DNA of 64,000 bases, taken from positions 209,700-273,699 of the forward strand of contig DAOSEN010000002.1 of assembly GCA_035363155.1 (NCBI GenBank), given 5' to 3'. Position numbers and translations under genes: made by a program. The notes beneath the pieces are model-generated. The model did not search any database, was not told the origin of the DNA, and was given only the letters and a program-made list of their open reading frames with translations. This stretch comes from Candidatus Cloacimonadota bacterium. GTDB taxonomy: Bacteria; Cloacimonadota; Cloacimonadia; Cloacimonadales; Cloacimonadaceae. Below are positions 1-64,000 of the stretch, one piece after another. Every line of letters starts with the position of its first letter. Within the stretch, counting starts at the first letter, position 1.

Positions 1-1
1 G

Positions 2-844
2 CGCTGGATCTTTACTCCCCACAATCGCAAGCTCTGGCATGCAGCCTATCAATCTTTAGACCGCAAGAAATACTATGCTCTGGCCTGCAATGCGGTTTCC
101 AGCGCTCATATCCAGGATTGGCTCAGCGTGAAGATCATGAAAGAAAAGCGCATGATCCCTGCAGACGCCGTTTTTGTCCCCGGGCATTCAGCGGATTTTC
201 TGGAAGGCAGCCATTTACCTGAATCCTTTTTTAGAAGCCCCGAAATCTCCCAAGCCCAGCTCTACGAAGCCATCATCAGAAGGCATTACAGCCTCTGGAA
301 AGATCCCAGCTACCAGTATCAGGAGGGATATTTCCAGCGCATAGATTCCATCCTGAGCTCTCCTGACCAACTCAGCAACACCGAAGCAGCCAGCCTCTTT
401 GACCATTGGGATCATCGGGAACGGCAAGCGAAATTCATCATCAATTCTGTGCGTGCCTATGAGTTTTGGGATTTTTCCTGGCGCTTGCCGCTGTGGGATC
501 ATGAACTTGTGGATTTCTGGACGGGGATTCCCTTGTCCTACAAACACAAACGCAATCTCTGGCATAGCTATCAAACCTTGTATTTCCCCATGCAAATCCC
601 GGTATTCGATACTCCTCCATTGGTTCAGAGAGCAAGGGATAAATTCCTGCGCCCGGGCTGGGGCAATATCAACGACATCCGTTATGGCAGATTTGCCCCA
701 TTTCAGAATCCCATCCAATATGCCTCGGTCAAAGTGCAGAGTCTGCTGAATCAGGAGTTTGAATATCCAGCTTTTGTGAAGCCCGGCAAGCCTCTGCTCA
801 AATGCGACTTGAACGCCATTCAAGCCTTGATCTCGCTTTTGTAA
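2..844 (+). CDS. C-terminal part of an asparagine-synthase-like (AsnB-family) protein; the 5' end lies upstream of the window
   Basis: The frame of the listed 128..844 ORF stays open back to base 2 (RWIFTPHNRKLWHAAY...), so the listed Met is internal. The family call (VPGHSADFLEGSHLP, WDFSWRLPLWDHELVDFW) is from memory only. Confidence 0.4.
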   Translation, partial: RWIFTPHNRKLWHAAYQSLDRKKYYALACNAVSSAHIQDWLSVKIMKEKRMIPADAVFVPGHSADFLEGSHLPESFFRSPEISQAQLYEAIIRRHYSLWKDPSYQYQEGYFQRIDSILSSPDQLSNTEAASLFDHWDHRERQAKFIINSVRAYEFWDFSWRLPLWDHELVDFWTGIPLSYKHKRNLWHSYQTLYFPMQIPVFDTPPLVQRARDKFLRPGWGNINDIRYGRFAPFQNPIQYASVKVQSLLNQEFEYPAFVKPGKPLLKCDLNAIQALISLL

Positions 845-864
845 CCTGACCTGCACTACCACTG

Positions 865-911
865 CGCTATCAATACGGACAGGGTGCGTATTGGGTGCGT
901 ATTGATAGCGT
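865..911. repeat. REP-like palindrome, CGCTATCAATACG ... CGTATTGATAGCG, directly 3' of the preceding gene
   Basis: 13-bp perfect inverted arms at 865-877 and 899-911. A related palindrome built on the same GCTATCAATACG core is found at 47036-47098. Confidence 0.6.
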
Positions 912-1020
912 AATTGCAACAGGAGCGAAGCCGGGATTTCTCCGCCCGGTATGTACTATGTGGAAACCGTGCCTATGCCCCTGCTATCCCGTCAGCGCAC
1001 TATAACTCCTCAATGGTATA

Positions 1021-1049
1021 AGAAAAAAGCCACCCGTTTCCAGGTGGCT
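1021..1049 (-). terminator. Intrinsic terminator for the HU / small-peptide transcript
   Basis: On the minus strand the sequence reads AGCCACC-TGGAAAC(G)-GGTGGCT followed by TTTTTTCT. It lies 9 nt after the stop of the 30-aa ORF. Confidence 0.8.
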
Positions 1050-1057
1050 CACATCAA

Positions 1058-1150
1058 CTATTTATTCTTTTTATGACGATTCTTGCGCAGGCGTTTTTTC
1101 CGCTTGTGAGTAGCAATTTTATGGCGTTTTCTCTTCTTTCCACACGGCAT
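1058..1150 (-). CDS. 30-aa highly basic peptide (MPCGKKRKRHKIATHKRKKRLRKNRHKKNK), probably a small ribosome-associated protein
   Basis: ATG sits 9 nt after the HU stop codon and the ORF ends (TAG) just before a strong terminator. It is too short for the supplied ORF track. Its composition resembles the KRKRHK..THKRKKR peptides of the FCB group, which I recall being annotated as an AURKAIP1/COX24-domain or bS22-like family. Confidence 0.6.
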   Translation of the reverse strand: MPCGKKRKRHKIATHKRKKRLRKNRHKKNK

Positions 1151-1159
1151 AATGGGTTC

Positions 1160-1474
1160 CTACTTTTTGATCTTCAGATCTACAACGCTGGTCTTGAACT
1201 CGCGTGAAAATTTGAAGGTGGGAACTGTGCGTTCGGGAACTGGAACTTTCTCATCGGTTTTGGGATTGCGGCCAACGCGGGGTTTGCGGGTTTTGAGGCG
1301 GAATGTGCCAAAGCCACGGATTTCGATGTGGTTCCCTTCAGCGAGGATGTCTTTGATGCCCTGGAAGAGGGAATCTACTACTACTGCTACGTCTTTGCGA
1401 ATAATCCCGGTATTTTCCGAAATTACTTTTACCAGATCGGCTTTTGTCATTTGATACTCCTTGTTAAGATTCAT
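1160..1474 (-). CDS. hup: HU/IHF-family DNA-binding protein
   Basis: MTKADLVKVISENTG...IEIRGFGTF..KTRKPRVGRNPKTDEKVPVPERTVPTFKFS is a typical HU fold signature. The likely true start is the internal MTKADL at 1450. Confidence 0.9.
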   Translation of the reverse strand: MNLNKEYQMTKADLVKVISENTGIIRKDVAVVVDSLFQGIKDILAEGNHIEIRGFGTFRLKTRKPRVGRNPKTDEKVPVPERTVPTFKFSREFKTSVVDLKIKK

Positions 1475-1622
1475 GGATTTTATCTGAGTTATTTCAGTTC
1501 TAAACCAATAAGGTACTCAAAAATATGAGCTTAGTATTTATGTCAAGCGAAAACTCAGATTCTCTGTATTTTAGCTGCTCTGGAGGCTTTCGAACTGCCG
1601 GAGATTTTGTATTTGGCTGTCC

Positions 1623-1651
1623 TTGACAGAATTATGCCGATCAAATCCTTG
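1623..1651 (+). promoter_or_regulatory. Putative promoter: TTGACA, 20 nt, TTG (GATCAAATCCTTG)
   Basis: CCTTGACAGA...GATCAAATCCTTG lies 31 nt upstream of the MFS start. A nearly identical ~50-nt element sits upstream of rplU at the same distance. Confidence 0.4.
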
Positions 1652-1681
1652 ACTCTGTTCTTGATATGAGCGCAGATAAAT

Positions 1682-2950
1682 ATGAGATTCAAAAGCTTTA
1701 GCCCCGTCGAACGTCAAACCGCCAGCTTTCTACTGATTGCCGCCCTCTTCAATGGCATGGTACAAAGCCTGAGCCAAACGCAGGACATTATCGCCCGCAA
1801 GGCTTTGCACGCCCTGGATTGGCAATTGATGCTGATGACGATGATCTGGCCGATCTCAAATTTCTGCTCGATCTGGTTGGGACGAATCTTTGAAAAATCC
1901 TGCCACAAATCCCGCTACTTCCTGTTCGCAGGTATCTTTGGCCGGCTCACGCTGATCTATGCAGTCTGGCTGGGTACGATGAATGAATATCTGCTGCTCT
2001 TAACTCTGCTCTATTCTGCCAATTCCCTGCTGATCCCCGCTCAGAACAGCATCTACCAGAAGAACATCCATCAAAGCCGGCGCGCCAAGATCTATGGCTA
2101 TACCATCAGTCTGGGCATGCTGGTCTCGGTGAGTGTCACGTTTTTTGCTGGAAGGTTGCTGGATATTCATGAGCAGAGTTTTCGCTGGATCCTGGTGGCC
2201 ACAGGCTTTGCCGGATTCATCAGTTCTGCCATCCTCTCGCTGATCCGCATTCAGGAACCCCTCTCGGGCAGCGAATGTGTGAAGGAAAAGCTGGATTGGC
2301 GCAAGATCCTGCTCGATCCCATCCACCGCAGCCTGCATCTGCTCAAGGAAAATAAAGCCTTTGCCGCTTTTGAGCGCAGCTTCTCGATCTACGGGATGGG
2401 GTTTATCATGATGCAACCAATCATCCCTATCTATATGGTGGACAAACTCAATCTGAGCTATACAAACAATTTCCTCGCCAAAGGTGTGCTTTCCCAGATC
2501 GGACTGCTGCTGCTTTCCCCTATGATCGGAAAATTGCACGATCGTATGCACCCTTTCCGCTTTATCAGCGCCAGCTTTGCGCTTCTGATGGTATTCCCGA
2601 TTCTGTTTGTGATCTCCTCCCTATGGGCAGGCGAGCCTGTGGTCGCTGTCGTGATCGTATTTATCGCCTATACCATCTTTGGTGTGGCCATGGCCGGCAT
2701 CAATGTGGCGTGGAATATGTCCTCCATCTTCTTTGCCGGCAAGGACGACGCATCCATGTATCAAAGCGTACATGTCACCATGACCGGAATCCGTGGCATG
2801 ATCGCACCGGTATTGGGATTTGCGTTGCTCAAGCTGGTGGGACTTACTTCCGTATTTATAGTAGCGGCAGGATTTTTGGCCACTGCATCCCTGATCAGCC
2901 TCAGAGATTACAAGCGCCTGGGCAGGAAACAAGTAGAACTAATTCCTTGA
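1682..2950 (+). CDS. MFS-type transporter
   Basis: 422 aa with about 12 hydrophobic segments in two halves, separated by a charged loop (IRIQEPLSGSECVKEKLDWRK). Confidence 0.7.
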   Translation: MRFKSFSPVERQTASFLLIAALFNGMVQSLSQTQDIIARKALHALDWQLMLMTMIWPISNFCSIWLGRIFEKSCHKSRYFLFAGIFGRLTLIYAVWLGTMNEYLLLLTLLYSANSLLIPAQNSIYQKNIHQSRRAKIYGYTISLGMLVSVSVTFFAGRLLDIHEQSFRWILVATGFAGFISSAILSLIRIQEPLSGSECVKEKLDWRKILLDPIHRSLHLLKENKAFAAFERSFSIYGMGFIMMQPIIPIYMVDKLNLSYTNNFLAKGVLSQIGLLLLSPMIGKLHDRMHPFRFISASFALLMVFPILFVISSLWAGEPVVAVVIVFIAYTIFGVAMAGINVAWNMSSIFFAGKDDASMYQSVHVTMTGIRGMIAPVLGFALLKLVGLTSVFIVAAGFLATASLISLRDYKRLGRKQVELIP

Positions 2951-3003
2951 CAGCAAACATATCTACTCCCAATCTACACTCATTAGGATGAAAAGAGGGA
3001 TAG

Positions 3004-4101
3004 ATGAAGAAAAGACTGCTCATTGCCACCGGTGGAGGCGATTGCCCGGGCTTGAATGCCGTGATCCGGGCCATCGTAAAACGCGCCTCGCATGAACATA
3101 ATTGGGAGATTTTGGGTTCTATTGACGCTTTTGATGGGATCCTGCGCGACCCCATGCATCTGGTGGAACTTACTCCGGAAAAAGTATCTGGCATCCATGT
3201 AATGGGCGGCACCATCATCGGCACCACAAACAAAGGTGGTCCCTTCGCCTGGCCTGTGAAACAAGCCAATGGCACCTGGACTACCGTGGATCGCTCCCAG
3301 GACTTCATGGACCGCCTGCGCTACCAAAATATCGAAGCCGTGATCAATATCGGCGGAGACGGTTCTCAGCGCATCTCCCAAGCCCTGTATGAACTCGGCT
3401 GCCCCGTGATCGGGGTGCCCAAAACCATCGACAATGACCTCTCGGATACAGACTTCACCTTCGGGTTCCAGACCGCTGTGGATGTAGCCACCGATGCTGT
3501 GGACAAGCTGGTTACCACTGCCGCCAGCCATCATCGCGTCCTGATTCTGGAAGTGATGGGACGCTATGCAGGCTGGATTGCCCTTCATGCTGCCATTGCC
3601 GGAGGGGCGGAAGTATGCCTGATTCCGGAGATTCCTTACGACATCAATAAAGTGATGGAAGCCATCAATCAACGCATCGACAATGGCCGCGGCTTTGCCA
3701 ATATCGTCATCGCTGAAGGCGCTATGCCCATTGCCGGGGATATGGCTTACAGTGAAAATGATACTCCCGGAGCCATGAAAATCCGCCTGGGCGGAGCTGG
3801 CTTGAGGCTCTCTCAGGAGCTCAAGGATGCTGGCTGCACCATCGAAATCCGCGAGACCATCCTGGGGCATCTGCAACGTGGCGGCACTCCCAATGCCTTC
3901 GATCGCATCCTGGCTTCCATGTTTGGCGTGAAAGCCTTTGAACTGGTCTTGCAGGAGAAATGGGGGCACATGGTGGCCTACCGTCATCCCGATATTGTGG
4001 CTGTACCCATCAGCGAAGCCATCAAAGCATACAACCTTGTAAATCCCCAGGGCAATCTGATCCGTACCGCCCGGGGACTGGGAATTTCACTGGGAGATTA
4101 A
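3004..4101 (+). CDS. pfkA: 6-phosphofructokinase
   Basis: Motifs seen: GGGDCPGLNAVIRA, NIGGDGSQ, PKTIDNDL, MGRYAGWIAL. The Gly in GGDGS combined with Lys in PKTIDND is the mixed signature seen in the actinomycete-type ATP/PPi PFK clade. Confidence 0.85.
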   Translation: MKKRLLIATGGGDCPGLNAVIRAIVKRASHEHNWEILGSIDAFDGILRDPMHLVELTPEKVSGIHVMGGTIIGTTNKGGPFAWPVKQANGTWTTVDRSQDFMDRLRYQNIEAVINIGGDGSQRISQALYELGCPVIGVPKTIDNDLSDTDFTFGFQTAVDVATDAVDKLVTTAASHHRVLILEVMGRYAGWIALHAAIAGGAEVCLIPEIPYDINKVMEAINQRIDNGRGFANIVIAEGAMPIAGDMAYSENDTPGAMKIRLGGAGLRLSQELKDAGCTIEIRETILGHLQRGGTPNAFDRILASMFGVKAFELVLQEKWGHMVAYRHPDIVAVPISEAIKAYNLVNPQGNLIRTARGLGISLGD

Positions 4102-4111
4102 GGAGGAAAAA

Positions 4112-6448
4112 GTGAATAGAAAAGCGATCCTGGGTATCCTGATCCTGTTAATATGTATCAGCCCAGTCTTCGCAGCTCGCAGGGCACTGATCATCGGCAA
4201 TGCCGCATATTCCGACAAACCGCTTAGGAATCCGGTGAATGATGCCACATTGATGTACCAGACTCTGCAAAACGTAGGCTTCAACGCCACTCTGAAGACC
4301 AATGTCAACGTGGTGGAATTTGAACGTGCCATCATCGACTTTGCTCAGGGGATCAATTCCAATGATGAGATTTTCTTTTATTACAGCGGTCATGGCATCC
4401 AGATCGAGGGAGAAAACTATCTCCTGCCCGTGGGTGAGGATTTCATCGATATCACCTCAGCCCGACGCCGCAGTATTGCACTTTCCAGTGACGTAATGAA
4501 ACGCCTGGAGCGTGCCAAAATGCAGATCATCGTATTGGACGCCTGTCGGGACAACCCTTTCACGGCTTACAAATCGGCCGCCCGGGGTTTGGCTCAACCC
4601 CCTTCCAGCGAGAACAAGGATTTTTTTGTGATCTATGCCACCGATGCCAATAACGTGGCAGAGGACGGGATCGGTAAAAACAGCGATTTCACCCGCATCC
4701 TGAGCGAGAAGATTCTGACTCCGGGATTGGAACTTACCGCCATTGCCCGCAACGTCTATCGTGAAGTAAACAGCTTGAACAGCAACCAACGCCCGGACTG
4801 GAAATCCCGATATGGGGATGAGTTCTATTTTCAAGCGCCAAAACCGGTGGCTCCCTCAGTTCTGACCCCAATTCCACAGGCTCCGGTGCTCCAGGAAACC
4901 CCTCCACAGATAATGCAAACACCTGAGCCGGTGGTAGTGCCAAGCCCGCCTCCTGTTACTCAACAACAGACTCCACCTGCTCCTGTTGCGCAGCCTCAAA
5001 CTCCTCCAGTGCAGATGCAGCAGCCGGTGACTCCAGTCAATCCTTCTGCACAAACTACACAATCCCCTGCTCCAATTGTGACTCAGGAAGTGGCGCCGCA
5101 GCAATTGGCATTGCTTCCTGATTCCAAACCCCCGCTCATTGATCCCATCCAGCCCCTGCCTGCTAGCCCCTATGTCCCGCTGGCTCAGGAAAAGCAAACG
5201 CACAGGATCAGGATGCTTTACGGCTCTAAAGTGGAATATAGTTCGCTGTTTATCAATCACAAAGATTCCATGGCCTACGATCTGTATGAAAAGGGCAGTA
5301 ACAACCTGGCCTATTCAGAGAACTACGTAGCGGCAAAATACCGGCAGCTATATCTGAAGGCTATGTTTGACAATCAGATACATGGGGGCAGCAAGTTTAC
5401 TGATAATTACATCATTGGCATGGAGATGCAACTCCCCTTGTACATTTTAAATCTGAAGGGAGCATACAATGTAGTACTTGATAGTGATTACAGGCAGTTT
5501 TACATTGGATTGAATAAGAGGTTCTCCCTCTGGGGCATTCACAATAGCTTGAGTGTTAATACTGGGGGAAGCACATCTAATGAATACAAATATGTACGGG
5601 ATTTTGTACATCAGGAACCGCCTGGTTCGTACAACATGAATTCATATCTTTATGAAAAAGAATCAATGTATACATACGCTTCAACTAATGATGGATGGGG
5701 TCTATCATTTTCGGCAGAGTTTAGCAACAGGAAATCAGCAAATTTTACCCATGGTTACATGCATAATGGAATACCGCAGGCTCTGTTAAAGGATTTTGAT
5801 GCTGGTTCATTCTATCTGAGGTTAAGCAGAATAGAAGCATACTCGAGCCTAGATAGACGGGACGTCTCGGTAACCTATCATGGTAATGCAGCATACAAAG
5901 GGCTTGAGTATAGCGATTATAAATATAGCTTCAAAGGTCTGCTCTGCATCAAACCTATGCCTAAAATGGAATGTCAGTTTAGCTATAGCTCAGGTAAAGA
6001 TGATGTGTACAATATCGTTACAATGCGGAATGCTGTTGAATATGCGCTTTTTGATATCCAAGGGACAGACTTAGACTCAAGACCCAAAGTTTTTGATCTA
6101 TCCGCAAGTTACTGCATCCCGATATCCAACAAAATCACTCTGATACCCGATTTAGGCATTGAGCACACTACAGATAAATATCGGAAAAGCACGCTAATTC
6201 CTATTTACTACTACGGCTATGTCAGTCATAATTGGAGTTATCGTTACGAAGGGAAATTCAAAACTCTGGCTCTGCCTTTCAACCTCTTGATTGAATACCG
6301 CCCCATCCCTCAGCTTGCCATTCATGCCAAAGCCAGGGGGGTACACGTTGCCAAGGAGTTTGATGCTACAGGGGATAGCAATGTCGAATCATTTAAACGC
6401 TCTGACACCTTGTTTGGAGCCTCCGTAGGGCTGTGTTTCGAATATTGA
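4112..6448 (+). CDS. Secreted caspase-family (peptidase C14) protein with a Pro/Gln-rich linker and a C-terminal beta-barrel-like domain
   Basis: GTG start preceded by AAGGAGG, followed by a signal peptide. The caspase His and Cys contexts are YYSGHGIQ and IIVLDACRDNPF. A roughly 100-aa P/Q-rich linker follows. The ~400-aa Tyr/Ser/Asn-rich C-terminal part ends in an aromatic residue (..GLCFEY). Confidence 0.75.
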   Translation: MNRKAILGILILLICISPVFAARRALIIGNAAYSDKPLRNPVNDATLMYQTLQNVGFNATLKTNVNVVEFERAIIDFAQGINSNDEIFFYYSGHGIQIEGENYLLPVGEDFIDITSARRRSIALSSDVMKRLERAKMQIIVLDACRDNPFTAYKSAARGLAQPPSSENKDFFVIYATDANNVAEDGIGKNSDFTRILSEKILTPGLELTAIARNVYREVNSLNSNQRPDWKSRYGDEFYFQAPKPVAPSVLTPIPQAPVLQETPPQIMQTPEPVVVPSPPPVTQQQTPPAPVAQPQTPPVQMQQPVTPVNPSAQTTQSPAPIVTQEVAPQQLALLPDSKPPLIDPIQPLPASPYVPLAQEKQTHRIRMLYGSKVEYSSLFINHKDSMAYDLYEKGSNNLAYSENYVAAKYRQLYLKAMFDNQIHGGSKFTDNYIIGMEMQLPLYILNLKGAYNVVLDSDYRQFYIGLNKRFSLWGIHNSLSVNTGGSTSNEYKYVRDFVHQEPPGSYNMNSYLYEKESMYTYASTNDGWGLSFSAEFSNRKSANFTHGYMHNGIPQALLKDFDAGSFYLRLSRIEAYSSLDRRDVSVTYHGNAAYKGLEYSDYKYSFKGLLCIKPMPKMECQFSYSSGKDDVYNIVTMRNAVEYALFDIQGTDLDSRPKVFDLSASYCIPISNKITLIPDLGIEHTTDKYRKSTLIPIYYYGYVSHNWSYRYEGKFKTLALPFNLLIEYRPIPQLAIHAKARGVHVAKEFDATGDSNVESFKRSDTLFGASVGLCFEY

Positions 6449-6481
6449 GAAAGTGTGAACCATACAACCCACTGCTCCCAG

Positions 6482-6593
6482 GTGGAGCACCTGCCGGTGC
6501 TGTGGGAAGCAAAAGCTTCCCACCCCTGGCGTTGGGGAACACTGAGGTCAGGGACGGCAAGCTTCCGCTTGCCGTGGCGAACGCAGTTCGCAG
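6482..6593. repeat. REP cluster upstream of the RAYT gene
   Basis: Four hairpins in a row: AGCACC-tgcc-GGTGCT, GGGAAGC-aaaa-GCTTCCC, ACGGCAAGC-ttcc-GCTTGCCGT and GCGAAC-gca-GTTCGC. The same first and last modules recur at 7241-7508. Confidence 0.8.
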
Positions 6594-6623
6594 TATCACG
6601 TATAAACCAACAGGGATGATCTT

Positions 6624-7220
6624 GTGAGCGAAGCTGACTACATTGTAGAAAATCATCGCAATCTTCTGCCGCATAAACAGGAGAAAAGCAGCATCACGTT
6701 TATTACCTGGCGGTTGGCATTCACGGTTCCGGCTGAAATCAGAAGTCATCTGAAAGAGCACAATGGTGAACCAGATGGATACTACCTGAAGTATCTGGAG
6801 AAAGATTCCGAGCTTGGCAGCATTCCGGCCCCGGATTTTTCCCTGAATGATCCAGATATCTCCAAGATTATTACTGGGAGTCTGCTGCATGGCAGTGACC
6901 GATTCTACGAATTGCATGCCTATTGTATCATGTCAAATCATGTGCATATTCTCATCCGTGCTCTGAACAATGCCGATGGAAAACGTTTCCAGATCAGCAA
7001 GATAATGCAAAGGATAAAAGGGTTTACAGGTATGCAGATCAACAAAATGAGAGGAACGCAGGGACAAGTGTGGGATCATGTGTACTTTGACCGTAATATC
7101 CGCAACTATGATGACTATTGCCGTGTCGTGGAATACATTCTGAACAACCCCGTAAAGGCGGGGTTGGTTAGTCATCACTCGCAGTGGAAAGATAGCTACT
7201 ATCACGACTATGAGGTATGA
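6624..7220 (+). CDS. REP-associated tyrosine transposase (RAYT; IS200/IS605-like Y1 HUH transposase)
   Basis: NLLPHKQEK..ITFITWR, the HUH motif SNHVHILI, and C-terminal YDDYCRVVEYILNNPVKAGLV. The gene is bracketed by REP-type hairpin clusters. It uses a GTG start. Confidence 0.8.
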   Translation: MSEADYIVENHRNLLPHKQEKSSITFITWRLAFTVPAEIRSHLKEHNGEPDGYYLKYLEKDSELGSIPAPDFSLNDPDISKIITGSLLHGSDRFYELHAYCIMSNHVHILIRALNNADGKRFQISKIMQRIKGFTGMQINKMRGTQGQVWDHVYFDRNIRNYDDYCRVVEYILNNPVKAGLVSHHSQWKDSYYHDYEV

Positions 7221-7240
7221 TATAGAGCCCATATTGGGCT

Positions 7241-7508
7241 GTGGAGCACCTGCCGGTGCTGTGGGAAGCAGAAGCTTCCCACCCCTGGAGGCGGGTGCGT
7301 TAAAACCCATATGGGAAGCAGAAGCTTCCCATCCCTGGAGTTGGGTGCGATGAAACCCATATGGAAAGCAGAGGCTACCCATCCATGGAGTCAAGGGACA
7401 CCGGGAGTCAAGGTGCTGTGGGATGCAGAAGCTCCACACCTATGGAGGCATTGAGCATAGGATCAGGGACGGCAAGCTTCCGCTTGCCGTTGCGAACGCA
7501 GTTCGCAG
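7241..7508. repeat. REP cluster (BIME-like) downstream of the RAYT gene
   Basis: It begins and ends with the same modules as 6482-6593. In between are three or more ~43-bp units built on GGGAAGC-aga-GCTTCCC...CCTGGAG..GGGTGCG..AAACCCATA. Confidence 0.8.
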
Positions 7509-7616
7509 GAGAGAATAATCAGCAGATCACCGATGTCTCAGGAATACCTTTGCTTTTACCGATATGCTACTTATACTGTATTTAAGTGATTTAAAAATAA
7601 CACAGGGAGGCGAGAT

Positions 7617-8537
7617 ATGCCCAAAGTACTGATTGCCACAGAAAAACCATTTGCCAAAGAAGCGGCCGCCAAGATCAAGGCGGAGCTTGAAGCCGCAAAA
7701 TACGACTACAGCTTTTTGGAATCCTACACTGATGTGAAGGATTTTCATGCGGCTGCGGCTGATGCCGATGCCATCATCATCCGTAGTGATATTGTTGATG
7801 AAGCCGTATTGGAAGCTGCAAAAAAGCTCAAGCTCGTGGTTCGGGCTGGAGCCGGATATGACAATGTGGATCTCAAGGCAGCCACTGCTCACAACGTGAT
7901 TGTGATGAACACTCCGGGGCAAAACTCCAATGCCGTGGCGGAACTTGCCATCGGAATGATGATCTACATGGCCCGGGGAAAATTCAATGGTAAAAGCGGC
8001 AGTGAGCTGTCCGGCAAGAAGATGGTGCTCTATGGTTATGGCTTTGTAGCCCGTTATGTGGCCAAAATGGCCAGGGGAATCGGCATGGAAGTCTATGCCT
8101 ATGATCCTTACCTCACCAATGAAATCATGAGCAAAGACGGGGTGAAACCGCTGGCCAAGGTGGAAGACATCTTCAAAACAGGTGACTATGTATCCCTCCA
8201 CATTCCCGCCAATGCCGAGACTAAGAAATCAATCAATTGGAGCTTGCTCTCCCTGCTGCCGGAAGGTGCCACCATCGTGAATACCGCCCGCAAGGAAGTG
8301 ATCGATGAAGACGCTTTACTCAAGGCATTTGCCGAGAAGAAAGGCTTCCGCTATGTAAGCGATGTGGCTCCGGACAATCTGGCCGTAATCAATGAACAAT
8401 TTGCCGATCGCATCTATTGCACACCCAAGAAAATGGGCGCTCAGACCGAAGAAGCCAATACCAATGCCGGTGTGGCTGCGGCAAAGCAGATCATTGCCTT
8501 CTTTGAGAAAGGCGACAAAACCTACAAAGTGAACTAA
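7617..8537 (+). CDS. D-isomer-specific 2-hydroxyacid dehydrogenase, probably a short D-3-phosphoglycerate dehydrogenase
   Basis: Motifs seen: GAGYDNVDL, NAD-binding GYGFVARYVAKMA and SLHIPANAET. There is no ACT domain (306 aa). Confidence 0.7.
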   Translation: MPKVLIATEKPFAKEAAAKIKAELEAAKYDYSFLESYTDVKDFHAAAADADAIIIRSDIVDEAVLEAAKKLKLVVRAGAGYDNVDLKAATAHNVIVMNTPGQNSNAVAELAIGMMIYMARGKFNGKSGSELSGKKMVLYGYGFVARYVAKMARGIGMEVYAYDPYLTNEIMSKDGVKPLAKVEDIFKTGDYVSLHIPANAETKKSINWSLLSLLPEGATIVNTARKEVIDEDALLKAFAEKKGFRYVSDVAPDNLAVINEQFADRIYCTPKKMGAQTEEANTNAGVAAAKQIIAFFEKGDKTYKVN

Positions 8538-8561
8538 GTAATAGCCCTATTGATCAGTGAG

Positions 8562-8592
8562 CCCTGGGTGCTTTGCCCGGGGTTCTTTTTTT
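8562..8592 (+). terminator. Intrinsic terminator after the dehydrogenase gene
   Basis: CCCTGGG-tgctttg-CCCGGGG (one G-U pair) followed by TTCTTTTTTT. Confidence 0.65.
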
Positions 8593-8692
8593 CCTCAGGT
8601 TGATTGATGCTGTTTGGTCATTCGTATAATATTGCTTTAGTTCAAGCGGCTGCAAGCCGCTTCCACTATCTCGACCTCCTGACTTTTTGTCC

Positions 8693-8720
8693 TTGACAGA
8701 TATTCGGGATCAAAATCTTG
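8693..8720 (+). promoter_or_regulatory. Putative promoter: TTGACA, 19 nt, TTG (GATCAAAATCTTG)
   Basis: The CCTTGACAGA...GATCAAAATCTTG element has its TTG 31 nt upstream of the rplU ATG. This is the same geometry as at 1623-1651. Confidence 0.4.
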
Positions 8721-8750
8721 TGTCTATTCAAGATATAATCTTAAGGAGAA

Positions 8751-9068
8751 ATGATGTACGCCATCGTAGATATCAAAGGATTTCAGTTTAGGGCTGAGAA
8801 AAACGCAGTACTTCGCGTTCCCTTGCTGAATACGGCAGAGCCTGGTCAGGCAGTAGAGTTTGACCGCGTCCTCCTGGTCCGTAAGGATGAAGAGATCGTA
8901 GTGGGCACTCCCGTAGTCGAAGGCGCCGCAATCGTTGCAGAAGTAATCGAACACGGCAAAGGCAAGAAAAAGGTAATCTATCATCACAAACGCCGCAAAG
9001 GCTATCGGGTGAAAAAGGGTTACCGTGAGCAATACACCAATATCAAAGTCACCGAGATTCGGGCGTAA
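8751..9068 (+). CDS. rplU: 50S ribosomal protein L21
   Basis: [17 protein letters not shown]...[25 protein letters not shown], preceded by AAGGAG. Confidence 0.95.
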
Positions 9069-9079
9069 GGAAGGACACA

Positions 9080-9340
9080 ATGGCACATAAAAAAGGTGTT
9101 GGAAGTAGTCGTAACGGACGTGATAGCAATCCCAAATACCGCGGTGTAAAGAAGTATGGCAGTGAATTTGTTACCGCCGGAAACATCATCGTGCGCCAGA
9201 AAGGTACCAAGTTTCATGCCGGCGCCAATGTCGGTATCGGCAGAGATTTTACCATCTTCAGTTTGATTGATGGTTATGTGAAATTCACTACCAAAGCCGA
9301 AGGCAGAAAATACATCAGCGTTGAGCCGATCAGCGAATAA
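9080..9340 (+). CDS. rpmA: 50S ribosomal protein L27
   Basis: [27 protein letters not shown]...[13 protein letters not shown]. Confidence 0.95.
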
Positions 9341-9365
9341 GATTTGGTAAATGAATCAAGTTCAG

Positions 9366-9391
9366 GCGGGAGTATACTCCCGCTTTTTTTT
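9366..9391 (+). terminator. Intrinsic terminator after rpmA
   Basis: GCGGGAG-tata-CTCCCGC followed by TTTTTTTT. Confidence 0.85.
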
Positions 9392-9473
9392 GTATCACAC
9401 AATAGAGGATCACATGGCTTTTTTAAGCTTGACAAGATACTCAGGTAGATTTAGGTAAATTCAGGAGACAGAT

Positions 9474-10664
9474 ATGATCGAAGTAATTACTGAGAAATGT
9501 ATTGGATGCGGTGCCTGTATCAGGGCCTGTGCCTATGAAGCCATTACCATCGAAGCCAAACTGGCAGAAATAAATCCCGATAAATGCACCCTCTGCGGAG
9601 CCTGTGTGCAGGCTTGTCCCTTTGATGCCATCCTGATCCGCAAGAAAACCTCCGTAAGCGTGAACAAAGATGATTACCAGGGCATCTGGGTCTTTGCCGA
9701 GCAGCGGGAAGGGCAGATCGCCGGAGTCTCGTTCGAGCTCCTGGGCAAAGGCCGCGATCTTGCCGACCAGATGGGTTGTGAACTCTCAGCTATCCTTTTG
9801 GGAAGTGAACTGAATGGCATGGCCGAAGAACTTATCGCCTATGGTGCCGATCAGGTGATCCAGATTGACGATCCAGCCTTAAAGCATTTCCGGGACGAAC
9901 GCTATACCGAAGCGCTCAGCAAACTGGCAGAGAAGTACCATCCCGCCATCATTCTTGCCGGAGCCACTGTGATCGGCCGCAGCTTCATCCCCCGGGTAGC
10001 CATCAAGCTGCATACCGGCCTCACAGCAGACTGCACCGGCCTGGAGTATGATTCCGAAACAGGAAACCTCCTGCAGACCCGTCCTGCTTTTGGTGGCAAC
10101 ATCATGGCCACCATCATCACCGCCAATCACCGTCCTCAAATGGCCACAGTCCGCCATAAAGTAATGAACCCCATCCCTCGTGACGACTCCCGCAGTGGAA
10201 CCGTGATCAGGGAAGAATACCATTTTGAACTGGAAGAAGATGTAACCCAATACATAGGTTTTGAGAAAGAAAAGACCAATCTGATCAACATCACCGAAGC
10301 CAACGTCATCGTATCAGGCGGAAGAGGCATCAAGGATGCCAAAAACTTCACCCTGATCGAAGAACTGGCAGAGGCTCTGGATGGAGCCGTGGGTGCCTCC
10401 CGCGCCGCTGTGGATGCAGAGTGGATTGCCTACTCCCATCAAGTGGGGCAAACTGGCAAGACAGTGAAACCCAGCATCTACATCGCCGCAGGCATCTCCG
10501 GTGCGATCCAGCACCTGGCTGGCATGAGCTCCGCGGATTATATCGTTGCCATCAATAAAGACCCTGATGCACCTATCTTCAAAGTAGCTGATCTGGGTGT
10601 GGTAGGAGACCTGTTTGAGATAGTACCAAAGCTGGTAAAAAAGATAAAAGAAGTAAGAGCATGA
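9474..10664 (+). CDS. etfA: Electron-transfer flavoprotein alpha subunit (EtfA/FixB) with an N-terminal 2x[4Fe-4S] ferredoxin domain
   Basis: CIGCGACIRACAYEAI and CTLCGACVQACPFDAI at the N-terminus. The ETF-alpha core follows (VSGGRGI, SRAAVDAEW, QVGQTGKTVKP..YIAAGISGAIQHLAGM). Confidence 0.85.
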   Translation: MIEVITEKCIGCGACIRACAYEAITIEAKLAEINPDKCTLCGACVQACPFDAILIRKKTSVSVNKDDYQGIWVFAEQREGQIAGVSFELLGKGRDLADQMGCELSAILLGSELNGMAEELIAYGADQVIQIDDPALKHFRDERYTEALSKLAEKYHPAIILAGATVIGRSFIPRVAIKLHTGLTADCTGLEYDSETGNLLQTRPAFGGNIMATIITANHRPQMATVRHKVMNPIPRDDSRSGTVIREEYHFELEEDVTQYIGFEKEKTNLINITEANVIVSGGRGIKDAKNFTLIEELAEALDGAVGASRAAVDAEWIAYSHQVGQTGKTVKPSIYIAAGISGAIQHLAGMSSADYIVAINKDPDAPIFKVADLGVVGDLFEIVPKLVKKIKEVRA

Positions 10665-11860
10665 AAATCTCTGCTGAGATCGGCGTCATCACTCCGGACG
10701 AGGTTCGGGAAAATGTGGTGCTGACGCTGGGGCAGAGTGATGCTGGAGTAATGGAGATTCCTCACAGCATCGCCTACTGTCCGTTGATCAATTCCCATGA
10801 CCATCTGATTGGTAATTGGGTGCCCAAAGCCGGAGACAAGCGGCCTTATCCAAACTCCCATATCTGGGTGGAAGACATGAAGAATAGCTTCAGTTTCCAG
10901 GAGCGGAACAAGTATTGGATCAATGATGGCTCCTTCAGGCTGCATGAACCTCCAGCGCTGGATCTGGCCAAATTGGGTGCTTACAAGAGCCTGTTTTCAG
11001 GGTGTGGCATCGTGCATGACCACGCTCCCCTGCAAACCCAGGATTATTATGACGCCATGCCTATCAAGGTGCCAAACAACTATCGGCAATGTCATTCGAT
11101 CACACTGGGAAACTGGTGGGGCGGTGAGACTCCCGAAGAGGAAATGCGCCAGAGCGCTGGAAAAATGCCTTTCATCATCCATCTGGGCGAAGGAACCGAT
11201 AAGATTACGCGAGTGGAATTCAACGAACTCGACAAGTGGAACCTCCTGCAGCCCAATACACTGATGATCCACGGCATCGCCTTCAAGGATTATGAGATCA
11301 TGCAGATCGCCATGGTAAAAGCCAGCATCTGCTGGTGTCCTACCTCAAACTTCTTCCTGATCGGCGAGACCCTCAAGATCGATGCAGCCCTCAGGTGCCA
11401 TGCCAATGTGGTGATAGGGACTGATTCCACCATGAGCGGAGCTACAAACCTGATCGGAGAATTCACCCTGATCCGGGAGCATTTTCCCCATATCCCAATC
11501 CGGGAGCTGTATCGCATGGTTACCCAAAATGCCGTGAAAGCTCTGTATCTACCTCCTGTATATGGCAGTCTAAATCCTGAAAATACACAAAACTTACTCT
11601 TAACCGACGCCATCGAGAGCGATCCCTTTGAGAATCTCCTCGCTCTGGAACCCGCCCATATCAAACTCCTGGTCGTGGACGGCATTCCCCGCTATGGCGA
11701 AAGTGAATACTTCGAACTATTCGATGTGAAGGAAGGTGACTATTCCTTTTTCCGTACTGGCAACAAGGAGAAGTTCGTGATTGGTGATCCGATGGAGATC
11801 AATGAATCCATCGATGCTGCCTTGGGCTACCACAAAGACTTCCCGTATCTGCCATTTTGA
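10661..11860 (+). CDS. Metal-dependent amidohydrolase-superfamily protein
   Basis: The start overlaps the etfA stop (ATGA). It has the N-terminal INSHDHLIGNW metal-binding motif, then IHLGEG.. and VVIGTDS. Confidence 0.65.
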   Translation: MKISAEIGVITPDEVRENVVLTLGQSDAGVMEIPHSIAYCPLINSHDHLIGNWVPKAGDKRPYPNSHIWVEDMKNSFSFQERNKYWINDGSFRLHEPPALDLAKLGAYKSLFSGCGIVHDHAPLQTQDYYDAMPIKVPNNYRQCHSITLGNWWGGETPEEEMRQSAGKMPFIIHLGEGTDKITRVEFNELDKWNLLQPNTLMIHGIAFKDYEIMQIAMVKASICWCPTSNFFLIGETLKIDAALRCHANVVIGTDSTMSGATNLIGEFTLIREHFPHIPIRELYRMVTQNAVKALYLPPVYGSLNPENTQNLLLTDAIESDPFENLLALEPAHIKLLVVDGIPRYGESEYFELFDVKEGDYSFFRTGNKEKFVIGDPMEINESIDAALGYHKDFPYLPF

Positions 11861-11882
11861 TTTTGATTTTTGAGCACAAATC

Positions 11883-12506
11883 ATGATGATAGAAATCTGC
11901 GAGATCTTCTACAGCCTCCAGGGTGAATCCAGCTATAGCGGAAAACCCTGCATTTTCATCCGCCTGAGCGGTTGTAACCTGCGCTGCAGCTATTGTGACA
12001 CCCAGTATTCCTACGCCCCGGGAACTATGATGAGTATTGAATCCATCCTGCAAACCATCTCTGAGTTTCCGGCGCGCCTGGTGGAACTGACTGGAGGCGA
12101 ACCCCTCTGGCAGGAAGAATCCATAGCTCTGATGGAGGCTCTGCTACAGCGGGATTATACTGTGCTGCTGGAAACCAATGGTTCCCTTTGGATCGAAGAT
12201 GTACCTCAGGCAGTGGTCAAGATCCTTGATGTAAAAACTCCCGGCAGCGGCTGTGGTGATAGCTTCATGAAATGGAACCTGAAACAGCTAAGTGAACAGG
12301 ATGAACTGAAGTTTGTGCTCACCAGCCATGAAGACTACCGCTTCGCTCTGGATTTCATCAAGGAGCACAAGCTGGAAGGCCGGATCATTCACTTCTCACC
12401 TGTTACTTCTGTGCTTCCGGCGGAAACTCTGGCGCAATGGATGCTTGCTGATGCAGCCCCAGCCCGGCTGAGCCTGCAACTGCACAAAATCCTCAGCCTC
12501 CGCTGA
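11883..12506 (+). CDS. queE: 7-carboxy-7-deazaguanine synthase (radical SAM)
   Basis: EIFYSLQGESSYSGKPCIFIRLSGCNLRCSYCDT... and LTGGEPL, with a length of about 207 aa. Confidence 0.85.
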   Translation: MMIEICEIFYSLQGESSYSGKPCIFIRLSGCNLRCSYCDTQYSYAPGTMMSIESILQTISEFPARLVELTGGEPLWQEESIALMEALLQRDYTVLLETNGSLWIEDVPQAVVKILDVKTPGSGCGDSFMKWNLKQLSEQDELKFVLTSHEDYRFALDFIKEHKLEGRIIHFSPVTSVLPAETLAQWMLADAAPARLSLQLHKILSLR

Positions 12507-12699
12507 TCAGGTGGATCACTTTCACGTCTGCTCCATCGGGAATGGTGGTGCTAGCGTAATCCTTTTTGTGGACCAGATTGTCATCGATCTTCACCACCAG
12601 CATTTTGAAAGTGTAATTCATTAAGTTCAGCGCATCCTGTACCGTCATCCCCTCTTGCCAGGGCTTCTTGTGACCATTGATGGTAATCATATGTTTCAT
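12493..12699 (-). CDS. thiS: ThiS/MoaD-type sulfur-carrier protein
   Basis: 68 aa ending ...VKVIHLISGG (C-terminal Gly-Gly) with a beta-grasp-like pattern. Its 3' end overlaps the convergent queE by 14 nt. Confidence 0.7.
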   Translation of the reverse strand: MKHMITINGHKKPWQEGMTVQDALNLMNYTFKMLVVKIDDNLVHKKDYASTTIPDGADVKVIHLISGG

Positions 12700-13041
12700 T
12701 TCCTTAATATCTATATCACTGTCGCATGATTAGTTAACACCACAAATCATTAAGAAACATCCGCTATTTTTAGCATATAATAACTGGGTGCAGGATTAAT
12801 GTCCTAAGATGAGGCATAATCAGTCAAGTGAAACTTCTTTAGAGAGGTGAGATCCTCCCTCTTCCCTTGTGGGAGAGAGTTGTAGCAAGAGGCGCATCTC
12901 ACTATATTGCATATTTTAAAGTTTATTCTCTGTCTATCTGACTCATGCATCTTGGCAATGTTGTGTCACCCTCAGTGTCACCCTCAGCACCTCCACAGCA
13001 CCTTCAACCCCTGGGAAAGGGTTTCTCTCCTCTTTCTTACT

Positions 13042-13109
13042 CTTTATCTACTCTTAATCAAGCCTTAATCAAGTCTTAATAATTAAGGCTTGATTAAGGG
13101 TAGATAAAG
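13042..13109. repeat. Long near-perfect inverted repeat in a 640-bp AT-rich intergenic region
   Basis: CTTTATCTACTCTTAATCAAGCC (13042-13064) pairs with GGCTTGATTAAGGGTAGATAAAG (13087-13109) at 22 of 23 positions. TTAA/TTAA extends the stem. Confidence 0.7.
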
Positions 13110-13322
13110 GCTTGATCAACGCTCTGGAATAAGGAAGAAAAAATGGAGTTTCCTGATTTGAGTTGACATTCTAAGTCAGAAAAACAATTAAACTTATTGC
13201 AAGAAAAGCACTTAGCTATACGATTTCATTTAAACACTTAGTAATAAACAGGGTAATACATGTGGTAAGCCTTCAGTTGCGATAAACCAGGATATCAAAA
13301 ATGCCCCACTAGCATAATAGAA

Positions 13323-13352
13323 TTGACAAAAAAAACACAGTGCGATATCTTG
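13323..13352 (+). promoter_or_regulatory. Putative promoter: TTGACA, 21 nt, TTG (GCGATATCTTG)
   Basis: The TTG lies 33 nt upstream of the ATG at 13385, which has its own GGGGGA Shine-Dalgarno. Confidence 0.35.
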
Positions 13353-13384
13353 TGACAAAGTATATCAATCCCAAGGGGGATCCG

Positions 13385-14512
13385 ATGCAAGATGACGTAA
13401 TAAGCTATTTCTTACGCTTGGTTGCCATTGACAGTGAATCCGGTAATGAGCGGGGCATGATCGATGCCTTGAAATTGGATCTGGAAGATTTGGGGGCAGA
13501 TGTTCACGAAGACGACTGCAACCGCAAAACCGGAGGAAATGCCGGAAACCTCTATGCCTACATCCCAGGCAGAATCAACAAACCCCCGATTCTTTTCTGC
13601 GCCCATGTAGATACAGTTACGCCCGGAAAAGGCATCAAAGCCAGGATCAAAGGCGATAAGATCGTCTCGGATGGCACGACAGTCCTGGGTGGGGACGACA
13701 AATCGGGCATCGCTGAGATTATGATCGCCCTGAGAAGGATCAAACAGCGGATGAAAGACCATGCTCCGATCGAGATTCTCTTTACTGTGTCCGAAGAAAT
13801 TGGCTTATTGGGAGCAAAGGGTTTTGATAAAACCAAGCTCAAATCCGCCTTTGGCTATGCCCTGGATACACACAGAGTTGGCGAATTGGTCACTGGTGCT
13901 CCATCTCAATTAACCTGTGCCGTCACGTTCTTTGGCAAAGAGGCTCACGCTGGAGTAGAGCCGGAAAAAGGGCTCAACGCCATTCGCATCGCTGCTGAAG
14001 CGATCGCTGCCATGCCGATGGGACGCATCGATTTTGAGACCACATGCAATGTGGGCGTTATCAATGGTGGCAATTCCACCAATATCGTACCCAATACCGT
14101 CACCATCAAAGGCGAAGCCCGCAGCCACAATCCTCAGAAATTGGAACGGGTCAGCGGTGATATGAAAAAAGCGATTGATACCACTATTGCCCGCTATCAG
14201 GCAGAACATGCCCAGGCCAGAGCAGAATTCAACTGCAAACAAGAATATGCAGCTTTCAGCATCCAGGATTCGGCTGACGTGGTGCGTTGTGCCCAAACAG
14301 CCCTGCGCAAGCTTGATATACCTTTTACCACGGGCAAAGGTGGTGGTGGCAGCGATGCCAATATCCTCAATGAATTTGGCATTCCAACGATCATCACTGG
14401 CACGGGAATGGACAAGGTGCATACCGTGGATGAGTGCATAGAAATTGATCAACTTCGTCAGGGTACGGATTTTGTGGAAGAAGTGATCCGCACCTATTCC
14501 GAGGGCTTTTAG
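13385..14512 (+). CDS. M20-family metallopeptidase (PepT/DapE-like)
   Basis: Motifs seen: LFCAHVDTV, GGDDKSGIA and SEEIGLLGA. The start is moved from 13340 to the ATG at 13385, which has an SD and lies downstream of the putative promoter. The gene is immediately followed by dapB-dapF. Confidence 0.75.
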   Translation: MQDDVISYFLRLVAIDSESGNERGMIDALKLDLEDLGADVHEDDCNRKTGGNAGNLYAYIPGRINKPPILFCAHVDTVTPGKGIKARIKGDKIVSDGTTVLGGDDKSGIAEIMIALRRIKQRMKDHAPIEILFTVSEEIGLLGAKGFDKTKLKSAFGYALDTHRVGELVTGAPSQLTCAVTFFGKEAHAGVEPEKGLNAIRIAAEAIAAMPMGRIDFETTCNVGVINGGNSTNIVPNTVTIKGEARSHNPQKLERVSGDMKKAIDTTIARYQAEHAQARAEFNCKQEYAAFSIQDSADVVRCAQTALRKLDIPFTTGKGGGGSDANILNEFGIPTIITGTGMDKVHTVDECIEIDQLRQGTDFVEEVIRTYSEGF

Positions 14513-14513
14513 G

Positions 14514-15260
14514 ATGATCCGGATCTGTCTGGTGGGCTATGGCAAAATGGGCAGGATGCTGGCGCAAATGAGCCCTCAGAAGGCTTGCGAGGTAGTCAGC
14601 ATCATCGATCCCCTGGCCGAAGGCGCACATCGTGATATCACAGCAGCAGCGGTTGCTGAGGCGGATGTCTGCATAGATTTCAGCCATCCCTCGGCCGTCG
14701 TGCAAAACCTGAAAACTCTGATCAGTCTGAATAAAAACATCGTAGTGGGTACCACCGGATGGGGTGATGCCAAACAAGAGATCCTGGAAGCAGCCCGCAA
14801 AGCCGGGATTGGTATGATTTACGGGGCCAATTTCTCGCTGGGGATGAACCTCTTTTCCCGCATCCTGGAAGCGGCAGTTGAGATCGCTGACCACTTTGAT
14901 GAATATGATATTTACGGCTATGAAATGCATCATGCCCAAAAGGCTGACAGCCCTTCCGGTACCGCTATCGAACTGGCAAAACTGATCCTGGCTAACAGCA
15001 CCCGCAAGAAAACTGTGGTGTGGGATCGGCTGGATCGTAAACCTGAGCCTGAAGAGCTGCATTTTGCCAGCATCAGGGGTGGAAGCGTGCCCGGAACTCA
15101 CGGCGTAGGTTTTGATAGTGAAGCTGATACCATCGAGCTCATCCATAAGGTGCGTTCCCGCAGTACATTTGCCTCCGGTGCTCTGGTGGCAGCAAAATGG
15201 ATTGCCGGACGCCAGGGTGTATTCAGCATTCAGGAAGTAATTGCGGATATCCTATGCTGA
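14514..15260 (+). CDS. dapB: 4-hydroxy-tetrahydrodipicolinate reductase
   Basis: MIRICLVGYGKMGR..., VVGTTGW, ANFSLGMN, E.HH..K.DSPSGTA. Confidence 0.9.
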   Translation: MIRICLVGYGKMGRMLAQMSPQKACEVVSIIDPLAEGAHRDITAAAVAEADVCIDFSHPSAVVQNLKTLISLNKNIVVGTTGWGDAKQEILEAARKAGIGMIYGANFSLGMNLFSRILEAAVEIADHFDEYDIYGYEMHHAQKADSPSGTAIELAKLILANSTRKKTVVWDRLDRKPEPEELHFASIRGGSVPGTHGVGFDSEADTIELIHKVRSRSTFASGALVAAKWIAGRQGVFSIQEVIADILC

Positions 15261-16042
15261 TTCCCTTTATCAAGATGCAGGCCCAGGGCAATGACTTTGT
15301 GATCCTGAATGGATATGAATCCCCCGTACCCTCCCTGGCCATGTGCCATCTGGCGGAAAAGCTATGCTCCAGGCATTTCGGCGTGGGTGCAGATGGCTTG
15401 GTGATTCTTGAGCCTGGCGAAGGTGCCGATGCGCAAATGACAATATACAATTCTGATGGTTCCCGGGCTGCCATGTGCGGGAGCGCTCTGCGCTGCGTGT
15501 CTTTACTCGCCAGCCAGGCCACGGGACGTAAGAGCCTGACCATCAATACAGATTCTGGATTGAAGCGCGCCACTTGCGATCCTGAAACGCAGCATGTCTC
15601 TGTAAATCTTGGTACCCCCAGGATCCTCACAGAGACTATGTGTGTGGCTGGTTTTTGTGGTGATCTGGTGGATGTGGGAAACTTGCACTATGTGGTGTAT
15701 CGGGATCATTTGGACGATGATCCGCATCTGAAACATGGTAGCATGTTGGAGCATCACAAGGATTTTCCCACTACGGTGAACGTGCATTTTGCCCGCAGGA
15801 TGGCTGCTCAGGAGATTCAGATGAAGATCTGGGAAAACGCTTGCGGTGCTACTTTGGCATGTGGAACTGGTGCGGTGGCATCGGTTTGCAGCGGCATCCG
15901 CCAGGGTTTGTTAAGCTCTCCGGTAGTTGTGAATATGCCAGGTGGCAGAGTAGAAATCGAAGTTCTTGAGGGCACAGGTGCATACCTGCTGTCTGGAATA
16001 GTGGATATAGTCTTTTCCGGGGTTTATAAGTGGAAGATCTAG
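15254..16042 (+). CDS. dapF: Diaminopimelate epimerase
   Basis: MLIPFIKMQAQGNDFVIL, MTIYNSDGSRAAMCGSALRC and ACGTGAVAS (both catalytic Cys contexts). The start is taken at the internal ATG at 15254, overlapping the dapB stop by 7 nt. Confidence 0.9.
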   Translation: MLIPFIKMQAQGNDFVILNGYESPVPSLAMCHLAEKLCSRHFGVGADGLVILEPGEGADAQMTIYNSDGSRAAMCGSALRCVSLLASQATGRKSLTINTDSGLKRATCDPETQHVSVNLGTPRILTETMCVAGFCGDLVDVGNLHYVVYRDHLDDDPHLKHGSMLEHHKDFPTTVNVHFARRMAAQEIQMKIWENACGATLACGTGAVASVCSGIRQGLLSSPVVVNMPGGRVEIEVLEGTGAYLLSGIVDIVFSGVYKWKI

Positions 16043-16647
16043 GCAAATACCTGCTCTCGCGGCGGGAAGCTTTGGGGATTGATTACCAGCGAATCTGGGA
16101 CGACATCCGCATTCGGGAAGAACATATCCGGCTCCTGGAGACCAATCGCCTCTTTGAGATCGGTCCTTATGGCGTGGTAAAAGCCATTGTTTTCAATTAT
16201 GCCCGTTATCTTGAGGCTGATGTGAATGCGGTAATGGCAGAGCTGAAAGTAATGATGCCGGAGAATACCAAGAAAGAATTCATCCCGCAGCGCTTGGTGA
16301 AGGAAAAGAAGATCATGCTATCTACAAACTTCCTCTGGATGATCGGCATCATGATCTTTGTCGCCATTCTGGGCGGAATCCTTCTGCATTCCTATCGCCA
16401 GGGCTGGCTGAAAACCCCCAATTTCTTTGCCAAAGAAGCAGATAGCACCAAAGTGGAGACCCCTGTTGCCGAAGCAATGGAGCAAAAACCTGATAGCCTG
16501 CGGCTCAAGATGCGGATGCTGAGCGAGACCATACCCAAGACCAATACAGCTACCGATCTGGCAGGCAAGAAAGCAGTTCCTGCCGATACTACAGATTACA
16601 TCGGCAATATCATGGGCAATAGCCCTATGAATGTCCCCATCCACTGA
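16030..16647 (+). CDS. RodZ-like helix-turn-helix membrane protein
   Basis: An N-terminal HTH region (LGKYLLSRREALGIDYQRIWDDIRIREEHIRLLE) is followed by a single TM segment (FLWMIGIMIFVAILGGILL). It uses a GTG start overlapping dapF. Confidence 0.55.
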   Translation: MEDLGKYLLSRREALGIDYQRIWDDIRIREEHIRLLETNRLFEIGPYGVVKAIVFNYARYLEADVNAVMAELKVMMPENTKKEFIPQRLVKEKKIMLSTNFLWMIGIMIFVAILGGILLHSYRQGWLKTPNFFAKEADSTKVETPVAEAMEQKPDSLRLKMRMLSETIPKTNTATDLAGKKAVPADTTDYIGNIMGNSPMNVPIH

Positions 16648-16671
16648 TAAACAGGATTCATTGATATAAAT

Positions 16672-16699
16672 AAAAGCCGCATCGTGTGATGCGGCTTTG
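16672..16699. terminator. Bidirectional hairpin terminator between convergent genes
   Basis: AAGCCGCATC-gtgt-GATGCGGCTT, flanked by A-rich sequence on the left and T-rich sequence on the right. Confidence 0.75.
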
Positions 16700-16716
16700 T
16701 GGTATTTGGTCGTCTG

Positions 16717-17703
16717 TTAGAAAGGACCGACTACACCGTGCAGGGCAATCGATAGATTCTGTCCAACCCATTCGGATTTGAATGGAACCTTGTATTGGTA
16801 GGTTGACACCTTGGGAGTGTGATTGGCTTTGTAGGGGAATAACCCGAAGGAGGGATTACCACTATAGCCATGCAATTGCACGTTCAGGTGGCTTTCGGTC
16901 ATTTCGTAGGGATTATCCAGGTCGATCTGCACATACAGAAAACTTGCATCTTTCCATACTTGTGCTTCGCCCACGCGATAGTGTTGACCGGCATAGAAGT
17001 AGAAGGTTTGTGGCTGAGTGCTGGGAGCGTGCTTCACATAGGAAAACCAGGGATGGGTTCCCCAACGGTAGGAGAAATCATTGGGGACATCATTCATTCT
17101 CAGCATCGCCGTTTCGGTATTGAATACTGGGTCGTCATCTGATTGAGGTTGCACAATGGTGTATGTGGCATAGTACCACCAACGGTTACCTGGGCCGGCA
17201 ACATTTCCACCAAAGGCAGTTTCCTGTTGATAGGAGCCATCGGGCCGTTCTTTCAGCACTTCAGCATGAGCGGCTACTACGATGTTTTGACCAAAGCTCA
17301 AGCCCAGGCTTGAGAGTGGAATTTGGTATGTGTATTCGGTGATGTAGGGATTGTGGGAGGATGAAAAAGCAAATTTACCAGGTACAGGGACACCCTGTTT
17401 GTTTTTTGGAATACCGGCAAGGCTGGTGGCCACATGCATGTGGGTGGCTTTCAGCTTCCAGCCGTTTTCTGTTACATAGCTTACATAGAGGTTTTGAGCG
17501 TCATTGCTCACATAAAGATTGCCGGCATCAATGTTTTGTCCGGCCCAAAGAGGGTATTCAGAAGATTGATTTATATTTACGCTTTTGATATTCATTATCG
17601 ATTGCATGATTTCAGGTTCAGTGAAATTGGGTGAGGTCTCACATGCGGTCAAGACCAAGAGGCTTATTATAAGCAGGATGCTCAGTTTGACTATCGCTTT
17701 CAT
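16717..17703 (-). CDS. Hypothetical lipoprotein
   Basis: Lipobox LLVLTAC after a signal peptide. No recognisable family. Confidence 0.6.
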   Translation of the reverse strand: MKAIVKLSILLIISLLVLTACETSPNFTEPEIMQSIMNIKSVNINQSSEYPLWAGQNIDAGNLYVSNDAQNLYVSYVTENGWKLKATHMHVATSLAGIPKNKQGVPVPGKFAFSSSHNPYITEYTYQIPLSSLGLSFGQNIVVAAHAEVLKERPDGSYQQETAFGGNVAGPGNRWWYYATYTIVQPQSDDDPVFNTETAMLRMNDVPNDFSYRWGTHPWFSYVKHAPSTQPQTFYFYAGQHYRVGEAQVWKDASFLYVQIDLDNPYEMTESHLNVQLHGYSGNPSFGLFPYKANHTPKVSTYQYKVPFKSEWVGQNLSIALHGVVGPF

Positions 17704-17940
17704 TTTCCATTCTCCTTGCGAATGATTTTCATTACATACTATAACCAGCCAGCCAGATCACGCAAATCTTTTCTTCTATTCCATGAAAAAAGCTAGACTG
17801 ATCCTCAGATAATACAGCACGATAGAGATTTCAGTTGACAGCAATTCAAACGTGCATGCAATAGAGCCAATTCTTATAGAGTTCTATAGAATTCCTGTTT
17901 GTGCCAATAGTGTGCCAGTCTCTTTCTGAAAGGAGGAAAG

Positions 17941-19644
17941 ATGAGAATGAACCTAAGATCAACAATCCTGATTGTCTTCACCCTGCTTGTCCTACTAACC
18001 GTAACCGCATGTAAGGACAAGGACAAACCCACCATCCCCGGAGTGGATCAATTCGGAATCCTGACCGGGATCGTTTACTCCGATGCTAAGGTAGGTCTTG
18101 CCGACGTTACAGTATCGGTAGGCAACAAATCAACTACAACCGATCAATACGGCAATTTCATCCTCAGTGGCCTCAGTCCGGCGGCAAATGCGCTGGTGAA
18201 TTTTGCCAAAGTGGGCTATATCGGAAACCAGAAAACCGCCAAAATTGAAGCCGGTAAGACCACTTTTGTTCACAACGCTATGCTCACCGCCGGGATTAGC
18301 ACTAATTTCTCTTCTGATACCGAAACGGTGATTCAAGAGAACTGGATGTCTGAAGTGGCGATCCCAGCCAATGCTTTCAAAAAACCTGATGGTAGCGCTT
18401 TCACAGGAGTGGTGCGGGCTGAGGTGCGCTATTTTGATCCCACTCAGGAATCCTCTTTGGATGCCTTCCCAGGAACTTTTATGGGAACTCAGACCAATGG
18501 CACCGAAGTGATGTTTGAATCCTATGGCTTTATTTCTGCCAATTTCTATGATGCCAATGATCCTGCTACCAATCTGCAACTTGCTGAAGGGAAAACTGCC
18601 GAAATCAAAGGCTACATTCCCTGGAGCCTGCAAGCCAATGCTCCCGCTACCATCCCCATGTGGTATTACGACGACACTACGGGCAAATGGATGGAAGAGG
18701 GCGTGGCGACCAAAGTTGGAGATTACTATGTAGGCGAGGTTGGACACTTCTCCTATTGGAATTTCGACCATCCGATCGTGGTCGATGATCAATCCACGCT
18801 TACCGGCAAAGTAAAGTATTCGGACAATACCCCAGTCGTGGGAGCTCAAGTAGTGGCTCAAGGCGTGAATTATGCTGGCTATACAAGAGTATATTCCGAT
18901 GCACAGGGCAATTATTCGATATCCGTGAAAGCTTCCGCTCAAGCAAAGGTAAGAGCTTTCAGCGGGTCCTTGTATTCAAATTATTCAGCGGTTATCACTA
19001 CTCCGGCGGGAGGTGGATCTCTGTCTGTGAGTGATCTCATCATCACAGAACAGAATTTCACAATCATGGGACGGCTCGTGGATAGTTCCAACGCACCTAT
19101 TGCCAATGCCTCGGGTCAGTGCTTCCAGGTGAATCCTCCGGCAGATATTATGGAATTCTCTGCCTGGATTAATACTGATGCAGATGGATATTTCAGCGTA
19201 GTAACCTCCAATCCTGACAATCAAACCAATATCACAGTTCAATTCCGGACAAATCAATACAGATCTGATGTGCTGTATTCAAACTCCATGCCTTTGACGA
19301 TGCCTCAGCCTGGCCAGATCAAGGACTTTGGCAATGTTACCATGCGTCCTGGTGGAAAGCTGACCGGACGCTTAAAGACAAATACCGGCACATGGATTGC
19401 CAATGGATGGGTGAATTTCATGAAGGATGGCGCCACTGGTGAAGGTTCCATGCTGCATGCCGAAACCGATGAAAATGGCAATTTCACCGTCATAGGCCCT
19501 CCCGGAACCAGATTGACCAATATGCGCGCCTCAGTTTGGCAGGAAGGCAATGGATATCGCTCGGAACTGATGACTATGAATTTCCCAGCATCCAATGCCA
19601 CTTCTAACATGGGAACGATAACTGTCTCTCCTTACAATCCATAA
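17941..19644 (+). CDS. Lipoprotein with carboxypeptidase-regulatory-like (Ig-like beta-sandwich) domains
   Basis: Lipobox LLTVTAC. GIVYSD..GLADVTVSVGNKSTTTDQYGNFILSGL-type modules are repeated. SD is AAAGGAGGAAAG. Confidence 0.6.
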   Translation: MRMNLRSTILIVFTLLVLLTVTACKDKDKPTIPGVDQFGILTGIVYSDAKVGLADVTVSVGNKSTTTDQYGNFILSGLSPAANALVNFAKVGYIGNQKTAKIEAGKTTFVHNAMLTAGISTNFSSDTETVIQENWMSEVAIPANAFKKPDGSAFTGVVRAEVRYFDPTQESSLDAFPGTFMGTQTNGTEVMFESYGFISANFYDANDPATNLQLAEGKTAEIKGYIPWSLQANAPATIPMWYYDDTTGKWMEEGVATKVGDYYVGEVGHFSYWNFDHPIVVDDQSTLTGKVKYSDNTPVVGAQVVAQGVNYAGYTRVYSDAQGNYSISVKASAQAKVRAFSGSLYSNYSAVITTPAGGGSLSVSDLIITEQNFTIMGRLVDSSNAPIANASGQCFQVNPPADIMEFSAWINTDADGYFSVVTSNPDNQTNITVQFRTNQYRSDVLYSNSMPLTMPQPGQIKDFGNVTMRPGGKLTGRLKTNTGTWIANGWVNFMKDGATGEGSMLHAETDENGNFTVIGPPGTRLTNMRASVWQEGNGYRSELMTMNFPASNATSNMGTITVSPYNP

Positions 19645-19665
19645 ATCACATTACTGTTATTGCTT

Positions 19666-19698
19666 GAGATGGAGGCTCCGGCTTCCATCTCTTTTTTT
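19666..19698 (+). terminator. Intrinsic terminator
   Basis: GAGATGGA-ggctccggct-TCCATCTC followed by TTTTTTT. Confidence 0.75.
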
Positions 19699-19699
19699 G

Positions 19700-19775
19700 G
19701 GCTGTCGTCCCGACGGGACTCAAAAAGATTCGGCCTTCAGCCTCGTCGACACGGGGACGTGTCGAATCCAATCCC
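19700..19775. repeat. Hairpin repeat (GTCCC-gac-GGGAC ... TCGACACG-ggga-CGTGTCGAATCC), related to 28790-28872
   Basis: Shared core ..ACTCGT(C/G)GACACG(GGG/AG)ACGTGTC(G/C)AATCC occurs at 19745-19773 and 28850-28872. Confidence 0.6.
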
Positions 19776-19815
19776 TGATTGTCACAAACTCACATGATTT
19801 ACAGGTCTTAACGTC

Positions 19816-19867
19816 GTGATCACCTCGAGATGATCTCGAGTACTCGAGGTGATCTCGAGGTGATCAC
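19816..19867. repeat. 52-bp CTCGAG-rich perfect palindrome
   Basis: GTGATCACCTCGAGAT pairs with ATCTCGAGGTGATCAC (16-bp arms) around CTCGAGTACTCGAG. A second copy lies at 63297-63338. Confidence 0.75.
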
Positions 19868-20020
19868 GATGTAAACGCAAGTAAGAGAGGAGAGTATGGG
19901 GCAATGCAAAACCCAAGATCAAAGCATGGACAAGTTGCCAAGCCCTGGAGGGGCAACACCCCATAGCTTGGTGGCGTGAGCCCCAAGACATTGTGACGGC
20001 TATATCACATAACTTGTTGT

Positions 20021-20109
20021 CTCATATACCCCTCACTCCAGCCCTCTCCCGCATCCACCCCAAAACTTCGTAAACTCCGCTTTGGGGACCCCGGCAAGGG
20101 GAGAGGGAG
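20021..20109. repeat. Dispersed ~89-bp repeat with CCCTCTCCC...GGGAGAGGG stem
   Basis: The 68-bp core at 20042-20109 matches 63075-63142 at 67 of 68 positions. About 20 more upstream nt are also similar. Confidence 0.85.
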
Positions 20110-20153
20110 CTTGATCCCTGATCCAGGCATTGGGCTTATGAGCTCAGATAATA

Positions 20154-23100
20154 CTAATATTCAGGGATTGCAAGCACCCGGAAGAACCCACTTCCAGGTA
20201 ACACATCATCTTCCAGGGTATGTGATGTTTCTTCTGTGACCACCAGGGTAGTCCAATCCTCATCCGCGGCGTAGGGATCGCTGCTTGTCTCGATACGGTA
20301 TTGCATCGAGGCAAAAGGATTCAGGTTGTCATCCAGGGTAATAGGTTCCCAGAAAATCGTGAGTCCCTGGAGGTCGTGAGCCAATTGCGCTACCGGCTTT
20401 GCCAATCCAGGATATCTCCAGAGACCAAACAGCACCACATAGGGGTTTCCACTTTCCTCGTTGTCCCAGATATGGGCATCGATCGTATCGGTATCATCCC
20501 ACTGCCAGAAATTGCCAAGGGCATAGATGTTGCTGGATGTCTGGTTATAGACCTGATAGCCATCATTGTCGTTGTGCCGGATGAAGTTGAATCCATTCCC
20601 GAAGTTTTTGCCCAGATCAGGATTTCCATAGGCTATCATCACGCCATAGGCCTGATTGTTCATGATGTAGTTCCGGCGAAATTCCGGCTCTCCATTGCCT
20701 ACATACACGCCATGTGCAGTGCTATAGCGGATGTGGTTGTCATGTATGTAATTCGTCGAATGCAGAGATACGCCATTGCCGTAGGTGTACAGAACTTTGG
20801 AACGGCTGAGGGTGGAAGGGTTTTCTCCAGCGAATACCAGTCCTGATGAGTACAGGAAATCACAGTATTTGAGCTGTGAGCCCTGTCCTGATCCGGCAAT
20901 CTGCAAGGTTGCCCAATCCCCTGGGGCTGGCTGGCTGAGGTTACCATCTGCATTTGTATCTCCCCCAAAAGCATCATCCTTGAAGGAAGTAAAGACAATG
21001 CGGGAGCTGGCATTGCCTATCGCCAGGAGACGTCCATACACCGTCACCCCCCCAGGCATCAGTTTAATTATCGATGCAGGCTGGATCTCCAGTGTGGCAC
21101 CCTGATTTACTGATACATTATTGATCACCAGGGTGGAGCCAGTGCTTACTGACATGTCTCCTGTCACGTTGCAATATTCGTAACGAACGGCATTGTGTGC
21201 GTTGTTCAGATATTGGTTGCCCGCCAGAGTATAGATGTTGCTGTTACTGAATGCCAGAGGATACATACCGTTGCCAGAGAAGGTATTGTAACCCACCTGG
21301 TATGGTATAGCCGATACGACATTATGGAATACCAAGCCGTTTTGCAGGCAATGGGAAAACTCACTATACTCCACATCAAGGACAGCATTGATAATCATAA
21401 GGCCGTTGTTGCTGGAATAGGCAAATTTCGAGTGCCGCACATAAGCACCCTCGATGGGATAGAAATTGCTGCCATAGCTGTAATAGACATGGCAATACTC
21501 AAATTGGGGAGCTGATACTGTGGAGTAATAATGGATGCCTCCCCAGTTTCCCGGAGCAGGAAGGGTCTCATTGCCATCTGCATTGAGGTCGCCGCCAATG
21601 GAATCATCGTACCAGGAGGTAATATAGATGGGCTCGTCTGCTGTGCCATTGGTGATCAGGGTTCCCTGCACGTTCAGGGCTCCGGCAAGGCATTTCAGGA
21701 TGGTGCCTGGCAATAGTTCCAGACTGCTATCCTGAGGGATGGTCACTCCTTCGAATACGTAAGCTGGAGTATTGTCTATCACGTGCTCTCCCATCAGGTA
21801 GCTGTATGCCACCTTCACTGCATTGTAACGGTTATCATAGATGTTTATATCCTGAAGCGGGAAGAGATTGGTGTACCAGGCTGAAATGGCATATTCAGCA
21901 TTGTCATGAATAGTCAGACCGCTCATCTCAAATGGAGTAACCGGAGCTACATTGTAAAGCAAGATGCCACTGAGTTGATTGAAAGAAAACTCGCTATCCA
22001 GGACTTCATGGTGAGAATTGTAGAGCTCCAACCCGTGACCGCCGGAATAGCTGAAGGAGCTATTGTGCACATACCCAGGAGTACTGGATTGCAGTACCAG
22101 CCTGCCATATCTGAAGTTTGCGTATGTCACTTCTGGCATGCCAGCATCGGAAACATAGTAAACATATCCCCAATCTCCCGGGGCTGGAAGACTGTCATCC
22201 CCATCAGCATTGAGATCTCCCCCGATGCTGTCATCTTTCCAGGATGTGAAGTATATCGGTTCACTAGCTGTGCCCAGGATTTTCAGATCTCCATAGACGT
22301 TGAGATTGCTGCTTTCCATCTTCACGATACTACCCGGAGCAAGCTCCAACGCTGCTTCGGCAGCCACATTCAGGTTTGACACCACCACTGGATAATCCGC
22401 ACTCCACAGATGCTCTCCTTTGAGGCTGCTGCCATAGTAGCTGATGGCATTGTGGAGATTGTCTGTGAAGATGTTATCCTCCAGGGGATACACATCAGAA
22501 TAGTGAAACTGCATTGCAAAGCCATTGTTTTCTGAGAACAGATTTCCACTGATCTCGTATGCTTCATTTGCATATATTCCATGAGTGCCTAATCCAGATT
22601 GATTGCTATAGGCTATGTCATTGTCGATGATATCATGGGGATGATTATATATGAAAATCCCCTGGTAGTTGCTGTTGTAAATCTTGCAGTTGCGGATAAA
22701 ACCCTTTTCGGGGGAATTGATATACAAGCCTCCGCCATAGTAGATGTGGCAATATTCAAGCTGAGGCGCAGAAGTGGCAGAAGTGAGGTAAAAATATCCC
22801 CAATCACCATTTACCGGTGTGGTGGCATCTTCATCGGCATTCCAATCCCCACCCTGAGTATCATCCTTGAGGGAAGTGAAAATAATAGGATTTTCCTGGG
22901 TTCCAGTAGCCATCAGGGAGCCATTGATCAGCATATATCCCCCGATGAGCTTCACACAAGTCCCCGCTTCGATGGTAAGAGACTGTTCTGCTGGAACCAC
23001 GAGTTGATTGATCAACACAGGCTGGGAATTGTTCAGCACCATATCTCCCCACACTTCACAATAGTAATAGTAAATCAGGTCGTAGGTATTGCCGCTGAAT

Positions 23101-25010
23101 GTGTTTCCTGTAGTGTTGTAAACTTGGGAATTTGATAAGGCCATCGCATAACCGCTGTTGTCTTCAATCGTGTTGTTTGCTATCAGATAGGGGCTGGGGC
23201 TATATAGAGAATACACACTGATCCCATTGCCATTGCAGCCTGAGATCAGGTTTGAGCTAATCTCCTGAGGATAACTGCTTAGCATAATGCCTGCATCGGC
23301 TGCGTGTTCAATCCGGCAATTGCGCACATATCCCGGATTGGGAGTCTGGATGGTGATTCCTCTGCCATAGCGGATAATGCAGTACTGCATTTGTGGGGCA
23401 GTTCCGGACAAATTGATGCGGTCCCAGGCACCTGCTACAGGCGTGGTTTGATCCCCATCTGCATTCCAATCTCCCCCGTATGTGTCATCCGTAAAGGCTG
23501 TGAAAACTATGGGCTGAGAGGCTGTCCCGATGGCTGTGAGGCTTCCGTTTACAGTGATCGAGCCACCGATGAGCTTTATAATACTCCCGGCTGGGATACT
23601 AAGGCTTGTGGTGGCCGGAATACTGAGACTATTGATGAGGTAGCGGTATTGGGTATTGAAAGTGTGGCTGCCCTCTATCTCGCAGTTACCAAGGTATATG
23701 GCATTAATGGTATTGGCTGTAAAGGTATGGCCTGGCAGGGGGAAGATCTTGCACGAGAATAGTTCCACGGCATATCCGCCATTGTGGTGGATATTGTTAC
23801 CCGATACACTGAAACCTGATGTATCGGTTATATAGCGAAAGGATAAGCCTGTGTTGCCACTGTAGGCAATCTCCGTGTTTTGCACATCCACGGCCTTGTA
23901 ATTGAAAACCAGCCCTTCATAGCCTGAGTTCAGAATCCGGCAGTTTCTGACGTAGCCATTGGGACTGTCGTTGAACAAGACCCCCAATGCATAGCGGATA
24001 TCGCAATACTCAAGATATCCCGCTGAACTTGCTCCATTCATGGTGATGCGAGCCCAGTCATTGGCTGCGGGTTGGCTGGCATTGCCATCGGCATTGGTAT
24101 CTCCACCATAGCTATCATCCCGATAAGAAGTGAAGACTACCCGGTTCGAGGATGTGCCAATGGCACTAAGGCTGCCATACACATCGATACCGCTGGAAGC
24201 CAGCTTGCAGACTGTTCCCGGCTCCACCTCCAGCGTAGCATCTGCAGCAATGGTAAGCGAATAGATCACATGGGTCAGATTGCTCGTGAAGTGACTATCT
24301 CCATTTATGCTTGCAGCGTAATAGCTGATCGCATTGTTGTGATTCCGCACCGCCGTATTGGTACCAAGAGCTGGCACATTGCCATACTCCACGGCTATGG
24401 CAAAAGCCCCATTATCACGGATCAGATTATTCATTATCGTAGAAGATGCATCCTGTGAGATCAGGATGCCATGTCCACCGTTGTTGTGAATCACATTCTG
24501 GCTGATATTCACGCTGGATGACACGATTCTGATTCCGTTTCCGGTGGTTCCAGTAATCCTGCTTTGAGAGATCGAACCACCCTGAACCTCTTGCAAGGTA
24601 ATGGCATTATAGCCTGGTATGTAGCCCCGGATACTGCATCTTTGCAGGTTTGGGGTTGCGTCAGTTCCGATGAAGCTAAGCCCGGCCCAGGGAGCATTGG
24701 CAGGATTGCCATCCGAGCCATCAATCACCTCGCCGACGGTATTATCATTTTTGGAAGTGAAAACAATAGAATCCCCACTGCTCACGGCCACAAGGGAACC
24801 ATAACAAGTGAAAGAGTGCCAGGCATTAAACTTCACGATAGTACCTGGTTGCAGGATCAGGCTGGTGCCTGCCGTTACAGATATCGAGGCTTCCACATAG
24901 TAAGTTCCGGGACCCCAGGACTGGTTCGACACATCTCCACTTTTCACGATATAAGAAAAAAGCAGCATTGGCATTAATAACAGCAGTAGCAGAATCGAAA
25001 GTAATCTCAT
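20154..25010 (-). CDS. 1618-aa secreted protein of seven reiterated right-handed beta-helix modules plus a C-terminal Fn3-like domain
   Basis: Signal peptide present. The motif (I/V)(V/Y/I)FTS.(K/R)DD..GGD.NADG....PA.GDW recurs roughly every 190 aa. PbH1-like NN.G.GI repeats lie between the motif copies. Confidence 0.85.
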   Translation of the reverse strand: MRLLSILLLLLLMPMLLFSYIVKSGDVSNQSWGPGTYYVEASISVTAGTSLILQPGTIVKFNAWHSFTCYGSLVAVSSGDSIVFTSKNDNTVGEVIDGSDGNPANAPWAGLSFIGTDATPNLQRCSIRGYIPGYNAITLQEVQGGSISQSRITGTTGNGIRIVSSSVNISQNVIHNNGGHGILISQDASSTIMNNLIRDNGAFAIAVEYGNVPALGTNTAVRNHNNAISYYAASINGDSHFTSNLTHVIYSLTIAADATLEVEPGTVCKLASSGIDVYGSLSAIGTSSNRVVFTSYRDDSYGGDTNADGNASQPAANDWARITMNGASSAGYLEYCDIRYALGVLFNDSPNGYVRNCRILNSGYEGLVFNYKAVDVQNTEIAYSGNTGLSFRYITDTSGFSVSGNNIHHNGGYAVELFSCKIFPLPGHTFTANTINAIYLGNCEIEGSHTFNTQYRYLINSLSIPATTSLSIPAGSIIKLIGGSITVNGSLTAIGTASQPIVFTAFTDDTYGGDWNADGDQTTPVAGAWDRINLSGTAPQMQYCIIRYGRGITIQTPNPGYVRNCRIEHAADAGIMLSSYPQEISSNLISGCNGNGISVYSLYSPSPYLIANNTIEDNSGYAMALSNSQVYNTTGNTFSGNTYDLIYYYYCEVWGDMVLNNSQPVLINQLVVPAEQSLTIEAGTCVKLIGGYMLINGSLMATGTQENPIIFTSLKDDTQGGDWNADEDATTPVNGDWGYFYLTSATSAPQLEYCHIYYGGGLYINSPEKGFIRNCKIYNSNYQGIFIYNHPHDIIDNDIAYSNQSGLGTHGIYANEAYEISGNLFSENNGFAMQFHYSDVYPLEDNIFTDNLHNAISYYGSSLKGEHLWSADYPVVVSNLNVAAEAALELAPGSIVKMESSNLNVYGDLKILGTASEPIYFTSWKDDSIGGDLNADGDDSLPAPGDWGYVYYVSDAGMPEVTYANFRYGRLVLQSSTPGYVHNSSFSYSGGHGLELYNSHHEVLDSEFSFNQLSGILLYNVAPVTPFEMSGLTIHDNAEYAISAWYTNLFPLQDINIYDNRYNAVKVAYSYLMGEHVIDNTPAYVFEGVTIPQDSSLELLPGTILKCLAGALNVQGTLITNGTADEPIYITSWYDDSIGGDLNADGNETLPAPGNWGGIHYYSTVSAPQFEYCHVYYSYGSNFYPIEGAYVRHSKFAYSSNNGLMIINAVLDVEYSEFSHCLQNGLVFHNVVSAIPYQVGYNTFSGNGMYPLAFSNSNIYTLAGNQYLNNAHNAVRYEYCNVTGDMSVSTGSTLVINNVSVNQGATLEIQPASIIKLMPGGVTVYGRLLAIGNASSRIVFTSFKDDAFGGDTNADGNLSQPAPGDWATLQIAGSGQGSQLKYCDFLYSSGLVFAGENPSTLSRSKVLYTYGNGVSLHSTNYIHDNHIRYSTAHGVYVGNGEPEFRRNYIMNNQAYGVMIAYGNPDLGKNFGNGFNFIRHNDNDGYQVYNQTSSNIYALGNFWQWDDTDTIDAHIWDNEESGNPYVVLFGLWRYPGLAKPVAQLAHDLQGLTIFWEPITLDDNLNPFASMQYRIETSSDPYAADEDWTTLVVTEETSHTLEDDVLPGSGFFRVLAIPEY

Positions 25011-25301
25011 GTTTCATTCTCCCTTGTTGTAGTATTTCCACAGATCAGAACCAGGATTTAGCACTCCTGATGTGTTTGCTCTACCTATCTGATTATCAGA
25101 AAGATAGCGAGCATGCTCCGATTATCGGGAGCAAAAACCAGTTCGCAAAAACAGACCTGATTGCATCTCTCCCGCAGTTCCATACTATGTCAAGAATCTT
25201 CTCACAGAGACATCTTATTACTTTATGGCATGCTGGGATTTGATTAGCTCTGAGGCTGGGTGTTTAGGTTCAACATAATCAAAACTAATGAAAGAAATTC
25301 C

Positions 25302-25329
25302 TTGACACCCATTTTACTCCAGATTATTG
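25302..25329 (+). promoter_or_regulatory. Putative promoter: TTGACA, 19 nt, TTG
   Basis: CCTTGACACCC...CAGATTATTG lies in the divergent region between the two giant genes. Confidence 0.35.
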
Positions 25330-25412
25330 TATCAGAGTGTTGAAAGCATATAACCCTGATAGTTTGGTTGTATGACATAAATATATATAAAACAGTGATT
25401 TAGTGAATTCAT

Positions 25413-28319
25413 GTGGAGAACAATATGAAAGTAGATTCAATAAACAAATTCTTAGTAGGAGTCCTCTTCCTGACCCTGTCCTTTGCCTTGGCGGCTCAGA
25501 CTTCCGTCACCACGGTGGAGGACTTGTGGAATGTGAGAAACAACCTGACTGGAACGTACCAGCAGAGCGGGGATATAAATCTGGAAACCACGAATCCCAG
25601 TAAAATCAACGATTGGGATACAGGTACCCTGTACGTCGTTGGGAATATCATCAAATACACCGATGGCTTTGCCTACTATTGCAAGCAAAACATGAGCGAT
25701 AACACCGGTTCTCAAGATCCTGGTACTACCGCTTACTGGACCAAAATGTGGGAAGCCGCCAAAGGCTGGGAACCCATCGGCAGAACTTCCGGCACTGGTT
25801 CATTCCGGGGTGTGTATGATGGCAACAACAAGATCATTTACAACCTGTACATCAATCGTGGCGCTTCCGCTGTAGCGGACAACGTATATCCTACAGACGG
25901 TGAAGACAACAACGGCCTGTTTGGCTATGTCGAGAATACCTCCACTTATAACGTATTCATAAAAAACCTGGGGCTCATCAACCCTAACGTTACTGGACGC
26001 AGAGCGACTGGCTCTCTTGTAGGGCGCGTGCTACTCCCTTTGACAACCCCCGCCCGCTCCTACACGGTATACATTGAAAGATGCTATGCTATACAACAAG
26101 GAGAAGGTACAGCCACGGTAACAGGCTTTGGCGCTACTGGCGGCCTGGTAGGCGCAAACAACAGCAATGCGAAACAAAGGGTTCCCGTAATTCGTTTGTC
26201 TTACGCCAGAGTGACTGTCTCTGCCACGCATCCTACAAACTACACGCCAAACCCCAATGACAGGGTGGGTAATACCTCAGTTTACAATCCCTACAACATT
26301 AAATACGGTGGCTTGGTAGGTTGTAACGAAAACGGTGTGACCCAGGATAGTTTTGCCAGAGGCAATGTCTCTGGAGGCGACCGCGTTGGCGGTCTGGCAG
26401 GATGTACGATCGGTGGTGCGATCTTCCGCAGCTATTCCACTGGGACTGTGACCCGGAACATAGAACCAGGAGGATCGTTACCAAATTACGAAGGCGGTAT
26501 TGGAGGACTGGTGGGTAGAACGTCAGGTTCTCTGCCTCCTGGCTTGGGTGGCACCAACGCCACTGGCTCCTGTGAAAACTGCTTCTGGGATACAGAGACC
26601 TCTAGGATTGCAACCTCACCTGGTGGTACGGGTAAAACAACTACGCAGATGAAAACCCAATCCACTTTCACAAACTGGGATTTCACCAACATCTGGAATA
26701 TCACCAGCGGTATCAACGACGGCTATCCCTTCTTTATCGGTAGCCCGGTGGTGGAGTTCTACTATCGTTCCAAAGCCTCAGGAGACTGGAATAACAAAGA
26801 CAAATGGCAATATACCTCTACTCCTGCCACAGAAACATCATGGGTTGATGCTGTCGTTACCCCGGATGAGAGTAATTCCATCAGCATCCAGATCCGGGTG
26901 AACCATACCATGACCGTCACTCAGGATGTGCGCATCGATGCCACGATCATAGATGCTGGGGGCAGAGTTACTGTTGCCAGCGGTAAAACCCTTTATGTAG
27001 ATAATGGTGTAGGCCCTGATCTTACGGTCAATGGTGTCCTGGAGGTCACGGGAACCTTGGTCGCCGGAATCAATACTACCATACCATTCGGTATCGGTTC
27101 CGAACTGATCTACAATGGCAGTGCAGCGCAAACCACGGGAGACCATCTCTACAGCTCTATCGATACAAACTATGAACCCCCGATCAAAACCCTGCAAGTG
27201 AGCAGACTCACTCTCAATAACTCTGCCGGATTGACATTCACAAACCCAATCGAAATCCTCGAGATTTTCCAGGTACTAGGCGGCAGTTACGCTCTGGAGA
27301 GTGGGGTTCAAATCGATACCGATGGAGTGTATTCACCCACTGTAAAATACTTCAAATTCGACGATACTGGCTACAATATCCTGAACTATTCTGCAGAAGT
27401 ATCTCAACCCGATCTGTATCCAGACTTTGTGGATCGTCAATGGTCGATCACTGGAAACATCAATGATGCATCCTCTGGCAATCGCACCAAACAGATCACA
27501 TTCTATTGGACATCGGTAGATGATCAAGACTTTGACTGGGCAGGTTTAAGCGTAGCTCCTGCAGTATATGCAGGGATCACAAAGCTCACTACTGTTAGCT
27601 ACGATGTTAGCTCCTCTCCACGCAGCATCACAGTCGATTATACTTTCCCCAATAGCAAGGGCGGCAGCAAGGAAACCTTCAAAATCGGCCGGGATGACGA
27701 CCAAACCCTGCCCGTGCAGCTATCTTCCTTTACTGCTATGATCACCGCACAGATGAAAGTCAGGCTGAATTGGGTAACCCAGACCGAAACCAATGTAGCC
27801 GGATTCAGCATCTATCGTGGCACTACTGATGAATTGGGTAATGCAGAGCAGCTAAACGTATTCATTCCCGCCACCAATACTTCTCAGACCCAGTACTATA
27901 TGTTTACCGATGATGAGTTGTATAATAGCGGCACCTATTTTTACTGGCTTGAAAGCAGAGATTTCGATGGCAGCGGTGACCTCTTCGGCCCTGTTACGGT
28001 AGTACTGGAAGTTACAGAAGATAACACTCCGGGAATCCAGATCGTACGCGGCCTGGACAAGATCTATCCTAATCCCTTCAATCCCAGCACTACGATCAAA
28101 TTCGGAGTCACAAATGACTCTCCCACCCGCATCCAGATCTACAATATGCGGGGACAGCTAGTGCGTGACCTGATGGATAGACAGCTCAAAGCCGGGAACT
28201 ACAGCGTGGTGTGGGATGGCAAAGACAACTTGCAACGCAACCTTCCCAGCGGCAACTACTATCTGCGGATGCAGAGTGGTAAAGATGTATTCAATGGCAA
28301 ACTAACCCTGATGAAATAG
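25413..28319 (+). CDS. Secreted GLUG-motif protein with a T9SS C-terminal sorting domain
   Basis: Repeated GGLVG / GGLAG motifs, and TQMKTQSTFTNWDFTNIWNI. The C-terminus is IYPNPFNPSTTIKFGV...IQIYNMRGQLV...GNYYLRMQSG...KLTLMK. The start could instead be the MKVDS codon at 25425. Confidence 0.8.
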   Translation: MENNMKVDSINKFLVGVLFLTLSFALAAQTSVTTVEDLWNVRNNLTGTYQQSGDINLETTNPSKINDWDTGTLYVVGNIIKYTDGFAYYCKQNMSDNTGSQDPGTTAYWTKMWEAAKGWEPIGRTSGTGSFRGVYDGNNKIIYNLYINRGASAVADNVYPTDGEDNNGLFGYVENTSTYNVFIKNLGLINPNVTGRRATGSLVGRVLLPLTTPARSYTVYIERCYAIQQGEGTATVTGFGATGGLVGANNSNAKQRVPVIRLSYARVTVSATHPTNYTPNPNDRVGNTSVYNPYNIKYGGLVGCNENGVTQDSFARGNVSGGDRVGGLAGCTIGGAIFRSYSTGTVTRNIEPGGSLPNYEGGIGGLVGRTSGSLPPGLGGTNATGSCENCFWDTETSRIATSPGGTGKTTTQMKTQSTFTNWDFTNIWNITSGINDGYPFFIGSPVVEFYYRSKASGDWNNKDKWQYTSTPATETSWVDAVVTPDESNSISIQIRVNHTMTVTQDVRIDATIIDAGGRVTVASGKTLYVDNGVGPDLTVNGVLEVTGTLVAGINTTIPFGIGSELIYNGSAAQTTGDHLYSSIDTNYEPPIKTLQVSRLTLNNSAGLTFTNPIEILEIFQVLGGSYALESGVQIDTDGVYSPTVKYFKFDDTGYNILNYSAEVSQPDLYPDFVDRQWSITGNINDASSGNRTKQITFYWTSVDDQDFDWAGLSVAPAVYAGITKLTTVSYDVSSSPRSITVDYTFPNSKGGSKETFKIGRDDDQTLPVQLSSFTAMITAQMKVRLNWVTQTETNVAGFSIYRGTTDELGNAEQLNVFIPATNTSQTQYYMFTDDELYNSGTYFYWLESRDFDGSGDLFGPVTVVLEVTEDNTPGIQIVRGLDKIYPNPFNPSTTIKFGVTNDSPTRIQIYNMRGQLVRDLMDRQLKAGNYSVVWDGKDNLQRNLPSGNYYLRMQSGKDVFNGKLTLMK

Positions 28320-28340
28320 TCAAACTCAAGCTATATACCA

Positions 28341-28372
28341 AAACCCCGGGAGTTTATTCTCGGGGTTTTTTT
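28341..28372 (+). terminator. Intrinsic terminator
   Basis: AAACCCCG-ggagtttattct-CGGGGTTT followed by TTTTG. Confidence 0.8.
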
Positions 28373-28403
28373 GTTTGATCGCTTGATTTTATCATAGCGG
28401 TCT

Positions 28404-28776
28404 GTAACATAGGCTTTTAGCCTGTTGTGCTGTGGGGTTTTCTAACCCCGCGACAATGTAACATAGGCTTTTAGCCTGTTGTGCTGTGGGGTTTTCTAAC
28501 TCCGCGACAATGTAACATAGGCTTTTAGCCTGTTGTGCTGTGGGGTTTTCTAACTCCGCGACAATGTAACATAGGCTTTTAGCCTGTTGTGCTGTGGGGT
28601 TTTCTAACCCCGCGACAATGTAACATAGGCTTTTAGCCTGTTGTGCTGTGGGGTTTTCTAACCCCGCGACAATGTAACATAGGCTTTTAGCCTGTTGTGC
28701 TGTGGGGTTTTCTAACCCCGCGACAATGTAACATAGGCTTTTAGCCTGTTGTGCTGTGGGGTTTTCTAACCCCGCG
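28404..28776. repeat. Tandem array of 7 x 54 bp (last copy 49 bp); each unit carries two hairpins
   Basis: The unit is GTAACATAGGCTTTTAGCCTGTTGTGCTGTGGGGTTTTCTAACCCCGCGACAAT. Copies start at 28404, 28458, 28512, 28566, 28620, 28674 and 28728. Copies 2 and 3 carry C to T (AACTCC), which keeps a G-U pair in the second stem. Confidence 0.95.
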
Positions 28777-28789
28777 TTTTTGCTGGATC

Positions 28790-28872
28790 GCAAGCGTCCC
28801 CGTTTGCTACAGACCCGAAGGGGCACAAAAGACACGTCCTCCGGACTCGTGGACACGAGACGTGTCCAATCC
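28790..28872. repeat. Hairpin repeat related to 19700-19775
   Basis: GGACACG-aga-CGTGTCCAATCC and its upstream GC-rich hairpins share a core with 19745-19773. Confidence 0.55.
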
Positions 28873-28906
28873 TCAGAGGTTCCTCTGGTTGGAAAACCAG
28901 AGGATA

Positions 28907-28931
28907 CAACAGGCTAAAAAGCCTATGTTAC
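28907..28931. repeat. Inverted partial copy of the 54-bp unit
   Basis: CAACAGGCTAAAAAGCCTATGTTAC is the reverse complement of GTAACATAGGCTTTT(T)AGCCTGTTG. It overlaps the last codons of the antiporter gene. Confidence 0.85.
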
Positions 28932-30140
28932 GAGTTCCGGTGCTTTTTGTATGACTGCCGGGTCGTGGCGCACCAGCAAGCGCTGCCCGTAGCGCTTGAT
29001 CAGGATCAATCCCAATGGCGCACTCAGGCAGATGGACATCACCGCCAGGGCCAGGATCACTCCTCCTTCTGCCACACCCAGGGCCAGGGGAATGGAGCCC
29101 AGAGCAGCCTGCACCGTGGCTTTGGGCAAATATGAGATCACGCAGAAGAGCTTTTCCCGCCGGTTCAATCTGGAGAAAGCAGTAGCCAGCAGCACTCCTG
29201 CCGATCTCGCCATCAGGCCTATACAGATCACGAGCAAGCCTTTTAGTCCTGCTTCCTTCAAACTGGCAGGATTCAGAGACATCCCGATCAAGACAAACAG
29301 CACAATCTCCGCAAAGATCCAGATTTTTCCCAGCTTGGCGGAGATCTCTGCGGCAATCTTGTTTTGCCGTTCGAAGAGGATGTACCCGATCGTCATTGCC
29401 CCCAGAAACGAGGCAATCTGATAATGATCACCGATTTCGATCATCACCAGGCACAAACCCAGTAATACGATGATCTTTTCGGTAGCCCGGATTTGTTTGA
29501 TCTTGTGAAAAAACCACACGATAAAGAAGCCAAATCCCAAGCCCAGCAGGATGCCCATAATGATCGAAAAAGGGATTTGCAAAAGGTCGCTGGCGCCAAA
29601 ATTTCTGCCCCCGCTGTAGATCCGGGAAAACACCGAAAACATGGTGATTGCAAATACATCATCCAAGGATGCCCCTGCCAGCACAATCGTGGGCACTTGT
29701 TTATTCGTGCCATAGCCCATTTCTTTGAGGTTTAGCATGGAGGGTACGATCACGGCTGGTGACACTGCCGACAGCATAAATGCTGCCATACCGGATACCG
29801 CATAGGGGAAATGAAAGATGCCGCGAAAAGCAAAGAACAAGATGCTGCCTTCCGCCAGACACGGCAACGCCGCCATCAGCAAAGACGTGATCCCCGTTTG
29901 TTTGAGGATTTTGCGGTTGATTCCCAAGCCTGCCCGCAGCAGAATCACCAAGAGGGCAAAGGTCTTCAGGAAAGGCTCCACGCCTGCCAGGGAAGGGGGT
30001 AAACGCTGCTCCAGCAGCAATCCTAAAAGGATACCGGATGCCAACATTCCCAATACCTGGGGCAAGCCCAGGCGCCCCGCTAAGCGGCTGCCCAACCACC
30101 CCATCAGCAGGATGGCGGCAAAAACAGTGCTAAATGACAT
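28923..30140 (-). CDS. Cation:proton antiporter (CPA family Na+/H+ exchanger)
   Basis: 405 aa, 11-12 TM segments, typical sodium/hydrogen-exchanger-like composition. Confidence 0.7.
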   Translation of the reverse strand: MSFSTVFAAILLMGWLGSRLAGRLGLPQVLGMLASGILLGLLLEQRLPPSLAGVEPFLKTFALLVILLRAGLGINRKILKQTGITSLLMAALPCLAEGSILFFAFRGIFHFPYAVSGMAAFMLSAVSPAVIVPSMLNLKEMGYGTNKQVPTIVLAGASLDDVFAITMFSVFSRIYSGGRNFGASDLLQIPFSIIMGILLGLGFGFFIVWFFHKIKQIRATEKIIVLLGLCLVMIEIGDHYQIASFLGAMTIGYILFERQNKIAAEISAKLGKIWIFAEIVLFVLIGMSLNPASLKEAGLKGLLVICIGLMARSAGVLLATAFSRLNRREKLFCVISYLPKATVQAALGSIPLALGVAEGGVILALAVMSICLSAPLGLILIKRYGQRLLVRHDPAVIQKAPELVT

Positions 30141-30549
30141 GTAAATCTCCTTCGTATATTGTAGGAGTCATCAGCACTAGGCGGTTTTGGCGAACTCCAT
30201 CACCAGAATATTATAGATTCAAGTGGATCACCTATTTTAGCCTTGATTTTTGTCAAGAATTCCATTGTTGTACCACATTGTTGCTCCATTGCTTCCATTG
30301 TCAAGAATTTGTAAAACTATAAAGTGACAACGAAAACTGCAAATTGTGCAGCGAAATCTGCAAACTGCCGCATCGTAGGATATCCTTACTCATCCTTTCC
30401 CAGACCCTTTTAGGTAGTCTTTGACAGGATTTCTGCAAGTCACATCTCGGATTTCTACTTGAATAAGCACTATTGAATTGGGATTATCTGTAAATGGCTC
30501 TCTGCATTCTCTTGGTTCTGTACTTTCGGCGCTACGGCGAGCGCCGGTA

Positions 30550-32422
30550 GTGCGCCTGTGCGCATTGCAGATCAGATCGGTGGAAGTCCGATTCAGGGTA
30601 ACGTCAAGCCCTGTAGCTGAAGGTAACTGCGTCACCGTGAGGTGGGGTGGAGAGCAACCGGAAGCGAACGACCAGTCCGTAGGATAACGAACTCGATTCG
30701 GCATGATAAGCTGTCGAGCCTACTACCGGAAGGTGAAGACTAAGACCTGGAAAGAGCCAACGGGTGGAACTGAAACGCATTTCCAGGAAAACCTGATCGG
30801 TTGAATGACGTAAACGATAGAAACCAGATCAGGAGCTATCTTGTGGTTGGAGACGGAATGGTCAGTAAGGTATGCAGTGTAAAGCAGGGAGACCTGCCGA
30901 TGGACAAGAGAGATCGGCAGGAGTCAGAGTGCTCATAGTAGCGATGATCTTCGGGACAACATAACCCGAAAGGAGTCAAGGGGCACAGGAAAACAGATTT
31001 TGAAAGGAGTACAGATGGAAGACCAACGATCGTCAGTGCCAGAAAAGGCTAAACAAGAACGAGAGATCCCCGCCCAATGGGCATGGGTCGAACCATTGGT
31101 ATGGACTGACAAAATGCTGGCAGCTCTCGGCAAGGGAGTCAAAGGTGGAAAATGGTTCAGTCTGATCGACAAGGTGTGGTTTCTACCAAACCTGGAATCA
31201 GCCTGGAAGCAAGTGGCGGCAAACCGTGGTAGTGCAGGTATTGATAACATCAGTATCAAGCATTACAAACGGCACGCTGCAGAACGTCTGAACCGAACGT
31301 CTGAGCTGCTTAGGCAAGACAAATATCGTCCAGCCGGTGTAAAACGGGTATGGATAGATAAAGCCGGCAGCAAAGACAAACGTCCATTGGGGATACCAAC
31401 TGTCACTGACAGAGTGGTACAAACCGCACTACGCAATGTCATAGAACCAATCTTTGAGCAAGACTTCTGCGAATATAGCTATGGCTTCCGTCCCCGAAGA
31501 TCATGTAAAGACGCACTCAGAAGAGTCGATGGACTACTGAAGCAAGGATACAGATATGTGGTGGACGCCGATATCAAGGGGTATTTTGACAATATCCCCC
31601 AAGATAAGCTGATGCTATTAGTAGAGAAGAAGATCGCTGACAGCCGCATTCTGGCCTTGCTGAATCTTTATCTTTCACAGAAAGTAATAGATACAGCAGC
31701 AAGCTGGACACCGGAAGCAGGCACACCTCAAGGAGCGGTGATCAGCCCTCTATTGGCCAACATCTACCTTGATCCTCTGGATTGGCTGATGCTGAACAAA
31801 GGGTACCCAATGACACGCTATGCGGATGATTTTGTGATCCAATGCAAGACAGAAGAAGAAGCAACACAAGCCTTGGAAACAATCCGAATCTGGACACAGG
31901 AAGCAGGTCTAACCCTGCATCCAACGAAGACGAAGATCGTGGATACTGAAACTGATATCTTTGAGTTCCTGGGATACATGTTCAAGCAGGGGATGAAGTT
32001 CCCTTCAGACAAAAGTATCAAGAAGTTTAGAGATAACATCAGGAAACACACCAAACGCTGTAACGCACACAGCCTACAAACCATCATCGAGCGGATCAAA
32101 CCGATCCAAAGAGGATGGTTCGAGTACTTCAAACACGCTCACAAAAACAGTTTCCCCGGGGAAGACGGTTGGGTAAGGCGCAGGATTCGCAGCATCCTCA
32201 AGAAACACGAGAAACGCAGAGGAATAGCTACAATGCAAGATAACTTCCGCTATCCCAATGCCATCTTTGATAAACATGGGTTCTTCTCTATGGTCAGAGC
32301 CCATGCAGAATTATGCCAGTCTCTTAGATGAGATACCTGTTTTCTGGAGAGCCGTATGCGGGAGAACCGCACGTACGGTTCGGAGGGAGGGGAGCCAGTA
32401 ATGGGAACTCCCCTACCCCTAT
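30550..32422 (+). mobile_element. Group II intron (bacterial IIC-like), about 1.87 kb, with an internal RT/maturase ORF
   Basis: 5' GTGCG at 30550, 3 nt after a hairpin. Domain V GAGCCGTATGCGGGAGAACCGCACGTACGGTTC at 32349-32381. The domain VI stem has a bulged A at 32415, 7 nt before the ...CCCCTAT 3' end at 32422. Confidence 0.85.
31000..32331 (+). CDS. Group II intron reverse transcriptase/maturase (no endonuclease domain)
   Basis: RT blocks RPLGIPTVTDRVVQ, QGAVISPLLANIYL and YADDFVIQC. The X/maturase region is PIQRGWFEYFKHA. The protein ends without an HNH motif. Confidence 0.9.
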   Translation: MKGVQMEDQRSSVPEKAKQEREIPAQWAWVEPLVWTDKMLAALGKGVKGGKWFSLIDKVWFLPNLESAWKQVAANRGSAGIDNISIKHYKRHAAERLNRTSELLRQDKYRPAGVKRVWIDKAGSKDKRPLGIPTVTDRVVQTALRNVIEPIFEQDFCEYSYGFRPRRSCKDALRRVDGLLKQGYRYVVDADIKGYFDNIPQDKLMLLVEKKIADSRILALLNLYLSQKVIDTAASWTPEAGTPQGAVISPLLANIYLDPLDWLMLNKGYPMTRYADDFVIQCKTEEEATQALETIRIWTQEAGLTLHPTKTKIVDTETDIFEFLGYMFKQGMKFPSDKSIKKFRDNIRKHTKRCNAHSLQTIIERIKPIQRGWFEYFKHAHKNSFPGEDGWVRRRIRSILKKHEKRRGIATMQDNFRYPNAIFDKHGFFSMVRAHAELCQSLR

Positions 32423-32499
32423 CAACCCACAGCCCCATGTTTAGTCAAGATTTTGTCATTATTAAATGGATACTGTATTAATGTGTCTAAAATGTCAGG

Positions 32500-33111
32500 C
32501 TACTTCCCGTTTTTTACCATCAACTCCAGGCATAGATTCGCCTGCCAGGCAGCCACAAGTACCACACGTGGGGCAATAGGAGCTACCCCTGGGCTTAATT
32601 GAGTCTGTTGATCGCCAATTATATGGAGATTGCCGCAGGATTCCTGACGGATGAGATCACTATTGCCATATCCTGCCAGTCCAGATGCCACGATCAGGGG
32701 TTTATCAGGGTAGGATTGCAGCCAGGTATCCACCAGCATGGCTTTGGCCTCGTCTCTGTCCAAAGCTTCCAGCATGATGTCCACTCCGCCAAAGATTTGG
32801 GGGATATTCTGTGGATCCAGCCTGACCTGATGGATCTGCAAATCAATGAAGGGATTGAACTGCAGGATGTTATCCTTCAGGGCTTGGACCTTGCTGTGAC
32901 CCACCTGCGCCAGGCTAAACGCCTGACGATTGAGATTGGAGACACTCACCACATCAAAATCGGCAATGATGATGGTGCCGATCCCAGCCCGGGCCAGGAG
33001 GTTGGCGATATTGGAGCCCAAGCCTCCGGCTCCGGCGATGCCTACTACGGCTTTCTGCCAGATTGGAAATGCCTGGGGGTCTCTTTCTACAAAGTATTCT
33101 TCCGGCTTCAT
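32500..33111 (-). CDS. thiF: ThiF-family adenylyltransferase (short E1-like)
   Basis: VGIAGAGGLGSNIANLLARAGIGTIIIADFDVVSVSNLNRQ. 203 aa. Confidence 0.75.
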   Translation of the reverse strand: MKPEEYFVERDPQAFPIWQKAVVGIAGAGGLGSNIANLLARAGIGTIIIADFDVVSVSNLNRQAFSLAQVGHSKVQALKDNILQFNPFIDLQIHQVRLDPQNIPQIFGGVDIMLEALDRDEAKAMLVDTWLQSYPDKPLIVASGLAGYGNSDLIRQESCGNLHIIGDQQTQLSPGVAPIAPRVVLVAAWQANLCLELMVKNGK

Positions 33112-33857
33112 GGTTTGAGGGTGAGATTTATCTCAGCGCTGGGATCAACGCCCTTGAGGTTCTTTACCAAAGCTTGCAGCACGTCCCGCAGGAGTTCCTG
33201 CACAAAGGGTACGATCACGATCTCCTTGCCATTGGCGGTGAGGATTACCTTTTTATCGGCATCGAGAGTGCAGTCCTGCCTGGTTTTACGTCCCTGGACG
33301 ATCTCCCCTGCCATCTGATTGCAAGTGATGCCGCAAGCGCAGCAACACTCAGGATCAGCCATGGGCAGGATCTCGAAAGTGGATGCCAGTACGTGGTTTA
33401 CCAGGTCATCCAGATCATCTTGCAAGCAATACACTTTCAGGTCCTTATAGCTCTTTGCTGTAGCAGCTATCAGTCCTGATATCCCGATGCATGTATCATC
33501 AACAAGCTCATCGAGCTGGCTCATGGATTCTGCACATACCAGCTTGGGCACAGCAGCATTTTTCATGCCTTCGATGATCAGGTAGTCAGCTTCTATCAGG
33601 CGTAGCATTTCCGGTAGATCCAGAGGCTTGGGAAAGATCATGGCAGTATCATGCAGCCCACGGGCAAAGGTGGATACAGCTCCGGCTTCGATATGCAGGG
33701 CTGAGTTCTTTCCGGGAGTATCGGCACGGAAAGCCTCGCTGTGGATGTCCTTGATCGTGGCACAACTAAAACCCCTGGCCGTGAGAGCTTTCACCAAAGC
33801 TGTTACCAGGGTAGTCTTTCCCGTGTGGTGATATCCGATTACCGCCAGAGCTTTCAT
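33108..33857 (-). CDS. MobB-like P-loop NTPase with a Cys-rich C-terminal extension
   Basis: N-terminus MKALAVIGYHHTGKTTLVTALVKAL. The extra ~80-aa C-terminal region contains PECCCACGITC. There are 4-nt overlaps with both neighbours. Confidence 0.55.
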   Translation of the reverse strand: MKALAVIGYHHTGKTTLVTALVKALTARGFSCATIKDIHSEAFRADTPGKNSALHIEAGAVSTFARGLHDTAMIFPKPLDLPEMLRLIEADYLIIEGMKNAAVPKLVCAESMSQLDELVDDTCIGISGLIAATAKSYKDLKVYCLQDDLDDLVNHVLASTFEILPMADPECCCACGITCNQMAGEIVQGRKTRQDCTLDADKKVILTANGKEIVIVPFVQELLRDVLQALVKNLKGVDPSAEINLTLKP

Positions 33858-34336
33858 GCCTGGGGATCCTTATCGATCAGAAGTATCGCCGTGGCACTGA
33901 TCCCCTGGCCTTCCCCTGATACGCCAAGACCCTCTTCGGTAGTGGCTTTTACGGAGATTTGAGACAGCTCGCAGCCCAGATCCTCAGCAATCCTCACGCG
34001 CATCAGATCTATATATGGTCTCAGCTTGGGCGCAGCGGCACAGATTGTGGCATCAAGGTTCACGATGTGGTAGCCATTCTGTAGCAGGATTGCACCACAA
34101 TCTCTAAGCAGGATGCGGGAATCGATATCCTTGAAGGCAGGATCCTGATCGCTATACCGGGCTCCGATATCTCCCATAGCCATTGCCCCCAGGATGGCAT
34201 CACAAATGCTATGGATCAGCACATCAGCATCGGAATGCCCCAAAAGCCCCTGATCAAAAGGGATCTCCACTCCACCCAGGATCAGCTTCCGGCCTGGGGC
34301 CAGACGATGCACGTCGTAACCATGCCCGATCCGCAT
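33854..34336 (-). CDS. ispF: 2-C-methyl-D-erythritol 2,4-cyclodiphosphate synthase
   Basis: MRIGHGYDVHRL...GHSDADVLIHSICDAILGA...DIG. Confidence 0.92.
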   Translation of the reverse strand: MRIGHGYDVHRLAPGRKLILGGVEIPFDQGLLGHSDADVLIHSICDAILGAMAMGDIGARYSDQDPAFKDIDSRILLRDCGAILLQNGYHIVNLDATICAAAPKLRPYIDLMRVRIAEDLGCELSQISVKATTEEGLGVSGEGQGISATAILLIDKDPQA

Positions 34337-34339
34337 ACG

Positions 34340-37063
34340 CTAATCCACCGTTATGGATTTGGATACGTTTTTGGGCACATCAGGATGCACACCGTGGTCG
34401 ATTACGCCCAGCATATCCAGCTTGTTCATCTTACGGATACTCATCCTGAGCGCCAGATATTGCAGCACGATGGTGGCAGAGAAACAGGTCATGAGACTAT
34501 CCCCGGTCTTGGGCAGCATGATGTAGGCCCAGCCATAATAACCACCCTCATTGGGATTTGCCGAGGCATTTTTCAGGAGTTTATCGTCTTCCTCAGCGAT
34601 CACGTAAGTATTGGCACCCCTGATCTTGTGAGTATTGATCTGGGAAATGGTCAGGTTTACATCCCGGGCATCCGGCCCAGTCACATAGATGAGAGGATAA
34701 TTTCTATACAGCGGTTCAAAGAAATCCTGGTTTTCCACCAGTTTTTTGAAGAGTTCCGTGCCTTTGGCAGAGAGGTTGAAAGGCATATTATGGGTAAAGA
34801 TATAATTGGTCAGAGCTTTGAGGATTTCCTTGGTATCCTGGCGGGAGAGTCCTAATGCCATGGCCTCATCGTCGATAACATCGATGATCGAAGTAAAAGC
34901 CCGGGCAAAGCTGCGCACGTGTTTCACGCCAAAGACAGTGTTTTTACCCAGGATCGTATTGGGGCCATGCTTGAACTCGCTGGCTTCCCTGCCCTCAGCA
35001 TGGTTGAGCACCGTTTCCCTGATCTTCAGAGCGCCTTCCATGGCCACGCCACTGATCTTGGTAGCCAGGATGTGCAGGGAGGGCTCCATATACATTTTGC
35101 CAGCCATACTATCGATCATATCACTGGTTTTATCCAGGGTCTCTTTGAGCAGTGAAGGGATATCGCCCAGGGATTTGTAGCGCCAGGCCAGCTTATCTTC
35201 CCGCTGTTGTTTCAGTTCCGGATCGATCCCGTTATCCAGTTCATGCAGCTTCATATCGGCTATGCGGATCGCCAGATAGTATAAGAGGGTGATCTGGTTC
35301 ATAAAGCTCTTCGTGGCAGGCACGGCAATCTCGGGACCGCAGAGGATGGGGATCGCCACATCGCTCTTCTCCTGACCCAAAGTGCTGTTCATATTGTTTA
35401 CCAGCACTACCTTACGGACATTGAGATCGGAGGCATCGATATCATTGAAGATATCGATCAGGTCTTTGGTTTCTCCGCTTTGGGATACGCCGATGATCAA
35501 GTCGTTGTCTTTTATACAATTCGAGTATTCACCCCGGAAATCCCCAGGCAGGATAGGGATCAGCTCGATTTGAGCAATCTCGTTGAAGAACAGCGCTGCT
35601 ACCTTGGTGGCATGAAAGGAGGTTCCACAAGCGATGGAATAGGCATTGCGGTTGTTTTGCACGGTGTTTTTGATCAGGCTCAGGAAATCCTGTACACTAT
35701 GCTCAAATTCTGCTACCGCTTGTTGTTCAGAGATCGAATCGAAGGCTTTGGCAATGCTGATACGCTTCAGATCAAAATCCTGTCCGATAAGATCGATAAA
35801 GACGTTCTTCTCGCTGGAAAAGAAGTATTTCTTGTCAAAATCCTCCTTCACCGCTACATCAAAGATAGCCCTATATTCCTGCTGGGCTGCCTGGTAGAAA
35901 TTCTCCACTGCCGCTGAATTACACAGGTCATCAAACAAGCTCTGTTTATCCTCGATATGAGGACACGCCATGATCTGGGCAAGGGAATCGCTCAGGTGTG
36001 TCAGCATATCTTGTTTGCGCATCAGCTCCAGCATTCTTTTGCCTGTATTGGAGCCACCCTGGAAGAGCTTGATCAGCTTGCCGGTTGATTCGCTTTGGGC
36101 AAAGATTTCCTGTTCCATGAAATGCTCGAATTCAGGCAGGAGCTCCACATCTTCGGCCCTGAGCTTTGAATATACAGCCCGGGTGTTGATCATCTCGCCA
36201 GTATTGTAGGTCTCATCGGGTTGATTCAGGCGTTTGAACTTCAGATCCTTTTGCGCATAGAGCTGATACGAATCCGCTGTGTATTCCACAAACTCACCTT
36301 CACGCAGATTGACCAGCATCTTGGTAAAACGTAACACTGCGGTAAGATCACTGGAAGTAAGGCAGAAAGGCATCCCTTCCACTTCACCGACTCCAAAATA
36401 GAGGCTGGAGCCAGCTTTGATCGCCCAGGAAGTCTCTGTAACTGGATCCACGATCACGGCAGCATAGGAGCCGATCATCTTGGCTGCAGTCTGGATAATC
36501 GCCCGGCGCATGCAGGCTTTTCTCTGTAATGGATCAGTCGGGTTTCCGGCTCTATCCATCTCAATATCAAAGTAATGCTCCACACTGTGCACCAGCATCT
36601 CACCATCGTTATCGGAGAGCACGGTGTGCCCTTCCTGAGTAAGGAAAGCTTTGAGTTCCCGGGTATTGGTAATATTGCCATTATGCGCCCCATAGAGGTG
36701 GCGTTTGCATTTTACTTCGTGAGGTTGGGCATTGACCTTGTTTACATATCCAAACGTAGCCCAGCGTACCTGACCGCAAAAGATCTTGCCACTTTGCTTC
36801 TCGATCCCCAGGGTTTTCACCAGAGTGGAAGGTGCTCCTACATCCTTGAGCAAAACTATGTCTTCCGTATCTCCCTGAAAAGCAGCACCGGTACTGTCGT
36901 AACCCCTGTATTCCAGGGCTTTTAAAAGCTGGGAGGCATACTTGCCCAGATTCACTGAGACCCGTGGCAGGGCCATACCCAATACTCCACAGCCCAAACC
37001 GGGCAGAGGCAGACGAAATGTAATCTTTAGTTCAGTAAGCCGGGATAAAAAATTCTGTAGCAT
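34340..37063 (-). CDS. Long (907 aa) GlmS-like glutamine amidotransferase with two SIS domains
   Basis: The class-II amidotransferase Cys context ..GLGCGVLGM is preceded by about 24 residues, with AHNGNITN further on. SIS motifs are GVSQSGETKD and EGALKIRE..HAEG..ASEFKHGP. The C-terminal end is ..SITVD. The protein is about 300 aa longer than canonical GlmS. Confidence 0.65.
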   Translation of the reverse strand: MLQNFLSRLTELKITFRLPLPGLGCGVLGMALPRVSVNLGKYASQLLKALEYRGYDSTGAAFQGDTEDIVLLKDVGAPSTLVKTLGIEKQSGKIFCGQVRWATFGYVNKVNAQPHEVKCKRHLYGAHNGNITNTRELKAFLTQEGHTVLSDNDGEMLVHSVEHYFDIEMDRAGNPTDPLQRKACMRRAIIQTAAKMIGSYAAVIVDPVTETSWAIKAGSSLYFGVGEVEGMPFCLTSSDLTAVLRFTKMLVNLREGEFVEYTADSYQLYAQKDLKFKRLNQPDETYNTGEMINTRAVYSKLRAEDVELLPEFEHFMEQEIFAQSESTGKLIKLFQGGSNTGKRMLELMRKQDMLTHLSDSLAQIMACPHIEDKQSLFDDLCNSAAVENFYQAAQQEYRAIFDVAVKEDFDKKYFFSSEKNVFIDLIGQDFDLKRISIAKAFDSISEQQAVAEFEHSVQDFLSLIKNTVQNNRNAYSIACGTSFHATKVAALFFNEIAQIELIPILPGDFRGEYSNCIKDNDLIIGVSQSGETKDLIDIFNDIDASDLNVRKVVLVNNMNSTLGQEKSDVAIPILCGPEIAVPATKSFMNQITLLYYLAIRIADMKLHELDNGIDPELKQQREDKLAWRYKSLGDIPSLLKETLDKTSDMIDSMAGKMYMEPSLHILATKISGVAMEGALKIRETVLNHAEGREASEFKHGPNTILGKNTVFGVKHVRSFARAFTSIIDVIDDEAMALGLSRQDTKEILKALTNYIFTHNMPFNLSAKGTELFKKLVENQDFFEPLYRNYPLIYVTGPDARDVNLTISQINTHKIRGANTYVIAEEDDKLLKNASANPNEGGYYGWAYIMLPKTGDSLMTCFSATIVLQYLALRMSIRKMNKLDMLGVIDHGVHPDVPKNVSKSITVD

Positions 37064-37074
37064 GATAGTCCTTG

Positions 37075-37782
37075 TTATATGATGATATTGCGTTCCAGTA
37101 ATACCTGAGCCAGAGCCAGATCCTGGGCATCGGTAATCTTGATGTTCAAATCGCCAGTCAAATGATATCTTACTTTATGACCGTAATATTCCACCAGAGC
37201 GGAGTCGTCGGTACTGATAAAACCGTCGTTGTAGGCCTTCAGGTAGGCATTCATAATCACCTTGTATTTGAAGACTTGAGGAGTAAAAACCTGAATCAGG
37301 CGATCCCGTACCAGGGTGCCTTCGATGAATTCGCCCTCGACTGATTTGATCGTATGCTTGAGCCGGGCAGCAGGAACCACTGCACCTGCTTCAGTAGCGA
37401 TATCATACAATTCCTCGATCAGATCATGATCGATAAAGGGGCGTACTGCGTCATGGATAAAGACAATACCCGTATCAGGAGGGCATTGCTGCAGGGCTCC
37501 AAATACAGAATCCTGCCGTTCCAAACCTCCGGCAAGCACCAGAAATGGCTTTGGCACCGGCTCAAAGAATTGCAGGATGAGGTTGTTGCAGTATTCCACA
37601 TCCTCTTCAGGGGCAGTTACGATAATGCTTGAGATCACTTCTGAAGTAAAGAATGGTGATAGGGTCCGGATCAGTACAGGGATCCCATCCAGCAACCGAA
37701 ACTGCTTTTTGATATCACCCTTGAGCCTCAGGCCACTGCCTGCTGCCGTAATGATCGCTGTGCACGGGTTCAGGATTTCCAT
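37075..37782 (-). CDS. ispD: 2-C-methyl-D-erythritol 4-phosphate cytidylyltransferase
   Basis: AIITAAGSGLRLKGDIKKQF, VFIHDAVRPF. 235 aa. Confidence 0.88.
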   Translation of the reverse strand: MEILNPCTAIITAAGSGLRLKGDIKKQFRLLDGIPVLIRTLSPFFTSEVISSIIVTAPEEDVEYCNNLILQFFEPVPKPFLVLAGGLERQDSVFGALQQCPPDTGIVFIHDAVRPFIDHDLIEELYDIATEAGAVVPAARLKHTIKSVEGEFIEGTLVRDRLIQVFTPQVFKYKVIMNAYLKAYNDGFISTDDSALVEYYGHKVRYHLTGDLNIKITDAQDLALAQVLLERNIII

Positions 37783-38717
37783 AGATAAAAAACTCCTCGT
37801 TCTCCTCTTTGGGCTTCGATCTTGCCCTCGTTTACCAATTCCCGCAGGATTTTGGAGACTTCATTGATATGCACATCCAGCATGGCGGATATATCCTCAG
37901 CGGTAGAGGGACGACGCAGCAGAGTGCTATGTATCTGATGCAGCAAATCCTCATCCGAAATCACGTCGGCTTTGTCATACTTGATCTTGGCAATGATTTC
38001 TACGGGCATGCTGAGCCGGGCGGACATAAAGGCTTTGATTTCTTTGAGGCGTTTAGGGGAGGTTGCTTCCACCCAATCTTCGGCGCCAGGGCGATCCAGT
38101 GAATTCAATTGGACTATATTGGGTGAGATTCTGGTGATTGCCTCCGCCAGCAAGGTCAGCTCATTCTCAGTATCCGTGATGCCTGGCACGATAAACACTT
38201 CCAGCCAGATTTTGCCAGGATATGAAACCCGCAGATTGATCAGTCCATCGATCAAATCCGTGATCAGTAAGCCCGGCTTGGGACGGTTTACTTTCTCATA
38301 TACTTCCTGACTGGCTGCATCCAAAGACGGCAGGATCAGATCACAAGGCAGGATCTCACTCAAAACCTGAGGATCATTCAGCAATACACCATTGGTTAAG
38401 AGTGCCAGGCGGTAGCTTGGATAATGCATCTTGATATGCTGGATGATCTGTCCAATGCCGCTATTCAGGGTCGGCTCCCCAGCTCCGGAAAAAGTGATGT
38501 AATCCAGATGTGGATTGCCTTGCATGAAGCTATCCAGCTCTGTGATGATTTCCGCCACGGGAAAAAACTCCTGACGCTCGGTTATCAAATGAGTGGTCTT
38601 TTGCACCTCACAATACACACAGGACAAAGGGCAGTATTTGTATGGCACCAGATCCACGCCGAGGGATACTCCCAACCGGCGTGACATTACTGGCCCAAAG
38701 AGGTGCTTGTATTTCAT
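37770..38717 (-). CDS. Radical SAM protein with a C-terminal winged-helix-like tail
   Basis: CPLSCVYCEV cluster after GPVMSRRLGVSLGVDL. The C-terminal segment is HINEVSKILRELVNEGKIE. It overlaps ispD by 13 nt. Confidence 0.7.
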   Translation of the reverse strand: MKYKHLFGPVMSRRLGVSLGVDLVPYKYCPLSCVYCEVQKTTHLITERQEFFPVAEIITELDSFMQGNPHLDYITFSGAGEPTLNSGIGQIIQHIKMHYPSYRLALLTNGVLLNDPQVLSEILPCDLILPSLDAASQEVYEKVNRPKPGLLITDLIDGLINLRVSYPGKIWLEVFIVPGITDTENELTLLAEAITRISPNIVQLNSLDRPGAEDWVEATSPKRLKEIKAFMSARLSMPVEIIAKIKYDKADVISDEDLLHQIHSTLLRRPSTAEDISAMLDVHINEVSKILRELVNEGKIEAQRGERGVFYLWKS

Positions 38718-38720
38718 GCT

Positions 38721-40994
38721 TTAGAAGGTAGTGCCAAACTGCAGATGTGGTTCCCAACCGCCTTCATCGAGATTGTAGGCATAATCAAAACCGATCAGGC
38801 CAAAGGGACTGCGAATCCGGATGCCGGCACCCACCCCTTTCTTAAGATTAAGGAAATTGAAATCACGCAGCTTGTTGTAGCTATCTCCAGCATCGAAGAA
38901 TCCCACTCCGATGATCTGATCTCCAGCTATGGGATAACCCAGCTCCGTAGAGAATATGATCGCTCTGGTGCCACCACCCACAGGGCCAATGGAACGATCT
39001 GGATATCCCCGGATCCCATCAGCACCAGTACCGCCCAAATAGAACTTTTCATCCGGTGGAGCGTCATCTGATGAGCCATAAGGCGTGATATAAGAGAATC
39101 TCCACTTGGTGCGGATGGTCAGCTTCTTCCAGGCTTCGGAATACCAGTTTACCTGGGCTATCTGCTTGAAATAATCAAAGTCTCCAGCCAGAGGACCACC
39201 TGCAAGTTCTGTATAGAGCGTCATCTGTGAACCCCGGGTGGGGAAAAACACATTGTCGCGGGTATCACGTGAGAGAGTGAAATTGGCTGCCGAGGTGTAT
39301 CTCCAGCCCAGTTTATCCAGCTCGATCAGGGTGGCATTTGCCACTGAATCTGCCATAACAGCATTCAGACTGGTGATATTGTATTTCTTGGAGTAGAAGG
39401 CATAGCCCAATACCCCACGGGTGCGATCCACCCAGGGAATCGATTGACCCAGGCGCAAGGCCGCACCACGGGTATAGATCTCATAATTGAATGAGCTCCA
39501 GCTCTTCTTGGTATAGTAGATATTGGTGCCCAGAAGGATGTCACTGTCATATAGATTGGGATTGGTGAAATTGAATTCGAAGTTTTGGGTACTGCCCCCA
39601 AACTCCCACGTCAGCCCACTGCTCCAGTTGTTTCCAAAGAGATTGTTTTGCGATACCGAGAGCTGACCCACGAATTTATCCTGGGAATTGTACCCGATTC
39701 CGCCATTGGCCACTCCGCTGGATTTATCCACCACATCTACTTGCAGATCGATATCACCATTGTTGTTGATGCGATTGTAATCCAGCCTGATATCCGGCTC
39801 GAAAAAGCCCAGATTGTAGATATTCTGCTGGCTGCGGATCACCTGGCTCTGGCGGTAGTAATCACCAGGAGCGATTTCAAGCTGCCGGCGCAGTACCTTT
39901 TCTTTGGTTCTGCGGTTGCCGGTGAAATGAATCTGCCTGATCCTGGCACGGGTATTCTCTTTGATCTTCAGGGCTACGTTCAGTTTATCACTTTCTTTCT
40001 TGTATTCAGGCTGAATCTCAGTATAGATATAGCCTTCGTCAAAATACAGCGAATACACTTGGGCAAGCTGGCGGTCAAACCGTTCCTGATCAAATACTTC
40101 ACCGCTCTTCAGGGTAAAGATCTGCTCGATCGTCTCTTTGGTAAAATTGTCGTTGCCACTGATATCCAGAGTGCCGAACTGATACTGGATGCCTTCATTG
40201 ATCGTGATGACCAGTTCCGAATAGCGGTCGGATACGGTTTGCAATTCATAAGGCCCCACCCGTACATCTATAAAGCCATTCTTCTTGTAGAAATTCGCCA
40301 GGGATACCAGATCAGCATCGAATTTTACTTGCTCAAATCGGCCTGAGCGCAGGAAATTGGCAGGCTTGGTCTTCATCCGGCGCAAAAGTTGTTTATCGTC
40401 GTAGCTCTCATTGCCAAGGAAAGTAACTGTCTTGATCGCCACTCTTTTGCCTTCATCCACCCGCACCGTGATGGCAACCTTGTTCTCCGGCAGTGTTTGC
40501 TCGAGGATCTCCAGGCTGGCATTGCTGAATCCTTTGGTGGAGTATTCTGCTTTTAGTTTGCGTTCCAATTGGTTTCTCAGGTTGCCGCTCCAATACGAGC
40601 CTACTCTGAGAGTCACGAGTTCATCGATTCTCTCTTTTTTTACTACTTTGAACCCTTGATAGGTAACCGAGGAAACCACCGGATTTTCCACCACCCGAAC
40701 GATCAGGTTGATCCCATTACGATAGGGCTCGCTATGAAACTGAATATCAGCAAACACACCCATCCGATAGAGGTTTTTGATGCTTCGGGATACATCCTCA
40801 GGATCGAGGGCATCTCCCACCCGCATGCTTATGGCTGAAGTCACCAGTTCCGGAGCTATATTCTGAGCTCCTTCCACCTGCACTTCATATATGGTTTCAC
40901 CTGCGCCCCACAGCCCGGCTGTGAGGACAAGTAACATCATTATCAGGACATTATACTTCAGAAATCTTGGCATATTTCCTCCACTGTAGTACAA
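38721..40994 (-). CDS. bamA: Outer-membrane protein assembly factor BamA (POTRA repeats plus Omp85 barrel)
   Basis: Signal peptide and repeated POTRA-like segments (I..I.F.GN....). The C-terminal barrel ends ..HLQFGTTF. Confidence 0.85.
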   Translation of the reverse strand: MYYSGGNMPRFLKYNVLIMMLLVLTAGLWGAGETIYEVQVEGAQNIAPELVTSAISMRVGDALDPEDVSRSIKNLYRMGVFADIQFHSEPYRNGINLIVRVVENPVVSSVTYQGFKVVKKERIDELVTLRVGSYWSGNLRNQLERKLKAEYSTKGFSNASLEILEQTLPENKVAITVRVDEGKRVAIKTVTFLGNESYDDKQLLRRMKTKPANFLRSGRFEQVKFDADLVSLANFYKKNGFIDVRVGPYELQTVSDRYSELVITINEGIQYQFGTLDISGNDNFTKETIEQIFTLKSGEVFDQERFDRQLAQVYSLYFDEGYIYTEIQPEYKKESDKLNVALKIKENTRARIRQIHFTGNRRTKEKVLRRQLEIAPGDYYRQSQVIRSQQNIYNLGFFEPDIRLDYNRINNNGDIDLQVDVVDKSSGVANGGIGYNSQDKFVGQLSVSQNNLFGNNWSSGLTWEFGGSTQNFEFNFTNPNLYDSDILLGTNIYYTKKSWSSFNYEIYTRGAALRLGQSIPWVDRTRGVLGYAFYSKKYNITSLNAVMADSVANATLIELDKLGWRYTSAANFTLSRDTRDNVFFPTRGSQMTLYTELAGGPLAGDFDYFKQIAQVNWYSEAWKKLTIRTKWRFSYITPYGSSDDAPPDEKFYLGGTGADGIRGYPDRSIGPVGGGTRAIIFSTELGYPIAGDQIIGVGFFDAGDSYNKLRDFNFLNLKKGVGAGIRIRSPFGLIGFDYAYNLDEGGWEPHLQFGTTF

Positions 40995-41182
40995 GCAAGC
41001 TATCTTTGGGAAAGCCCCTTTTTCGTAAAGTCTTTTTTGTTAGGTATAATAATAAGATGATGTCAAGCGTTTTCTAATGAGCAACATCAGGAAGGGCTAT
41101 TGTAAAAATACTTTCGGTCATATCAATAGCTATCCATCCAGAATGAGTTTATGCTTGACACATAATAAGCGAAATAGGCAGG

Positions 41183-42457
41183 GTGATTTTAAGTACTGTC
41201 CAGGAGGTGGATGTGTTTAAAAAAGTCAAGATTAAAAATTTTAAAGGCATTGTGGACTTGACATTAGATCTTGATAGATTTAACATTTTAATCGGTGCCA
41301 ACTCATCAGGTAAAACAACAATCCTTCAAGCACTTGATTTATTAATAGGCTGTGTGTCCAGAGATGTTCAGGAGTATCTTCGAGACAGAAAGTGGACAGT
41401 ATCTGACATAAGGTCACAGTTAACAAAAAGTCGTACCATCTCATTTGAGGCTATAATTGAGCTTCCCCTTGATGAAGCTGTGGAAGCATTCTTATGGTGT
41501 ATTGATTTTCAGGTAGTCATAAAAACAAATACGATCCTACTTGAGTCAGAAACCCTTTCCAGAATAGATCCTGTTTGGTTTGTGAACCTGGGCTATGAAG
41601 CTGCCTACAAAGCTGAAAACGGGAACGATAATTTACTATACCATTATACTGATGGCAAGGTCTTTTATGGGACTCCTCTGCTTAACAGACACGTTGACAT
41701 TCAGAGTGATAATCTGCAATTCAAGTTATCATCATCAGTTCTGAAGATATTCGAGTTCAGTGATGATGATGTTGTCTTTGGTGCTATAAATAGGTTGAAG
41801 GCTTTTCTGACTAATTCAAATTACTTCGAAACCCTGGCTGCAGAAAATATGAGAGTCTCCAGTAGAGGAAAAACAGACAATATTGGAAAAGGTGGAAAGC
41901 GTTTAGCAGCGTTCATTAAGCAGTTCAACTACGATCAAAGGAAGCATTATCTAGACACTCTCAACGGGATTTTGAAAAACATCAGAAGCATTGAAGCAGT
42001 TACAAAGGGAGTTCCCGGTTGGGTTGAATTGTATGTTGGCGAGTCATATCTAGAGAATCAGATCAAGGTCAAGCCCTCGCATATCAGTGATGGCACTTTG
42101 AGAATTATGGCACTTATTGCATTACTTCAAACCGTGAATAATCCAGGATTAATCATGCTCGATGAGATTGAGAATGGCCTAAATCCCTTCATTACAGCCA
42201 AAATTGCTGAATTGTTAAATACCAAGTCACTTGAAACTTATCAACAAATGATCTTCACTACCCATAGCTCACTCATGCTGGACGATTTCAAACCAGACGA
42301 CATTATCTATGTTTATCGTTCAGAAAATGGACATATTAACGCCAAAAAAATCTTTCATACTAAAAAACTCCGAGAATATCTTGAGTATATGAATCCTGGA
42401 GAAATCTGGATTAATTCGACTGAAGCAGAATTACTTGGAGAGAATGATCAATTATGA
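41183..42457 (+). CDS. ABC/SMC-type ATPase (AAA_15/AAA_21-like), first gene of a two-gene islet
   Basis: IKNFKGI...FNILIGANSSGKTTILQAL (Walker A), LIMLDEIENGLNP (Walker B/D-loop) and IFTTHSSLMLD (H-loop). The likely true start is the GTG at 41213, 5 nt after AGGAGG. The gene is AT-rich by eye compared with bamA. Confidence 0.8.
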   Translation: MILSTVQEVDVFKKVKIKNFKGIVDLTLDLDRFNILIGANSSGKTTILQALDLLIGCVSRDVQEYLRDRKWTVSDIRSQLTKSRTISFEAIIELPLDEAVEAFLWCIDFQVVIKTNTILLESETLSRIDPVWFVNLGYEAAYKAENGNDNLLYHYTDGKVFYGTPLLNRHVDIQSDNLQFKLSSSVLKIFEFSDDDVVFGAINRLKAFLTNSNYFETLAAENMRVSSRGKTDNIGKGGKRLAAFIKQFNYDQRKHYLDTLNGILKNIRSIEAVTKGVPGWVELYVGESYLENQIKVKPSHISDGTLRIMALIALLQTVNNPGLIMLDEIENGLNPFITAKIAELLNTKSLETYQQMIFTTHSSLMLDDFKPDDIIYVYRSENGHINAKKIFHTKKLREYLEYMNPGEIWINSTEAELLGENDQL

Positions 42458-43134
42458 GTATGATCAAAGTAATGATTTGTGGTGAAGGGCCAAGTGATGT
42501 AGGTAAAACAGATTACGAATCTCAAAAATGGATTCCTGGTCCAGCCGTTGCCTTTGTCGAAAAAGCCTTCGCACATGATACCACAATTATAGCAATTAGT
42601 AGACAAGACTTATTACACAATCATAAGCACCGACTTGGAAGGATTAGAAGCAAAAAAGGGCATGCAGTTAAAGCCGAAAGACTAGCAAAACTGGCTCGCA
42701 GACAAAACTGTAATATAGCAATATGCTATATTGATTGTGATAGAAATGAATTTGACAGTCTTTATAACGATGTTATATTGGGTTTTGATAGATCTGAGAC
42801 TAAAATAGTTGGAATCCCCATGCTACCAAAACCAATGATTGAAGCGTGGCTCATGGGGGACAAGAACGCATATCTTCAGGTGTTAGGTAAAATACCTTCT
42901 AAACCATCTCTGCCCCGCAAACCCGAAGAACTGCGCGGCGACAAAAGCAACCCATCTAGCAATTATGCCAAAAATGTCTTAAGTAGGGTTATCAGTCAGT
43001 TTAGCATAAAAGACGATCATTGGCGTTATGAGATAGCTATTCAAAGCGATCCAGATACAATGAGCAGGATTTGCCCAATTAGTTACGGCAGGTTCTTGAA
43101 CGATGCATTGACCTCGCTTTCTCTTGTTTTATAG
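42454..43134 (+). CDS. Toprim-like partner protein (DUF4276/RloB/AriB-like by motif order)
   Basis: ATGA overlap with the ATPase stop. Motifs in order: VMICGEGPSD (Glu11), YIDCDRNEF (Asp94/Asp96) and PMIEAWLMGD. Family assignment is from memory, not from a search. Confidence 0.55.
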   Translation: MSMIKVMICGEGPSDVGKTDYESQKWIPGPAVAFVEKAFAHDTTIIAISRQDLLHNHKHRLGRIRSKKGHAVKAERLAKLARRQNCNIAICYIDCDRNEFDSLYNDVILGFDRSETKIVGIPMLPKPMIEAWLMGDKNAYLQVLGKIPSKPSLPRKPEELRGDKSNPSSNYAKNVLSRVISQFSIKDDHWRYEIAIQSDPDTMSRICPISYGRFLNDALTSLSLVL

Positions 43135-43170
43135 AGCATTTCATTTATATTTCCCAGATCGTAACTCCCC

Positions 43171-43905
43171 CTAATTCTCCAGGATTTTACCCAAGCCTGT
43201 ATCCAATTGCTTATCCCGGATTTGTGAGCTTCGCAGAACGATATCCCCCAAGCCCGTATCCGCTGCCAGAAAACCTATCTGGCTGTTTGCCACGGTGATG
43301 GCACCATTACCGGTGTTCACTTCTACCCGATCAGCCTGGCACGAATTCAGCAGGATAGCTCCATTCCCACTATCCAATACCAGTTTCTTTGCACTGCAAT
43401 TATCTGCTTCCATAGCCCCATTGCCTGTATCGATGCTGATTTCCTGACTGCCTTGCATGGCACTGATTTGGACTTCTCCATTCCCGGATGAGGCTTTGAG
43501 GGATAGAGCTTTGGGAATGCTGCCGTCCACACTGGTGATCAGGACTGGCTTCCCGGACTGGGTATGGCTTATCAGCCTCGAACCATCAATTCTGAAACTG
43601 GCATCACCAGGTTTGTACTCCCGATATCCGATCAGCAGTTCAGCAGTATCTGAATCGCTGCCAGTCAGGCTGATAGTGGCAGATTCCAGATCCAATTGCA
43701 GAAGGTCTCCAATCACAGCCTGAGACACTGTAATGGAGCCATTGTGCCTTAGCTTTACGCCATTTACAGATGAAAAGCTGCCCAGATTGTCTTCCACGGT
43801 ATCCTGGATCTTTACTGTCTGTTTGGAAAACCAGGCGCTGATGTCTTTTTGAAAAAACAGAATTGTAACGAGCAGAATGAGTAGGATAGCGATTAAGGCT
43901 CTCAT
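43171..43905 (-). CDS. DUF4097-like beta-repeat (putative adhesin) protein with an N-terminal TM anchor
   Basis: Repeated (D/N)(T/S)GNGA(I/M) motifs: IDTGNGAMEAD, LDSGNGAILLN, VNTGNGAITVA and ADTGLGDIVL. Confidence 0.6.
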   Translation of the reverse strand: MRALIAILLILLVTILFFQKDISAWFSKQTVKIQDTVEDNLGSFSSVNGVKLRHNGSITVSQAVIGDLLQLDLESATISLTGSDSDTAELLIGYREYKPGDASFRIDGSRLISHTQSGKPVLITSVDGSIPKALSLKASSGNGEVQISAMQGSQEISIDTGNGAMEADNCSAKKLVLDSGNGAILLNSCQADRVEVNTGNGAITVANSQIGFLAADTGLGDIVLRSSQIRDKQLDTGLGKILEN

Positions 43906-44097
43906 TTGTACTCCCTGGGAGTGTATTTACTACCGAACCCGTTATTTTCAATCCTGCTACTGTCAAGTGAATTCATGATCCAGCCTTGCTCTGGAACAAA
44001 AAGTGCATCCAAACTGCGCAGGTATTGCTGCTTACTACCCCGGCAGAGGTGTATCCGCTGCTTGCATTCCTTTAGGGCGATACCACAGGAGATTGTC

Positions 44098-46971
44098 ATG
44101 AAAGCAAGATTAATCTGGATTTGTCTGATTCTGTTGTCACTGAGCATTGTTTATGCAAATACCGGCTGGGAAGCCCCCCAGAGGAAAACCAGTCACCCGA
44201 TGCCCAGTGCGGATTTTTACCGCTGGAGCCAAGCCCGAGCCGATAGTGCTCATGGTTTTGACGTGCAAAAATACGTGATTGACCTCACGATCAATACCAG
44301 TAGCCAGCACATTAGCGGCAATGTCCTCGCTACTGTGGAAGCTACAGACGTCCTTCCCTTCATCAGTTATGAACTTGTCGGGCTTACCGTTAGTTCTGTG
44401 AAAGTAAATGGCATCATCAGCACTTTCACCCATACCAATGGCATCATCCAGATCCCTGTGAATGCCATTGCCGGACAGATCTTCACCACCCAGGTCTATT
44501 ACAGCGGCAATCCCCAGCTCAGTGCCAATCTCTACAGTATCGGCATGCATTTTGTCACAAATTCTGTCTTCACTATCTCCGATCCTGATGCCGGACGCCA
44601 ATGGTGGCCGTGTTATGACCACCCCTGGGATAAAGCCGTCGTGGATCTGCATATCACCATGCGCAACGATTGGAAAGTAGCCGCCAACGGACTGCGGCAC
44701 AGCATTACCGACAATGGTAATGGAACTGCCACCACCATCTGGCTGGGTGAACATCCCATGACCACCTATCTGGTTTGCATTACTGCCGGGCCTTATGTGG
44801 AGATCGCTCAGAGCGCTCTTGAAGGTGAACTGCCTATCCTCAGTTTCGTTACCCAGGCGCAGTACAACAATGCTATGATAGATTTTGCCCCGGTACCCGC
44901 CATGATCGATTATTTCTCTCAGATCTTTGGCCCCTATCCCTTTGAAAAATACGGGCATGCCACGGTAAGCATGAATACCTATGGTGCTATGGAACACCAG
45001 ACGATGACCACTCTGGGCAGCTATATCATCACCGGAAATCACACCCACGAGCTCACTATTGCTCACGAACTGGCACATCAATGGTATGGCAATGCGGTCA
45101 GTTTCTTGGATTTCAAAGATGTCTGGCTCTCGGAAGGTTTTGCTACCTATTCGGAACATTTATGGACAGACAAGGCCCTGGGCTGGGCTTCTGCCTGCGC
45201 CTATGTCCTGAGCAGTTACCACACTTACTACATGAACTGGGAAAATGCCAATGGAGCCGCAACAATCTACAATCCCAGCTTTTACAACTATTTCTCTCCG
45301 CCTTCCTATGAAAAAGGTGCCAGCGTCCTCCACATGCTGCGGCTCAAGATCGGCAATGCCAATTTCTTCCAACTCCTCTCCCAGTGGTTTGAGACCTACA
45401 AACACGGCAATGCCATCACCAGTGAGTTTCAAGCTCTGGCAGAATCCATCAGCGGTATGGACCTCACCCAATTTTTCCATCAGTGGATCTATGGCAATGG
45501 CATCCCCTCAGTGCAATACAGCGTCCTGAGCAAATCCACCCCGGAACCGCAGGTGAAAATCCTGGCTAAAAGCGCATCTCCCACGGCTACAGACTTCCAC
45601 CTGGAAGTTCCCTTCCGGATCGTGCACAGCACAGGTACAGACAGCCTCCTGGTGCACGCCACTCCCAATGGTGCCATAAACATCTTCACAGGCATCCCCA
45701 GCCCCGATGAGGTGATTGCGAATTACAACAATTGGACTCTGCTCCGGGGAATCACATCCGTAGCCCCCGTAATCACTGAATGCCTGGCTTCCAACGCCTC
45801 GGTGCTCTTGTCCTGGCCGGAATTTGGCTTTGGTGAGGGTTACCGGTATCTGCTCTGGCGCAAAACCACTACAGAGCAGACCTGGCAGCAGATTACACCC
45901 ATCCCTCTAACCCAGACCACATATACCGATACAAACGTGCAAAACGGCATCACCTACCAGTACCTCCTGCGCGCCATAGATTTGGATGATTTTGTCAGCC
46001 AGCCCTCAGCCCTTGCAAGCGCTACTCCGGTAGTCTTCAGCTTTGCCAGCTATCTCCTTGTCGTGGATGAATCCCGGGATGGCAATGGCACCAATATCAA
46101 TCCCAACGACCAGATGGTGGATGATTTTTATGCCGCTGCTCTGGCCCCAATCCCCTATTCCACCTGGGATATCGCCAGCCAGGGAGCCCCACCCCTCAGT
46201 ACCCTGGGAAACTACAAGATCCTCTTCTGGCACGATGATGACTTTTCGGAGAATCTCCTGCTCAGCCACCAGGGCCTGCTGTCCAGCTATCTGCTGGGAG
46301 GCGGCAAGGTCATCATTTCCGGCTGGAAAACCGCCTCGGTACTCATGCAGGAGTTTATCAACCGCTTCTCCCCCGGGCTGGAAATTTACTATGACAACGG
46401 AGCCAGCCTCATCAGCGCTGAGAGCCAGAACTATCCCACCCTGCTGGTGGATCCAAACAAACTGGTAGCCCCCTGGAATGGCATGCTGCCCATGATCTAC
46501 ACCTTTGGGGGTGATCTCCCCAGCCTCTATACAGCCAATATGCTTCCCAGCGCCAATGGCCAGGGACGCAGCCTCGCCTTTCATCAGGGCAATCTCTGCT
46601 TCTTTGGCTTCCCCCTCTACTTCATGCAAGCCGAAGGGGTGCGCAGCCTGATGCAACAGCTCCTGCCCGAGCTCCATCCTGTCTCCAGTGAGGATCCTCT
46701 CGCCAGCCCCAATGCCATGCACCTGAGCGCCTATCCCAATCCCTTCAATCCCAGCACCACCATCTCTTTCAGCCTGCCCCGTTCCGGAACCGCCACGCTG
46801 AATCTCTACAATCCCAAAGGCCAGAAAGTCCTCTGCCTTGCCACCGGAGATTTCCAGAAGGGTACCCACAGCGTGCAGCTCGATGCCAGCAGCCTGGCCA
46901 GCGGGGTTTACCTGCTCCGGCTCGATACCGCTGGACACCGCTTCACCCGGAAAATCACTCTGATGAAGTAG
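44098..46971 (+). CDS. M1-family aminopeptidase with Fn3-like and T9SS C-terminal sorting domains
   Basis: HELAHQWYGN and WLSEGFATY zinc motifs. The C-terminus is AYPNPFNPSTTISFSLP...LNLYNPKGQKV...GVYLLRLD...KITLMK. The start is taken at MKARLIWICLILL (44098) rather than the ORF-track 43906. Confidence 0.85.
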   Translation: MKARLIWICLILLSLSIVYANTGWEAPQRKTSHPMPSADFYRWSQARADSAHGFDVQKYVIDLTINTSSQHISGNVLATVEATDVLPFISYELVGLTVSSVKVNGIISTFTHTNGIIQIPVNAIAGQIFTTQVYYSGNPQLSANLYSIGMHFVTNSVFTISDPDAGRQWWPCYDHPWDKAVVDLHITMRNDWKVAANGLRHSITDNGNGTATTIWLGEHPMTTYLVCITAGPYVEIAQSALEGELPILSFVTQAQYNNAMIDFAPVPAMIDYFSQIFGPYPFEKYGHATVSMNTYGAMEHQTMTTLGSYIITGNHTHELTIAHELAHQWYGNAVSFLDFKDVWLSEGFATYSEHLWTDKALGWASACAYVLSSYHTYYMNWENANGAATIYNPSFYNYFSPPSYEKGASVLHMLRLKIGNANFFQLLSQWFETYKHGNAITSEFQALAESISGMDLTQFFHQWIYGNGIPSVQYSVLSKSTPEPQVKILAKSASPTATDFHLEVPFRIVHSTGTDSLLVHATPNGAINIFTGIPSPDEVIANYNNWTLLRGITSVAPVITECLASNASVLLSWPEFGFGEGYRYLLWRKTTTEQTWQQITPIPLTQTTYTDTNVQNGITYQYLLRAIDLDDFVSQPSALASATPVVFSFASYLLVVDESRDGNGTNINPNDQMVDDFYAAALAPIPYSTWDIASQGAPPLSTLGNYKILFWHDDDFSENLLLSHQGLLSSYLLGGGKVIISGWKTASVLMQEFINRFSPGLEIYYDNGASLISAESQNYPTLLVDPNKLVAPWNGMLPMIYTFGGDLPSLYTANMLPSANGQGRSLAFHQGNLCFFGFPLYFMQAEGVRSLMQQLLPELHPVSSEDPLASPNAMHLSAYPNPFNPSTTISFSLPRSGTATLNLYNPKGQKVLCLATGDFQKGTHSVQLDASSLASGVYLLRLDTAGHRFTRKITLMK

Positions 46972-47035
46972 GGAACTGAGTTCACACATCGTCTGCAAGA
47001 TCGGTTTGAGCCTATTCGGCTGGCTCTTGTTTGAA

Positions 47036-47098
47036 TTACGCTATCAATACGCTATCATTACGCATCGCATACGTATTGATGGCGTAATCATAGCGCAG
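47036..47098. repeat. REP-like palindrome of the GCTATCAATACG family
   Basis: ATTACGCTATCAATACG / GCTATCATTACGC pair with CGTATTGATGGC / GCGTAATCATAGC. The core is shared with 865-911. It lies directly 3' of a gene. Confidence 0.55.
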
Positions 47099-47129
47099 CA
47101 GGATGTTGGGCCATGGAGCAGGAAAGTAG

Positions 47130-47290
47130 TATAAAGTATCACCCAAACCTGCAAATGGGTATCACCTGTCACAGTGGTCGTAAAGGTTTATGGTGTGGCG
47201 AGATAGATAGGACTTGTTTTAGACTGTGTCACAGTGGTCTTTGGACGAAGTTGGACGTTTTTGTATCAGGGATTCTGCAAATTTGGACTG
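47130..47290. repeat. Transposase-proximal transposon end with spaced CTGCAAAT..GTATCA sites
   Basis: Sites at 47130-47141 (terminal), 47141-47165 and 47261-47285. Confidence 0.7.
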
Positions 47291-47921
47291 TTTTCAGGGT
47301 ATTTTCAGACCATCGAATTTGTAAAAACTATTAGCTCATTGTTTCCGCTGCGCCGTTGGTGCGTTTTCCCGTATCAGTAAATTACTCCCGGTCTGAATAG
47401 TGTCCATATGACTGGTTCACAAGTCTGATCCGGTGAAAACATGCTTATCTCACTCAGCAGCAAACATATGAGCTGCTTTTTAGGGCGTTTTGCCTCAGAG
47501 CATTTTCTATTTACGGGTTGTTGTCTTCCTGGCATTATTATGTGAAATATGGGGGAAGCAGATTTATGCTAAAAATCTCCCGAAATCTCCATTTGTTGGC
47601 GGAAAGGACTTCCCAAGTTATTGCCATGCAGCAGAGTAGCACCCAGCAATAACATGATGGAGGCGCTTATGAAAGCGACCAGTTACGAGTTAAAACAGAG
47701 GGCGTTCGGGTCAGACCACTGTGACACGTCGACCACTGTGACAGGTGTCACAGTGGTCCCGGAAAGGCGAAAAAACCCGGAGATGACGACCAATACTGGG
47801 TTTGAGCACTGTGACAGATGTCAAGGTGGTCCGAAATCAGGGAAATATGCCTCAAATGCAGATCAGTAATGAATTCAAGCACTGTGACACACAGAATAGC
47901 AGTTTTAATGTCGCAGTGGTG
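47167..47921. promoter_or_regulatory. Nine copies of TGTCACAGTGGTC (half-sites and palindromes) in the non-coding leader of the transposase gene
   Basis: - Forward copies at 47167, 47227, 47746, 47819 (2 mismatches) and 47909 (2 mismatches).
- Reverse copies at 47714, 47731, 47804 and 47877.
- 47731-47758 is a perfect 28-bp palindrome, GACCACTGTGACA-GG-TGTCACAGTGGTC. Confidence 0.75.
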
Positions 47922-47954
47922 CCAAAACCCGCTTATGTCCCGAGGAGGTTTAGG

Positions 47955-49898
47955 ATGAGCAAGCTCAAAGTAGAGGAGGTGAGAAAATCATCTCACATAC
48001 AAGAGCTCCCTGATGAATCCAAGCACTCCGAATTCATCGACTTTACACCTCGTGATAAGTTACCACTCAAATACGACCGAGAAGCCAGATTAATTGGACA
48101 TTTCTGCAACCTCGTCATCCGCAGGTTAGCCATATGCGGATCTAAGGTGGATGAGTGGCAACGGATCGTGCAGGAATACAACAGCGGCCAGTTAGTGCCA
48201 GAGTTGTATCAGATCAGAGGAGAACGCAAGGAACGGGCACTGAGGGTCTGGATCGACCAGTATGCCAAGTCTGACCGGGATATGTTCGCCTTGCTGCATA
48301 AGAGCAAGAACCTTACTCACAGCCGCAGGGTAACCGAGACCGAGACTAAGGTGCTACTCAGCATTCTGCTGCATCCCAACCAAATCACCATTGGAAGCGC
48401 CATCAACATGCTCAAGACCCAAGCCCGGCTGGGCTATTACGAGTCTCCAACCAGTAAACCAACGCTGAGACGCTGGTGCACTGAATGGATGCAAGACAAT
48501 CTAGCGACCTGGGAGCTAACCAGAAAGGGCAGCAAGTACGTGGCAGAGCACATAATCAAGACTATTCACCGAGATTCCAGACTACTGAGAGTGGGACAGG
48601 TATGGGTGGCTGATGGACATACTCTGGCCTTCGATATCCTCAATCCTCAGACCGGGAAAGCCCAACGCATGACCATGATCATGGTCTTCGACTGGGCGAG
48701 CCGCTATCCGGTAGGAGCCACGCTTGCCTTCTCTGAGGACAGCCATCACATCCAAGTAGCCTTCCGTAACGGCTTCCTTAACTGGGGCGCCTTGCCGGAG
48801 GCGGTGTATCTCGATAATGGCAAGGCATTCAGATCTAAGCTATTCCATGAGCATTGGGATGGGCACGATCTGGAAGTGGAGTTAGGTGGCATTTTCCCGA
48901 AGTTAGGCATCGAAGCCCACTTCGCTGAGAGCTATAATGCCAAGGCCAAGGTGATCGAGCGGTTCTTCAGGACCTTCCAGGAGCAGTTCGAACGCTTCAT
49001 CTCTTCCTTCAGAGGTTCCAACATCGCTAATAAACCATCAACACTGATGCGTAACGAGAAGTGGGCAAAGGCCTTGTTCAAATCACAGCCACCTACTATA
49101 GATGAGGCGATTCAGATGATCGGCTTCTATATCAGACACGTTTATGGCGAAAACGTGCACAGCAGCCTGAACGGCCAGACTCCCTGGCAGGTATTCAGTT
49201 CGGCTCCTCTGCCACAGGATAGGTTAGTACAGCCCGATAGGCTCAACTTCATGATGCTGGCTACCGAGCGCAAGGCGATCCGCAGTGAGGGCATTGTGTT
49301 CAATAAGCTACTCTACTGGCACGAAGCCCTTATCGATAACATCGGAAAACCGGCGATCATCCGCTACGACTTTGCTGATGCCAGGTGGATACTCGTCTAC
49401 GATACCAAAGACAACTATATCTGCCAGGCTGAACTCCGCAGAAGCCAGCATCCCTTTATTCATATCGATAAGAGCAACCCTGTAGCCCATCGGGAGCTCA
49501 ATAAAGAATACACCCACATCAAGAAGCTGCAACGACTGACCGAGCAACATGCCAGAGACTTCGTGATCAGTAATCAGGAAGCGGTGGATAGGCTGCTCGA
49601 ACCCTACCTGCAGGCAGCAATCGCATCCGATAACCCGACCTTCAAACAAGGCTCCATGATAGCACCTCCGGAACCGGGAGCCGAGCAGTTCATGGAGAAC
49701 CTGGAGCAGGAACTGGTCAAGGACCTGCCTGAACTTGAATTTGTACCCCCCGAGCAGCAGAACTATGGATCGGATGAGCAAGTCCCGGTCCAGGATGATA
49801 ACCCGGCTGAGGAACCCAAACTACAGCCGGAAGAGATTGAAGACGATGATGACGATAGTTTCTACTCAATGCTGAAGACAGTCGGCATCATAGATTAA
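47955..49898 (+). CDS. DDE transposase of the Mu/TnsB/TniA type
   Basis: Catalytic contexts VWVADGH, YLDNGKAF and AKVIERFF give D-67-D-48-E spacing (MuA is D-67-D-56-E, from memory). The C-terminal tail is acidic. The start is moved to the ATG at 47955, which has a GGAGG SD. Confidence 0.8.
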   Translation: MSKLKVEEVRKSSHIQELPDESKHSEFIDFTPRDKLPLKYDREARLIGHFCNLVIRRLAICGSKVDEWQRIVQEYNSGQLVPELYQIRGERKERALRVWIDQYAKSDRDMFALLHKSKNLTHSRRVTETETKVLLSILLHPNQITIGSAINMLKTQARLGYYESPTSKPTLRRWCTEWMQDNLATWELTRKGSKYVAEHIIKTIHRDSRLLRVGQVWVADGHTLAFDILNPQTGKAQRMTMIMVFDWASRYPVGATLAFSEDSHHIQVAFRNGFLNWGALPEAVYLDNGKAFRSKLFHEHWDGHDLEVELGGIFPKLGIEAHFAESYNAKAKVIERFFRTFQEQFERFISSFRGSNIANKPSTLMRNEKWAKALFKSQPPTIDEAIQMIGFYIRHVYGENVHSSLNGQTPWQVFSSAPLPQDRLVQPDRLNFMMLATERKAIRSEGIVFNKLLYWHEALIDNIGKPAIIRYDFADARWILVYDTKDNYICQAELRRSQHPFIHIDKSNPVAHRELNKEYTHIKKLQRLTEQHARDFVISNQEAVDRLLEPYLQAAIASDNPTFKQGSMIAPPEPGAEQFMENLEQELVKDLPELEFVPPEQQNYGSDEQVPVQDDNPAEEPKLQPEEIEDDDDDSFYSMLKTVGIID

Positions 49899-49907
49899 GG
49901 AGGATCA

Positions 49908-50624
49908 ATGAAACCAAACAAGCTCGTGCAAATCAAGAACGTGATCAAGACTGATGCCTGCATTCAGTTTCTGATGAACCGCCCCAAGACCGAGATGGTG
50001 GGACTGGGACTGATCTATGGCAAGCCCGGATTGGGCAAGACCACCTATGCCAGCCGGATCGCCTTTATGAGAGGCTACATCTATATGCGGCTGGAGGCTA
50101 CCAGCACTCCCAAGTCCTTCGCCAGCGACCTCTTAACCGCATTATACCGCCGGTTCAAACTGGGAGAGTACATCCCCAGTGGCACAACCAACAACCTGTT
50201 CAAATACTGCCTGAAGATCTTGGAAGACAATCCAGAGACGGTGATCGTGATCGATGAGATCGACTATGCCTTCAAACATGAAAAGCTGTTGGGAGCGATC
50301 CGGGACATCGTGGATGAGACCTTGACCATAGTCCTTTTAGTAGGTATGCAGGATGCCAAGACCAAGTTGGCCGGGATCAACAAGCACTACTTCGACCGCT
50401 GCAACTACTTCTATGAGTTCAAATCCGTAGGCAAGGACGATATCCGCAAGATAGCCAGGGAAGTAATGGACATCCCGGTCGACGAGGCAGTGGTTACCAA
50501 GATTGATGCACACTGTAGCGGTAACCTGCGCAGAGCCATGAAGATCATGTACATCCTCGAAGGTGCCAAGCTGAAGAATCCCAACCTCGACATCGCTTCC
50601 ATAGATCTGGGTAGGGACTTATGA
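49908..50624 (+). CDS. AAA+ transposition ATPase (TniB/MuB/TnsC-like)
   Basis: Walker A GKPGLGKTT and Walker B VIVIDEIDY. The SD is TAAGGAGG, and the gene starts 9 nt after the transposase stop. Confidence 0.75.
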   Translation: MKPNKLVQIKNVIKTDACIQFLMNRPKTEMVGLGLIYGKPGLGKTTYASRIAFMRGYIYMRLEATSTPKSFASDLLTALYRRFKLGEYIPSGTTNNLFKYCLKILEDNPETVIVIDEIDYAFKHEKLLGAIRDIVDETLTIVLLVGMQDAKTKLAGINKHYFDRCNYFYEFKSVGKDDIRKIAREVMDIPVDEAVVTKIDAHCSGNLRRAMKIMYILEGAKLKNPNLDIASIDLGRDL

Positions 50625-51277
50625 CCAGTAAGGAACTCGTACTCAACTTCGTCAATCAATACCGCAAGCCCTTTGATGCCAATCTGATCGCCGAGATGAC
50701 CGGCCTTGGTGTGAACGATGTTGAGCCCATCATCAGCGATCTGGTTGCCGATGGCACCATTAAACGGATCAGTGACCGGGAAGAGATCTATGCCCGTAGC
50801 AACCGCTTCATCACCAAGACGGCCAATCAAATGCGTCCCAACTGGTACTTCGATCCCCAGGCAGCCCTGGCTCTACTCAATCTGATCGAGCAGGGCAGCT
50901 ACACATCGATCAGAGGCATAGCCGCTGACTTTGGTAAGAGCCGCCAGTGGGTGTTCGTCTATCTGGAAGCCCTAGCATCCATGGGCGTAATCGGACTCAA
51001 TGAACATGGCTACTGTGTGCTCACCAAAAAGGACGTAAATAAGGTCGGCATCAAGATCAATCCAAGCATCCTCCGGCAGTTAAGATCTCATTGCTCTGAA
51101 CTGCGTAAACAGCAAAATCTACAGGAAAAGCTCGCAGCCTGGCAGCTCAAGTTAGAAGGCAAGGAACCCCTCGAAAAGGAGATAGAAGCCTTTGATAGCT
51201 TTAATCAGGTAACCATGCAAGCACTGAAGATTCTGCAACGCAAAATGACACTTGATGTTGATATTGCGATAGAATAG
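50621..51277 (+). CDS. 218-aa protein with two winged-helix-like segments and a coiled-coil tail; third gene of the transposition operon
   Basis: ATGA overlap with the ATPase gene. LIAEMTGLGVNDVEPIISDLVADGTIKRI and IRGIAADFGKSRQWVFVYLEALASMGVIGL both resemble wHTH. No zinc-finger (TniQ) motifs are present. Confidence 0.5.
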   Translation: MTSKELVLNFVNQYRKPFDANLIAEMTGLGVNDVEPIISDLVADGTIKRISDREEIYARSNRFITKTANQMRPNWYFDPQAALALLNLIEQGSYTSIRGIAADFGKSRQWVFVYLEALASMGVIGLNEHGYCVLTKKDVNKVGIKINPSILRQLRSHCSELRKQQNLQEKLAAWQLKLEGKEPLEKEIEAFDSFNQVTMQALKILQRKMTLDVDIAIE

Positions 51278-51591
51278 TATGGGTTTTTGCATGACAAGAT
51301 ACCTGGCTGTGCTGAGTTAACAGATTTTTCTCCTTTACAGAATTACTCTTGAAGACAAAGTGGACTTTATGTATGGAATACCTAAGCTCAGCCAAGTTAT
51401 CAACAAGGATTATGGATGTATGACTTCGAATAATACCCTTGGTTCTATTGCAGATTCGGTTAAGGAAACCGATAGCTATATCCTGTTGCCTGAAATAGAG
51501 CAGCAAGGAAAAAACATGTTTGCACAGAAGTCAGTAGTCGAAGCAATAAACAAGGCTTTTATGAAAATCTGTTTAACGGCAGGAGAAATTG

Positions 51592-51960
51592 TGACCCTGT
51601 CCCATTTTTTACACCACGTGTAAGTTGACACGTTTGCTATCGACATTGTTTTCATAGTTTTCTCTGAATTTCGCTGGAGGCATGTAGTTCAGGGCACTGT
51701 GGGGTCGATTCATGTTGTAATCCAACCGCCAATTCATGATCACATCTCTTGCTTCCAGTAAATCTCCAAAACAATTAAGGTCAAGACATTCTTTTCTGAA
51801 CTTGCCATTGAAGCTCTCGACAAAGGCATTCTGTTGTGGCTTCCCGGGAGCGATGAAGCTGAGATCAACCTTGTTATCCTGTGACCATTTGAACATGACT
51901 GAGCTACGGAATTCGGGGCGGGGAGACCGTAAAAAACAAAATGCTGCTGATGAAGTAGTA
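51592..51960 (-). pseudogene. 3' remnant of an IS3-family insertion sequence (C-terminal rve fragment plus one terminal IR)
   Basis: The minus-strand fragment ..IAPGKPQQNAFVESFNGKFRKECL...NMNRPHSALNYMPP is the end of an IS3-type OrfB. On the plus strand TGACCCTGTCCCATTTTTT starting at 51592 is the complement of the element's terminal inverted repeat, so on the gene strand the IS would end in ...CA, as IS3-family ends do. The N-terminal two-thirds of the transposase is absent. Confidence 0.7.
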
Positions 51961-52021
51961 TAACCATTAAGTGCGGAGCGGCGCTTGTCGCCGCTCCATA
52001 CCCATTAAACAGGAAGTCCAT

Positions 52022-53653
52022 ATGAAGAAGTATATACTGATGTCAATGCTCCTGATACCCTTGCTGGTATTTGGGATTACCAGACATGTGTCCCTGGATG
52101 GAACTCAGGACTATACGTCCATTCAAGCAGCTATCAATGATGCCCAAAGCGGAGATGTGGTATTGGTGCATCCAGGCCGCTATATTGAAAACATCGATCT
52201 CTCTAATAAACAGAATATTACTCTGACATCTATGGAATACACCACCGGAGATTCTACCTTCGTTAGCTCAACAATCATCGACGGCTCCGCAAACGCCAAT
52301 TCCACAGTTCTATTCTATGAAAACGCCGTGAATATCACTCTCAGAGGGTTTTCGATTACGGGTGGCAGAGGATATGATTACTTTAATGGAGCTTCACCTC
52401 GTCAGATATTCGGAGGTGGTATATTCTTCCACGCCAACTGTAGCGGTATTCTTCTTAACCTGCATGTGTATGGAAACAAGGCATCTATGGGGGGAGGGGT
52501 AGCTATTCTTCAGACCAATAGCGTTTCGCTTTCGAATGTCAACATCTACAACAATATGGCTCGTTATATTGGAGGCGGGCTTGATATCGGCAGTTCACCT
52601 CAGGGTGGTTCGCCTACTATAATCTTTTCCCAAACCGACAGATGCAGCATATACAACAATTTCGCCCAGTGGGGCATGGATATTCATTGGCATTATATTC
52701 ATTATGGCACGGTTTCAGTCTATCTGAAGAAGTTCACTGTGCCCAGTTATGAGCGATATTATGCCGATCATTATGATGCTGGATACGACGCATCTCCTTA
52801 TGTGGTGTTTGATGTTCAGGAAGCCTATCTGCAGCCGGTTGATGCGGACATCTATGTAAGCCCCCAGGGAAGTGATAGTAATGATGGGCTGAGCCCTAGC
52901 ACCGCCCTAAAAACTCCCTCGCTGGGCATACAGAGAATTGCCAGCAATCCAGCTCAACCCCAGACTGTCCACCTTATGGCTGGAACCCATCACAACGTCT
53001 TTATGGATGAGTATATCCCCATTGCCATTAAGGATTATACAATTCTGCAGGGTGTATCCGAATCTCAAACAAGGCTTTACGCCGCAAATCTGATCCGGGG
53101 CACAGGTGTAGTCACCATGGGAATCCAGCGGTATGGGATGCGGATGAAAAATGTGTCCATCTCCACAAGCATGGCATCTGCACTCTTCAGTTGGGAGATT
53201 TTTGATTGCCATTATGAAAACATTACTCTCTACACAGAATCTAAAAACAACAACATTCCTGAGAGATATTACTCGTCTGCGTCATTAGACATAGGTAATA
53301 TAGTTATGGATAATGGTAAGCACTTGTTCTCCGTTGTAAGTCTTGGTGGAGGACAAGAAAGCGAAACAATCGTTACCCCGGTCATGTCAGCAATGATCTA
53401 TCCCAATCCAATGCGCGGTAATACCAATATTGAAGTTAATACCACTGCCAAAAGTGTTGTTGACATCAGTATATATAATCTTAAGGGGCAGTTAGTTAGA
53501 AAAATCGATTCCGCTGAAATCTTAAAAGGCAATACATCCTTTATCTGGAATGGTTTAGCTGATGATGGCAAGCCTGTTGCACAAGGAATATACTTCTGTA
53601 GGATAAAGTCCCAAAACTATCTATTGACAAAGAAGCTGATTGTCTTAGATTAA
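52022..53653 (+). CDS. Secreted right-handed beta-helix protein with a T9SS C-terminal domain (transposon cargo)
   Basis: Signal peptide MKKYILMSMLLIPLLVFG. Beta-helix context ITLRGFSITGGRG..GGGIFF. The C-terminus is IYPNPMRGNTNIEV..ISIYNLKGQLV..GIYFCRIK..KKLIVLD. Confidence 0.8.
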   Translation: MKKYILMSMLLIPLLVFGITRHVSLDGTQDYTSIQAAINDAQSGDVVLVHPGRYIENIDLSNKQNITLTSMEYTTGDSTFVSSTIIDGSANANSTVLFYENAVNITLRGFSITGGRGYDYFNGASPRQIFGGGIFFHANCSGILLNLHVYGNKASMGGGVAILQTNSVSLSNVNIYNNMARYIGGGLDIGSSPQGGSPTIIFSQTDRCSIYNNFAQWGMDIHWHYIHYGTVSVYLKKFTVPSYERYYADHYDAGYDASPYVVFDVQEAYLQPVDADIYVSPQGSDSNDGLSPSTALKTPSLGIQRIASNPAQPQTVHLMAGTHHNVFMDEYIPIAIKDYTILQGVSESQTRLYAANLIRGTGVVTMGIQRYGMRMKNVSISTSMASALFSWEIFDCHYENITLYTESKNNNIPERYYSSASLDIGNIVMDNGKHLFSVVSLGGGQESETIVTPVMSAMIYPNPMRGNTNIEVNTTAKSVVDISIYNLKGQLVRKIDSAEILKGNTSFIWNGLADDGKPVAQGIYFCRIKSQNYLLTKKLIVLD

Positions 53654-53783
53654 CCAAACCAGCTTGTTGAAGCTATTAGGCGGGGGTTCGTCCCCGCCTG
53701 ATAGTGACAATCAATGGCTATGAAAACGACATGACGTTCAACAAGCAATCATACCATAGAATTATTATGGATAGGACTATATT

Positions 53784-56117
53784 ATGAATAAATATTCAGT
53801 GATAATACTGATGTGGATAGCACTGGGGGCTTGTTCAATAAAGGCAGGGATAATCGTAGTCGCGTCCGATGGCTCGGGTCAAGTTTCATCAATTCAATCG
53901 GGGATAAATATGGCTGCAGTTGGTGATACTGTGCTACTCTCACATGGAGTATGGTCTGGAGTTGCGGTTATCGACAATAAACCCATAACAATTGGAAGTT
54001 ACTACATTATTGATGGCGATACTACTCATATTACTCAAACTATCATAGATGGGGAAGACACACGAACTGGCATTATCATCAAAAACTGTGGTGGGGCTGT
54101 CGATACTCTAAGTGTAATTGGCTTAACAATAAGAAATTGCAGGAGTAATTGGTACCCCCATACATCTGATTACTCCATTGGGGGTGGCATTGGCATTGGA
54201 TTATCTGTAGTTAACGTGACAAGATGCGTGATTTATCATAATAGAGCCTATTTTGGAGGAGGGATAGGAGTTTCTCGATCATTTGTATATCTATATGGCA
54301 ATGAGATATACTCTAACAATGCCATTACATCGGGTGGAGGATTAAGTGGGCTTGGTTATAACAACATGTACATCTACTTCGATACCGAACGCCGTAACAG
54401 TATATATCTTAATAATGCCTCAAGAGGTTGTGATATCAGTTATGCATACGACAACATTCCTACCTCAGTTTATCTCAATAGAGGATCAGTTGACTATTTA
54501 AACCAGTATTTCTATTTTCTCCCCGATCAAACACCCGTATTCATCAATCAGCCTATGATTGTACAGGTTAACCAGGATCTTTGGGTCAGTCCCGATGGAG
54601 ATAATGATAATGACGGAGCATCTCCCCAAACGCCTTTACAAAATATCTCTTATGCTTTATCTAAGATACAGACATCCAGTAACACTACCCGCACAATTAA
54701 TGTGATGCCGGGGGTGTATTCTTGGAGTCAAACCGGTGAAGCTTTGCCTCTGCAACTGAAGAGTTACGTAAATTTGATTGGCTCAGCAATGGATGATGTC
54801 ATACTTGATGCTGAGCAATACGGAACATTTATCAGCGGAAGAGATGCTCAGGACTATATGAGTATTAAAAACATGACTTTGACTAACGGACACTCAACAC
54901 ATTATTATTTATTCTATCTGGACGTTGTTGTGAGTGGCAACACCAATGATATAACCGTGGAGAACATCCATATAAGAGACTCATGGGCTAAATCCGCAGC
55001 TTTAGTAATCGCATCCTGTTATAATATTACAGTAAACAATCTCATCATAGAGGATTCGCAGGTGGGGATTGGATTCTTTATATCTTGTTATGAGACTGGA
55101 TACTTTTCGAATTTCAGGGTGCAACGGCTAAGCCCCACAAACATAGACGCATACAATACATTCTGCCAGAGTGGAGGTATACAAAAGCCGTTAAGCGCTT
55201 CATCGCTTTATACTATCATCAATATATCTAACTTCTTGATAACGGATAACGTTGATACTTCTCAATTTTGGGAGAATATGACAAGTGGTTTGGCAATCAG
55301 TGTAGAGGGCGGAAACTGCGACTTGAATGTTAACAACTGCACCATAGCCAACAATAGCACTACAACCGAAGGTGCAGGATTCGGAATAAACTTGGAGAAT
55401 TGTAATGCGCAAGTGACTAATACTATAATCTCGGGAAACACTCCCTACGAAGTGGCAATGTTCTCTTATGACGAATCCACCTTTGCTGATGTTTCATTTA
55501 ACAATTGCCTCGTAACTGGCGGTAGCGATAGCTTCTTTGTCTTGGGTGGGGACATTACCCATACTTGGGCAGATGGCAATATGTTTGGATCTCCGTCTTT
55601 TCTGGGTGGAGATACTGACGATCCATTGTATTACAGCCTTGCAACAAATTCACCTTGTATAGACACTGGCACACCAGACACAACAGGGCTTGATCTCCCC
55701 CTCTACGATCTTGCGGGTAACTGGCGAATATGGAATGGTAGGATAGATATGGGCTGCTATGAATACGGTTCTGAGCCGTGGGTAAGCAATGATGATCCGG
55801 TAGTACCGGAGATACCGGCCATAAAACTGGTCGCATATCCCAATCCCTTCCAGACGTTTTCTAACATCAAAATATCTATACCGATTGAATACAGCAACAA
55901 AATGACTGGCATAAGTGAAGCGAGCATTGATATTTATAACATCAAAGGCCAGAAAGTGAAGGCGTTTTCCTTTGACCCAAGAAGTTCCCTCGAACAGGTC
56001 ATAACGTGGGATGGTAAGGATCAAAATGGAAACAACTGCCCCAGTGGTCTATACATTATAAATCTCACAATAGCCGGTGAACATGTAGCAAACAGAAAAG
56101 TAACTCTAGTTAAGTAG
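53784..56117 (+). CDS. Secreted right-handed beta-helix protein with a T9SS C-terminal domain (transposon cargo)
   Basis: Signal peptide present. Beta-helix context LTIRNC..GGGIGI..GGGIGV. The C-terminus is AYPNPFQTFSNIKISIP..IDIYNIKGQKV..GLYIINLT..RKVTLVK. Confidence 0.8.
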   Translation: MNKYSVIILMWIALGACSIKAGIIVVASDGSGQVSSIQSGINMAAVGDTVLLSHGVWSGVAVIDNKPITIGSYYIIDGDTTHITQTIIDGEDTRTGIIIKNCGGAVDTLSVIGLTIRNCRSNWYPHTSDYSIGGGIGIGLSVVNVTRCVIYHNRAYFGGGIGVSRSFVYLYGNEIYSNNAITSGGGLSGLGYNNMYIYFDTERRNSIYLNNASRGCDISYAYDNIPTSVYLNRGSVDYLNQYFYFLPDQTPVFINQPMIVQVNQDLWVSPDGDNDNDGASPQTPLQNISYALSKIQTSSNTTRTINVMPGVYSWSQTGEALPLQLKSYVNLIGSAMDDVILDAEQYGTFISGRDAQDYMSIKNMTLTNGHSTHYYLFYLDVVVSGNTNDITVENIHIRDSWAKSAALVIASCYNITVNNLIIEDSQVGIGFFISCYETGYFSNFRVQRLSPTNIDAYNTFCQSGGIQKPLSASSLYTIINISNFLITDNVDTSQFWENMTSGLAISVEGGNCDLNVNNCTIANNSTTTEGAGFGINLENCNAQVTNTIISGNTPYEVAMFSYDESTFADVSFNNCLVTGGSDSFFVLGGDITHTWADGNMFGSPSFLGGDTDDPLYYSLATNSPCIDTGTPDTTGLDLPLYDLAGNWRIWNGRIDMGCYEYGSEPWVSNDDPVVPEIPAIKLVAYPNPFQTFSNIKISIPIEYSNKMTGISEASIDIYNIKGQKVKAFSFDPRSSLEQVITWDGKDQNGNNCPSGLYIINLTIAGEHVANRKVTLVK

Positions 56118-56532
56118 TAAAATTGCCGTTTATATCGCCATTTCATAGAAGAGGCTGAGTGGCTGAGAAAACAGCACTGCAGTTTCATCTTATCTGCCCC
56201 ATACTTGTACAAAGGGTGAAACTGGATTCGCACAAACGGTGATAACAGATTTGCATAAAGGTTGAAACTCTGTCCGACCAAAAAACCAATCCGAAGGTAT
56301 TAGACCGATTGCTGTTGGCGAAGTTGTTCTCCGGCATATACTCCACTATTATAGTGATTCCTTTGCAGAATTTTAGTACTATCTCTTCATTAAGCCACTC
56401 GAACATATTTTCACGTATGGTCAGGGCAGCAATTTTGGTCTGAAATCATAATATCCAAAAATAAACCCCCAAAAGTCGGCACCAAGTCTTAGAATCTCCG
56501 TCTAACATATAAACGCTTTAAAAGGAGTTCGT

Positions 56533-56748
56533 ATGTTAAAGAGATCGGTGCTTGTTCTGGCAGTGCTGTTCGTCATCACGTTTTTGGCGGCTTCAGAGAT
56601 TGATTACTCAGCGATAGACCCATTCACGCTACCTGAGTATCTGGGTTCGCTAAACGACCCAGGAGTTGAGATCAGGTATGAGGATTCCGAAGGTGAGTAC
56701 ATCATAATCGAAATTGGCGACATCATTTATGTATTCTATGCCCTGTAA
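56533..56748 (+). CDS. Small (71 aa) secreted or membrane-anchored hypothetical protein
   Basis: Strong SD (AAAGGAG, 6 nt upstream) and an N-terminal hydrophobic signal, MLKRSVLVLAVLFVITFLAAS. Confidence 0.5.
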   Translation: MLKRSVLVLAVLFVITFLAASEIDYSAIDPFTLPEYLGSLNDPGVEIRYEDSEGEYIIIEIGDIIYVFYAL

Positions 56749-56898
56749 AGTCTTGGGGCATATCTCAAATATTGATTCTGCCACAAAACCTCAATAGAGT
56801 GATAGAAAAGAGTACAATTAGATGTTCTTGGTTAATGTGGGAAAGAGTCAAAAGAAATCATTACCAAAACTAATATCCAACTCACAAATGGAGGAAAA

Positions 56899-57090
56899 AT
56901 GAAAAGCTACATACCCCTTAGGTCATTGCTCGTTATGGTCATGCTAATTGCAGGAACACTGTTATCTGCGACAACAGTTTACGTAGTAGTAAACGGAGTG
57001 TATCACGATAAAGGTATAATCACCATAGATGTAGTTGCCAATGATATGATGGGCATCATCTGGAATATATTTTATCCGCCTGCAGGCTGA
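56899..57090 (+). CDS. Small (63 aa) secreted or membrane-anchored hypothetical protein
   Basis: SD is TGGAGGAAAAATG. The N-terminal hydrophobic segment is LRSLLVMVMLIAGTLLSA. Confidence 0.45.
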   Translation: MKSYIPLRSLLVMVMLIAGTLLSATTVYVVVNGVYHDKGIITIDVVANDMMGIIWNIFYPPAG

Positions 57091-57164
57091 AGGGATATCC
57101 TTAACTCATAAAGTGCTATTGATGAAATAGGTACATTGCCAGTCCGGGGATTTCAGATAACTTG

Positions 57165-57305
57165 ATACTGGATTTGCAGAAACCCTGATACTGGATTTGC
57201 AAAAACCCTGATACCAATTTGCAGAAATCCTGATACTGGGGTCTCACTAAAAACAGCGATTTGCAGCTAAAGTGATACTATTTGCAGATTTACTTGATAC
57301 TCTAT
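57165..57305. repeat. Distal transposon end with closely packed GATAC..ATTTGCAG sites
   Basis: Three head-to-tail 23-bp units, (C)CTGATAC(TGG/CAA)ATTTGCA(G/A)AAA(C/T), at about 57170, 57193 and 57216. Further copies lie at 57238 (partial), 57281 and the terminal 57292-57305. Confidence 0.75.
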
Positions 57306-57444
57306 AAGTAGATTGTTGGCTGCATGGCTGGAGGAAAGCCTTCGGCTGTTTTTTACTTGACAATCCTGCATAACGATCAAATCTGTAAAATAGTATAACA
57401 GGCTTTCAATAGTAAGAAAAATCGATCCTCGCCAAGGAGAATAT

Positions 57445-58524
57445 ATGAAACAAGCTGCATTCTTCCTGCTTATGCTTATGCTCTGCTCGATAGCCCCTGC
57501 GCAGTCCGCACTTCAGGATTATACTTTTGCTTATTCGGTCGGTACCTATGAAGAGATCACCGGAGGCTTGCTCTTGGGGACAGAATCCAATGATGAACAG
57601 AGGTTTTTGGATTCCTTATCGTTGGATGGAAGTCAAATCATGGTTCGAGGACCTGGTTTCCCTATCGGATTTGAGTTCAGTTATGCTGGCAGTACTTTTG
57701 ATCGTCTGGCAATCAACACCAATGGCTGGATTTGCCTCGGGCAAAGTTCTTTGGGGCAATTCGCTGTTGTCATGACATCCAGTAGTTACATTAATACACC
57801 ATTAAGCACGATATCCACTACAAATTTCGGCGAAAACGTCCAGCTTGTTGCCAGAATTGCATCTTTTGCACGAGATCTGGAAGGACAACCAGGATCTTCC
57901 ATCATGATCAAGACTATAGGAACATCTCCCAATCGGATTTGTGTAGTTCAATGGAAGAATTACAGACGAAGAACTACCTCTGGAGATAGCTTCAATTTCC
58001 AGATCAGGCTGCATGAATCTAACTCCATGATTGAGCTATCTTATGGAACTATGACTGCAGCATCTTTGTTCTCCCTACAAGTGGGATTACGAGCAGCACC
58101 AATTGATCCTGTTAGTAACTTTTCCGTGAGGACTACAACAGATTCATCTGGTCACAATTGGGATCAATCTATACCGGGAATCACTGCTGGAGCAATAATG
58201 AGGATTTCACCTACCGTCTACCCCCTTCCCGGCACCAGGTTCACGTGGACTCCTCCCAGCGCATCCTCAATTCCTCTGGCTCCGCAGAATCTCAGGATCG
58301 AAATCATCGCAGCGGACGTGCATCTTAGCTGGGATGCGGTAGTTCAGGATTGCGAGGGAAATCCCATCCTTGTAGATGCTTATACCATATATTACAGTGA
58401 GAGCGCTGATCCCGAGGCTCAGTATGAGCTCCTGGGCAGCAGTGACACCACTTCCTACGTCCACGAAGGCATTGGTACTACCCAGCCCCGGGGCTTCTAT
58501 AAGGTATATGCCGTAACTTTTTGA
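57445..58524 (+). CDS. Secreted hypothetical protein with a C-terminal Fn3-like domain
   Basis: Signal peptide ..SIAPAQS and SD AAGGAG. The C-terminus is APQNLRIEII..VHLSWDAV...GFYKVYAVTF. Confidence 0.6.
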   Translation: MKQAAFFLLMLMLCSIAPAQSALQDYTFAYSVGTYEEITGGLLLGTESNDEQRFLDSLSLDGSQIMVRGPGFPIGFEFSYAGSTFDRLAINTNGWICLGQSSLGQFAVVMTSSSYINTPLSTISTTNFGENVQLVARIASFARDLEGQPGSSIMIKTIGTSPNRICVVQWKNYRRRTTSGDSFNFQIRLHESNSMIELSYGTMTAASLFSLQVGLRAAPIDPVSNFSVRTTTDSSGHNWDQSIPGITAGAIMRISPTVYPLPGTRFTWTPPSASSIPLAPQNLRIEIIAADVHLSWDAVVQDCEGNPILVDAYTIYYSESADPEAQYELLGSSDTTSYVHEGIGTTQPRGFYKVYAVTF

Positions 58525-58599
58525 TCCCAGGCGCAGCCCCTAGCGCTTCTGTTCAATCTTGGATGTGAGTCAGGATCGCATCTGAACACGTGAAAGTTC

Positions 58600-58627
58600 T
58601 TGACAGGCATTTCGACTGCGGGTATTG
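58600..58627 (+). promoter_or_regulatory. Putative promoter: TTGACA, 19 nt, TTG
   Basis: TCTTGACAGGC...GGGTATTGG lies 31 nt upstream of the ATG at 58658. Confidence 0.35.
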
Positions 58628-58657
58628 GTAAAAGTAAAGAATATTCTGGAGGAACCC

Positions 58658-61600
58658 ATGCGCAAGGTATTACTTACAGCTATATTGCTGGCATGTATGG
58701 CGGCCATATATGGGCAGCCGGTTTTTACCGATGAGACACATCCTATCCCTGGAGTGTACAAGGGTTCAGTAGCCTGGGGAGATTATGATGGGGATGGTGA
58801 TCTGGATCTTTTGATCGCCGGTCAGATCTCCGCTGAAGCATCTATCATGCGGATTTACCGCAATGATGCAGGGAGTTTTGTGGATATCGGAGCTGGGTTT
58901 CCAGGCTTTTCCTCTGCCTCTGTAGCATGGGGGGATTATGATAATGACGGGGATTTGGATTTTGCCGTTTTAGGTCTATCCGGTGGGCTGCCAGTTACCC
59001 GGATTTACAATAACTCCGGAGGTGAGTTTTCACCTCATGTCTCGGCAGCATTGATCGGCCTTGATAGTGGTGCTCTTGCCTGGGGCGATGCAGACAGTGA
59101 TGGGGATTTGGATCTTATGATCACTGGCAAGGACGTCTCGGGAACTCCACGCACATATATCTACATCAATGTCTTGGGAGCTTTCTCCACTTTTACCACA
59201 ATTGCCTCGGGAGTGTGGAATTCCAGCGTCGCCTGGGGTGATTTTGACAATGATGGGGATCTGGATTTTGTGATCAGCGGAGCCACAGCTTCAGGAGAGA
59301 TCACGGAAATCTGGCGCAATACCAATGGTGTTTTTGCCAAGCTGACTACTGGCACTACCGCAATCCTGGGTGTTTCGCTTTCCAGTCTTGCCTGGGCGGA
59401 TTTTGATAATGATGGGGATCTGGATCTGATCGTAGCGGGAAAGCGGATTACCAGCTATTTCACCAAAATCTACCGCAACGATCTGGTGGGGACTACCTCC
59501 ACTTTCGTGGATCTGGGGGTGGATTTGCCAGGCGTCCAAAATGCCTCGCTGGCCATGGGTGATTATGACAACGATGGGGATCTGGACCTCCTGCTTACAG
59601 GCGAGTACACTGATGGCACGATCAATACCAATATCAGTCGGATCTATAGAAACAACAATTTTATCTTCTTTCATGATACTACCAACAGCATCCCCGGTGT
59701 AAGGCTATCCAATGTGGCTTGGGGCGATTACGACGGGGATGGGGATCTGGACATTGCGATGTGTGGATTGGACAATTCCGGAGTGCCAATCACAAAGATC
59801 TACAAAAATGGCAGTGCGGTGGTGAATGCTGCACCCTCGGCTCCCACAGGACTGAGTATGGTAAAGGTAGGCAGTGGAGCTACTGCATACCTGATGTTTT
59901 CCTGGAACCCCGGCACCGATGCCATTACTCCCCAGGCAGGCTTGTCTTATGTACTCCGGATTGGTTATACTTCAGGGGGCATCCAGATCGTAGCCCCTCA
60001 TGCCAATAGCGCTGGAACCCGCTTGAGACCGGGACGGGGATTTGCCAATAGCACCTGTTTCTGGTATGTGAAAGCCAGCGCCATGCCCTATGGAGATTTC
60101 TACTGGAGTGTGCAAGCCATAGATGGCGCTTTCAGGGGATCCGAGTGGGCTACACAGCAATCCTTCAATGGAGGCCGGGTCATCGCTCCCAATGGTGGAG
60201 AAAACTGGCGTACCAATACCAACCGCCATGTGTACTGGTATTCCCTTTCCGATGTGACAAATTCCAACATCTATCTTTCTACAAACAACGGCGTAAGCTG
60301 GACCCTGCAAACTCCCACGCCTGTGGTTAGCGATCTGGGACGTTATCAGATCACTCTGCCCGGCACCCCTTCCACCCAATGCCTGGTCAAGATCGAAGAT
60401 GCTGCCAATCCCGCTCTGAAAGATATCAGCGATGCTGTGTTTACGATCAGTACCACTGCTCCTTTTGTATCCCTGACCTCTCAAAACGAACTGGCTGGCA
60501 AGCTGCAGGTAGGCAAACAATACTATGTAACCTGGCAGTACAGCGGCATCACAAATCTGAGGCTGGAACTCAGCACAGATGAAGGCCAAAGCTGGACACA
60601 ACTGGCTGGCCCGCTCAATGCTGCCTTGGGATATTATATCCTCACTGTTCCAGATAATGTGGCACCTTTGTGTTATCTGCGGATCTCAGATTTTGCCGAT
60701 CCCCAGAATTACGATTGGAACGACAATCCCTTCTCGATCGTGAAATTGGAGCTGCTCTTCCCGAATCAAGGAGACCATGTACAGACCAATCCGCCATCGA
60801 CCAACAAACTGAGCGTAAGCTGGCTGGTGGTTCCCAATAACAATATCACCAAGCTCAAGATTGAACTGAGCCTGGATAATGGCGATACCTGGCTTTCATT
60901 GACTTCATCTACGGATTACATCAATGGTACCTATGCCGGCACCATTCCTTCCGGCACGATCAGCAATCAATGCCTGGTAAGGATATCTGATATTGCCGTG
61001 GCTGATCTGGGCATCATGGATCAATCCGATGGACCCTTTGTGATTGCATCCCTGGTTGTCACTTCCCCCAATACCAGTGTAAGATTGCAGATGGGAAAGC
61101 AGTACCCCATTACCTGGAATCAGGCCGGCATAAGCTCCTCACTCAGCATCCAGTACACACCTGCCTATTCAGCTTCGGGTAGTGCCTGGATCACCATTGC
61201 CGACAATGTGGATCCTGCTGCCCTACAGTATCTTTGGACTGTGCCGACCCTGGAAGCAGCTACCACCGCTTGCCGGATCAGGATCATCCGCATGGGGCAG
61301 GAAAGTTTCAATGACATCAGCGATGCCAATTTCTCTATCGTGCATATCAAGCTCCTGGCTCCCAATGGCGGTGAGGAGTGGTATTATCCGCCTACCCGGC
61401 TCATCGAGTGGGAAGCTTTGGGTATTGCTACTACCAGAATCGAGATCAGCATGGATTTGGGAGAGACTTGGTCTGTGATTGCCAGCTCTGTTACTACCGT
61501 TAATGGACTTAATAGCTACAATTGGACGGCTGATCAGTATAATGGCCAGGCTCTGATCCGGGTGAAAGATACCAGTTCTACTGCAATAGATGTATTTGAC

Positions 61601-62893
61601 ATCAGTGACAATCCCTTCACAATGCTGCAACGCATTCAGGTGCTGAGACCCAATGGCGGTGAAACCATCATCCGGGGAACGGTTTACAATATTACCTGGC
61701 GAGTTGTCGATGATCCAGGTATCCAAACTGTGTCCATTCACTACACCTCAAACGCCACCGCTTCTCCTGTCACCTGGACCCAGATTGTGCTCAGCACGCC
61801 TGCAAGTTCTGGCTCTTATGCCTGGAACGTACCAGCAGGAGCTACGCTCAGTACCAGATACAAAATCCGAATCCGCAGATACCCCAGTGCCTCACCATCT
61901 ATAGAAGATACTTCAGACAATATGTTTACTGTGGCTACAGCAATCCCGCCTGTTGATTTCAGTGGTGTACCCACCAGTGGTTTTATGCCTCTGGCAGTGC
62001 AGTTTACCGATCTCACGCCCATGCTTTCAGCCCCCATTACGAGCTGGCAGTGGAATTTTGGTGATGGCGGTACCTCTACTGAGCAAAATCCGCTCTATAC
62101 CTACCAGAATCCTGGAACCTTCAGTGTGAGCCTTACTGTGGACAACGATCTCGATGCACCGCGTAGCCTGACCAAGACCAACTACATCGAAGTATGGCCA
62201 AATTACGCTCAGATCTCCCTACTCAGTGAGCCACCCCTGAAGTTTTATGCCAATGTGGGGCAAACCACGGGCTGGAAAGAAGTGAGGATCAAAAACACCG
62301 GCACAGCAAACCTCCTGATTTCATCGATCCAAAGCTCTCAACCCGTATTCCAATGGCAATTTGCCAATCTGAATACTCCGATTCCACCCGAGACTGAACA
62401 GGTGATTCTGGTAAGGTTTGCACCCAATTCTACTACACCAGTTCAGGCAAATCTGACCATCAATAGCAATGCTCAGGAAACCCCTGCTCTGCAAGTGAGC
62501 CTGATCGGCAATGATGTGCCGGAGGTGGTACCGGATTTGAGCGTGGAGATCATCGATGAAAGCGCTGTACTCACCTGGAGTCCGGTAACCTTATCTGTCC
62601 TGGGGAATCAAGTTGCCCCGGATCTTTATGTGATCGAATACAATGAAATGCCGGATGAAAACAGCCAGTATTATTACTATCTGGGGGCCACTCCGCAGAC
62701 CACCTTTACACACTATCTGGTAGCCCGGTTTGCAGACCAGATGTTTTACCGGGTCAAAGCCGTGATGAATCTCACCCGGGATCAAATCGATTACCTGGTG
62801 GCGGGGACGGAAAGAATTGAAAGGATCACCTGGGAGGAGATGAAGACCAGACTGGATGGACTCAAAACAGATCACCCGAGAGATAAAGATTGA
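58658..62893 (+). CDS. Giant secreted FG-GAP/VCBS-repeat protein with Ig-like, PKD and Fn3-like domains
   Basis: At least 8 repeats of ..(V/L)AWGD(Y/F)D(N/G)DGDLD(L/F).. are present. The PKD module is PLAVQFTDLT..WQWNFGDGGTSTEQNPLYTYQNPGTFSVSLTV. The start is taken at MRKVLL (58658), which has a GGAGG SD. Confidence 0.85.
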   Translation: MRKVLLTAILLACMAAIYGQPVFTDETHPIPGVYKGSVAWGDYDGDGDLDLLIAGQISAEASIMRIYRNDAGSFVDIGAGFPGFSSASVAWGDYDNDGDLDFAVLGLSGGLPVTRIYNNSGGEFSPHVSAALIGLDSGALAWGDADSDGDLDLMITGKDVSGTPRTYIYINVLGAFSTFTTIASGVWNSSVAWGDFDNDGDLDFVISGATASGEITEIWRNTNGVFAKLTTGTTAILGVSLSSLAWADFDNDGDLDLIVAGKRITSYFTKIYRNDLVGTTSTFVDLGVDLPGVQNASLAMGDYDNDGDLDLLLTGEYTDGTINTNISRIYRNNNFIFFHDTTNSIPGVRLSNVAWGDYDGDGDLDIAMCGLDNSGVPITKIYKNGSAVVNAAPSAPTGLSMVKVGSGATAYLMFSWNPGTDAITPQAGLSYVLRIGYTSGGIQIVAPHANSAGTRLRPGRGFANSTCFWYVKASAMPYGDFYWSVQAIDGAFRGSEWATQQSFNGGRVIAPNGGENWRTNTNRHVYWYSLSDVTNSNIYLSTNNGVSWTLQTPTPVVSDLGRYQITLPGTPSTQCLVKIEDAANPALKDISDAVFTISTTAPFVSLTSQNELAGKLQVGKQYYVTWQYSGITNLRLELSTDEGQSWTQLAGPLNAALGYYILTVPDNVAPLCYLRISDFADPQNYDWNDNPFSIVKLELLFPNQGDHVQTNPPSTNKLSVSWLVVPNNNITKLKIELSLDNGDTWLSLTSSTDYINGTYAGTIPSGTISNQCLVRISDIAVADLGIMDQSDGPFVIASLVVTSPNTSVRLQMGKQYPITWNQAGISSSLSIQYTPAYSASGSAWITIADNVDPAALQYLWTVPTLEAATTACRIRIIRMGQESFNDISDANFSIVHIKLLAPNGGEEWYYPPTRLIEWEALGIATTRIEISMDLGETWSVIASSVTTVNGLNSYNWTADQYNGQALIRVKDTSSTAIDVFDISDNPFTMLQRIQVLRPNGGETIIRGTVYNITWRVVDDPGIQTVSIHYTSNATASPVTWTQIVLSTPASSGSYAWNVPAGATLSTRYKIRIRRYPSASPSIEDTSDNMFTVATAIPPVDFSGVPTSGFMPLAVQFTDLTPMLSAPITSWQWNFGDGGTSTEQNPLYTYQNPGTFSVSLTVDNDLDAPRSLTKTNYIEVWPNYAQISLLSEPPLKFYANVGQTTGWKEVRIKNTGTANLLISSIQSSQPVFQWQFANLNTPIPPETEQVILVRFAPNSTTPVQANLTINSNAQETPALQVSLIGNDVPEVVPDLSVEIIDESAVLTWSPVTLSVLGNQVAPDLYVIEYNEMPDENSQYYYYLGATPQTTFTHYLVARFADQMFYRVKAVMNLTRDQIDYLVAGTERIERITWEEMKTRLDGLKTDHPRDKD

Positions 62894-63053
62894 TTCCTGC
62901 GGGATTCTTGACTGAACTCATATTGATCAAAGTGATGAAGAGCCTCTCCTTAGGGGGAGGCTCTTTCCGATGGCATCAAATATTCTGAGCTGTGTCAACA
63001 CCTGTTCCGGAGGATAAATCCCCTGGACATGGCAGTATTACTGAATGGGCGTT

Positions 63054-63142
63054 TTGATCTACCCATCACCCCAACCCTCTCCCGCATCCACCCCAAAACT
63101 TCGTAAACTCCGCTTTGGAGACCCCGGCAAGGGGAGAGGGAG
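63054..63142. repeat. Second copy of the CCCTCTCCC...GGGAGAGGG dispersed repeat
   Basis: The 63075-63142 core matches 20042-20109 at 67 of 68 positions. Confidence 0.85.
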
Positions 63143-63296
63143 TTGCAAAACTCATGTCGAAGGGATTACATTCTTCAAGGAAACAAGGCACATTGATACC
63201 CTCTCGGGTATATGCACATTGAAACATGCTCTCCAAAAATCGATTGTTTTATAACTCTTTCTCCATCAACAGGCTCTATCGTGTTCAACTCAGGTT

Positions 63297-63338
63297 CACC
63301 TCGAGATCACCTCGAGTACTCGAGGTGATCTCGAGATG
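63297..63338. repeat. Second copy of the CTCGAG-rich palindrome
   Basis: CACCTCGAGATCACCTCGAG-TA-CTCGAGGTGATCTCGAGATG, related to 19816-19867. Confidence 0.75.
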
Positions 63339-63392
63339 AAGACGACTTAAACGCGTATCAAAATAGTTACTTAGTTACTGGCTGTGTGTTGC

Positions 63393-64000
63393 TTAGTTAT
63401 TGGCTTTGATAGGTCTTTGATAAATGCGGAACCTTTTGTAGATTCTGCCTTGAGCCCGTTCCATTTCGGCGCGGATCTGGGTATTAGTCTCCAGTTCGTG
63501 GTGGCTGTCCATATTGATCATCCCGGCTTCAGAGCAGGATTTGAGCAGGCTGTAGCCCAAGAGCACGTCTATGCCCTTGCCTCTGTATGTATCTTTGATG
63601 GCGCCCATATACAGATCCAGGGTTTTGGATTTGCGGCTGGCAGCGAGGATTTTCAGGAAACCAAAGGGGAACATCCGGCCTTTGGCTTTGCGGATGCCTT
63701 CCGCCATATTGGGGATGGCCACGATAAAGCCCACCACTTCTCCGTCCTTATTGAGTACGGATTTGATAAAGCGAGGGTTTACCACTGGAAGATAGCGATT
63801 GGCGAGATCTTGCATTTCATGCTCGTCGAAGGTGGAATAGCCATAAAGATGAGTGAAGGATTCGTTCATCAATCTGAAAATCGGCAGGATATAGGGTTTT
63901 AGTTCGCGGGTTTTGGTGAATTCATTCACTTTAAGATCAGGATTGCGGCTCAATACCCGCTCGTAGATTCTGCGGTAGAGATCGGTCATGGCAGTCTGTA
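63393..64000 (-). CDS. GNAT-like acetyltransferase, C-terminal part (the N-terminus probably lies beyond the window)
   Basis: YRGKGIDVLLGYSLL...ELETNTQIRAEMER resembles a GNAT core. The frame remains open upstream of the listed Met to the window edge. Confidence 0.45.
   Translation of the reverse strand, partial: QTAMTDLYRRIYERVLSRNPDLKVNEFTKTRELKPYILPIFRLMNESFTHLYGYSTFDEHEMQDLANRYLPVVNPRFIKSVLNKDGEVVGFIVAIPNMAEGIRKAKGRMFPFGFLKILAASRKSKTLDLYMGAIKDTYRGKGIDVLLGYSLLKSCSEAGMINMDSHHELETNTQIRAEMERAQGRIYKRFRIYQRPIKANN

Follow-up and report, generated by a model that had tools for sequence, protein, structure and literature searches.

A seven-unit 54-bp tandem array in a Cloacimonadota genome as a probable REP/BIME-type cluster within a dispersed mosaic repeat family

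The seven head-to-tail 54-bp units that begin at position 28404 of the window, the 64,000-nucleotide stretch of a Cloacimonadota genome analysed here, very probably constitute a cluster of the REP/BIME type, that is, of BIME/REPIN-type repetitive extragenic palindromes. They are part of a single 528-bp mosaic (28404-28931) that consists of seven A-B units, a REPIN-like module C and an inverted B-A arm. The modules belong to a family of small hairpin repeats, selfish or domesticated DNA of the REP/BIME type, found at ∼42 intergenic loci of the 2.93-Mb genome, and this family shows the features by which REPs and BIMEs are recognized: a short palindrome with compensated stem changes, a conserved tag, dispersed extragenic copies and clustering in mosaics and tandem arrays.

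Architecture of the element

Tandem Repeats Finder (TRF) delimited the array at 28403-28776 (period 54, 6.9 copies, 99% matches, no indels, score 734), and no other TRF array in the window scored above 199. By sequence reading, it runs on the plus strand from 28404 to 28776 as six A-B-AAT units followed by a final A-B. The seven A modules start at 28404, 28458, 28512, 28566, 28620, 28674 and 28728 (28404 + 54n, n = 0-6), and unique spacers are absent. Module A is the 25-nt REP GTAACATAGGCTTTTAGCCTGTTGT and module B is the variant GCTGTGGGGTTTTCTAACCCCGCGAC, which is confined to the array in this genome. The unit is a head-to-tail dimer of these two tagged hairpin repeats, and either strand folds into two hairpins (DNA, -12.1 kcal/mol, z = -4.2, none of 200 shuffles as stable). 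The sole polymorphism among the units is a C to T change (AACCCC to AACTCC) in copies 2 and 3, and through this change one of the G-C pairs in the second hairpin becomes G-T. These results bear out a previous sequence-only reading of the window, which had described the exact 54-bp period without unique spacers, the two hairpins per unit and this single polymorphism. An identical seven-copy array is present in an independent public assembly (ENA ERZ795032, NODE_185), and a Logan contig breaks off inside the array.

The array is followed by a module C at 28784-28872 on the plus strand, which is covered by a match of the covariance model R1 (28779-28877, 88 bits, E = 3e-20). A closing stem, TGGAT/ATCC, surrounds its four hairpins, and half-site alignment indicates that the first and the last of them are diverged inverted copies of one ∼28-nt REP. 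A second, 5'-degenerate module C lies at 19693-19774 on the plus strand (R1, 61.8 bits, E = 1.3e-13, and sequence reading). Beyond module C, an inverted B of the variant CCTCTGGTTTTCCAACCAGAGG occupies 28882-28903 on the minus strand, as identified by blastn and sequence reading. It is followed by an inverted A at 28906-28931 (GTAACATAGGCTTTTTAGCCTGTTGT on the minus strand), with one additional loop base relative to the A of the array. By blastn, the segment 28879-28931 is 96% identical to C4:1700-1807 and C1:54423-54471 (contig and position), both of which carry the variant CCTCTGGTTTTCCAACCAGAGG. When all 528 nt are folded together, pairing between the inverted A and the seventh A closes the element as a long hairpin. 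Module C and the inverted B hairpin after the array, like the dispersed nature of the first half of the unit, go beyond what the sequence-only reading had described.

The element lies between two convergent genes. On its left, a gene for a surface protein with a T9SS tail (25413-28319, Pfam Por_Secre_tail and FlgD_ig) ends in an intrinsic terminator at 28340-28379 on the plus strand, with a 13-pair stem and a T run, which is located outside the element and corresponds to the strong terminator that had been placed before the array. On its right, the neighbouring gene of the Na+/H+-exchanger family (28923-30140, minus strand, Pfam Na_H_Exchanger, E = 4.6e-38) receives its 3' end from the element: the reverse complement of GTAACATAG in the inverted A provides the 9 nt for Val-Thr-stop, the last two codons and the stop of the antiporter, with the reading frame ending at 28923. 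The sequence-only reading was thus right that a distal inverted copy overlaps the end of this gene. The alignment with the closest antiporter orthologue (genome G004, 66% identical) ends at residue 392, and the downstream region of that orthologue carries no A, B or C module. Its neighbours are different, and a clean pre-insertion site was not found. No conserved insertion target was seen, and the flanks of the element (..cggtct on the left and gagttcc.. on the right) show no target-site duplication.

A dispersed family of modular repeats

Module A, with an unpaired GTAAC tag, a 7-bp stem and a TTT loop, is present in 41-43 copies in the genome. Module B (∼34 copies) has a GT-purine tag, a variable stem of 9-11 bp and the conserved apex GGTTTTCNAACC, and module C (∼48 copies) is an 89-nt REPIN-like unit of four hairpins with two parts, C1 (n = 32) and C2 (n = 41). 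The order and orientation of the modules, A-B-C1-C2, are fixed across loci. The loci are nearly all intergenic and lie in either orientation relative to genes, in 12 convergent, 23 tandem and 6 divergent spacers. The sequence-only reading had suggested a genome-wide count of the unit, uniqueness to this locus being held to speak against its interpretation; the B stem variant does occur only here, but the A/B/C family as a whole does not.

The pairing of the stems is conserved while their sequences change. Seven stem types were found for A, with 98.6% of the cells paired and 21 changed on both sides, a result equalled by none of 500 shuffles. For the 9-bp stem of B, 93.8% of the cells are paired, and five covarying pairs account for 32 cells (again 0/500 shuffles). 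An alignment and fold of 17 genomic copies of module C gave five compensated pairs. In these copies, departures from pairing are about equally often G-T and A-C (5 versus 7), which fits evolution at the DNA level, although the sample is small. Each of the 30 distinct A sequences has GTA(A/G)C on the 5' side of its stem. It is mostly GTAAC in this genome, GTAGC is found in many A copies of three related genomes (G027, G104 and G065), and half of the A copies of G027 carry the canonical GTAG.

Head-to-tail multiplication affects the family module by module, at eight or more loci in the genome. Examples are A x 3 with a period of 23 (C1:326661 and C1:350658), A-B x 2-3 with periods of 55 and 56 (C4:35823 and C4:1727), A-B-C x 4 with a period of 157 (C1:24545), C x 5 with a period of 165 (C1:222030) and C2 x 3 with a period of 47. 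Inverted arrangements coexist with these arrays. At C1:279130-279205, A-B-A' forms a perfect 76-bp palindrome; like module C and the pair made by the seventh A and the inverted A at our locus, it has the organization of a REPIN. The seven-unit array is head-to-tail and hence is not itself a REPIN.

Two contigs that are 98% identical seem to carry different numbers of units of one sister A-B array. An exact-pattern scan of public genome contigs returned one 2.4-kb contig, 98% identical to C4 of this genome, and a scan of public metagenome contigs matched no other genome. The orientation of the elements showed no bias relative to GC skew, which is weak in this genome (Fisher p = 0.5), so the lagging-strand signature of single-strand transposition is not visible.

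Two further candidates can be set aside here. The inverted A ends recall a MITE, but there is no duplication of the flanks, and no DDE transposon with such ends was seen. The apex of B resembles a T-loop; ARAGORN detected no tRNA or tmRNA.

Association with RAYT genes

In relatives, modules A and C accompany RAYT genes. A-type repeats lie on both sides of an orthologous RAYT gene in three genomes of three other genera (G027, locus L044, with the RAYT gene at 1240-1884; G104, L086; G069, L087), and in G027 the stop codon of the RAYT gene is inside a GTAAC tag. Modules C bracket RAYT genes, in antisense, in six congeners (G001, G015, G013, G020, G006 and G029), and almost all of the RAYT homologues examined have private hairpin repeats of their own on both sides. 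Module A was found in 15 of 98 genomes of the bacterial family and in 5 of its 11 genera, with a single species among the 24 of the genus, whereas module C is present in 17 of these 24 species. Such a patchy distribution is expected of a mobile or lineage-specific repeat. RAYT homologues occur in 37 of 61 relatives and A in 2 of 61, a comparison that says nothing on co-occurrence as long as the RAYT clades are pooled.

The genome under study has a single RAYT gene, at 6624-7220 on the plus strand of the window (HUH and Tyr motifs, Pfam Y1_Tnp, E = 3.5e-8, tblastn), 21 kb from the array. Its product scores 78.6 bits with NCBIfam REP_Tyr_transpos, just under the cut-off of 80. Whereas in relatives A and C flank RAYT genes as their own repeats, this gene has a private 'R' repeat. 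By blastn, a hairpin composite with one GGTGCTGTGGGA lies upstream (6482-6620, plus strand), and a second copy lies downstream (7221-7508, plus strand), its first hairpin triplicated with a period of 50 (TRF, 7262-7392). The upstream composite bears a weak antisense resemblance to module C (E = 0.03), and the downstream one matches R1 on the minus strand at E = 0.002. By blastn, these flank repeats have hardly any copies away from the RAYT locus. In the RAYT tree, the protein falls in the C-associated and not in the A-associated clade, and it is 30% identical to an A-associated RAYT. A search with an A-associated RAYT (tblastn) and with Pfam Y1_Tnp found no A-clade RAYT in the assembly; the other Y1 genes of the genome are two IS200-like TnpA genes, neither of them flanked by A, B or C.

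The sequence-only reading had suggested that the array might be an amplified REP variant recognised by this RAYT. The dispersed, covarying A repeats and the bracketing of RAYT genes by A and C in relatives support a REP variant tied to RAYT transposases; recognition by the RAYT of the window is not supported. The proposed link was the decamer GTGCTGTGGG, which had been noted in the array and at the RAYT flanks together with three copies of GGTGCTGTGGGA. In our counts, the decamer occurs seven times in the array, three times at the RAYT flanks and three times elsewhere in the genome, and GGTGCTGTGGGA has exactly three genomic copies, all at the RAYT. The decamer covers the A/B junction and the variable stem of the B variant of the array. 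It precedes a hairpin both in the array and in the three flank repeats, and its position, as a tag GTGC(T) with the stem foot GTGGG, is that of the tag and first stem bases read by the E. coli TnpA-REP (PMC3333891). Moreover, the gene is the sole RAYT of the assembly, the B variant that bears the decamer is also the most amplified B, and in relatives arrays are densest directly beside RAYT genes. However, when 63-nt segments are drawn at random from the genome, ∼4% have a 10-mer in common with these flanks, and the match was spotted post hoc. The other ∼27 B copies match the RAYT flanks over at most 8 nt, the three remaining genomic decamers sit in unrelated sequence, and the hairpins of the array and of the flanks are unrelated outside the decamer. 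The repeats of this RAYT have themselves not spread, and its clade and its low identity to the A-associated enzyme also argue against the link. The decamer connection is thus unsupported by the sequence comparisons, and it seems unlikely that the array was recognized and built by this RAYT.

A related scenario appears slightly less likely still. The A-B repeats would be an 'orphan' REP population, separated from its own RAYT clade and kept active through cross-mobilisation by the resident C-clade RAYT, which would recognise a hybrid B, whose tag and stem foot (GTGCT-GTGGG) would copy the flank repeat of the enzyme, with 54-nt units added in cis by a rolling-circle-like addition as proposed for BIMEs. 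If this were true, the array would document a natural case in which a RAYT has captured repeats of a foreign family, and a single enzyme would use the fixed A-B-C mosaics as vehicles to move three hairpin families that are unrelated to each other.

Origin and amplification of the array

The array arose locally, since its B variant is absent elsewhere in the genome and the C to T change is shared by two adjacent copies. By analogy with REP/BIME, the elements of the family would be short non-autonomous DNAs that RAYT-type HUH tyrosine transposases cut and join in the form of single-stranded hairpins. An element of this kind would have inserted between the convergent genes, its own sequence taking the place of the final antiporter codons. 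Its left A-B arm would then have been multiplied in place, in steps of one unit each, with the 25-nt A repeats as seeds of the amplification.

Two routes could account for this amplification. Replication slippage or unequal recombination has about an even chance of being the one, and unit addition catalysed by a RAYT is a plausible but less probable route; we slightly favour the former because the genome lacks the RAYT clade that accompanies A. Any other route is improbable. Likely side effects of the insertion would be a hairpin-rich 3' end on the antiporter transcript and, on the plus strand, a terminator-like stop.

Structured RNA, protein-binding sites and coding sequence

In an explanation at the RNA level, the array would primarily be a multi-hairpin 3' UTR, a terminator-insulator between convergent genes or a multi-copy structured small RNA, retained for its function. 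The unit has z scores of about -4 on both strands and the whole element reaches z = -13, on the plus strand the last B hairpin, with the TTTTT that comes after it, has a terminator-like score, and the antiporter gene, which has no other terminator, runs directly into the element. REPs elsewhere stabilise upstream mRNA (background in PMC3733652). However, the plus-strand gene already has a strong terminator ahead of the array, and the family lies in either gene orientation, divergent spacers included. There is no excess of G-U over A-C on either strand, the copy number at the sister locus appears variable, and module-wise multiplication and bracketing of transposase genes are the behaviour of a DNA element. 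With Rfam 15, the element had no match at the gathering threshold in a search of the whole window, where the only matches at this level are a fluoride riboswitch and a group II intron, and none better than chance at E <= 10 in 28300-29000. We therefore disfavour a structured RNA and regard it as rather improbable.

The same searches bear on a CRISPR array, which is rejected: all seven 'spacers' are identical and are themselves a hairpin of the family, and the sole Rfam CRISPR-DR match has E = 1.1.

Iteron-like sites for a DNA-binding protein involved in replication, partition, nucleoid structure or transcription are likewise disfavoured, and to a greater degree. The seven sites are identical and evenly spaced, and E. 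coli BIMEs are binding sites for IHF and gyrase (background cited in PMC3733652 and PMC3333891). However, a period of 54 bp lacks the helical phasing of typical iterons and no replication or partition gene is nearby. Moreover, the modules are single at ∼40 other loci, where stems vary and pairing is conserved, which argues for recognition of a hairpin rather than of a duplex sequence. This explanation is thus very unlikely.

Finally, the 154-aa minus-strand ORF (28392-28856), although open across the array, is almost certainly a by-product of a period of 54 = 18 x 3 and not a repeat protein: it starts inside module C and runs through non-coding modules A, B and C, which have no fixed frame or strand at other loci, the sister A-B arrays with periods of 55 and 56 bp break the frame, and the stems show nucleotide covariation instead of codon-like conservation.

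Comparison with known systems

Work on the E. coli REP/BIME system with TnpA-REP, the 'REPtron', reportedly includes that of Nunvar et al. in 2010. Both the tandem reiteration of REPs and BIMEs and the REPtron architecture have been described (PMC3733652), and RAYT cleavage and joining have been obtained in vitro, together with explicit models of BIME amplification (PMC3333891). As in E. coli (Ton-Hoang et al. 2012, PMC3333891), tagged hairpins are dispersed intergenically in mosaics with other short motifs. The variable number of tandem units recalls BIME-2, for which models of unit-by-unit amplification have been published, and in relatives a small HUH/Y1 transposase gene has such repeats on both sides, as in the E. 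coli REPtron. In contrast to E. coli, the family described here is from the phylum Cloacimonadota and has a GTAAC/GTAGC tag with a very short 7-bp stem. Here, at least three repeat families with no relation to each other are joined in a constant order (A-B-C), the RAYT-flanking composites of relatives are direct and not inverted, and the A family has no cognate RAYT in the assembly.

The inverted REP doublets that form a long hairpin (C, A-B-A' and, in G027, A-B-B'-A'), the RAYT genes flanked by their own repeats and the tens of copies per genome are shared with the REPIN-RAYT systems of Pseudomonas and Enterobacteria (Bertels & Rainey 2011, PMC3116915; Bertels et al. 2017, PMC5581495). However, vertical inheritance and a mostly proteobacterial distribution are described for REPIN-RAYT pairs, whereas the A family is patchy among genomes and, in this genome, lives apart from its RAYT clade, and long head-to-tail arrays of half-REPINs are prominent. 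The family also resembles the GTAG REP superfamily (Di Nocera et al. 2013, PMC3733652) in its stem-loop with an unpaired tetranucleotide tag at one end, in its head-head, tail-tail and head-tail dimers, in its location between unidirectional or convergent genes and in its overlap with gene ends. It differs in a tag that is mostly GTAA in this genome, and the GTAG survey (PMC3733652) lists Proteobacteria, Cyanobacteria, Chloroflexi and PVC but not Cloacimonadota.

The IS200/IS605 elements share with this family the HUH/Y1 enzyme superfamily and single-stranded hairpins that are read together with an adjacent short cleavage motif. However, they carry the transposase between the hairpins and move as a unit, whereas the repeats described here are non-autonomous and far outnumber the gene. 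The BOX element of Streptococcus pneumoniae, boxA-boxB(n)-boxC, is similarly hairpin-rich, modular and intergenic, and the copy number of its internal module varies between loci and strains. To our knowledge, BOX has no transposase. Its sequences are unrelated to ours, in which, unlike in BOX, every module can be multiplied.

Significance

The array very probably represents a further case of a known type of element, REP/BIME, and not a new RNA, a CRISPR-like system or a repeat protein. With consensus sequences of the three modules and a covariance model of module C, ∼42 loci of this genome can be annotated. The arrays may serve as fast-evolving markers for strain typing in anaerobic-digester communities and as convenient natural substrates for the still unproven models of RAYT-driven BIME amplification. 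Knowledge of REPs and RAYTs comes mostly from Proteobacteria, and the present case adds an uncultured phylum, in which unrelated repeat families fuse into mosaics of fixed order, single modules multiply head-to-tail and the absence of its cognate RAYT clade need not keep a repeat family from being abundant.

The tandem array and the element that contains it

Tandem Repeats Finder returned one outstanding array in the window, at 28403-28776 (period 54, 6.9 copies, 99% matches, no indels, score 734). Reading of the sequence showed that GTAACATAGGCTTTTAGCCTGTTGT begins seven times, at 28404 + 54n, that unique spacers between the units are absent and that the sole polymorphism among them is a C to T change in copies 2 and 3, which turns a G-C pair of the second hairpin into G-T. 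On folding, both hairpins of the 54-bp unit form on either strand (DNA, -12.1 kcal/mol, z = -4.2). Thus, both the spacer-less array with two hairpins per unit and the structure-preserving substitution described in the sequence-only reading are borne out. The seven-copy array is identical in an independent public assembly (ENA ERZ795032).

The array forms part of a mosaic element (28404-28931) composed of hairpin modules that we call A, B and C. Seven A-B units (28404-28776) are followed by a C module (28784-28872; 88 bits, E = 3e-20 with R1, the covariance model of this module), an inverted B (28882-28903) and an inverted A (28906-28931). In the fold of the 528 nt, the inverted A pairs with the seventh A and closes the element as a long hairpin. 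The distal inverted copy previously claimed to overlap the end of the antiporter gene is real, and it supplies Val-Thr-stop (GTA ACA TAG) to the Na_H_Exchanger gene (28923-30140, minus strand) as the reverse complement within the inverted A. A search for a clean empty site among close relatives found none.

Several other features were noted in the window. The Na_H_Exchanger-family gene is immediately preceded by a fluoride riboswitch (Rfam RF01734, 54.9 bits; 30155-30213, minus strand), so that this 'antiporter' is probably under fluoride regulation. Just upstream of the riboswitch-antiporter unit is a group II intron (30527-32422) with an RT/maturase ORF (31000-32331) and an Rfam domain V-VI match (32347-32422), an arrangement that is the same in an independent assembly (L053). 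A second C module, degenerate at its 5' end, occurs at 19693-19774 on the plus strand (R1, 61.8 bits) and is preceded by a terminator-like hairpin.

A genome-wide family of hairpin modules

In the 2.93-Mb, 39-contig Cloacimonadota draft assembly, A loci were inspected first, and the census was then made by blastn with module consensus sequences. Module A, a GTAAC tag plus hairpin corresponding to the first 25 nt of the unit, has 41-43 copies; module B, a variable GC-rich stem with the conserved apex GGTTTTCNAACC, ∼34; and the two parts of module C, C1 (TGGATCGCAAACGTCCYCGTTTGCGGAG-ACCCGAAGGGG-CTCG) and C2 (GGCCTCCGGCC-TCGTGGACACGGGGACGTGTCCAATCC), 32 and 41 copies, respectively. These make up ∼42 mosaic loci with a constant A-B-C1-C2 order and orientation. 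Each module is able to multiply in tandem on its own, as seen in A × 3 (period 23), A-B × 2-3 (periods 55 and 56), A-B-C × 4 (period 157), C × 5 (period 165) and C2 × 3 (period 47). The five-fold C array (contig 1, C1:222030-222918) carries an insert of ∼70 nt between C1 and C2 in each module and produces a spurious 186-aa ORF. Nearly all mosaic loci are intergenic, in both orientations relative to their neighbours (12 convergent, 23 tandem and 6 divergent spacers), and their orientation shows no bias with respect to GC skew.

The A flanks GTA(A/G)CAT and CTGTTGT are invariant among 30 distinct sequences from this genome and that of a relative (G027). The A stem occurs in seven complementary types (AGGCT/AGCCT, AGACT/AGTCT, AGTCT/AGACT, AGGTT/AACCT, AGGAT/ATCCT, AGCTT/AAGCT and AGATT/AATCT), with 98.6% of cells paired and 21 altered on both sides, a result reached by none of 500 shuffles. 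The same holds for B, with five covarying pairs and 32 cells altered on both sides (0/500 shuffles). The tag preceding B (GTAA, GTAC or GTGC) is formed by the 3' GT of A and the bases that follow; A-B is thus a head-to-tail dimer of two tagged hairpins. Module C is closed by a TGGAT/ATCC stem around four hairpins and shows compensatory change at five pairs. As its first and last hairpins are diverged inverted copies of one ∼28-nt repeat, C is a REPIN-like doublet. Pairing departures in C gave no strand-specific RNA signal, G-T and A-C being about equal (5 versus 7). The reading of the array as a dedicated RNA is disfavoured, as is that of a set of iterons. CRISPR (the array is without spacers), MITE (no target duplication), a known RNA family (no Rfam match), a tRNA-like element (none found by ARAGORN) and a coding repeat (the periods of sister arrays are 55 and 56 bp) are likewise disfavoured.

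The distribution among relatives is patchy. Among 61 close relatives, two carry module A, and of the 24 species in the genus only one does; across the taxonomic family it occurs in 15 of 98 genomes, representing 5 of 11 genera, and reaches up to 150 copies. Within the genus, 17 of the 24 species have module C, the number of copies reaching 50 or more; beyond the family it hardly occurs. Tandem A arrays recur in two relatives: in G069 the period is again 23 nt, and G104 has arrays of 41 nt. Moreover, a 2.4-kb contig from another metagenome (L001, JAKQNZ010000002.1), 98% identical to C4:54-1833 of this genome, has one A-B unit versus two or more, followed by a scaffold gap, at C4; this suggests a change in copy number, bearing in mind that short-read assemblers can collapse tandem repeats. 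The gap (100 N, C4:1597-1700) lies inside the A-B array, and the number of units there is therefore not fixed by the assembly. L001 was assigned to the MAG of a different genus (g11) and is probably a mis-binned contig from a strain of the window species. Aligning it to the genome also revealed another dispersed repeat of ∼70-100 bp that has no relation to A, B or C and is present ∼15 times in the genome; it lies at L001 1612-1722, C10:124467-124541, C4:54009-54104 and at least 12 other places.

RAYT genes and their flanking repeats

The window RAYT (6624-7220), a Y1/HUH tyrosine transposase gene, matches Pfam Y1_Tnp and scores 78.6 bits with NCBIfam REP_Tyr_transpos (cut-off 80). It is the only RAYT in the draft assembly, whose gaps might hide a second. 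The two other Y1_Tnp matches there are IS200-like TnpA genes that are not flanked by A, B or C. One IS200-like TnpA (C8:133140-133900; L040 1489-2260; 145 aa, Y1_Tnp 104 bits) is followed by a GTAG-tagged hairpin, GTAGCGACGGGTTT(T)AAACCCGGCG, in three direct copies and one inverted; its apex resembles module B, and gene and hairpins may constitute a further small REPtron-like unit.

The composites flanking the window RAYT are nearly confined to their own locus. They match the C model only weakly (E = 0.002-0.03), but antisense to the gene, as C modules are at the RAYTs of relatives, and with a similar layout of four hairpins. The sequence-only reading had linked the array to this RAYT through a decamer, GTGCTGTGGG, common to the array and the RAYT flanks. 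By position, the decamer is tag plus stem foot, which would allow a functional link, but the link is not supported: the decamer covers the A/B junction together with the B stem, which is variable; other B copies have at most 8 nt in common with the flanks; 4% of random 63-nt genome segments have a 10-mer in common with them; and its three other genomic copies lie in unrelated sequence.

In relatives, repeats of the A or C families are found on both sides of RAYT genes. C modules bracket the RAYT, antisense to the gene, in G001 (L018), G015 (L032; four upstream and two downstream), G013 (L035; four plus four, period 117), G020, G006 and G029. A-type repeats bracket orthologous RAYTs, 48-50% identical between genera, as A-B-B'-A' units (B' and A' being inverted copies) in G027 (L044), where GTAAC contains the RAYT stop codon, G104 (L086) and G069 (L087). 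Of 29 RAYT homologues studied from this taxonomic order (L014-L085), 25 have repeats common to both flanks (22 direct, 3 inverted), hairpin-rich, mostly private to the respective RAYT and in many cases beginning with GTAC, GTAG or GTAA. In a maximum-likelihood tree of 28 RAYTs, the window RAYT falls inside the C-bracketed clade (98/97 support). The A-associated RAYT, 30% identical to it, belongs to the other major clade, which is missing from this draft assembly.

Origin of the array

The feature displays the tagged hairpin, the many extragenic copies, the mosaic and tandem clustering and the inverted doublets that define REP, BIME and REPIN elements (PMC3733652, PMC3116915, PMC5581495); RAYT bracketing, another of their traits, is found in relatives only. 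The B stem variant of the array is found at no other place in the genome, indicating that the array grew locally from a single A-B unit, and the C to T change in two adjacent copies indicates that units were added stepwise. Tandem addition of BIME units has been modelled explicitly, and in vitro activities have been described for E. coli TnpA-REP (PMC3333891). The 25-nt A repeats may have served as sites of slippage or unequal recombination, a route to amplification slightly favoured here over enzyme-catalysed addition because the A-associated RAYT clade is missing. Mobilisation of the element would be the role of a RAYT, as its association with these repeats suggests. We conclude that the array is the A-B arm of a REP/BIME/REPIN-type element, amplified locally.

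What the first reader, a model, noticed from the sequence alone, without database searches (positions are those of the whole stretch)
41183..43134. AT-rich two-gene islet: ABC/SMC-type ATPase translationally coupled to a small Toprim-like protein (candidate uncharacterised defence module)
A plus-strand gene pair sits between two conserved minus-strand genes (bamA and a DUF4097-like gene). Its composition is visibly more AT-rich than its neighbours.

**Gene 1 (424 aa).**
- It has an N-terminal Walker A (LIGANSSGKTT).
- A long insert follows, then Walker B/D-loop (LIMLDEIENGLNP) and H-loop (FTTHSS).
- This is the AAA_15/AAA_21 layout shared by OLD, AriA (PARIS), AbiLi and GajA.

**Gene 2 (226 aa).**
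- It overlaps gene 1 by ATGA.
- It shows, in order, a strand-end Glu (VMICGEGPSD), a DxD (YIDCDRNEF) and a later acidic motif (PMIEAWLMGD).
- This is the order expected of a Toprim nuclease. From memory, the EAWL motif is typical of DUF4276.

An ATPase plus a stand-alone Toprim protein is the PARIS/AbiL architecture. This partner is shorter and does not look like AriB. To my knowledge, ATPase plus DUF4276-type pairs have no experimentally defined function.
Basis: partly seen in the sequence, partly recalled or inferred. Interest (0 to 1): 0.72.

Follow-up and report, generated by a model that had tools for sequence, protein, structure and literature searches.

The report
Foreign ATPase–nuclease defence gene pair
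This is a horizontally acquired two-gene cassette in a Cloacimonadota genome: an ABC ATPase tightly coupled to a small DUF4276-type (Toprim-like) protein. It is a divergent member of an already catalogued but untested candidate anti-phage family (PADLOC PDC-M25), so it is real and probably a defence module, but not a new kind of system.

Summary
Two overlapping plus-strand genes (ATPase 41213-42457; partner 42454-43134) form the most AT-rich 2.2 kb of the window (GC 0.38 vs 0.485, z = -3.65).

- **Family.** Gene 1 is an OLD/PtuA-like ABC ATPase with all catalytic motifs. Gene 2 has no Pfam hit itself, but 91 of 104 relatives match DUF4276. E11, D94 and E130 are invariant and D96 is at least 90% conserved.
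- **Catalogue status.** PADLOC assigns the pair to PDC-M25 (A 6e-74, B 1e-16), an untested "guilt-by-embedding" candidate. A canonical PDC-M25 pair sits inside a BREX-1 operon on a Moellerella plasmid.
- **Linkage.** The two genes are adjacent in 34 of the 35 other loci with usable upstream DNA and evolve together (r = 0.95).
- **Insertion.** None of 56 related loci carries the pair. In 11 of them BamA and the M1 peptidase are direct neighbours. One relative carries an AbiL system (ABC ATPase plus RloB) in the same slot and orientation.
- **Limits.** Toprim membership was not confirmed here (Foldseek and hhalign not significant). Most homologous pairs are solitary, not in defence islands.

Verdict: a new, divergent member of a known kind (OLD-type ABC ATPase plus Toprim-like effector), most likely an abortive-infection module. 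Interest is moderate to low.

The parts
41001..43170 (.). AT-rich islet, inferred horizontally acquired insertion between BamA and the DUF4097 / M1-peptidase genes
   Evidence: GC is 0.382, the lowest 2.17-kb window of the 64 kb (z = -3.65). GC3 is 0.34-0.37 vs 0.52-0.65 in the neighbours. The pair is absent from all 56 related BamA loci. No flanking direct or inverted repeats.
41155..41160 (+). TTGACA box, candidate -35 element (weak evidence)
   Evidence: The sequence TGCTTGACACAT is conserved between the window and the 81% orthologue locus L098, at the same distance from the start codon. No canonical -10 follows. The promoter scan is not above shuffles.
41202..41207 (+). Shine-Dalgarno AGGAGG for gene 1
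   Evidence: Read directly from the sequence. It lies 5 nt before GTG 41213. GGGAGG is conserved in L098.
41213..42457 (+). Gene 1: OLD/PtuA-like ABC ATPase, 414 aa (alternative in-frame GTG starts at 41183 and 41207); PADLOC PDC-M25A
   Evidence: Pfam AAA_21 1.5e-29, AAA_15 4.7e-15, SMC_N. PADLOC PDC-M25A 6.3e-74, full length. AF2 model pLDDT 89.1. Foldseek top hits are PtuA, Thermus OLD 6p74, SMC head and Rad50, E about 1e-13.
41294..41317 (+). Walker A / P-loop GANSSGKT (residues 28-35 of the 414-aa form)
   Evidence: G28, N30 and K34 are invariant and G33 nearly so across 29-70 orthologues. Coordinates verified.
41390..41827 (+). Variable insert of the ATPase (about residues 60-205), candidate sensor region (inferred)
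   Evidence: Almost no conserved positions lie here, while the ATPase motifs are invariant. The AF2 model shows a beta-rich insert with low confidence at residues 121-170. The sensor role is inferred by analogy with the poorly conserved trigger-binding surfaces of AriA (PMC11464382).
42086..42103 (+). ABC signature motif SDGTLR (residues 292-297)
   Evidence: D293, G294 and R297 are invariant in 70 sequences. S292 and L296 are invariant or nearly so. Coordinates verified.
42149..42178 (+). Walker B and D-loop LIMLDEIENG (residues 313-322)
   Evidence: E318, E320 and G322 are invariant in 70 sequences and D317 is nearly invariant there. D317 is invariant in the 29-sequence alignment. Coordinates verified.
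42257..42268 (+). H-loop TTHS (residues 349-352)
   Evidence: T350 and H351 are invariant or nearly so. Coordinates verified.
42454..42457 (+). ATGA overlap of the gene 1 stop and gene 2 start (translational coupling)
   Evidence: Read directly from the sequence. In all 28 loci where it could be mapped, the invariant Glu codon of gene 2 lies 4-42 nt (median 24.5) after the ATPase stop.
42454..43134 (+). Gene 2: DUF4276-family, Toprim-like putative metal-dependent nuclease, 226 aa; PADLOC PDC-M25B
   Evidence: PADLOC PDC-M25B 1.1e-16. There are 344 family representatives, and 91 of 104 match Pfam DUF4276. AF2 model pLDDT 96.5, pTM 0.92. No direct Pfam, NCBIfam or PDB hit.
42466..42492 (+). Strand 1 and invariant Glu: KVMICGEGP (E11 codon at 42484-42486)
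   Evidence: E11 is invariant and G12 at least 90% conserved in 104 sequences. Strand 4-10 in the model. Coordinates verified.
42727..42741 (+). DxD motif after strand 3: YIDCD (D94, D96)
   Evidence: D94 is invariant and D96 at least 90% conserved. Strand 88-92 in the model. Coordinates verified.
42832..42852 (+). PMIEAWL motif after strand 4 (E130, W132)
   Evidence: E130 and W132 are invariant. The same P-x-x-E-x-W-L block occurs at the same position in the RloB/AbiLii of L077.
42922..42939 (+). PEELRG in the C-terminal helical domain (E158 invariant)
   Evidence: E158 is invariant and G162 at least 90% conserved. The window has R161 where at least 90% of sequences have W. Coordinates verified.
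38721..40973 (-). Left flank: BamA (POTRA/Omp85), core gene, not part of the module
   Evidence: Pfam annotation of the identical contig L002. Orthologues at 50-93% identity with conserved radical-SAM synteny. Start at the ATG preceded by GGAGG.
43171..43905 (-). Right flank: DUF4097 'toastrack' membrane protein. Host-like composition, but also absent from this slot in relatives. Probably not part of the module.
   Evidence: Pfam DUF4097 1.7e-8 and no PADLOC hit. GC3 0.518. Absent from all 56 related loci. Not among the top 25 Pfam families of the pair's neighbours elsewhere.

Best explanation
The islet is a horizontally acquired, self-contained two-gene conflict (anti-phage) cassette of the 'OLD-type ABC ATPase plus stand-alone Toprim-like effector' class. 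It is a divergent Cloacimonadota member of the PADLOC candidate family PDC-M25.

**Shown here**
- The two genes are translationally coupled and inherited as one unit.
- Gene 1 keeps every catalytic ABC ATPase motif.
- Gene 2 keeps an invariant acidic set (E11, D94, E130, E158; D96 at least 90% conserved). These sit at the ends of strands 1, 3 and 4 of a confidently modelled alpha/beta core, which fits a divalent-metal phosphodiesterase site.

**Inferred by analogy with PARIS, P2 OLD and AbiL**
- The ATPase oligomer holds the small nuclease inactive.
- The ATPase's poorly conserved insert senses a phage-derived trigger, either a protein or an aberrant DNA structure.
- ATP-dependent rearrangement then releases or activates the nuclease.
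- The nuclease cuts host or phage nucleic acid. tRNA is the most likely target given AriB and OLD; DNA nicking as in Gabija is the alternative.
- Infection is aborted.
For: **Family assignment**
- PADLOC gives PDC-M25A 6.3e-74 and PDC-M25B 1.1e-16. The next best families are clearly weaker (HEC-01A 7e-38, AriA 2e-29, AbiLi 4e-28).
- 91 of 104 relatives of gene 2 match DUF4276.
- DUF4276 and RloB are assigned to the Toprim superfamily with the same E / DxD residues in PMC12065111.

**Active enzymes**
- ATPase motifs are invariant. The ATPase fold is closest to the defence ATPases PtuA and OLD.
- Gene 2's acidic residues are invariant at 23% mean family identity. They fall at strand ends in a model with pLDDT 96.5.

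**Functional unit**
- The ATPase is immediately upstream in 34 of the 35 other loci with usable upstream DNA. The exception is L031, and L003 and L030 are cut at contig ends.
- Gene junctions abut or overlap everywhere.
- Identity matrices correlate at r = 0.95, Mantel 0 of 2000.

**Accessory and mobile**
- Extreme AT bias, also seen in four other hosts.
- Absent from 56 related loci, 11 of which have BamA and the M1 peptidase directly adjacent.
- Found at different chromosomal sites in other Cloacimonadota.
- Patchy distribution across at least six phyla.
- Diverges faster than BamA: 81% and 66% vs 93%.

**Defence context**
- A canonical PDC-M25 pair lies between brxC and pglX of a BREX-1 operon on a conjugative plasmid.
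- In relative L077 the same slot, in the same orientation, holds AbiLi plus AbiLii/RloB.
- A HEC-01 representative protected E. coli (PMC12881386).
- TOPRIM-linked OLD-ABC dyads are widespread in BREX loci (PMC12839542).

**Mechanistic precedents**
- PARIS AriA/AriB tRNA cleavage (PMC11464382).
- P2 OLD acts as a tRNase (bioRxiv 10.64898/2026.07.10.737580).
Against: - There is no experimental test of PDC-M25. I found nothing in the literature main text, and it is listed only as 'Assign as candidate'.
- The one HEC-01 tested by Payne et al. gave no defence.
- The window protein itself has no Pfam hit.
- Foldseek finds no significant structural neighbour, and no Toprim protein, in PDB or BFVD.
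- Profile searches against PDB sequences and against RloB are not significant.
- Neighbours of the 33 homologous genomic pairs are overwhelmingly housekeeping; about 5 of 112 hit defence models.
- No defence gene lies within 10 kb in the window.
- In Ca. Cloacimonas the pair sits stably between RNase HII and adenosine deaminase in many assemblies. That would also fit a cellular role.
- The pair is absent from 50,697 phage records and rare on plasmids.
- Substrate and trigger are pure inference.
Confidence: 0.65

Rival explanations
1. It is an orphaned accessory module. The ATPase plus DUF4276 dyad normally works as a backup or auxiliary effector of a methylation-based system (BREX, type I R-M, Hma, MADS). 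The solitary copy in this genome is inactive on its own, or depends on an unlinked partner system.
For: - PDC-M25 was defined from cassettes embedded in BREX, DISARM or type I R-M systems.
- The canonical Moellerella pair is inside BREX-1.
- Mad3-Mad4 are parts of the eight-gene MADS.
- HEC-01 alone gave no defence in one study.
- The BREX survey interprets such dyads as backup effectors.
Against: - Nearly all of the 33 genomic homologues, plus the Cloacimonas and Skermanella copies, are solitary and intact.
- Catalytic residues are invariant.
- PARIS and AbiL, which share this architecture, work autonomously.
- A HEC-01 representative alone protected E. coli B.
Confidence: 0.13
2. It is a selfish addiction or anti-plasmid module rather than an anti-phage system. 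The nuclease and ATPase would behave like a toxin-antitoxin pair that stabilises the DNA segment carrying it, or would target incoming plasmids.
For: - It has foreign composition and is present or absent among close relatives.
- Pfam labels AAA_21 as 'putative AbiEii toxin, type IV TA'.
- Tight coupling of a potentially toxic nuclease to a partner.
- Some copies look degraded: gene 2 is split or truncated in L017, L025 and L027.
Against: - No mobility genes or terminal repeats accompany it.
- It is rare on plasmids.
- Long-term vertical retention at one site in Ca. Cloacimonas and in the window/L098 lineage argues for a benefit to the host.
- This reading overlaps with abortive-infection defence rather than excluding it.
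Confidence: 0.12
3. It is a cellular DNA-repair or chromosome-maintenance pair, analogous to RecF (ABC-type ATPase) with RecR (Toprim protein), or to SMC/Rad50-type heads with a nuclease partner.
For: - Gene 1 matches SMC_N and weakly matches RecF/RecN N-termini.
- Foldseek also finds SMC and Rad50 heads.
- The pair is stably placed among housekeeping genes next to RNase HII in Ca. Cloacimonas.
- Neighbours are mostly housekeeping.
Against: - It is absent from 56 closely related loci, so it is not core.
- It is strongly AT-biased against its host in five genomes.
- It has a patchy cross-phylum distribution and diverges faster than BamA.
- Its best matches are all defence ATPase models.
- The RecF and RecN hits cover only the P-loop region and lie far below cutoff.
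Confidence: 0.07

Closest known systems
PADLOC PDC-M25 (phage defence candidate, multi-gene no. 25; cassette CAS_00102, FAM_00005>>FAM_00372; Payne et al. bioRxiv 10.1101/2024.01.29.577857)
   Same: - Both proteins hit the family's HMMs best: A 6.3e-74 over the full length, B 1.1e-16.
- Same gene order, strand and tight junction.
- BLASTP to a canonical member (Moellerella pW1-a) gives 25% and 32% identity, E 7e-33 and 9e-19.
   Different: - It is much more divergent than canonical members, which score 3.9e-143 and 3.2e-86.
- The B-profile match covers only the N-terminal core.
- It is not embedded in BREX, DISARM or R-M but solitary between core genes.
- The host is Cloacimonadota.
HEC-01 (Hma-embedded candidate 01: ABC ATPase plus TOPRIM-like partner)
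   Same: - Same architecture.
- 93 of 104 members of gene 2's family also hit a HEC-01B model.
- Gene 1 hits HEC-01A at 7e-38.
- HEC-01B is reported to share the OLD Toprim metal site.
   Different: - It is a weaker match than PDC-M25.
- The window's gene 2 hits HEC-01B only at 6.5e-4.
- HEC-01 has conflicting experimental results: none, protection.
AbiL (AbiLi ABC ATPase plus AbiLii/RloB)
   Same: - Two overlapping genes: an AAA_21 ATPase of about 420 aa, then a partner of about 220 aa.
- It occupies the identical chromosomal slot and orientation in relative L077.
- The partners share three co-linear motif blocks: C-(G)EG / C-DG-x-TE, Y-I-x-D-x-D, and P-x-x-E-x-W-L.
   Different: - Gene 2 has no RloB or AbiLii hit.
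- The profile-profile comparison is not significant (probability 0.5%).
- Gene 1 hits AbiLi only at 3.8e-28.
PARIS (AriA ABC ATPase plus AriB DUF4435 Toprim tRNase)
   Same: - AAA_15/21 ABC ATPase plus a separate small Toprim-type effector.
- It is the mechanistic template: sequestration, then trigger-induced release.
   Different: - The partner is DUF4276-type and 226 aa, not DUF4435.
- AriA models score 2e-29 or weaker.
- It was not found on phages or satellites.
MADS Mad3-Mad4
   Same: - Mad3 is a related ABC ATPase: PADLOC mad3 4.4e-24 and NCBIfam MAD3 3.7e-32.
- Mad4 is described as a DUF4276 homologue.
- The PARIS paper groups MADS3-4 with the ABC ATPase plus TOPRIM systems.
   Different: - It scores 112 bits against an equivalog cutoff of 420.
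- No methyltransferase or other MADS genes are nearby.
- No mad4 model is among the hits of gene 2 or its family.
OLD family nucleases, Gabija GajA and Septu PtuA
   Same: - The ATPase fold is closest to PtuA and Thermus OLD.
- Same logic of an ABC sensor with a nuclease effector.
   Different: - In OLD and GajA the Toprim domain is fused to the ATPase. Here it is a separate gene.
- The PtuA partner is an HNH nuclease.
- No UvrD-like helicase gene is adjacent.

Membership tests
PADLOC PDC-M25 (candidate system) | Protein A matches the PDC-M25A profile better than any other family | tested here: met
   6.3e-74 (247 bits), residues 12-420 against profile 2-368 of 380. The next best is HEC-01A at 7e-38.
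PADLOC PDC-M25 (candidate system) | Protein B matches a PDC-M25B profile | tested here: met
   1.1e-16, covering only the N-terminal core (3-135 against 1-164 of 246). BLASTP to a canonical member reaches residue 222.
PADLOC PDC-M25 (candidate system) | A and B adjacent on the same strand, with A upstream | tested here: met
   4-nt overlap. The arrangement is conserved across loci.
PADLOC PDC-M25 (candidate system) | Embedded in BREX, DISARM or type I R-M (the discovery criterion, not required of every member) | tested here: not met
   The window pair lies between BamA and DUF4097, with no defence gene within 10 kb. The criterion is met by the Moellerella homologue.
PADLOC PDC-M25 (candidate system) | Anti-phage activity | not testable with these tools
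   No experimental report found.
Pfam DUF4276 (PF14103) | The protein's own sequence matches the Pfam model | tested here: not met
   No Pfam family at E <= 1.
Pfam DUF4276 (PF14103) | Homologues found by profile search belong to the family (transitive membership) | tested here: met
   91 of 104 aligned relatives hit PF14103, best 5.7e-13. Precomputed 'DUF4276 (weak)' on P0007.
Toprim superfamily | Conserved Glu at the end of strand 1 | tested here: met
   E11 is invariant in 104 sequences. It lies directly after strand 4-10 of the model.
Toprim superfamily | DxD motif after strand 3 | tested here: met
   D94 is invariant and D96 at least 90% conserved. They follow strand 88-92.
Toprim superfamily | Three-layer alpha/beta fold with a four-stranded parallel sheet in order 2-1-3-4 | tested here: inconclusive
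   The secondary-structure order (beta-alpha-beta-alpha-beta-alpha-beta) fits. The best partial Foldseek matches are generic alpha/beta sandwiches.
Toprim superfamily | Significant sequence, profile or structural similarity to a bona fide Toprim protein | tested here: not met
   - PDB profile search: no Toprim protein.
- Foldseek PDB: best E 5.8e-3, with no Toprim protein in the top 50.
- BFVD: the top hit is a DnaG/twinkle TOPRIM domain, but at E 6.4e-3 and TM 0.21.
- hhalign against RloB: probability 0.5-0.9%.
- The assignment rests on PMC12065111 and on Payne et al. for HEC-01B.
Toprim superfamily | Metal-dependent phosphodiester cleavage | not testable with these tools
   Needs biochemistry.
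ABC ATPase, OLD / AAA_15 / AAA_21 type | Walker A, ABC signature, Walker B, D-loop and H-loop present and conserved | tested here: met
   GANSSGKT, SDGTLR, LIMLDEIENG and TTHS are present and invariant or nearly so. Pfam hits; fold matches.
PARIS | AriB partner (DUF4435 Toprim) | tested here: not met
   No DUF4435 or AriB hit for gene 2 or its family.
AbiL | AbiLii / RloB partner | tested here: not met
   No RloB or AbiLii hit. hhalign is not significant.
MADS (Mad3/Mad4) | Mad3 equivalog score and presence of the other MADS genes | tested here: not met
   112 bits against a cutoff of 420. No methyltransferase or other MADS genes nearby.
OLD class 1/2 and Gabija | Toprim fused to the ATPase; a UvrD-like helicase neighbour for class 2 / Gabija | tested here: not met
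   The genes are separate and no helicase is adjacent.

The most novel reading that the evidence does not exclude
Two non-excluded readings go beyond 'another PDC-M25'.

(a) **The partner may not be a conventional Toprim nuclease.**
- Despite a near-perfect model (pLDDT 96.5), it has no significant structural neighbour in PDB or BFVD.
- It carries an extra invariant E130-x-W132 / E158 set and a conserved C-terminal helical domain.
- It could therefore represent a distinct catalytic variant with an unanticipated substrate or chemistry.

(b) **The BamA-M1 peptidase junction may be a defence-exchange hotspot.**
- In this Cloacimonadota lineage, non-homologous ATPase-effector cassettes (AbiL vs PDC-M25-like) replace one another in the same orientation.
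- No integrase, tRNA or repeats are present, which implies swapping by recombination in the flanking core genes.
Probability: 0.15. Interest if true: 0.6.

Novelty: new member of a known kind. Interest (0 to 1): 0.35.

Why it matters
- **An uncharacterised effector.** ABC ATPase plus Toprim-type dyads (OLD, Gabija, PARIS, AbiL) are a major theme of bacterial immunity. I found no biochemical characterisation of the DUF4276 branch (PDC-M25, HEC-01, Mad3-4).
- **A minimal test case.** This instance is a clean, solitary two-gene example with intact catalytic residues.
- **A natural comparison.** It comes with an empty site, an AbiL-occupied site and a PDC-M25-occupied site at one chromosomal junction.
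- **An understudied host.** Cloacimonadota are uncultured and abundant in anaerobic digesters.
- **What could be done.** The pair is a reasonable candidate for heterologous testing, and for asking whether DUF4276 effectors are tRNases like AriB and OLD.
- **What it does not do.** It does not change the known picture of how such systems are built.

Tried and rejected
**Searches for gene 2 that found nothing useful**
- Direct Pfam, NCBIfam, PHROG and PDB-sequence searches: nothing.
- Word-index homology search: only 3 hits. The exhaustive HMMER profile search was needed.
- Family profile against PDB sequences: only spurious short matches.
- Foldseek of the gene 2 model against PDB and BFVD: nothing significant.
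- hhalign of the family against one RloB sequence and against a 7-sequence RloB alignment: probability below 1%.

**Technical dead ends**
- Model coordinates are not exposed, so I could not measure active-site geometry or strand order.
- The 104-sequence alignment was too diverse for the genome scan. A 10-sequence alignment worked.
- The first metagenome scan, using the DUF4097 protein, found no relatives. The BamA scan worked.

**Negative results on the islet itself**
- Flanking repeats or target-site duplications: none convincing.
- Promoter and terminator scan: not above shuffles.
- Rfam on the islet: nothing, so no retron-like or other known RNA.
- Phage collection: no homologue.

**Literature**
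- 'PDC-M25' appears in no main text.
- The MANTIS preprint was not relevant to DUF4276.

**Ideas rejected**
- The DUF4097 gene as a third component. It has host-like GC3, no PADLOC hit and is not among the top 25 Pfam families of the pair's neighbours elsewhere.
- Membership of PARIS, AbiL, MADS or Gabija (see the membership test).

Full report
**1. Observation**

The two plus-strand ORFs exist as described: 41183-42457 and 42454-43134, sharing an ATGA overlap.

Gene 1 most likely starts at GTG 41213 (414 aa).
- An AGGAGG box lies at 41202-41207.
- Every profile match begins at residue 12-13 of the long ORF.
- The gene call of an 81%-identical orthologue aligns from residue 1 of the short form.

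The stretch 41001-43170 is the most AT-rich 2.17 kb of the 64-kb window.
- Its GC is 0.382, against a mean of 0.485 (sd 0.028, z = -3.65).
- Its GC3 is 0.34-0.37, against 0.52-0.65 in all neighbouring genes.

The flanks are BamA (POTRA/Omp85) and a DUF4097 'toastrack' protein. An M1 peptidase with a T9SS sorting tail lies further right.

**2. Gene 1**

Pfam gives AAA_21 (1.5e-29), AAA_15 (4.7e-15) and SMC_N. Among 29-70 orthologues the following motifs are invariant or nearly so:

| Motif | Sequence |
|---|---|
| Walker A | GANSSGKT |
| ABC signature | SDGTLR |
| Walker B / D-loop | LIMLDEIENG |
| H-loop | TTHS |

Residues about 60-205 carry almost no conserved positions.

The AlphaFold model (pLDDT 89.1, pTM 0.90) is closest to PtuA (Septu and retron effector complexes), Thermus scotoductus OLD, the SMC head and Rad50. 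These matches have E about 1e-13 to 1e-11 and TM 0.45-0.53. So gene 1 has a defence-type ABC head with no close structural twin.

**3. Gene 2**

The protein itself hits nothing in Pfam, NCBIfam, PHROGs or PDB sequences. The word-index search found only three relatives. An exhaustive HMMER profile search found 344 representatives, nearly all stand-alone proteins of 210-260 aa.

In a 104-sequence alignment with 23% mean identity, E11, D94, E130, W132 and E158 are invariant and D96 is at least 90% conserved. 91 of the 104 members match Pfam DUF4276.

The model is very confident (pLDDT 96.5, pTM 0.92). Its layout is:
- strand 1 (residues 4-10, followed by E11), a helix, strand 2, two helices;
- strand 3 (88-92, followed by D94-x-D96), a helix, strand 4 (119-123);
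- a helix carrying E130, then a helical C-terminal domain.

That is the Toprim order of elements and acidic residues. DUF4276 and RloB were assigned to the Toprim superfamily on exactly these grounds in PMC12065111. HEC-01B was reported to share the OLD metal site.

My own tests did not confirm this.
- Foldseek found no significant neighbour in PDB or BFVD.
- Profile searches against PDB sequences were not significant.
- Profile comparisons with RloB were not significant either.

So Toprim membership is plausible and published, but inconclusive here.

**4. What it is called**

PADLOC assigns the pair to PDC-M25: A 6.3e-74 over the full length, B 1.1e-16. HEC-01, PDC-M07, AriA, AbiLi and mad3 are clearly weaker.

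PDC-M25 is cassette CAS_00102 (FAM_00005>>FAM_00372, count 142). It is one of 145 untested 'phage defence candidates' found embedded in BREX, DISARM or type I R-M systems. No paper main text mentions it.

The sister candidate HEC-01 gave no defence in one study. It protected E. coli B against at least one of T4, T5 and T7 in another (PMC12881386).

**5. The two genes form a unit**

- In 34 of the 35 other loci with usable upstream DNA, a gene-1-like ATPase lies immediately upstream on the same strand. The exception is L031. L003 and L030 are cut at contig ends.
- In all 28 loci where it could be mapped, the invariant Glu codon of gene 2 lies 4-42 nt after the ATPase stop.
- Pairwise identities of the two proteins correlate at r = 0.95 (Mantel 0 of 2000).

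**6. It is an insertion**

56 BamA-orthologue loci from digester and fermentation metagenomes keep the radical-SAM-BamA synteny. None has gene 1, gene 2 or the DUF4097 gene.

In 11 of these loci (BamA 68-71% identical) the M1-peptidase orthologue is divergent and directly upstream of BamA, with a gap of about 300-650 bp.

A sister lineage, L098 (BamA 93% identical), carries the pair at the same slot. There it is only 81% (ATPase) and 66% (partner N-terminus) identical.

Other Cloacimonadota carry 40-53% orthologues at different chromosomal sites.
- One site lies between PTS-EIIA and amidohydrolase genes.
- Another lies between RNase HII and adenosine deaminase in Ca. Cloacimonas, seen in more than 200 assembly blocks.

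In four other host genomes the pair is again more AT-rich than its surroundings. Homologues are scattered over Cloacimonadota, Bacillota, Spirochaetota, Pseudomonadota, Actinomycetota, Chloroflexota, Bacteroidota and Myxococcota. No repeats, integrase, tRNA or Rfam element marks the islet.

**7. Defence context**

Evidence for a defence role:
- On the conjugative Moellerella wisconsensis plasmid pW1-a, a canonical PDC-M25 pair (A 3.9e-143, B 3.2e-86) lies between brxC and pglX of a BREX-1 operon.
- In relative L077 (a Cloacimonetes MAG; BamA 66% identical, peptidase 56%), the very slot between the M1 peptidase and BamA holds AbiLi (3.4e-79) and AbiLii/RloB (Pfam 1.6e-25). They have the same orientation as the window's pair, and an HSDR_N-domain gene takes the place of the DUF4097 gene.
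- AbiLii and gene 2 share three co-linear motif blocks at almost the same positions.
- A 2026 survey reports TOPRIM-linked OLD-ABC dyads inside BREX loci of more than 1,200 taxa and reads them as backup suicidal effectors (PMC12839542).

Evidence against a strong defence-island link:
- The two genes on either side of the pair in 33 genomes are mostly housekeeping. About 5 of 112 hit defence models.
- Nothing defensive lies within 10 kb in the window.
- The family is absent from the phage collection and rare on plasmids.

**8. Mechanism**

*Shown:* coupling of the genes, intact ATPase motifs, and an invariant acidic cluster on a confident alpha/beta core.

*Inferred from precedents:* the ATPase oligomer sequesters the nuclease. 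Its variable insert senses a phage cue. ATP-driven rearrangement then frees or activates the nuclease, which cleaves tRNA (more likely) or DNA and aborts infection. The precedents are:
- PARIS, where AriA holds AriB until a trigger releases it to cut tRNA (PMC11464382);
- P2 OLD, which acts as a tRNase;
- AbiL.

I put about 0.65 on the defence-module reading as a whole, about 0.5 on gene 2 being the nuclease effector, and about 0.25 on tRNA as the substrate.

The rivals are an orphaned accessory of a methylation system, an addiction or anti-plasmid module, and a RecF/RecR-like cellular pair. All three are less likely, given solitary intact copies, presence/absence polymorphism, compositional bias and defence-model matches.

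**9. Verdict**

The architecture, however, was already catalogued (PDC-M25, HEC-01, Mad3-4; 'OLD-ABC plus TOPRIM dyads').

This is a new, divergent member of a known kind. Its added value is twofold. It is a minimal, solitary, intact example in an uncultured phylum. It also has a natural empty / AbiL / PDC-M25 polymorphism at one junction. Interest: 0.35.

Noticed in passing
L077:4202-7475 (CZCA01000013.1; Cloacimonetes MAG), equivalent to window 40974-44199: The junction between BamA and the M1 peptidase is a variable slot. It is empty in 11 relatives. In L077 it holds AbiLi plus AbiLii/RloB and an HSDR_N-domain gene. In the window it holds the PDC-M25-like pair plus a DUF4097 gene. The three-gene layout and orientations are the same in L077 and the window.
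   Followed up: yes
window 43171-43905 (-): The DUF4097 'toastrack' gene has host-like composition (GC3 0.52). Yet it is absent from this position in all 56 related BamA loci. Its origin and any link to the islet are unexplained.
   Followed up: partly
window about 52500-55500: This is a second low-GC patch, with 2.17-kb windows down to GC 0.397. By offset from the annotated identical contig L002, it lies inside the gene for a 1411-aa FG-GAP/PKD repeat protein (about 51445-55680). It is therefore probably a repeat or surface-protein composition effect rather than another islet.
   Followed up: partly
window about 45400-47000: GC rises to 0.54-0.59 over the 3' part of the M1-peptidase gene, which ends in a Por_Secre_tail (T9SS) sorting domain. 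The first start codon in that ORF (43906) over-extends the gene. The likely start is 44200.
   Followed up: no
L101:15820-21224 vs L099, L100 and L102-L104: One Ca. Cloacimonas strain has a BREX system (brxA, brxB, brxC and onward) about 4 kb downstream of its ATPase-DUF4276 pair. Sister strains have xanthine-dehydrogenase-like genes there. This is another strain-variable defence site near the pair.
   Followed up: no
L017:10001-10564; L025:10001-10571; L027:1270-2022: Gene 2 appears truncated or split into two ORFs in some Lachnospiraceae and Succinivibrionaceae MAGs, while the ATPase is intact. This could be pseudogenisation of the putative toxic effector, or MAG assembly errors.
   Followed up: no
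L023:6684-7616 (Treponema MAG); neighbours scanned: A second, shorter gene-1-like ATPase lies about 1.2 kb upstream of the pair. Seven of the 112 neighbour proteins hit the mad3 model. Additional ABC ATPase paralogues therefore sometimes sit next to the pair.
   Followed up: no
L046:3374-4659 (-): Two low-GC genes (0.35-0.37; 98 and 325 aa) with no Pfam or PADLOC hit lie a few kb upstream of BamA in a 77% relative. This may be another foreign islet of unknown function.
   Followed up: partly
window 38721-40994 (-): The BamA ORF as listed starts at a TTG (757 aa). An ATG at 40973 preceded by GGAGG gives 750 aa, matching the call in L098. Another caller chose 738 aa.
   Followed up: partly

Follow-up and report, generated by a model that had tools for sequence, protein, structure and literature searches.

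A natural Mu-type transposon of Cloacimonadota, very probably derived from a Mu-like transposable phage

Structure and gene content of the element

The window, by which we mean the whole 64,000-nucleotide stretch of Cloacimonadota DNA analysed here, contains an element of 10,177 bp with imperfect inverted ends (47130-57306; Table 1). Its left terminus begins TATAAAGTATCACC... at 47130 and its right terminus reads ...GATACTCTATA, with 57306 as the last base; the terminal inverted repeat comprises 27 nt (81%). A 5-bp duplication, AGTAG, abuts the element on both sides, as stated in the preliminary description, which had the left copy in its right place and the right copy one base too low. In all copies of the element the outermost bases are 5'-TATAAAG...CTCTATA-3', that is, TATA...TATA, in contrast to the TG...CA termini of Mu, Tn7 and most of their relatives.

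Table 1. Features of the element and its flanks (positions in the window)
Feature	Position	Strand	Basis
Target-site duplication, left copy (AGTAG)	47125-47129	.	single AGTAG at the empty site in L008 and L104
Left end, attL-like	47130-47340	+	sites L1, L2, possible weak L3, two GTCACAGTGGTC motifs
258-bp segment in place of the repressor gene and repressor promoter region of the phages	47341-47598	.	phage homology absent
Early control region with homology to the early promoter of the phages and to the beginning of their Ner-like gene	47599-47954	+	
Gene A, MuA-like DDE transposase, 647 aa	47955-49898	+	Pfam, PHROG, DDE triad
Gene B, MuB-like AAA+ ATPase, 238 aa	49908-50624	+	Pfam, PHROG, Walker motifs
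Gene C, predicted tandem winged-helix and coiled-coil protein, 218 aa	50621-51277	+	AF2 model
Fourth-gene remnant	51426-51623	+	translation MTSNNTLGSIADSV... is the start of the 374-aa ORF of L020
IS3-family transposase, C-terminal fragment, at the fourth-gene break	51609-51896	-	rve_3, 2.9e-28
Cargo gene 1, secreted beta-helix-like protein with T9SS C-terminal sorting domain	52022-53653	+	
Cargo gene 2, T9SS-sorted surface protein, 777 aa	53784-56117	+	FlgD_ig, Por_Secre_tail, choice-of-anchor Q
Degenerate internal right-end repeat units, fossil right end	56205-56284	-	similarity to L097, colinearity with L020
Right end, attR-like	57149-57306	-	sites R1-R6
Target-site duplication, right copy (AGTAG)	57307-57311	.	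read from sequence

The motif GTATCA-N7-TGCAAAT occurs with zero mismatches at one left and four right sites, and within the 64 kb only inside the element ends. When up to two mismatches are allowed in the same 20-bp motif there are 8 matches, against 2.2 expected, and none of 100 shuffles reaches 8; a looser scan (GTATCA-N5-9-TGCAA) returns two left and five right sites and none outside the element ends in the 64 kb. The left sites, L1 (47136-47156, terminal) and L2 (47263-47282), lie 127 bp apart, with a possible weak L3 at about 47303-47322 and two GTCACAGTGGTC motifs (47168-47179 and 47228-47239) within the same end. On the right, R1 (57280-57300) and R2 (57259-57278) are accompanied by R3-R5, arranged head to tail with a step of 22-23 bp (57217-57236, 57195-57214 and 57172-57191), as well as by a degenerate R6 (57149-57168). 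The scans thus recover the asymmetry described before, with sites spaced at the transposase-proximal end and head-to-tail units at the distal end.

The likely true start of gene A is the ATG at 47955, which follows GAGGAGG; the mechanical open reading frame runs from 47802. Numbered from this ATG, the DDE triad consists of D220, D287 and E335, with the spacings of 67 and 48 already read from the letters, and the protein has the RNase H-like core and the Mu-transpos_C (domain II-beta) barrel of Mu-type transposases. It matches Pfam Mu-transpos_C (PF09299) at 1.6e-14 (54 bits, cut-off 21.7) and PHROG 310 transposase at 5.6e-76, and reaches 25.6 bits with Pfam rve, below the rve cut-off. The best solved relative of A is the TnsB of ShCAST (6e-12), closer than any solved MuA chain, and the nearest GenBank relatives are transposases of Mu-like phages, at most 29% identical. 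Gene B has no N-terminal extension; Walker A lies at residues 38-45 and Walker B at 112-117. The Walker motifs, the Pfam matches to AAA_22 (1e-13) and TniB (2.9e-6), both above cut-off, and the match to PHROG 296 'DNA transposition protein' (2.4e-23) agree with its earlier assignment as a TniB/MuB-like regulator. The start of C overlaps the stop of B (ATGA) and C is translationally coupled to B. The AF2 model of C (mean pLDDT 83) predicts one winged helix at residues 1-60, another at 79-134 and a coiled-coil hairpin at 150-217, the very parts proposed for this protein at the outset; Foldseek returned generic tandem winged-helix matches only, and no Pfam family lies above its cut-off. The dN/dS values of A, B and C are 0.06-0.12, 0.02-0.14 and 0.11-0.25, respectively. 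C is under purifying selection, some of which may have acted while the gene was in phage genomes, since the transposon and phage forms recombine. Intact and under purifying selection, with the DDE triad in A and the Walker motifs in B, the three genes look functional.

In a comparison with phage-type loci, the 258-bp segment next to the left end shows no homology to them; it is colinear in the transposon copies L022, L025 and L028. The early control region behind it is homologous to phage positions 6472-6690 and contains, 0.6-0.8 kb from the left end, a palindromic GACCACTGTGACA/GTCACAGTGGTC site array (47714-47758, 47804-47831 and, weaker, 47877-47921), whose motif gives 12 matches where 3.9 are expected, a number reached in none of 100 shuffles. 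The array has been kept in other copies, the transposon copies having 7-11 CACAGTG-type sites. A vestigial ORF (MKATSYE..., from 47669) is truncated with respect to the 185-200-aa Ner-like gene of the phages. Across lineages, the CACAGTG-type array tracks with the Ner-like HTH (61-100% versus 38% or less), and its presence follows that domain, not clearly the N-terminus of A. The transposons lack the Ner-like HTH, and their control circuit may therefore rely in part on a phage resident in the cell.

A fourth gene of 370-374 aa, present in L011, L013, L015 and L020, is truncated in the window element, where colinearity with L020 ends at 51586; the IS3-family fragment covers positions 294-369 of 369 of the transposase. 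The cargo consists of two type IX secretion (T9SS) surface proteins, and elsewhere of defence-like genes. Cargo gene 1, called as 543 aa in L001, matches Por_Secre_tail (5.7e-11), FlgD_ig (1.9e-10) and TIGR04183. The internal repeat units are 80-86% identical to the tandem units of the right end of phage contig L097 and line up colinearly with units of the true right end in L020. ORF and Pfam/domain searches of the element found no gene for TnsA, TniQ or a resolvase, as had been reported, and no repressor, lysis or virion genes lie in 47130-57306.

Mobility and relationship to Mu-like phages

The 10.2-kb element is a real mobile element that has moved recently. In the near-identical strains L008 and L104 the site is unoccupied, with one AGTAG, and the orthologous site in a 77% relative (L100-L102) is likewise empty; the empty site predicted at the outset, ...GCAGGAAAGTAG continued by ATTGTTGGCTGC..., has an exact match in Logan assemblies of a near-identical strain. 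Copies with other 5-bp duplications, equally foreseen, exist: five related elements were found in other genomes of Cloacimonadota, which brings the complete elements to six (9.8-12.3 kb). All six have the same ends, and no two have the same duplication (AGTAG, TCGCC, GCCAC, TTCCT, TCTAT and ATTGC). From the left end through gene C, and over about 140 bp of the right end, the elements are conserved; the cargo varies. It is the empty sites and the differing duplications that argue for mobility, transposition itself being what we infer from sequence comparison, and the description of a complete mobile DDE and AAA+ transposon holds in view of the ends, the empty site and the related copies.

Mu-like prophages of Cloacimonadota contain A, B and C in this order too, together with an S24 repressor, a Ner-like gene, DUF3164, small and large terminase subunits and Mu F, as well as tail genes (repressor, lysis and virion genes are present in the relatives L016, L032, L098 and others). 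Transposon and phage-type A-B-C are 75-78% identical in nucleotide sequence, the two forms intermingle in the trees of A, B and C, yet the transposon copies have a repressor-deletion junction in common. The left end is 82-85% identical over 211 bp to those of the phage-type loci L032 and L024, and the first 45 bases are the same in transposon L025 and phage-type L024. The right end is 82-93% identical to those of the five other elements and of the IMG/VR phage contig L097, where it has the same architecture and adjoins tail genes; on these identities, the asymmetry of the ends is inherited from phage attL and attR. Transposons and phages co-occur: the DHSO01 and JAHDQK01 bins are MAG sets with both forms, and one sample, 3300038675, yielded both L009 and L097. 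The transposons, at 10-12 kb, are about a third as long as the phage contigs of roughly 35-38 kb. The A gene of L025 is disrupted, and L016-L018 represent a truncated prophage of the same family.

Because the repressor, lysis and virion genes of its relatives are absent, the element is a derivative and not a phage. The shared trio and ends, the PHROG matches and the intermingled trees establish its phage descent at the level of sequence. Thus, we conclude that it is very probably an autonomous transposon of the Mu type, descended from a Cloacimonadota Mu-like transposable phage and still exchanging modules with such phages. On this reading the phage left end, the early promoter/operator region, A, B and C would have been retained, along with about 160 bp from the right end of the phage. 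The S24-type repressor would be gone, as would that half of the Ner-like regulator which binds DNA and all genes downstream of C, where the variable cargo would now lie. The chemistry, like the parts played by B and C, is inferred. By analogy with Mu, A would bind the 20-21-bp sites (two or three spaced on the left, six on the right) through a bipartite N-terminal region, pair the ends and nick them at their 3' termini. The complex of A and the ends would then be captured by ATP-bound B located on target DNA, and strand transfer would proceed with a 5-bp stagger and little or no target sequence preference. Since there is neither a TnsA-like 5'-end nuclease nor a resolvase, movement is probably replicative or by nick-join-repair; cointegrates are expected because TnsA is absent (as in ShCAST), and host recombination would resolve any that form. 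The missing resolvase, formerly taken as an unexplained gap, is ordinary for Mu-type elements and no anomaly.

Comparison with known systems and alternative readings

With Mu and Mu-like phages the element shares a Mu-transpos_C DDE transposase followed directly by an AAA+ target-capture ATPase, and a 5-bp duplication, made with low target specificity in the six elements. As in Mu, spaced left sites beside the early genes are combined with packed right sites (several putative transposase sites of about 22 bp per end) and a putative regulatory array near the left end, and there is no resolvase or fixed target site. In contrast to Mu, the element carries cargo instead of a repressor, a complete Ner-like gene and lysis/virion genes. 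A is shorter than MuA by about 49 N-terminal residues, its first D being residue 220 and that of MuA what we take to be D269. The element also differs from Mu-like phages in its conserved third protein, of which no homologue was found in any GenBank phage. MuB has an N-terminal HTH domain (PMC11292022), whereas B, with Walker A at residue 38, has none. Laboratory mini-Mu and Mud constructs, in which Mu ends enclose a payload and A and B may or may not be included (PMC3145075), resemble the element in layout: the left end is followed by an early region with A and B, then by the payload and a short right end; its lineage, however, is natural and diversified, with many cargo sets, has kept the third gene and lacks a repressor. 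The type V-K CAST ShCAST likewise has a small AAA+ regulator and a three-gene operon in addition to TnsB, but the element is devoid of TniQ, Cas12k, a guide RNA and a directed target, and its third protein is of an unrelated fold. Tn5053/Tn402 (TniA, TniB, TniQ, TniR) and Tn552 (p480, p271, BinL) also combine a MuA-like transposase and a MuB-like ATPase with multi-repeat ends, and Tn5053 makes a 5-bp target duplication; TniQ, the serine resolvase, the res site and the res-hunting preference are not features of the element. Tn7-like transposons differ in their TnsA partner and TniQ/TnsD selector, and in place of directed targeting or a dedicated attachment site the element has unrelated target sites.

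C lies directly after B in 77 of 77 loci and has 134 representatives in 1.84 billion proteins. As judged from these loci and searches, it is a conserved early gene of Cloacimonadota Mu-like phages, confined to one lineage of phages and transposons; most likely, it is a DNA-binding accessory or regulatory factor of the transposition module, made with B. The preliminary description had considered it a possible new target selector, and the element could then belong to a Tn7/Tn5053-type family in which the 218-aa C replaces TniQ or TnsD. The gene order resembles tnsB-tnsC-tniQ, a type V-K TnsB is the best solved relative of A, B exceeds the Pfam TniB cut-off, and C, predicted to bind DNA, is coupled to B. 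We nevertheless find this very unlikely, because the trio is native to Mu-like phages, the carrier phages themselves lying at unrelated sites, and because no common motif, consensus or genomic landmark was found among the six insertion sites. Moreover, C has no TniQ Pfam match at E values up to 0.1, no TniQ among the top 50 Foldseek PDB matches shown, no zinc-finger features and no conserved cysteine among its invariant columns, and the recognition helix of its second winged helix is nearly invariant across lineages although their ends and insertion sites differ. A target-selector role for C is therefore unsupported; of the earlier placement in a Mu/Tn7 superfamily, the Mu-type part is retained and a free-standing Tn7/Tn5053-type family with a novel selector is not.

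That the locus is a decayed, immobile prophage remnant, its matching flanks a relic of the original phage insertion, appears extremely unlikely. Prophage decay by deletion is common, and the disrupted A gene of L025 and the truncated prophage would fit it; however, the reduced architecture, including the 258-bp repressor replacement, recurs at six or more unrelated sites, each with a perfect 5-bp duplication, near-identical strains differ in whether the site is occupied, the three genes A, B and C are intact (dN/dS 0.02-0.25), and the ends are kept while the cargo differs. Compatible with a phage-derived autonomous transposon, though in itself rather unlikely, is the view that the element is a mini-Mu of natural origin which travels as a hitch-hiker with related helper phages. 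With the left end and the Ner-like operator array kept, a relative, resident or infecting, could regulate the element in trans, and headful packaging of the element with adjacent host DNA into the heads of that relative would move cargo between cells; Mu-type packaging starts at the phage left end. In sequence, the ends of transposons and phages are interchangeable, the kept array tracks with the HTH that the transposons have lost, the two forms share MAG sets and a sample and recombine their modules, and the sizes stand in a ratio of about one to three. The correlation of motif and Ner-like HTH may, however, partly reflect physical linkage, and since the element encodes its own A and B no helper is needed for it to transpose. 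We also regard as unlikely that these are natural mini-Mu satellites with a three-part transposition machine, in which C is the obligate partner of a 'headless' MuB-like ATPase and helpers, acting through the retained left end and Ner-type operator array, switch the element on or off and also package it. C would then supply in trans the DNA-binding or bridging function of the MuB N-terminal or MuA enhancer-binding region, and helper phages would carry the genes for surface proteins and defence from one Cloacimonadota cell to another; if this holds, such satellites would represent an extant intermediate stage between transposable phages and cargo-bearing transposons like Tn7 and Tn5053.

Implications for Mu-type elements and Cloacimonadota

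Mu, Tn7, Tn5053 and Tn552 have the transposase and ATPase pair in common, and the interconversion of phages and transposons has been inferred only from deep phylogeny. With both forms in one phylum, near-identical ends, 75-78% identical core genes and a mapped deletion junction, the transition from phage to transposon can be studied directly, and there are signs of ongoing exchange between the two forms. Because it is tied to the MuB-like ATPase and has survived the loss of other phage genes, C is a concrete candidate for a new Mu-type accessory factor. In practical terms, the system is compact: it has three genes and defined ends, carries 5-8 kb of cargo and shows no evident preference for particular sites. 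It also contributes to an understanding of how genes for surface proteins and defence spread in this uncultured phylum, which is common in anaerobic digesters.

Insertion sites, other copies and ends

The element is mobile, and two independent lines of evidence, an empty insertion site and other copies, bear this out. While an exact 24-mer search of the JGI metagenomes for the empty site gave no match, exact-protein look-ups with the flanking 359-aa gene and its homologues located it in Logan assemblies. In two contigs of a near-identical strain (L008 and L104) the left flank joins the right flank directly, with a single AGTAG (...ggagcaggaaAGTAGattgttggctgc...), exactly as the preliminary description of this DNA had predicted; in a 77% relative (L100-L102) the orthologous site is likewise empty and reads AGCAG. 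Moreover, a scan of GTDB genomes with a profile of the third protein, C, returned 77 loci, nearly all in Cloacimonadota MAGs, and the copies with different 5-bp duplications that had been proposed as a check were found among them: five complete elements with termini of the identical type and other duplications (see table). No common motif was found in the insertion flanks of the window element and these five. Conservation among the copies is limited to two stretches, one running from the left end through gene C (47130 to ~51200) and the other covering the final ~140 bp.

A near-perfect palindrome (ATTACGCTATCAATACG...CGTATTGATGGCGTAAT) lies just outside the left end; four of six empty-site Logan contigs (L008, L100, L101 and L102) start within it. 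Candidate explanations are a terminator, a site for a protein or a breakpoint of the assembly. Eleven family members, mostly on short contigs of 2-14 kb (L027, L033, L035, L050, L054, L057, L065, L068, L078, L086 and L094), carry MAG labels of Gammaproteobacteria, Bacteroidales, Fermentimonas, Spirochaetaceae, Treponema or Firmicutes; they are either mis-binned Cloacimonadota contigs or instances of transfer beyond the phylum.

The element begins with TATAAAGTATCACC... and ends, on the + strand, with ...CTTGATACTCTATA; its terminal inverted repeat spans 27 nt (81%) and, unlike that of Mu, lacks terminal TG...CA. Both ends and the AGTAG duplication had been recognised before, but the right-hand coordinates then given were one base too low. 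Zero-mismatch matches to GTATCA-N7-TGCAAAT are confined to the element ends; if up to two mismatches are allowed, 8 matches are found where 2.2 are expected (0 of 100 shuffles reach 8), and a looser scan of the 64 kb finds two sites at the left, five at the right and none elsewhere. The two left-end sites are separated by 127 bp, while at the right end R1 and R2 are adjacent and are followed by a gap, by R3-R5 head to tail at 22-23 bp and by a degenerate R6. A further two to three degenerate right-end units are located 0.9 kb inward of the true right end and resemble phage-type units (GTTTCAACCTTTTTGCAAAT) more than the element's own. The homologous stretch in the L020 element is its real right end, so that ~885 bp with two small ORFs were gained here or the right end was swapped; the addition or replacement probably arose by recombination between elements.

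Features of the element, its relatives and the compared phage-type loci
Locus	Position	Feature	Detail
Window	47035-47095	Near-perfect palindrome	61 bp; 35-95 bp left of insertion point
Window	47125-47129	Left AGTAG	
Window	47130-57306	Complete element	Duplication AGTAG; 10,177 bp
Window	47130-47340	Phage left end	82-85% identity over 211 bp
Window	47341-47598	Unrelated sequence in place of repressor gene	258 bp
Window	47599-47817	Phage early control region	
Window		HTH half of Ner-like gene	Deleted
Window; L009; L016	47669-47869; 6925-7293; 6626-7228	Annotated proteins upstream of A	82, 122 or 200 aa
Window	47714-47758, 47804-47831	GTCACAGTGGTC palindromic pairs	
Window	47877-47921	GTCACAGTGGTC pair	Weaker
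Window	48035-50970	A-B-C	75-78% nucleotide identity to phage
Window	51426-51896	Gene after C	Cut at ~65 codons, adjoining IS3-family transposase fragment
Window	56205-56284	Degenerate right-end units	
Window	56285-57169	Addition or right-end replacement	~885 bp
Window	57307-57311	Right AGTAG	
L020		Complete element	Duplication TCGCC; 11,801 bp
L022		Complete element	Duplication GCCAC; 10,363 bp
L023		Complete element	Duplication TTCCT; 9,816 bp
L025		Complete element	Duplication TCTAT; 12,329 bp
L028		Complete element	Duplication ATTGC; 12,311 bp
L022	4689-10369	Defence-like cargo	
L025	4497-12289	Defence-like cargo	
L028	10685-18455	Defence-like cargo	

Descent from a Mu-like phage

The element descends from a Mu-like phage and would work like Mu, and it is itself no phage. 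A 51% homologue of C sits in a prophage (L016-L019) in which a divergent S24-type repressor and a 200-aa HTH protein in the Ner position are followed by A, B and C, and then by DUF3164, HTH_17, the small and large terminases and Mu F. When all loci were mapped by tblastn, dozens of Cloacimonadota contigs showed this layout, and it is also present in IMG/VR contigs (L098). The region-by-region comparison in the table is with L024 and L032, both phage-type loci; over its first 45 bases the left end of L024 is identical to that of the L025 transposon. At the other side, a 35-kb IMG/VR contig (L097) terminates in a right end built the same way, with 23-bp units in five tandem copies, adjoined by tail and tape-measure-like genes. 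Thus, the asymmetric multi-site ends of the element correspond to phage attL and attR, in a Mu-like arrangement; the asymmetry noted in the preliminary description holds, but it is not specific to Tn7.

The start of gene A is most likely the ATG at 47955, after GAGGAGG, which gives a protein of 647 aa with catalytic residues D220, D287 and E335. It contains Mu-transpos_C (1.6e-14) and rve domains and matches the phage transposase family PHROG 310 (5.6e-76); its closest solved relative is a type V-K TnsB (6e-12), and its closest GenBank phage relatives are transposases of Mu-like phages, at no more than 29% identity. Gene B (238 aa) matches AAA_22, TniB and the MuB family PHROG 296 (2.4e-23). 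MuB has an N-terminal domain (PMC11292022); the Walker A motif of B begins at residue 38, and B therefore lacks a MuB-like one. The dN/dS values between copies (0.06-0.12 for A, 0.02-0.14 for B and 0.11-0.25 for C) indicate that all three genes are under purifying selection. Gene A is disrupted in L025, one of the complete reduced copies.

The window, L022, L025 and L028 share, in colinear form, the 258 bp that replace the repressor gene; the left part of the reduced form thus has one origin. When A, B and C are placed in neighbour-joining trees, however, transposon-type and phage-type sequences are mixed, which indicates recombination between the two forms.

Gene C and the early control region

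Genes B and C overlap at the stop codon of the former and the start of the latter; C is intact in all of the complete reduced copies that were examined. An AlphaFold2 model built from a 42-sequence alignment (pLDDT 83) has two winged helices and a coiled-coil hairpin, in agreement with the segments first recognised from the sequence of this 218-aa protein. Foldseek matches of the model are generic tandem winged-helix proteins only, such as SelB and ScpB (TM ~0.25), with no TniQ among the top 50 PDB matches, and a PDB sequence search gave no match. A cryptic TniQ or a member of a known regulator family was considered and rejected, since Pfam, NCBIfam, PHROG and PADLOC return only sub-threshold, generic winged-helix matches. 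The family is small, with 134 representatives after 50% clustering in a set of 1.84 billion proteins, and is absent from GenBank phages. Most likely, C binds DNA and serves the transposition module, expressed along with B, as an accessory or a regulatory factor. An accessory role in the transposition complex is possible, regulation of the early operon only slightly less so, and a role as target selector is very improbable.

A second motif, GTCACAGTGGTC, is present in two copies in the left end and forms palindromic pairs spaced by ~73 bp. It occurs 12 times against 3.9 expected (0 of 100 shuffles reach 12), and both the other transposon copies and some of the phage lineages keep the array. Binding of the array by C was rejected as the foremost explanation because the array is present at C identities of 30-33% and absent at 49%. 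Nor does its presence track the repressor HTH across lineages. In contrast, it follows the HTH of the Ner-like protein, whose identity is 61-100% in motif-bearing lineages, 49% in one with a variant motif and at most 38% where the motif is missing. The simplest reading of this pattern is that the sites are putative Ner-type operators, although physical linkage may contribute. The transposons retain the sites without the Ner-like HTH, which suggests either that resident phages act on them in trans or that they have another function, for example as an enhancer.

An ORF that precedes A, of 82 aa here and of 122 aa in relatives, is rejected as a real gene. Its repeats are putative binding-site palindromes that can be translated in several frames, and the ORF itself is what remains of the phage Ner-like gene after truncation to the 5' part. 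The 5' half of the proteins annotated here consists of palindromic repeats, reading HCDT or TVTGVTVV by frame, and only the phage versions have an HTH in the 3' half. A search of 46500-58000 against Rfam gave no non-coding RNA match, and sigma-70 promoter and terminator scans of the left region remained at chance level.

Transposition, cargo and neighbouring copies

The element shows precise insertion, a 5-bp duplication, multi-site ends and intact DDE and AAA+ genes; the steps that follow are modelled on the established Mu pathway. A would bind the end sites, form a paired-end complex and nick the 3' ends; B-ATP on target DNA would capture this complex; strand transfer would proceed with a 5-bp stagger, and its product would then be replicated or repaired. 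Since both TnsA and a resolvase are missing, cointegrates would rely on host recombination. Unlike Tn7-like elements, the element has neither TnsA nor TniQ, nor an attachment site, and unlike Tn5053 and Tn552 it has no resolvase. Searches of the available literature gave no description of naturally occurring cargo transposons with a Mu origin, nor any of the C family, an absence that is in itself no proof of novelty.

Cargo is unrelated between copies. In the window it comprises two surface proteins with T9SS sorting, together with an IS3 fragment and a fourth gene that is truncated, and T9SS surface proteins are also carried by the relatives L011, L015 and L020. Other relatives carry an FGE-sulfatase-domain protein and defence-like genes, with an IetA-like AAA+ protein directly after C, DUF4268/PDC-S11 proteins, Nmad3 and a UDG-family protein. 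The gene after C encodes 370-374 aa in L011, L013, L015 and L020, with a weak Sigma70_r2 match (1.2e-4); L020 also has a piece of the same IS3-family fragment, in reverse orientation.

Two distinct complete elements, L023 and L028, reside in opposite orientation and with differing duplications on the same contig, DJGX01000035.1 (ranges 42079-62678 and 72245-92820). The ranges are ~10 kb apart and the loci about 20-30 kb, a proximity that bears on whether target immunity of the Mu/Tn7 style exists in the family.
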